In this document: positions 1 through 7,205 of the stretch, one piece after another
Layout of the letters: each line of letters starts with the position of its first letter
How positions within the stretch are numbered: position 1 is the stretch's first letter
DNA from: a virus
Taxonomy: Duplodnaviria; Heunggongvirae; Uroviricota; Caudoviricetes
IMG/VR virus record: IMGVR_UViG_2541047121_000009
Direction: 5' to 3' (one strand)
Length of the DNA: 7,205 nt
Translations under genes and position numbers: made by a program
Notes under the pieces: model-generated
The model's database searches: none
What the model saw: only the letters and a program-made list of their open reading frames with translations
Told to the model about the DNA's origin: nothing

Positions 1-76
1 CGTATTGTTGGGCTGGAAATGGGCGCAGACGATTACGTCACCAAACCGCTGGAACTGCGCGAACTGGTAGTACGGG
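1..76 (+). pseudogene. torR: Internal fragment of an OmpR/PhoB-family response-regulator gene (end of receiver domain), probably torR, ending at a rearrangement junction near nt 76
   Basis: Frame 1 on the + strand reads RIVGLEMGADDYVTKPLELRELVVR. GADDYVTKP is the hallmark receiver-domain motif, and the unusual KPLELRELVV variant matches my recollection of E. coli TorR. The resemblance stops at about nt 76 (next expected residues VKNLLWR are absent). From memory, not searched. Confidence 0.5.
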
Positions 77-1154
77 ACAACTCCTTATCAATTGCCGTAT
101 TCAGTGTGTCGCGAATGTCGGTCAGTTCTTCCCACGTTGGCAGGTCAACCGTGTTTTTCACCGCCGGTGCATTGTTCAGTGCCGGATGCGTGACAGAAGG
201 CCAGCCGGTGCTCTGCGCGGGTGTTGTTGACTGCCCTACTGTGGCATTCTGCATCACCGCGGAAGTTGTGGGCGCAGGCAATCGTGTGACGGCATACGCC
301 GCTTCGCTGATTGCGGTCGTACGAAGGGTGCTGGCAACCACGTTACGCTGCTGCGTCGCCGTGGCGGTAGTTTTACTGTCCGTTTTCCAGACGCCGCGCG
401 GTTGCAGATCGCTGCCGAGGCTGACACCGGAAAGCGTTTTGATCATGGTGACCAGGTCGCTGGCGTTACCATAAAGGCGTTTCCCGGTACGCCACATTTT
501 CTGCACCTGCTCAACGAAATTTTTGCCTGACGATGGTGGCGGCAGAAGTACCGAGATATCCCCCTGCAACAGCCTGGCGGCATCCGATACGGCAGAATCC
601 ACCACTTTCATCGCATCAGAAACATACCCAAGCATTGTGCTGGCATTACCGACGACGTCGTTCTGCACAAAATCTGCCACGCCATCGATACTGAAACCAC
701 TGAAGCTGTCACTGATGCAGTCATCCAGTGCAGAACAGGATGACATCAGCGTCTGCGCCGTCGCCGCACCTGAAGTGGGGTAAGAGAGTTCTCCCGCTTC
801 GACAAACTTCAGGTCAAAGCGGACAATACGCCCTTCACTCTTCGATGTGCTGACCCGAACTTCCCCGTCAACACAGACTTTCAGCTCACCGTAAGTCGGA
901 TGGACAAGCGTGCCGGGACCGGGTTTATTCAGCGCGTCAATCAGGCGATCGCGCTGGTCAAAGCAGTCATCTCCCACCACATAAGCTGTGATGGACGGGC
1001 GGAAAGTGATTTTCCCCAGGTCTTCGGTATAGGGTTTGTCGCGGTTCGGGTATTCGTGCGTTTCCACACGACGACCGGTTCCCGCACTTTCTTCTTCAAC
1101 CTTAAACGGCACACCGCGAAATGACGCGTCCTGAAGTCTGTCTTTCCACGTCAT
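33..1154 (-). CDS. Mu N-like DNA circularization / tail protein (gp43-like), apparently C-terminally truncated and fused to about 14 codons read antisense through the torR-like fragment
   Basis: The minus-strand ORF has a conserved N-terminus (MTWKDRLQDASFRGVPF) resembling Mu N. ATG at 1154 is preceded by GGAG with 5-nt spacing, whereas the track start at 1196 has no SD and would place a terminator-like hairpin inside the coding region. The final residues SRTTSSRSSSGLVT are encoded by the reverse complement of the response-regulator fragment. About 373 aa is shorter than my recollection of Mu N (about 490 aa). Confidence 0.65.
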   Translation of the reverse strand: MTWKDRLQDASFRGVPFKVEEESAGTGRRVETHEYPNRDKPYTEDLGKITFRPSITAYVVGDDCFDQRDRLIDALNKPGPGTLVHPTYGELKVCVDGEVRVSTSKSEGRIVRFDLKFVEAGELSYPTSGAATAQTLMSSCSALDDCISDSFSGFSIDGVADFVQNDVVGNASTMLGYVSDAMKVVDSAVSDAARLLQGDISVLLPPPSSGKNFVEQVQKMWRTGKRLYGNASDLVTMIKTLSGVSLGSDLQPRGVWKTDSKTTATATQQRNVVASTLRTTAISEAAYAVTRLPAPTTSAVMQNATVGQSTTPAQSTGWPSVTHPALNNAPAVKNTVDLPTWEELTDIRDTLNTAIDKELSRTTSSRSSSGLVT

Positions 1155-1167
1155 ATAAACTCCGTAC

Positions 1168-1193
1168 ATAAAAAATCCCACCGGAGTGGGACT
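1168..1193 (-). terminator. Candidate rho-independent terminator or attenuator between the tape measure and N genes
   Basis: On the minus strand: TCCCAC-TCCG-GTGGGA (6-bp GC-rich stem, 4-nt loop; + strand 1176-1191) followed directly by TTTTTTAT. The + strand has no U-tract after the stem, so it is unidirectional. Confidence 0.4.
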
Positions 1194-1214
1194 CATTAAC
1201 AGATTAATTTTTCA

Positions 1215-3050
1215 TTACCTGCCAAAGCGCGTATAGCCAACATCATGGCTGACATCAAAACCGCTGGATCGCGTTTCCATAACCCGCATACCCGGAGGCG
1301 AATTCACAAAAGAGACCTTGATCTCACCATCAACTTTTGGCGCAGAAGCTTTGTTAATCATGAAGGGATTCGGGCCTGTGGCACCGGAGGCGTTGTTTGA
1401 CTGAGCCGGATCTACCGCCTGATAAGGTGTGTATCCCCGTGCCGGTATTCCCGTCCCATAAGCATCATAAGCACCCGCGCCCCACTGCGCAGAGTTAATG
1501 GCATCGACCGTGTCACCGGAACTGTCGGTAAACCACTCAATAATTGGCTTCAGTTTGTCCCACATATCCTGAAACCACTTAACAACCGGTCCCCAGTTAT
1601 TGATTACCATCCCCAGCGGCGACCAGGCAAAAACCTTCTTCAGAAGTTCCCAGCCAGCCTCAAAATAAGGACCAATGGTTTCCCAGAGCTTCTTGAAATA
1701 AGGTCCGACAACATCCCAGTTAGTGATAATTAATCCCGCAGCCAGGGCTATCGCCGTCGCAATCATTCCAATCGGCGTCATCGACATGATCCTGCTGACA
1801 ATACTGATGGCACCGCCAACGCCCATCAATCCCAGTTTCAGAATCGCAAGACCGGCAGCAAGCCCGACGACGCCGCGAATAACCCGGGGATTTTCATCCG
1901 CAAACTTCGTGAATTTTTCCCCTAACTCCCCCAGCCATTGCGTGATATTTTTGGCGTCACCAGAAAATGCGCCGCCAATAGCCGCAAGGCCGTTAGTTGC
2001 GGTCCCCGTCATTGCCTCCCACAGGTTGGACAGCGTACCAAGCTGGGCCTGAACACGTTTATTCAGGCTGGCCTGTTTATTCATCTTCTGCTGGATCTGA
2101 TCGTAGCCATCCTTTCCTTTATCGATTAGTGCATTGACCACCTGAAGGGTTTCGGCATCATCACCAAATATTGCCTTAAGTACACCTGTTCGCTTAACGT
2201 CGGTCAGTTTTCGCAGCTTTGCCAGTTGCCTGAACATGTTATCAAGACCGCCAAAACTTCCTTTGCCGTCAGTAAAATCGAGCTGTACCCCGAGTTTCTG
2301 GCGGGCCATGATTTTATTGACGTCCCTGATTTTCTTAACGCTTAATCCGGACTGGATAACTTTTCGCAGGGCGTTACCTGCCGACTCCCCGTTCATCCCC
2401 ATCTGATCCATCATGACGCTGATGGGGGCAAGGCTCTGTGCAGCCTGAAGACCGTCCTTGTTCACCATCTTCAGAACAGAGCTGGTTTTAGTGAAGAAGG
2501 ACAACATGTTGGTATCGTCAACACCCAGATAAAACGCCTTCTGGATAGTGTCGAACAGCCCCATCATGTCTTCTGACGCCGTTCCGGTAGCATCCTGCAT
2601 CTTTGCAGCAAACTCAGCAGCCGCTTCCGGTGTTTTTTTCAGTTGTACCGCAAGATAAGCTGTCGCTTTACCCACACCGCCAAGAATGTTTTCTGCCGGG
2701 ATCCCCTGACGCACCAGCATCTGCATCATGTTCTGGAAATCAGCCGTTGTACCGGGTAGCTGGTTACCCAGGCCAATAGCCAGTTTATTGATGTCCTGAA
2801 AGCTCTTTCCAACCTCGCCGTTCGCATCCATCATGGCGACTTTCAGCCCGGTGGCGGCGTTTTCCTGATCGGCATAAGATTTCAGGGAAAGCGTCAGACC
2901 CGCTGCCAGTCCGCCACCAAGCGCCAGCCCACCCTGTGACGCTTCTTCCGCCTGGCGTTTAAATCCCCGGATTTTCTTTTGCATTTTCGACAGCGCGGGA
3001 GAAAGCCTGTCGACACCGGTGATCAACGCCTTAAGCTCAAATTCCGCCAT
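1215..3050 (-). CDS. Phage tail tape measure protein (Mu Y / gp42-like), 611 aa
   Basis: Long ORF immediately downstream of the tube and chaperone genes. Gly/Ala-rich hydrophobic central segments (GVVGLAAGLAILKLGLMGVGG, IGMIATAIALAAGLII), 11-residue periodic Trp repeats near the C-terminus, and AGGAG upstream of the ATG. Gene order sheath-tube-chaperone-TMP-N matches Mu. Confidence 0.85.
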   Translation of the reverse strand: MAEFELKALITGVDRLSPALSKMQKKIRGFKRQAEEASQGGLALGGGLAAGLTLSLKSYADQENAATGLKVAMMDANGEVGKSFQDINKLAIGLGNQLPGTTADFQNMMQMLVRQGIPAENILGGVGKATAYLAVQLKKTPEAAAEFAAKMQDATGTASEDMMGLFDTIQKAFYLGVDDTNMLSFFTKTSSVLKMVNKDGLQAAQSLAPISVMMDQMGMNGESAGNALRKVIQSGLSVKKIRDVNKIMARQKLGVQLDFTDGKGSFGGLDNMFRQLAKLRKLTDVKRTGVLKAIFGDDAETLQVVNALIDKGKDGYDQIQQKMNKQASLNKRVQAQLGTLSNLWEAMTGTATNGLAAIGGAFSGDAKNITQWLGELGEKFTKFADENPRVIRGVVGLAAGLAILKLGLMGVGGAISIVSRIMSMTPIGMIATAIALAAGLIITNWDVVGPYFKKLWETIGPYFEAGWELLKKVFAWSPLGMVINNWGPVVKWFQDMWDKLKPIIEWFTDSSGDTVDAINSAQWGAGAYDAYGTGIPARGYTPYQAVDPAQSNNASGATGPNPFMINKASAPKVDGEIKVSFVNSPPGMRVMETRSSGFDVSHDVGYTRFGR

Positions 3051-3461
3051 GTGTGCGTTTCTCCTGCTCTATCCTGTTTGCCTGACTGACCAGCAAGGGA
3101 ATTTCACTGATCGGCATATTCAGCAATTCGAAAGGATTAATGCGCCAGTAGCTGGCGCAGTCAAAGAAGCGATCAGTGAGGTATTCAGCCGTCAGGCCTG
3201 GAGGAAAAAACCAGCCACAAGCCACGCCGCTGCATTCAGGTCTGCCGGAGACATCTGGTCGACAGAGCTTTGCGGCACTTTCGCCAGCCGCACAATGTAT
3301 TTCGACACCACATGCGCCAGAAGTCTGACTGACTCATCCTGATTCATCTGGTAGGGATACCCCAGCTCGCGGACATCCTTCCCGGTGGGTTCATCAAACT
3401 CCAGTACGGAGAGTGTCTCGCCATGAGCAGTAATCGGTTTCTTTAACTCAAGCTCTTTCAT
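3037..3461 (-). CDS. Tail assembly chaperone, long form made by programmed -1 frameshifting (gpGT analogue); predicted shift at 3204..3210
   Basis: The -1 frame is open from upstream of the slippery site to a stop at 3037-3039, which overlaps the tape measure start at 3050. After the shift the product reads ...AGFFPPGLTAEYLTDRFFDCASYWRINPFELLNMPISEIPLLVSQANRIEQEKRTHGGI. Confidence 0.6.
3192..3461 (-). CDS. Tail assembly chaperone, short form (Mu gp41 / lambda gpG analogue), 89 aa
   Basis: Small acidic protein encoded between the tube and tape measure genes. Its ATG overlaps the tube stop (ATGA-type coupling). Contains the slippery heptamer near its 3' end. Confidence 0.75.
   Translation of the reverse strand: MKELELKKPITAHGETLSVLEFDEPTGKDVRELGYPYQMNQDESVRLLAHVVSKYIVRLAKVPQSSVDQMSPADLNAAAWLVAGFFLQA
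3204..3210 (-). other. Slippery heptamer T_TTT_TTC for programmed -1 ribosomal frameshifting
   Basis: On the minus strand the zero frame reads GCT GGT TTT TTC CTC CAG GCC TGA. The X_XXY_YYZ heptamer T TTT TTC sits 3 codons before the short-form stop, and the -1 frame opens exactly here. Confidence 0.6.
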
Positions 3462-3817
3462 TACTGGTAATCCCCTTCTTCACCGTGGAACTCAAGATCA
3501 ACCGTGCCTTCTTCGGCATTATGGTTCGCTTCGCCGTGCAGCCAGGCAGACGACAGTACATAGACCTGACCGTTCGCCAGCTCGGCAGTGATGGTCATCT
3601 CATCAGACGAGGTGATTTTGCTTACCGGAAAATTCTTCGGCACCTTGAAGGTCCCTTTGACATAAGGCGCACGGTGAGTTTCCTTGCGGTCCACTGAACC
3701 GTCCAGGCCGATGATGTCATCGTTAACCGTTTTGTTCATGGGCACCTCAATGCCGCCGGTCAGCGATAGCTGCTGACCGTCAATTTTGAAATAACAGGTT
3801 CCCCCGATACGGGCCAT
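3461..3817 (-). CDS. Contractile tail tube protein (Mu M / gp40-like), 118 aa
   Basis: Size and position directly downstream of the sheath gene; its ATG overlaps the sheath stop (TAATG). Sequence (MARIGGTCYFKIDGQQLSLTGG...) resembles Mu-type tube proteins, from memory. Confidence 0.8.
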   Translation of the reverse strand: MARIGGTCYFKIDGQQLSLTGGIEVPMNKTVNDDIIGLDGSVDRKETHRAPYVKGTFKVPKNFPVSKITSSDEMTITAELANGQVYVLSSAWLHGEANHNAEEGTVDLEFHGEEGDYQ

Positions 3818-5313
3818 TATGCAGACTCCTCTGAATACTGAAGACGGAACTGATTAACCACGGCAAAGACACGCAGCTGGTTAACATAGTCAGGCGGGAA
3901 CAGCGTGTTCAGGCGGTTCGGATCGCTGGCATCACGCTCCACAACCAGGTACTGCTTAAACAGTTCGTAGTTTTCCACGATCCCCGCACGCTCAAGCTGA
4001 CGGTAGGTTGCCAGCAGTTCCCCTTTGATCACCGCCGGGGTGACAATCGCCTGACCGGGACCAAAGCGGGTACCGTCACTGGCAAGCTTGTGACGCCCGT
4101 ACTTACTGGTAATGACGGATTTCAGTTTGCGCAGTACATACGCGCTGGTATGCAGCGTCTCACTGTCGAGGTAACTGTTATCCGCAACCCCGTAAGCGTT
4201 TTTCCTGTACGTGGTGACATCACGCTGAATGCGTAGTACCCCGCTTTCGACATACGCCGTTGCCACGCCATGAGACAGCAGGGTCTGTTGTTCGGTCATC
4301 GTGAACCGTTTCCCCTTCGGCGCAGGCAGCATACCCACCAGCTCACCGGTCTGCGTGGGACGTGCCGGATCGTTGCGGATAAACACCGCTGCGCGGGCGG
4401 TACGGCTTGCCGCCAGCTCGTCGGCAGGCGTCTGGGTCTCTTTTTCGTACCCCGCCAGGGTAATGTGCTGCTGGTTAAACTGGTCACCTGCGGTCACCAG
4501 TTCTGACAGCGTGCCGATCTTTGCCGTATACACATGACCATACAGCTGACGCGCATAGCTCCAGCGACCGCTGGTATCGTTCATCTCGGTCACCAGCGTG
4601 TTAACGGAGGCCGTGTCGTTGAACGGCAGGCCGATATAATCAAACGGCTCATCCGCCATTGCAGCCACCGCGCCGGTGAGAACCGGAGCACCCGTTCCGG
4701 CGGTACCCGTCGCCACGGCAATCTGTACGCCCGCTGGCAGCACTTCGCCCCCACCAAAGCCGTAGTAATTGAGGCTGACAGGAATTTCATTCCCACAAAG
4801 CCCCTTATGACGCGCGGTCAGTGTGACCACGCCTGCCAAAGATGAAGCCGTAAACGGCAGGGTCGGAACGGCATTGATGGCATCCTGGATACTGCTGGCA
4901 ATCATCGTGACGTTATCGCCGTTAGTCACCGGTGCCTGCACGCGGGTACGTCCTACATACACATTCACCGTGCCGGTTTCGGTTGCCGCCCCGGTCACCG
5001 TCAGCGTAACTGTTGCCGCCGCACCTGTGGATTCAGGAACGGCAATCACATACAGCTCGCCAAACGGGTCAGTCTGGCGATAAGCCTCGACCATACGCGC
5101 CAGCTGACTTCCCGCACCACAAATCTGGCGTGCATAGTCTGCCGACGACATCAGTACCAGACTGTTGGCAACAATCTCTGCACCGTTATTGGCATGACCA
5201 ATCAGCAGCGATGCTCCGCTGTCCTGTGCAGTATTCGCCGCCTGGTTATCCATTTCCGCATAAAACAACGGAACCAGCGTATTCGACGGAATGGTGTTAA
5301 AGCTTATCGTCAT
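3817..5313 (-). CDS. Contractile tail sheath protein (Mu L / gp39-like), 498 aa
   Basis: N-terminus MTISFNTIPSNTLVPLFYAEMDN... resembles Mu/P2-type sheath proteins. About 500 aa, AAGGTG SD 8 nt upstream of the ATG, and immediately followed by the tube gene. Confidence 0.85.
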   Translation of the reverse strand: MTISFNTIPSNTLVPLFYAEMDNQAANTAQDSGASLLIGHANNGAEIVANSLVLMSSADYARQICGAGSQLARMVEAYRQTDPFGELYVIAVPESTGAAATVTLTVTGAATETGTVNVYVGRTRVQAPVTNGDNVTMIASSIQDAINAVPTLPFTASSLAGVVTLTARHKGLCGNEIPVSLNYYGFGGGEVLPAGVQIAVATGTAGTGAPVLTGAVAAMADEPFDYIGLPFNDTASVNTLVTEMNDTSGRWSYARQLYGHVYTAKIGTLSELVTAGDQFNQQHITLAGYEKETQTPADELAASRTARAAVFIRNDPARPTQTGELVGMLPAPKGKRFTMTEQQTLLSHGVATAYVESGVLRIQRDVTTYRKNAYGVADNSYLDSETLHTSAYVLRKLKSVITSKYGRHKLASDGTRFGPGQAIVTPAVIKGELLATYRQLERAGIVENYELFKQYLVVERDASDPNRLNTLFPPDYVNQLRVFAVVNQFRLQYSEESA

Positions 5314-5467
5314 CGGTGTTCACCTTTTTATTCACGCGCCGGATATCACCCGCTGCTTCACGGCGCAGCCAGTAGTTGTTCTCGTCAACATTTCGCCCTT
5401 CGGCGGGCAAAAGGTCGCCGCGGGCAGGGTCAGGCACTGACCGCCCTTTAACAGGTTTGACAAACAT
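5297..5467 (-). CDS. Hypothetical small basic protein (56 aa), not in the supplied ORF track
   Basis: Translates as MFVKPVKGRSVPDPARGDLLPAEGRNVDENNYWLRREAAGDIRRVNKKVNTDDDKL. The upstream gene's TGA stop is embedded in GAGGA, 5 nt before this ATG. It fills the only gap of about 160 bp in the operon and overlaps the sheath start by 17 nt in another frame. No homology recognised. Confidence 0.3.
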   Translation of the reverse strand: MFVKPVKGRSVPDPARGDLLPAEGRNVDENNYWLRREAAGDIRRVNKKVNTDDDKL

Positions 5468-5475
5468 GAGGATCC

Positions 5476-6036
5476 TCAGGAAGGAAGGGTTATTTCGGTG
5501 TGATGTTCGATATCGCCGTCAGGCCCGTTACCGGGCTCGAGATAATCAACATCAATCGCCAGCGTTTGCAGTTCATCCAGACTGTTCAGATCATCCTGCT
5601 GGCGGGTATCGTCTTCAGTCAGCTCGCTGATGACCGAAAAATCGAACTGATAAATCAGCTCATGACGATTCAGATCCAGCAGCGTGCCGCCGTCATAGGT
5701 AATCGGGTTACCGCACGCTTCCGGGTTCCAGCCCAGCAAGGCCTTAAAGAGCATCTGCCGGACATCGTCCACCACATCATACGAAGCAAACTGACCGAGC
5801 TCATCACGCCCGTTACTCAGTATGACAACCACGGAGAAGCCCTCTTTCAGCTCCTGCCAGTAGTCGGTCTGGCTTTTGTTTTCTCCCGGAGAGTCATCAC
5901 CCGGTACCACATACGCCGCCGGGAGTCTCAGCTTTCCGACCTCCGGCAGATTTTTGAACTGTGCCGCGCCTGCCACCCGGTTTTCAAAATACGGGCAGCG
6001 GGCACGCAGCGCAGCAATAACAGGCGTCAGTTTCAT
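5476..6036 (-). CDS. Mu-like virion (neck/tail-proximal) protein, gp37/gp38-like, 186 aa
   Basis: Its ATG overlaps the upstream stop (ATGA) and it sits directly upstream of the sheath gene, as the small conserved genes preceding L do in Mu-like phages. Exact family not verifiable without a search. Confidence 0.55.
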   Translation of the reverse strand: MKLTPVIAALRARCPYFENRVAGAAQFKNLPEVGKLRLPAAYVVPGDDSPGENKSQTDYWQELKEGFSVVVILSNGRDELGQFASYDVVDDVRQMLFKALLGWNPEACGNPITYDGGTLLDLNRHELIYQFDFSVISELTEDDTRQQDDLNSLDELQTLAIDVDYLEPGNGPDGDIEHHTEITLPS

Positions 6037-6539
6037 CTGCGTCGTCGCTCAGGCTTCAGTGATTTACGTAATTCTCGCGCCAGAAAATAGCGTGTCCAGC
6101 TGCGGTTCTTTTCAAGCGTTTCCACCATAAAGTTATTACGTGGAGCCAGCCGCCAGCCGCTGCCACCGGATGCACCACGATGATGACTACGACGACGTTT
6201 TGCTCCTCCCCGGACACCAAAAAACAGAAACGCCGGATAGAAGTCACCAGAGATCATCCGGTTCCCCTTCCCGTTGCGCTGGTTAGGGGCAATGCGTGTC
6301 ATAAAACCGGCTCGCTTTTTACTGGCTCTCGGCACCATGTAACCAATCGAACGAGCCAGGCGTCCGGTCTGATAACCGGGGTTTTCACCCGGTGCCGACC
6401 GCGCACGGCGCATCACCAGCCGACGGGCATCACGCATATGACGCTGCCCAATCGTGACAAACGCCCGCCGGACACGGGCGCGGTTAAAGCGCATCTCGGC
6501 GGGCTGCTGAACATCAACGTGAAAAAAGGGAGTCGCCAT
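6033..6539 (-). CDS. Arg-rich phage virion morphogenesis / tail-completion-like protein, 168 aa
   Basis: Strong SD (GGAGG, 5 nt) before the ATG at 6539. Highly basic, ending in RRRR. Position in the neck gene block of a Mu-like late operon. Family assignment from memory is uncertain. Confidence 0.55.
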   Translation of the reverse strand: MATPFFHVDVQQPAEMRFNRARVRRAFVTIGQRHMRDARRLVMRRARSAPGENPGYQTGRLARSIGYMVPRASKKRAGFMTRIAPNQRNGKGNRMISGDFYPAFLFFGVRGGAKRRRSHHRGASGGSGWRLAPRNNFMVETLEKNRSWTRYFLARELRKSLKPERRRR

Positions 6540-6885
6540 TGCTGCCTCCGTGACTCTGCGTAAATTCGCCCAGTTCCGTACACTCCAGCAGCAGAAAGCG
6601 CCGCGCCCCGTTCAGATCGCGCTGACGTTTCACCCGGTACACACTGTCATCACAGACCACCTCATAATCAGCAGTGATCCCGCGGCGGTAGCGAATGGTG
6701 ATGTAATGGGTGATGGCGTCCCCGGTCTGCGCGGTTTCCTGCCAGGTGGTGGCACTGGTCTGGATAACCTTCGCCCATGCCCGGAACGCAACCGGGTATT
6801 GAGGCTCCACGCCAAAGTTATCCGCGGGCATATCCACCCGCTGGCGGATCAGGACGCGTTTATTCAGTTCGCCGGGGTCCGGCAG
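6514..6885 (-). pseudogene. 3' portion of a Mu-like neck/head-completion gene (gp36-like?), interrupted at its 5' side by the IS insertion
   Basis: The minus-strand frame that ends at 6514 stays open upstream past the track's GTG at 6837, which has no SD, and runs into the IS terminal repeat at 6886. The first stop in that frame lies inside the IS. Confidence 0.5.

Positions 6886-7205: not shown

What the first reader, a model, noticed from the sequence alone, without database searches (positions are those of the whole stretch)
1..80. Abrupt junction between a torR-like response-regulator fragment and a truncated Mu N-like gene
The first 76 nt encode, on the + strand, a canonical receiver-domain segment (GADDYVTKPLELRELVV). 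From about nt 76 onward the sequence is the 3' end of a minus-strand Mu N-like gene, whose reading frame runs about 14 codons antisense into the regulator fragment before stopping at nt 33. This implies (a) the regulator gene is disrupted or 3'-deleted, which if it is torR would abolish TMAO-responsive control of torCAD, and (b) the prophage has lost everything distal to N (baseplate and fibre genes P, Q, V, W, R, S, U in Mu). No Mu-type terminal sequence is visible at the junction, so a deletion is more likely than a true phage end.
Basis: partly seen in the sequence, partly recalled or inferred. Interest (0 to 1): 0.55.

Follow-up and report, generated by a model that had tools for sequence, protein, structure and literature searches.

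The report
torR scrap on a prophage contig end

Summary
Bases 1-76 are E. coli torR nt 262-337 (76/76 identical). From about nt 70 the sequence is the antisense strand of a phage "DNA circularization protein" gene. That gene keeps 364 of 442 codons, then adds 9 foreign codons and a stop at nt 33-35.

The interpretation mostly fails.
- The window is an entire 7,205-nt draft contig (AVRO01000088.1, E. coli T234_00), so the torR piece is only the terminal 76 nt.
- The prophage is not Mu-like. It is a thrW-integrated, tyrosine-integrase prophage of the phiP27/e14 type with a Mu-type tail module, so no Mu ends are expected.
- In the closest complete genomes (CV261, FRIK2455) both genes are intact and single-copy. 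They lie collinear, 0.95-1.02 Mb apart, with rpsA, msbA, lpxK, kdsB and asnS between them. A simple deletion would be lethal.
- The join lies at the only 13/14 collinear match between the two genes, with a 7-bp perfect core.
- It occurs in no other public assembly.

Whether torR is disrupted, or the distal phage genes are lost, cannot be told from this contig. My best reading is a chimeric contig end (about 0.5). The main rival is a real microhomology-mediated capture of a copy of torR DNA (about 0.35). Interest is low.

The parts
1..76 (+). torR fragment: nt 262-337 of the 693-nt gene, codons 88-112 at the end of the receiver domain. It forms the terminal 76 nt of the contig.
   Evidence: 76/76 identity to annotated torR in 3,810 records at >=99%. 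Position within torR. Single copy in 5,408 genomes.
63..76 (.). Microhomology block at the join. torR reads ACTGGTAGTACGGG and N antisense reads ACTGGTTGTACGGG (13/14). nt 69 is torR-type and nt 77 is N-type, so the crossover lies in the perfect 7-bp GTACGGG at nt 70-76.
   Evidence: Parental sequences read. It is the only >=13/14 collinear match between intact torR and intact N.
33..1154 (-). Truncated N-family gene ('DNA circularization protein', PF07157). It encodes 364 native codons (nt 63-1154), 9 foreign codons read antisense through torR, and a stop at nt 33-35. The last 78 residues of the 442-aa protein are missing.
   Evidence: ORF list. BLASTP 364/364 against WP_000219910.1-type intact protein. 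Pfam DNA_circ_N E=4e-34. Gene call on the source contig.
1215..3050 (-). Tail tape measure protein, 611 aa.
   Evidence: PF10145.
3037..3461 (-). Tail assembly chaperone (89 aa, nt 3192-3461) with an overlapping 62-aa downstream ORF (nt 3037-3225). The layout is that of a frameshift chaperone pair.
   Evidence: PF10109.
3461..5313 (-). Tail tube (nt 3461-3817) and tail sheath (nt 3817-5313).
5297..6885 (-). DUF2635 ORF, tail terminator, a 168-aa hypothetical protein, and a head-closure gene whose 5' end is cut by the IS.
   Evidence: The head-closure product is 123 aa here and in CV261, against 136 aa in FRIK2455.
6886..7205 (+). Left end of a 1,310-bp IS629/IS1203 element, with orfA starting at nt 6940. 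It forms the other contig end.
   Evidence: Sequence. 100% identical to the IS copy at the same site in CV261 and to an IS1203 copy elsewhere in FRIK2455.

Best explanation
The torR::N' join is a chimeric contig end, not a chromosomal deletion. Contig AVRO01000088.1 of the short-read draft of E. coli T234_00 runs from an IS629 copy through the tail genes of a thrW-type defective prophage. It stops 76 nt after switching, at a 13/14-nt chance similarity, into torR sequence from a locus about 1 Mb away.

The most likely origin is technical: a template-switch or ligation chimera in the library, or a spurious short-overlap extension or gap-closing step at a contig end.

Shown here: what the two parental sequences are, the exact breakpoint, the microhomology, the whole-contig status, the roughly 1 Mb collinear separation in the nearest relatives, and the uniqueness of the join.

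Inferred: that the join was made in vitro or in silico rather than in the cell. On this reading T234_00 has an intact torR and an ordinary, already defective prophage.
For: - The window equals the whole 7,205-nt contig, and the foreign piece is only its last 76 nt. That is shorter than one read of the 100-nt class (my assumption about HiSeq runs of that period; the neighbouring record does not state a read length). It also equals k-1 for k=77, or one classic 76-nt read.
- The neighbouring accession from the same submitter was HiSeq paired-end with Velvet assembly.
- None of 5,426 complete E. coli genomes carries the join, although 1,075 carry the N region and 5,408 carry the torR piece.
- There was no hit in GTDB species representatives or JGI metagenomes.
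- The chimeric 373-aa protein exists on exactly one contig among about 15 billion proteins, and 10 plausible partial variants are absent.
- CV261 is the only complete genome sharing this contig's IS629 insertion site. It has intact N and intact torR 0.95 Mb apart. FRIK2455 has them 1.02 Mb apart.
- The join is collinear, so it is deletion-type. The interval holds rpsA, msbA, lpxK, kdsB, asnS and mukFEB. These are essential in K-12, or conditionally essential for mukFEB (established knowledge). The straightforward biological reading is therefore impossible.
- Non-IS, non-repeat joins of random distant loci are far rarer in real E. coli genomes than chimeric ends are in 2013-era drafts (my judgement).
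Against: - In a pure de Bruijn assembler such as Velvet, a chimeric read cannot simply be appended. With k near 77 and 100-nt reads, the join needs several staggered reads.
- The normal continuation of N would have to be disconnected. That DNA is single-copy in O157 genomes, so no repeat explains a contig break there.
- A torR tail of exactly 76 nt is what a k=77 graph yields if a real join coexists with native torR. However, the other contig end gives 66 nt past the last IS variant site, which implies k=67. The two ends disagree, so the k-mer argument is inconclusive.
- The microhomology is equally typical of in-vivo illegitimate recombination.
- No reads or other contigs of the assembly could be inspected.
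Confidence: 0.5

Rival explanations
1. The join is real but is not a deletion. A double-strand break or stalled fork in the prophage N gene was repaired by microhomology-mediated end joining or template switching (A-EJ / MMBIR type). This captured or copied a piece of tor-locus DNA starting at torR nt 337. Native torR stays intact elsewhere. N is inactivated by an insertion or duplicative patch, and the distal phage genes may still lie beyond the patch.
For: - The crossover lies exactly at the only 13/14 collinear match between the genes, with a 7-bp perfect core.
- If the assembler was Velvet, as for the neighbouring accession, the join must be supported by k-mers from several reads.
- The contig would stop exactly k-1=76 nt into torR because native torR creates a branch at nt 77.
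- The N continuation is single-copy, so the uninterrupted run from the N side across the join suggests that N is not continuous in this DNA.
- This reading avoids the lethal 1-Mb deletion.
Against: - Ectopic capture of chromosomal DNA from 1 Mb away without IS or repeat involvement is very rarely seen in E. coli genome comparisons (my judgement).
- The join is seen in no other assembly.
- The second junction is unseen.
- The k=77 reading is contradicted by the other contig end, where 66 nt implies k=67.
Confidence: 0.35
2. A true deletion fused the prophage to torR. It removed the 3' part of torR (leaving TorR 1-112 without its DNA-binding domain), torT/torS or other DNA, and the baseplate and fibre genes. 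TMAO induction of torCAD would be abolished.
For: - The two parental sequences are collinear, as a deletion requires.
- Microhomology is typical of spontaneous deletions.
- In frame, torR would read into 133 junk codons and stop at nt 472-474. It would lack Trans_reg_C, which lies at residues 153-225.
Against: - The interval is 0.95-1.02 Mb in CV261 and FRIK2455 and contains essential genes.
- T234_00 shares the prophage-internal IS629 site with CV261, so its prophage is expected at thrW, not beside tor.
- In icd-integrated relatives the order would make this a duplication-type junction, not a deletion-type one.
- A unique real join should let the contig run on into torC rather than end after 76 nt.
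Confidence: 0.05
3. This is a genuine end of a Mu-like transposable prophage inserted in torR.
For: - The N-family gene and the Mu-type baseplate genes in relatives (PF06890, PF07409, PF10076) superficially suggest Mu.
Against: - The breakpoint is inside a structural gene, 78 codons from its end.
- Intact relatives carry a tyrosine integrase at thrW or icd. Their early regions, as annotated, list lambdoid genes and no transposase other than IS copies.
- Similarity to Mu N is confined to residues 12-96.
Confidence: 0.01

Closest known systems
thrW/icd-integrated phiP27-like / e14-family prophages of E. coli (for example the thrW prophage of O157:H7 FRIK2455 and CV261; phages vB_EcoM-689R6, SKA5, phiP27)
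   Same: Window nt 63-6885 is 100% identical to the late region of the CV261 and FRIK2455 thrW prophage. The N protein is 99.8% identical to vB_EcoM-689R6 and 53% to phiP27. Gene order is the same: head closure, terminator, sheath, tube, chaperone, tape measure, N.
   Different: N is cut after codon 364 and joined to torR DNA. The head-closure gene is cut by IS629, as it also is in CV261.
Phage Mu / D108 gene N (DNA circularization protein) and Mu-like prophages (Sp18, SfMu)
   Same: They share the Pfam DNA_circ_N N-terminal domain. Relatives share a Mu-type baseplate gene set.
   Different: Identity is only about 40% over residues 12-96. The prophage integrates site-specifically with a tyrosine integrase, and the annotated relatives show no Mu-type transposition genes or Mu ends.
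E. coli torR (OmpR-family response regulator of the TorS/TorT/TorR system controlling torCAD)
   Same: 76/76 nt identity to torR nt 262-337.
   Different: Only 25 codons are present. There is no phospho-acceptor region, no winged-helix domain and no tor context within the contig.
Microhomology-mediated illegitimate recombination junctions (spontaneous deletions, A-EJ, MMBIR) and their in-vitro look-alikes (PCR or library template-switch chimeras)
   Same: Two unrelated single-copy sequences are joined at a short imperfect homology, 7 bp perfect within 13/14.
   Different: The partners are about 1 Mb apart with essential genes between them. The second junction and read support are unknown. The join sits 76 nt from a contig end.

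Membership tests
torR gene | Nucleotide identity to E. coli torR | tested here: met
   76/76 nt, E=3e-31, annotated torR in 5,408 genomes.
torR gene | Complete two-domain ORF (receiver plus Trans_reg_C) next to torC and torT | tested here: not met
   Only codons 88-112 are present and the contig ends there. Intact TorR has PF00072 at residues 5-113 and PF00486 at 153-225.
Mu N / DNA circularization protein family (PF07157) | DNA_circ_N N-terminal domain | tested here: met
   E=4.4e-34, residues 7-93.
Mu N / DNA circularization protein family (PF07157) | Full-length protein as in intact homologues (442 aa) | tested here: not met
   364 native residues, then 9 foreign residues.
Transposable Mu-like prophage (Mu, D108, Sp18, SfMu) | Mu-type transposition genes and Mu ends, with insertion at arbitrary sites | tested here: not met
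   Identical prophages in CV261, FRIK2455 and 00-3076 have a tyrosine integrase or a fixed site (tRNA-Thr thrW, or icd). They carry lambdoid early genes and a P27/HK97 head module.
phiP27 / e14-type integrase prophage with Mu-type tail | Synteny and identity of the late region | tested here: met
   100% identity over nt 63-6885 to the CV261 and FRIK2455 prophage. Relatives carry pinE, ymfQ and tfaE.
Simple chromosomal deletion junction | Parental breakpoints are collinear and the intervening DNA is dispensable | tested here: not met
   The breakpoints are collinear. However, the interval is 0.95 Mb in CV261 and 1.02 Mb in FRIK2455 and includes rpsA, msbA, lpxK, kdsB and asnS.
Microhomology-mediated illegitimate recombination (in vivo) | Short homology exactly at the breakpoint between otherwise unrelated single-copy sequences | tested here: met
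   13/14 with a 7-bp perfect core. It is the only such collinear match between the genes.
Microhomology-mediated illegitimate recombination (in vivo) | The junction is present in genomic DNA (read or PCR support, second junction) | not testable with these tools
No independent assembly carries the join.
Assembly or library chimera | Foreign segment confined to a contig terminus, no longer than one read or k-1, and unreplicated elsewhere | tested here: met
   It is the 76-nt terminal segment of a 7,205-nt contig. It is absent from all other collections searched.
Assembly or library chimera | Lack of consistent read support across the join | not testable with these tools
   No read data are available.

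The most novel reading that the evidence does not exclude
The join is real. A copy of the torR 5' region, possibly with its promoter and more of the tor locus, was captured into a defective prophage by microhomology-mediated repair. This would create a second, receiver-domain-only TorR(1-112) fusion alongside native torR. Such a protein could act as a phosphate sink or decoy for TorS.
Probability: 0.04. Interest if true: 0.3.

Novelty: not a real feature. Interest (0 to 1): 0.08.

Why it matters
It matters mainly as a caution. A gene-disruption and prophage-decay story was read from the last 76 bases of a draft contig. Had it been true, a torR-null O157-lineage strain would have lost TMAO-inducible respiration. 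That would be a modest, strain-specific phenotype of an ordinary kind. The geometry shows the simple story cannot hold. What remains is either an artefact or a single rare repair scar in an already dead prophage. Neither bears on an open question.

Tried and rejected
- **Junction searches.** I searched for the exact junction in 5,426 complete E. coli genomes, GTDB species representatives and JGI metagenomes. There were no hits.
- **Independent assemblies.** I looked up the chimeric protein and 10 plausible edge-truncated variants, hoping to find an independent assembly of the same strain, such as a Logan assembly. Only the NCBI contig carries it.
- **Tape-measure look-up.** I used the tape-measure protein to pull more contexts. 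The tool reads the longest contigs first, so T234_00 was not reached.
- **Literature.** Searches for AVRO00000000 and T234_00 found nothing on this strain. Only the neighbouring accession AVRR (2886-75) gave methods.
- **Prophage beside tor.** I tested whether the prophage might lie next to tor in some genomes. It is at thrW in O157-type genomes and at icd in 00-3076. Neither allows a small deletion.
- **Repeat edge.** I tested whether a repeat edge explains the contig break at the junction. The distal N and baseplate DNA is single-copy.
- **Second torR-like locus.** A second 'place' for the 80-nt query appeared in some O157 genomes. It disappears with megablast, so it is a weak paralogue match and not a second torR copy.
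- **Inferring the assembler's k.** The left end gives 76 (k=77). The right end gives 66 nt past the last IS variant site (k=67), and an identical IS copy exists elsewhere. The two ends are inconsistent, so I dropped this as evidence.
- **Inversion or tandem duplication.** I rejected both as origins for the O157 layout, because both parental segments are collinear with the low coordinate joined to the high one.

Full report
**1. What is in the sequence**

Window nt 1-76 (+) is identical at 76/76 positions to annotated torR in thousands of complete E. coli genomes (E=3e-30; E=3e-31). Alignment to an intact locus places it at torR nt 262-337, which is codons 88-112, RIVGLEMGADDYVTKPLELRELVVR. This is the end of the receiver domain. 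Intact TorR has Response_reg at residues 5-113 and Trans_reg_C at residues 153-225. The piece is single-copy in E. coli, with 5,411 places in 5,408 records.

From nt 63 to nt 6885 the window is 99.9-100% identical to a prophage late region. The minus-strand ORF that ends at nt 33-35 belongs to the DNA_circ_N family (PF07157, E=4e-34). Intact homologues are 442 aa. The window copy matches them 364/364 and then ends with 9 foreign residues, SRSSSGLVT. Neither is met.

**2. The breakpoint**

The torR sequence at the join reads ...GCGCGAACTGGTAGTACGGG|TAAAAAA. The antisense N sequence reads ...GCGCATCACTGGTTGTACGGG|ACAACTCC. The window carries the torR base at nt 69 and the N base at nt 77. The switch therefore lies in the perfect 7-bp GTACGGG at nt 70-76, inside a 13/14 match at nt 63-76. 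An exhaustive comparison shows this is the only match of 13/14 or better between the two intact genes in the collinear orientation. The join was guided by homology. That could have happened in a cell (illegitimate recombination), in a tube (template switching), or in software (a short-overlap extension).

**3. The prophage is not Mu-like**

In CV261 and FRIK2455 the identical late genes belong to a roughly 36-kb prophage. It starts with a tyrosine integrase, which in FRIK2455 lies next to tRNA-Thr beside proA (thrW). It carries the following:
- lambdoid-type early genes (XRE repressor, antiterminator, RusA, holin and lysozyme);
- a P27-family small terminase, with an HK97-type protease and capsid;
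- a contractile tail, then pinE and a GIY-YIG gene.

In strain 00-3076 a near-identical element sits at icd with mcrA, as e14 does.

Only the tail and baseplate module is Mu-type (Phage_Mu_Gp45, GP46, Baseplate_J, Phage_Mu_Gp48). By tblastn, the N protein is:
- 99.8% identical to phage vB_EcoM-689R6;
- 53% identical to phiP27;
- about 40% identical to Mu/D108 N, and only over residues 12-96.

No Mu end was ever to be expected, so its absence is uninformative.

**4. The window is a whole draft contig**

An exact look-up of the chimeric 373-aa protein returns one contig, AVRO01000088.1 of GCA_000462385.2. It is 7,205 nt long and equals the window reversed. The protein record is ERC78437.1 from Escherichia coli T234_00.

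The torR piece is therefore the terminal 76 nt of a contig. The other end runs 320 nt into a 1,310-bp IS629/IS1203 copy that starts at nt 6886.

The neighbouring WGS prefix, AVRR (strain 2886-75, from the same centre), was sequenced on HiSeq with 300-bp paired-end inserts and assembled with Velvet. That the same pipeline was used for T234_00 is my inference.

**5. Geometry rules out the simple deletion**

Among complete genomes, only CV261 shares the IS629 insertion at nt 6886 (contiguous 100% match over nt 63-7205). T234_00 is therefore expected to have the CV261 and O157 layout.

| Genome | N (strand, coordinates) | torR (strand, coordinates) |
|---|---|---|
| CV261 | +, 1,112,791-1,114,119 | -, 2,059,412-2,060,104 |
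| FRIK2455 | +, 323,054-324,382 | -, 1,341,073-1,341,765 |

Both window segments map to the same strand of these records. The join therefore connects the low coordinate to the high coordinate collinearly. That is a deletion-type junction spanning about 0.95 Mb in CV261 and about 1.02 Mb in FRIK2455.

The interval contains rpsA, msbA, lpxK, kdsB, asnS and mukFEB. These are essential in K-12, or conditionally essential for mukFEB (established knowledge). An inversion would join the opposite gene halves. In the icd layout the order would make this a duplication-type junction.

If the join is real, it must therefore be a duplicative capture or insertion of torR DNA. In that case native torR is likely still intact.

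**6. Real or artefact**

Evidence for an artefact:
- The foreign DNA is confined to the last 76 nt of a short-read contig.
- The join occurs in none of 5,426 complete genomes, although 1,075 have the N region.
- It is absent from GTDB representatives and JGI metagenomes.
- It is in no other assembly among about 15 billion proteins, including ten edge-truncated variants.
- It links two random-looking distant loci without any IS or repeat. That is very unusual for real E. coli rearrangements (my judgement).

Evidence for a real join:
- A de Bruijn assembler needs several staggered reads to build such a path.
- The normal continuation of N is single-copy, so nothing obvious would break the contig there.
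- A 76-nt tail is exactly what k=77 gives if native torR creates a branch at nt 77.

That last argument is weakened by the other contig end. It stops 66 nt after the last site that distinguishes IS variants, which implies k=67. It also runs 320 nt into an IS for which an identical copy exists elsewhere in an O157 genome.

My weighting is:
- artefact, about 0.5;
- real non-deletion capture, about 0.35;
- true torR disruption or deletion, about 0.05;
- Mu-type phage end, about 0.01;
- other or unresolved, the remainder.

**7.

'torR disrupted, TMAO control lost' and 'all genes distal to N lost' both depend on DNA outside the contig. They cannot be asserted.

If the join were the only torR copy, the product would be TorR(1-112) fused to 133 junk codons, stopping at nt 472-474. 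It would lack the DNA-binding domain, and torCAD would not be inducible (established role of TorR).

The prophage is dead regardless. IS629 cuts the head-closure gene in this contig, and in CV261, the closest complete relative, the large terminase gene is also partial.

**8. Verdict**

The feature is ordinary or artefactual. Read mapping and PCR on T234_00 would settle it.

Noticed in passing
window 6886-7205: The left end of a 1,310-bp IS629/IS1203 element is inserted in the 5' end of the prophage head-closure gene. Among 5,426 complete E. coli genomes only CV261 (cattle, France) has the IS at this exact site, which marks T234_00 and CV261 as close relatives. The contig ends 320 nt into the IS.
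   Followed up: yes
window 3037-3461 (-): An 89-aa tail assembly chaperone (PF10109) is followed by an overlapping 62-aa ORF between the tube and tape-measure genes. This is the usual layout of a programmed-frameshift chaperone pair. The slippery site was not sought.
   Followed up: no
L003 (CV261) 2796-4009 versus 20793-22006: The same prophage in CV261 carries two IS3-family copies that are only 95% identical to each other. They share the first 83 nt and a 266-nt stretch (window-equivalent nt 7140-7405). Such variant IS copies complicate short-read graphs.
   Followed up: partly
L015 (CP019213.3) 1-7000: In another E. coli genome a 5'-truncated remnant of this prophage, running from the tail terminator onward, lies next to torYZ-like genes (a pentahaem cytochrome plus an 809-aa molybdopterin oxidoreductase), cmoAB and yecN. 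This is a different locus from torR and looks like coincidence.
   Followed up: no
L010 (FRIK2455) 29379-30442, 33039-33554 and 34845-35254: In FRIK2455 the baseplate P-like gene and two tail-fibre region genes of the same prophage are annotated as frameshifted or partial. This prophage is decaying independently in several O157 strains.
   Followed up: no
window 19-474 (+): A 151-aa plus-strand ORF starts at an internal torR Met codon and runs antisense through the 3' part of N. It is a by-product of the join with no independent evidence of coding.
   Followed up: partly

What the first reader, a model, noticed from the sequence alone, without database searches (positions are those of the whole stretch)
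3037..3461. Programmed -1 frameshift site (T_TTT_TTC) in the tail assembly chaperone gene
The 89-aa chaperone ORF contains the classic slippery heptamer T TTT TTC three codons before its stop. The -1 frame is open from there to nt 3037, ending 14 nt inside the tape measure start. This reproduces the conserved G/GT-type arrangement between the tube and tape measure genes of long-tailed phages, and predicts a fusion of about 140 aa. The track's separate 62-aa ORF (3037..3225) is better explained as this frameshift extension than as an independent gene.
Basis: partly seen in the sequence, partly recalled or inferred. Interest (0 to 1): 0.5.

Follow-up and report, generated by a model that had tools for sequence, protein, structure and literature searches.

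The report
Tail chaperone frameshift site, unannotated
An SfV-type prophage of E. coli/Shigella carries the usual "slippery" ribosomal frameshift site that lets its tail-assembly chaperone gene make a short and a long protein; the mechanism is ordinary and well known, but databases do not annotate the long product here.

Summary
On the minus strand, the 89-aa chaperone ORF (3461..3192, Pfam PF10109) carries an in-phase T_TTT_TTC heptamer at 3210..3204, three codons before its stop. The -1 frame is open to a TGA at 3039..3037, 14 nt inside the tape-measure gene. The predicted fusion is 141 aa.

Comparative evidence is strong. All 32 related loci examined, down to about 28-36% chaperone identity, keep an in-phase T_TTT_TTY at the same position. 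All encode a conserved 50-59-aa peptide in the -1 frame. Substitutions there follow the coding pattern for that frame only. Twenty of the 32 loci have no start codon that could begin the extension independently.

No conserved stimulatory RNA structure or upstream Shine-Dalgarno-like element was found.

The window is an SfV-like prophage with a Mu-like tail module. Its recoding geometry matches phage P2 E/E+E' (a -1 slip on U6N, with the fusion stop overlapping the tape-measure ATG). It does not match Mu itself, which uses a -2 shift.

This is a new, unannotated member of a well-known kind. No phage or RefSeq record seen annotates the fusion. Expression of the fusion protein is inferred, not shown. 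Interest is low.

The parts
3461..3817 (-). Tail tube gene (118 aa), immediately upstream. Its stop overlaps the chaperone ATG.
   Evidence: PF10618 Tail_tube, E 3e-33. Annotated as a tail tube protein in SfV and by PGAP.
3192..3461 (-). Zero-frame tail assembly chaperone ORF (89 aa), the counterpart of lambda gpG and P2 gpE.
   Evidence: PF10109 Phage_TAC_7, E 1.9e-16. AlphaFold2 model has mean pLDDT 83; its best viral fold matches are tape-measure and tail assembly chaperones with TM-score about 0.7.
3204..3210 (-). Slippery heptamer T_TTT_TTC, in X_XXY_YYZ phase. It encodes the invariant Phe85-Phe86.
   Evidence: An in-phase T_TTT_TTY was found at chaperone nucleotide 242-260 in 32 of 32 related loci.
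3037..3204 (-). -1-frame extension: 55 codons plus TGA. It is the counterpart of lambda T and P2 E'. The predicted fusion CDS is join(3461..3204, 3204..3037), 141 aa.
   Evidence: Conserved as a peptide in relatives (alignment A3). The codon-position substitution pattern fits the -1 frame only. Matches phrog_32181, E 5e-40.
3223..3225 (-). GTG that begins the mechanically listed 62-aa ORF. Judged not to be a real start.
   Evidence: No Shine-Dalgarno-like motif upstream. Twenty of 32 related loci have no ATG, GTG or TTG in the -1 frame between the last upstream -1-frame stop and the heptamer.
3061..3065 (-). AGGAG Shine-Dalgarno sequence of the tape-measure gene, 10 nt before its ATG. It lies inside the coding sequence of the extension.
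   Evidence: Read directly from the sequence. Not predicted to be sequestered in RNA structure.
1215..3050 (-). Tape measure gene (611 aa). Its first 14 nt overlap the end of the extension.
   Evidence: PF10145, E 1e-26. The overlap is 8 nt (ATGGCTGA) in SfV and most relatives. It is 14 nt here because GCT>GCG in codon 2 removes the TGA.
3141..3159 (-). Eight-base-pair hairpin UGCGCCAG-CUA-CUGGCGCA, 44 nt downstream of the heptamer. A side observation; probably not a frameshift stimulator.
   Evidence: It is the only consensus structure RNAalifold finds, with no covariation. Synonymous variation is reduced at its six codons. It is absent in the ST64B/phiP27 branch.

Best explanation
This is a programmed -1 ribosomal frameshift of the lambda G/GT and P2 E/E+E' type, in the tail assembly chaperone gene of an SfV-like prophage.

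Proposed mechanism:
- Most ribosomes read the chaperone ORF to its stop and make the 89-aa chaperone.
- A minority slip back one base when the two tRNA-Phe occupy UUU (P site) and UUC (A site) of U_UUU_UUC. Both can re-pair on UUU.
- Those ribosomes continue in the -1 frame for 55 codons. They terminate on a stop that overlaps the tape-measure start codon.
- The result is a 141-aa fusion (...AGFF-PPGLTAEY...).

By analogy with lambda, the shared N-terminal part would coat the tape-measure protein. The C-terminal extension would recruit the tube protein so that the tail polymerises to the correct length. Neither protein would end up in the virion.

Shown here: the sequence anatomy, the conservation of site and frame, and the family assignment of the N-terminal domain.

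Inferred: that slippage occurs, its efficiency, and the roles of the two products.
For: 1. Gene order is sheath, tube, chaperone, tape measure, DNA-circularisation protein, each with a strong Pfam hit.

2. The T_TTT_TTC heptamer is in phase, three codons before the stop. The -1 frame is open through to the tape-measure start.

3. All 32 related loci carry an in-phase T_TTT_TTC or T_TTT_TTT at the same position. These are 6 phages and 25 genomes plus the window. They span Enterobacterales, Derxia and a Methylococcales MAG, with chaperone identity from 100% down to about 28-36%. Flanking synonymous sites vary freely.

4. The zero-frame tail after the site varies from 3 to 21 codons with no conservation. 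The -1 peptide is 50-59 aa and conserved, with an invariant A..P..A.R pattern and a near-invariant Trp.

5. In the gap region (10 unique sequences, 138 nt, 75% nucleotide identity):
- Variable columns at codon positions 1/2/3 of the -1 frame are 24/13/38.
- Amino-acid identity is 77% in the -1 frame, against 52-53% in the other two frames.
- The -1 frame has no stops; the other frames have 1-6 per sequence.

6. Twenty of 32 loci have no possible start codon in the -1 frame upstream of the heptamer. In L102 a -1-frame stop lies only 7 codons upstream. The frame change is therefore bracketed to about 10 codons around the heptamer.

7. P2 E/E+E' is a recognised -1 frameshift annotated in RefSeq (cited in PMC3091744). 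It has T_TTT_TTG in phase at nucleotide 248, products of 91 and 142 aa, and an 8-nt overlap with the tape-measure start. This is the same geometry. P2 E+E' aligns end to end with this family and shares every invariant residue of the extension.

8. In E. coli, H_HH.U_UU.Y heptamers are among the most shift-prone. UUUUUUC gave 0.12% frameshifting without a stimulator and 7.6% with one (PMC4066793, text and supplement).
Against: - There is no direct evidence of the fusion protein.
- No conserved stimulatory element was found. An upstream Shine-Dalgarno-like motif occurs in only 3 of 26 unique sequences. The only conserved hairpin starts 44 nt downstream, too far to act as a canonical stimulator, and shows no covariation.
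- In a reporter, bare UUUUUUC shifted at only about 0.1% (PMC4066793 supplement), so efficiency may be low.
- The extension has no Pfam match. In particular it does not hit PF06528 (P2 GpE), my recollection of the accession for the P2 E' extension family; the library scan returned no such hit. Its profile similarity to P2 E' and to the Mu extension is weak: hhalign P of 1e-3 and 2e-4, and top-ranked six-frame hits with E of only 0.1-0.2.
- Five IMG/VR contigs carry GGT>GGG variants that destroy the in-phase heptamer yet keep the -1 ORF intact.
- No natural single-frame fusion of the two parts was found. The three 'full-length' database proteins come from contigs whose reading frames are broken by indels, one assembled at only 2.4x coverage.
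Confidence: 0.88

Rival explanations
1. The same fusion protein is made by transcriptional slippage. RNA polymerase would add one extra U at the U6 run (U7 in some relatives), and normal translation of that mRNA would then read into the -1 frame.
For: - A one-U insertion gives exactly the same protein (GGU UUU UUU CCU... = G F F P P G L), so the anatomy cannot separate the two mechanisms. This follows directly from the sequence.
- The ST64B/phiP27/YeP1 branch has T7 runs.
- One variant, L031, keeps a T6 run but shifted out of the ribosomal phase (GGG TTT TTT CTC).
- Homopolymeric A7/U7 runs are avoided in E. coli genes, partly because of transcriptional slippage (PMC4066793).
Against: - From my own knowledge, efficient RNA-polymerase slippage in E. 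coli generally needs runs of about 8-9 or more. I did not check this in a paper here. The run in this window is exactly 6, flanked by G and C.
- The homologous lambda and P2 sites are treated in the literature as ribosomal frameshifts (PMC5009743, PMC3091744).
- In all 32 loci the run is in the X_XXY_YYZ phase and ends in Y. This fits tRNA-Phe re-pairing. However, it also follows from the conserved Phe-Phe, so it is weak discrimination.
Confidence: 0.07
2. The 62-aa ORF (3225..3037) is an independent small gene. It would be translated from its own GTG, or by re-initiation after the chaperone stop.
For: - A GTG exists at 3225..3223.
- One RAST-type phage record calls a 60-aa hypothetical protein here.
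- PHROGs has a family built from such calls (phrog_32181).
- A few small ORFs of 53-70 aa from this family exist among 1.84 billion representative proteins.
Against: - There is no Shine-Dalgarno-like motif before the GTG.
- Twenty of 32 relatives have no ATG, GTG or TTG in the -1 frame upstream of the heptamer. In several, the -1 frame is closed by a stop only 7-12 codons upstream.
- The only internal ATG (codon 30 of the extension) is not conserved. It would also skip the most conserved segment, FDCASYWRINPFE.
- Conservation of the -1 peptide begins right at the heptamer.
Confidence: 0.03
3. The heptamer and the open -1 frame are fortuitous, and no second product is made.
For: - TTTTTTC is not over-represented in the window: 3 copies against 1.33 expected.
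- No stimulator was found.
- Rare variants lack the canonical heptamer.
Against: - Site, phase and -1-frame peptide are conserved across 32 loci down to about 30% identity.
- The substitution pattern is a coding one specific to the -1 frame.
- The arrangement is the same as in the recognised P2 and lambda systems.
Confidence: 0.02

Closest known systems
Phage P2 E / E+E' programmed -1 frameshift (Christie et al. 2002; Xu, Hendrix & Duda 2004; as cited in PMC3091744)
   Same: - The N-terminal domain belongs to the same Pfam family, PF10109 ('E, or 41 or 14').
- Both belong to contractile-tailed phages.
- The U6N heptamer is in the same phase and at the same place: nucleotide 248 in P2, 251 here.
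- Product sizes are 91/142 aa in P2 and 89/141 aa here.
- The fusion stop overlaps the tape-measure ATG.
- No stimulatory structure is reported for P2 (PMC3091744), and none was found here.
- Supporting calls: 3, 38, 39, 80.
   Different: - The last base of the heptamer is C (or T in relatives), not G. The A-site codon is therefore Phe UUC rather than Leu UUG.
- The extension is not recognised by any Pfam model and is only weakly similar to E' (hhalign P 1e-3).
- The surrounding tail module is Mu-like, not P2-like.
- The chaperones are only about 19% identical.
Phage lambda G / GT frameshift (Levin, Hendrix & Casjens 1993; Xu et al. 2013, 2014; summarised in PMC5009743)
   Same: - The position is the same, between the major tail/tube gene and the tape-measure gene.
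[quoted passage not shown]
- The stop of the extension overlaps the tape-measure ATG by 8 nt. The sequence is literally ATGGCTGA in both lambda and SfV.
- The functional model proposed here is taken from lambda.
   Different: - Lambda is a siphovirus.
- From my own recollection (not checked here), its heptamer is G_GGA_AAG.
- Its proteins belong to a different family.
- In the window the overlap is 14 nt.
Phage Mu gp41 frameshift
   Same: - The tail module is syntenic: gp38/DUF2635, sheath L, tube M, chaperone, tape measure, DNA-circularisation protein N.
- Mu gp41 is named in the PF10109 family title.
- The Mu extension shows weak profile similarity to the extension here.
   Different: - Mu is reported to use a -2 shift (PMC5009743, PMC2628397). 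Its extension lies in the +1 frame, downstream of a G-rich run, GGGGGCGA.
- In the window the +1 frame is closed by stops.
- The Mu chaperone ORF is 144 aa, against 89 aa here.

Membership tests
Tailed-phage G/GT-type tail assembly chaperone frameshift (Xu, Hendrix & Duda 2004) | Two overlapping ORFs lie between the major tail/tube gene and the tape-measure gene. | tested here: met
   Tube 3817..3461, chaperone 3461..3192, -1 ORF ending at 3037, tape measure starting at 3050.
Tailed-phage G/GT-type tail assembly chaperone frameshift (Xu, Hendrix & Duda 2004) | [quoted passage not shown] | tested here: met
   T_TTT_TTC at 3210..3204, phase X_XXY_YYZ, three codons before the stop.
Tailed-phage G/GT-type tail assembly chaperone frameshift (Xu, Hendrix & Duda 2004) | The slippery site and the shifted-frame coding sequence are conserved in relatives. 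| tested here: met
   Conserved in 32 of 32 loci. The codon-position pattern and amino-acid identity favour the -1 frame only. The exception is 5 rare variants among more than 120 near-identical contigs.
Tailed-phage G/GT-type tail assembly chaperone frameshift (Xu, Hendrix & Duda 2004) | Both the short and the fused protein are actually made, at a set ratio, and are required for tail assembly. | not testable with these tools
   This needs a reporter assay, mass spectrometry or western blot of induced lysates, and mutants of the heptamer.
PF10109 Phage_TAC_7 (P2 gpE, Mu gp41, gp14) | The sequence matches the family profile above its gathering threshold. | tested here: met
   60.3 bits against a cut-off of 25, E 1.9e-16, covering residues 4-86. 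The fold model matches viral tape-measure and tail assembly chaperones at TM-score about 0.7.
P2 E+E' type fusion | The extension belongs to the P2 GpE (E') family (PF06528 by my recollection of the accession). | tested here: not met
   No Pfam hit for the extension or for any of 18 family members. Similarity is only weak: hhalign P 1.2e-3, plus shared invariant A..P..A.R residues. Distant homology is plausible but not established.
P2 E+E' type fusion | A -1 shift occurs on a U6N heptamer about 83 codons into the chaperone, and the fusion stop overlaps the tape-measure ATG. | tested here: met
   P2 has TTTTTTG at nucleotide 248 with an 8-nt overlap. The window has TTTTTTC at nucleotide 251 with a 14-nt overlap (8 nt in SfV and most relatives).
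Mu gp41 type (-2 frameshift) | The extension is encoded in the +1 frame and is reached by a -2 slip on a G-rich site. | tested here: not met
   The +1 frame of the window has stops throughout the gap, and the extension is in the -1 frame. The Mu extension is in the +1 frame after GGGGGCGA (PMC5009743).

The most novel reading that the evidence does not exclude
The 141-nt stretch translated only by frameshifted ribosomes may double as a control region for tape-measure synthesis.

What prompts the idea:
- Frameshifted ribosomes terminate exactly on the tape-measure start. The ATGnnTGA overlap is shared by lambda, P2, SfV and ST64B.
- On the way they must melt a hairpin (3159..3141) whose six codons show almost no synonymous change.

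On this reading, the frameshift rate would tie the supply of tape measure, or co-translational loading of the fusion onto nascent tape measure, to the supply of the long chaperone.

A related unexcluded reading is that the U6/U7 run acts through transcriptional rather than ribosomal slippage.
Probability: 0.1. Interest if true: 0.45.

Novelty: new member of a known kind. Interest (0 to 1): 0.2.

Why it matters
The main value is for annotation.

- The region occurs in about 1,085 of 5,426 complete E. coli genomes. It also occurs in the reference genomes of the Shigella serotype-converting phages SfV, SfI and SfII.
- None of the records examined annotates the fusion. PGAP and RefSeq leave a 141-nt "intergenic" gap. 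One pipeline calls a hypothetical 60-aa protein, and PHROGs lists the extension as "unknown function".
- Recognising the frameshift assigns a function to that orphan ORF family.
- It also shows that a Mu-like tail module can carry a P2-style -1 site rather than Mu's own -2 site. This is a small illustration that what is conserved is the recoding outcome, not the exact mechanism.
- It does not open a new question.

Tried and rejected
1. Stimulatory RNA structure.
- The 54 nt after the heptamer fold no better than shuffled sequence (z +0.67).
- The 104-nt fold is significant in the window (z -3.7). However, its long-range stem is not conserved.
- RNAalifold keeps only a hairpin 44 nt downstream, with no covariation.
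- The 184-nt fold that includes the tape-measure ribosome-binding site is not significant (z -1.6).

2. Upstream Shine-Dalgarno-like stimulator: present in only 3 of 26 unique sequences.

3. Rfam: no family matched. The only hit was a chance CRISPR-repeat match at E 0.86.

4. Natural single-frame fusions as support.
- The three full-length hits (P0001-P0003) have reading frames broken by indels at different places. They are assembly or sequencing errors, one at 2.4x coverage.
- None was found among 1.84 billion representative proteins.

5. PDB.
- The sequence search gave only spurious light-harvesting-protein repeats. The same artefact appeared.
- Foldseek against the PDB gave nothing significant.

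Only the N-terminal domain was modelled.

7. A scan of viral contigs with P2 E+E', meant to build a diverse E' profile, returned only near-identical P2 copies. The homology test therefore rests on single sequences.

8. Papers I could not read: Xu et al. 2004, Christie et al. 2002, Allison et al. 2002. I therefore cannot say whether SfV was listed in the 2004 survey. The SfI and SfIV genome papers do not mention a frameshift.

9. Sharma et al. 2014 list five prophage clusters with conserved heptamers in E. coli. This one is not among them.
Full report
**What the window is**

All genes lie on the minus strand, in this order:
- head-completion protein
- tail terminator
- tail sheath (5313..3817; PF04984, PF17482, PF17481)
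- tail tube (3817..3461; PF10618)
- an 89-aa tail assembly chaperone (3461..3192; PF10109 "E, or 41 or 14", E 1.9e-16)
- tape measure (3050..1215; PF10145)
- DNA-circularisation protein (1196..33; PF07157)

The 1-kb core is 98.6% identical to Shigella phage SfV. It is 100% identical to a prophage in E. coli strain 7784. Similar DNA occurs in 1,085 of 5,426 complete E. coli genomes. So this is an SfV-type prophage whose tail module is Mu-like.

**Checking the observation**

The chaperone ORF ends ...GCT GGT TTT TTC CTC CAG GCC TGA.
- TTTTTTC is at 3210..3204. Its first T is the third base of the Gly codon, which is the correct X_XXY_YYZ phase.
- Three sense codons follow before the TGA at 3194..3192.
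- Re-reading the C at 3204 in the -1 frame gives PPGLTAEYLTDRFFDCASYWRINPFELLNMPISEIPLLVSQANRIEQEKRTHGGI and a TGA at 3039..3037.
- The tape-measure ATG is at 3050..3048, so the overlap is 14 nt.
- The fusion is 141 aa.

The heptamer by itself is not surprising: the window has 3 copies against 1.33 expected. The case therefore rests on comparison with relatives.

**Comparative evidence**

I compared 32 loci:
- six diverged phages: EPP-1, AH07, SfIV, phiP27, ST64B and YeP1
- 25 loci from species-representative genomes, ranging from Shigella and Edwardsiella (99-100% chaperone identity) to Derxia and a Methylococcales MAG (37-40%)
- the window itself

The results were as follows.
- All 32 loci have an in-phase T_TTT_TTC or T_TTT_TTT at nucleotide 242-260 of the chaperone gene. 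It encodes an invariant Phe-Phe. Neighbouring synonymous positions vary freely.
- After the site, the zero-frame tail runs 3 to 21 codons and is not conserved.
- The -1 frame gives a 50-59-aa peptide with a conserved core, roughly (F/Y)(D/N)xA.(Y/F)W(R/K)(I/L)NP(L/F)E...A.RI.
- In 26 of the 32 loci the -1 stop overlaps the tape-measure ATG by 8 nt (ATGGCTGA in most of them).
- In the window, a change that is synonymous for the tape measure (GCT>GCG in codon 2) removes that TGA. It adds Gly-Ile to the extension.

**Which frame is coding in the gap**

I took the stretch that lies after the zero-frame stop and before the tape-measure overlap. It has 10 unique sequences, 138 nt, at 75% mean nucleotide identity.
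- Variable columns fall 24/13/38 on codon positions 1/2/3 of the -1 frame.
- Mean amino-acid identity is 77% in that frame, against 52-53% in the other two.
- The -1 frame has no stops. The other frames have 1-6 per sequence.

**Independent initiation is unlikely**
- The GTG at 3225 has no Shine-Dalgarno-like motif.
- Twenty of 32 loci have no ATG, GTG or TTG in the -1 frame between the last upstream stop and the heptamer.
- In L102 the -1 frame is closed only 7 codons upstream.
- Together with the zero-frame stop 3 codons downstream in the SfV type, this brackets the frame change to about 10 codons around the heptamer.

**Stimulators**

None is conserved.
- The first 54 nt after the site fold no better than shuffled sequence.
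- The window's 104-nt fold is significant (z -3.7), but its long stem is not shared by relatives.
- The only consensus element is an 8-bp hairpin at 3159..3141. It starts 44 nt downstream and shows no covariation.
- Upstream Shine-Dalgarno-like motifs are rare.
- Rfam finds nothing.

This matches what is reported for P2-like phages, where no hairpin follows the site (PMC3091744). Efficiency is unknown. In an E. coli reporter, UUUUUUC shifted at 0.12% alone and 7.6% with a strong pseudoknot. UUUUUUG, the P2 heptamer, gave 0.12% and 0.77% (PMC4066793 supplement). P2-type sites are nevertheless described as 2-3 times more efficient than lambda's (PMC5009743). Context clearly matters.

**Comparison with known systems**

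- P2 is annotated with E (91 aa), E+E' (142 aa) and a "-1 translational frameshift" at T_TTT_TTG. That heptamer sits in phase at nucleotide 248. The fusion stop overlaps the gene T start by 8 nt. This is the same geometry as here.
- P2 E+E' aligns end to end with the family. It shares all the invariant residues of the extension.
- Formal similarity of the extensions is weak. hhalign gives P 1.2e-3 against P2 E' and 1.8e-4 against the Mu extension. Both are the top six-frame hits in their loci, but only at E 0.1-0.2.
- No Pfam model recognises the extension. PHROGs knows it only as phrog_32181, "unknown function".
- Mu has the syntenic tail module but is reported to use a -2 shift (PMC5009743, PMC2628397). 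Its extension is in the +1 frame after a GGGGGCGA run. In the window that frame is closed.
- Lambda T/H shows the same 8-nt ATGGCTGA overlap.
- The AlphaFold2 model of the N-terminal domain has mean pLDDT 83. It matches viral "tape measure chaperone" and "tail assembly chaperone" models at TM-score about 0.7. It has no solved-structure relative.

**Caveats**
- Expression of the fusion is inferred, not shown.
- Transcriptional slippage at the U6/U7 run would give the identical protein and cannot be excluded from sequence. I rate it about 7%.
- Among 80 near-identical viral contigs, 3 lacked the canonical heptamer. They read GGG TTT TTC or GGG TTT TTT CTC and are synonymous for the chaperone. 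They keep the -1 ORF intact.
These may be decaying prophages or tolerated weaker sites.
- Apparent full-length fusions in protein databases come from contigs whose reading frames are broken by indels.

**Annotation status and novelty**
- None of the 10 phage records that contain the extension annotates a joined CDS.
- The PGAP annotation of the one RefSeq E. coli genome inspected, strain 7784, does not annotate it either.
- The SfI and SfIV genome papers do not mention a frameshift.
- I could not read Xu et al. 2004 to see whether SfV was in their survey.

The mechanism and its role are textbook.

Noticed in passing
window 3141..3159 (- strand): Hairpin UGCGCCAG-CUA-CUGGCGCA inside the extension, at codons C-A-S-Y-W-R. 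These six codons show almost no synonymous change in 15 relatives (TGC 15/15, GCC 13/15, TAC 13/13, CGC 12/14). Neighbouring codons vary freely. There are no compensatory changes, and the hairpin is absent in the ST64B/phiP27 branch. It is too far from the slip site (44 nt) to be a classical stimulator. Its role, if any, is unknown.
   Followed up: partly
window 3037..3050; L326 1543-1550 (lambda); L117 1851-1858 (P2); L001 2351-2358 (SfV): The stop of the frameshift extension overlaps the tape-measure ATG by 8 nt (ATGnnTGA/TAA) in lambda, P2, SfV, ST64B and most relatives. The sequence is literally ATGGCTGA in lambda and SfV. The window has 14 nt because a GCT>GCG change in tape-measure codon 2 removes the TGA. 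This could reflect translational coupling. The tape measure also has its own AGGAG at 3065..3061, which is not predicted to be sequestered.
   Followed up: partly
L031, L062, L068 around 1440-1460; L201-L205: Rare natural variants of the same prophage carry GGT>GGG before the T-run (G_TTT_TTC), or a T6 run shifted by one base (GGG TTT TTT CTC). These break the in-phase heptamer. The chaperone protein is unchanged and the -1 ORF stays intact. Five contigs in IMG/VR carry them, against at least 120 canonical ones.
   Followed up: partly
one of loci L011-L090 (not identified individually): In one of the 80 near-identical viral contigs, the -1 extension runs on for 403 codons into unrelated sequence after ...RINPFELLN. 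This suggests a recombination or insertion junction inside the extension region of that prophage.
   Followed up: no
window 3150..3204 (- strand), extension residues 1-18: The peptide PPGLTAEYLTDRFFDCAS gives multi-repeat weak hits to eukaryotic light-harvesting (LHCI) proteins, which carry the motif LTGEY..DRGFDP. Summing over repeats produces deceptively low whole-sequence E-values (2e-10; 2e-3). Each single stretch is insignificant. This is a chance motif resemblance.
   Followed up: yes
window 6521..6527 (- strand): A second TTTTTTC on the coding strand lies near the end of the head-closure gene, where it overlaps the next ORF. My hand reading of the codons around the published translation ...DSLFSR* puts it out of the X_XXY_YYZ phase, so it is probably not a frameshift candidate. 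This phase was not computed.
   Followed up: partly
window 33..1196 (- strand): The mechanically listed DNA-circularisation ORF (387 aa) starts from an internal ATG. PGAP annotates a 442-aa protein at the equivalent place in E. coli 7784, so the true start is probably further upstream.
   Followed up: no
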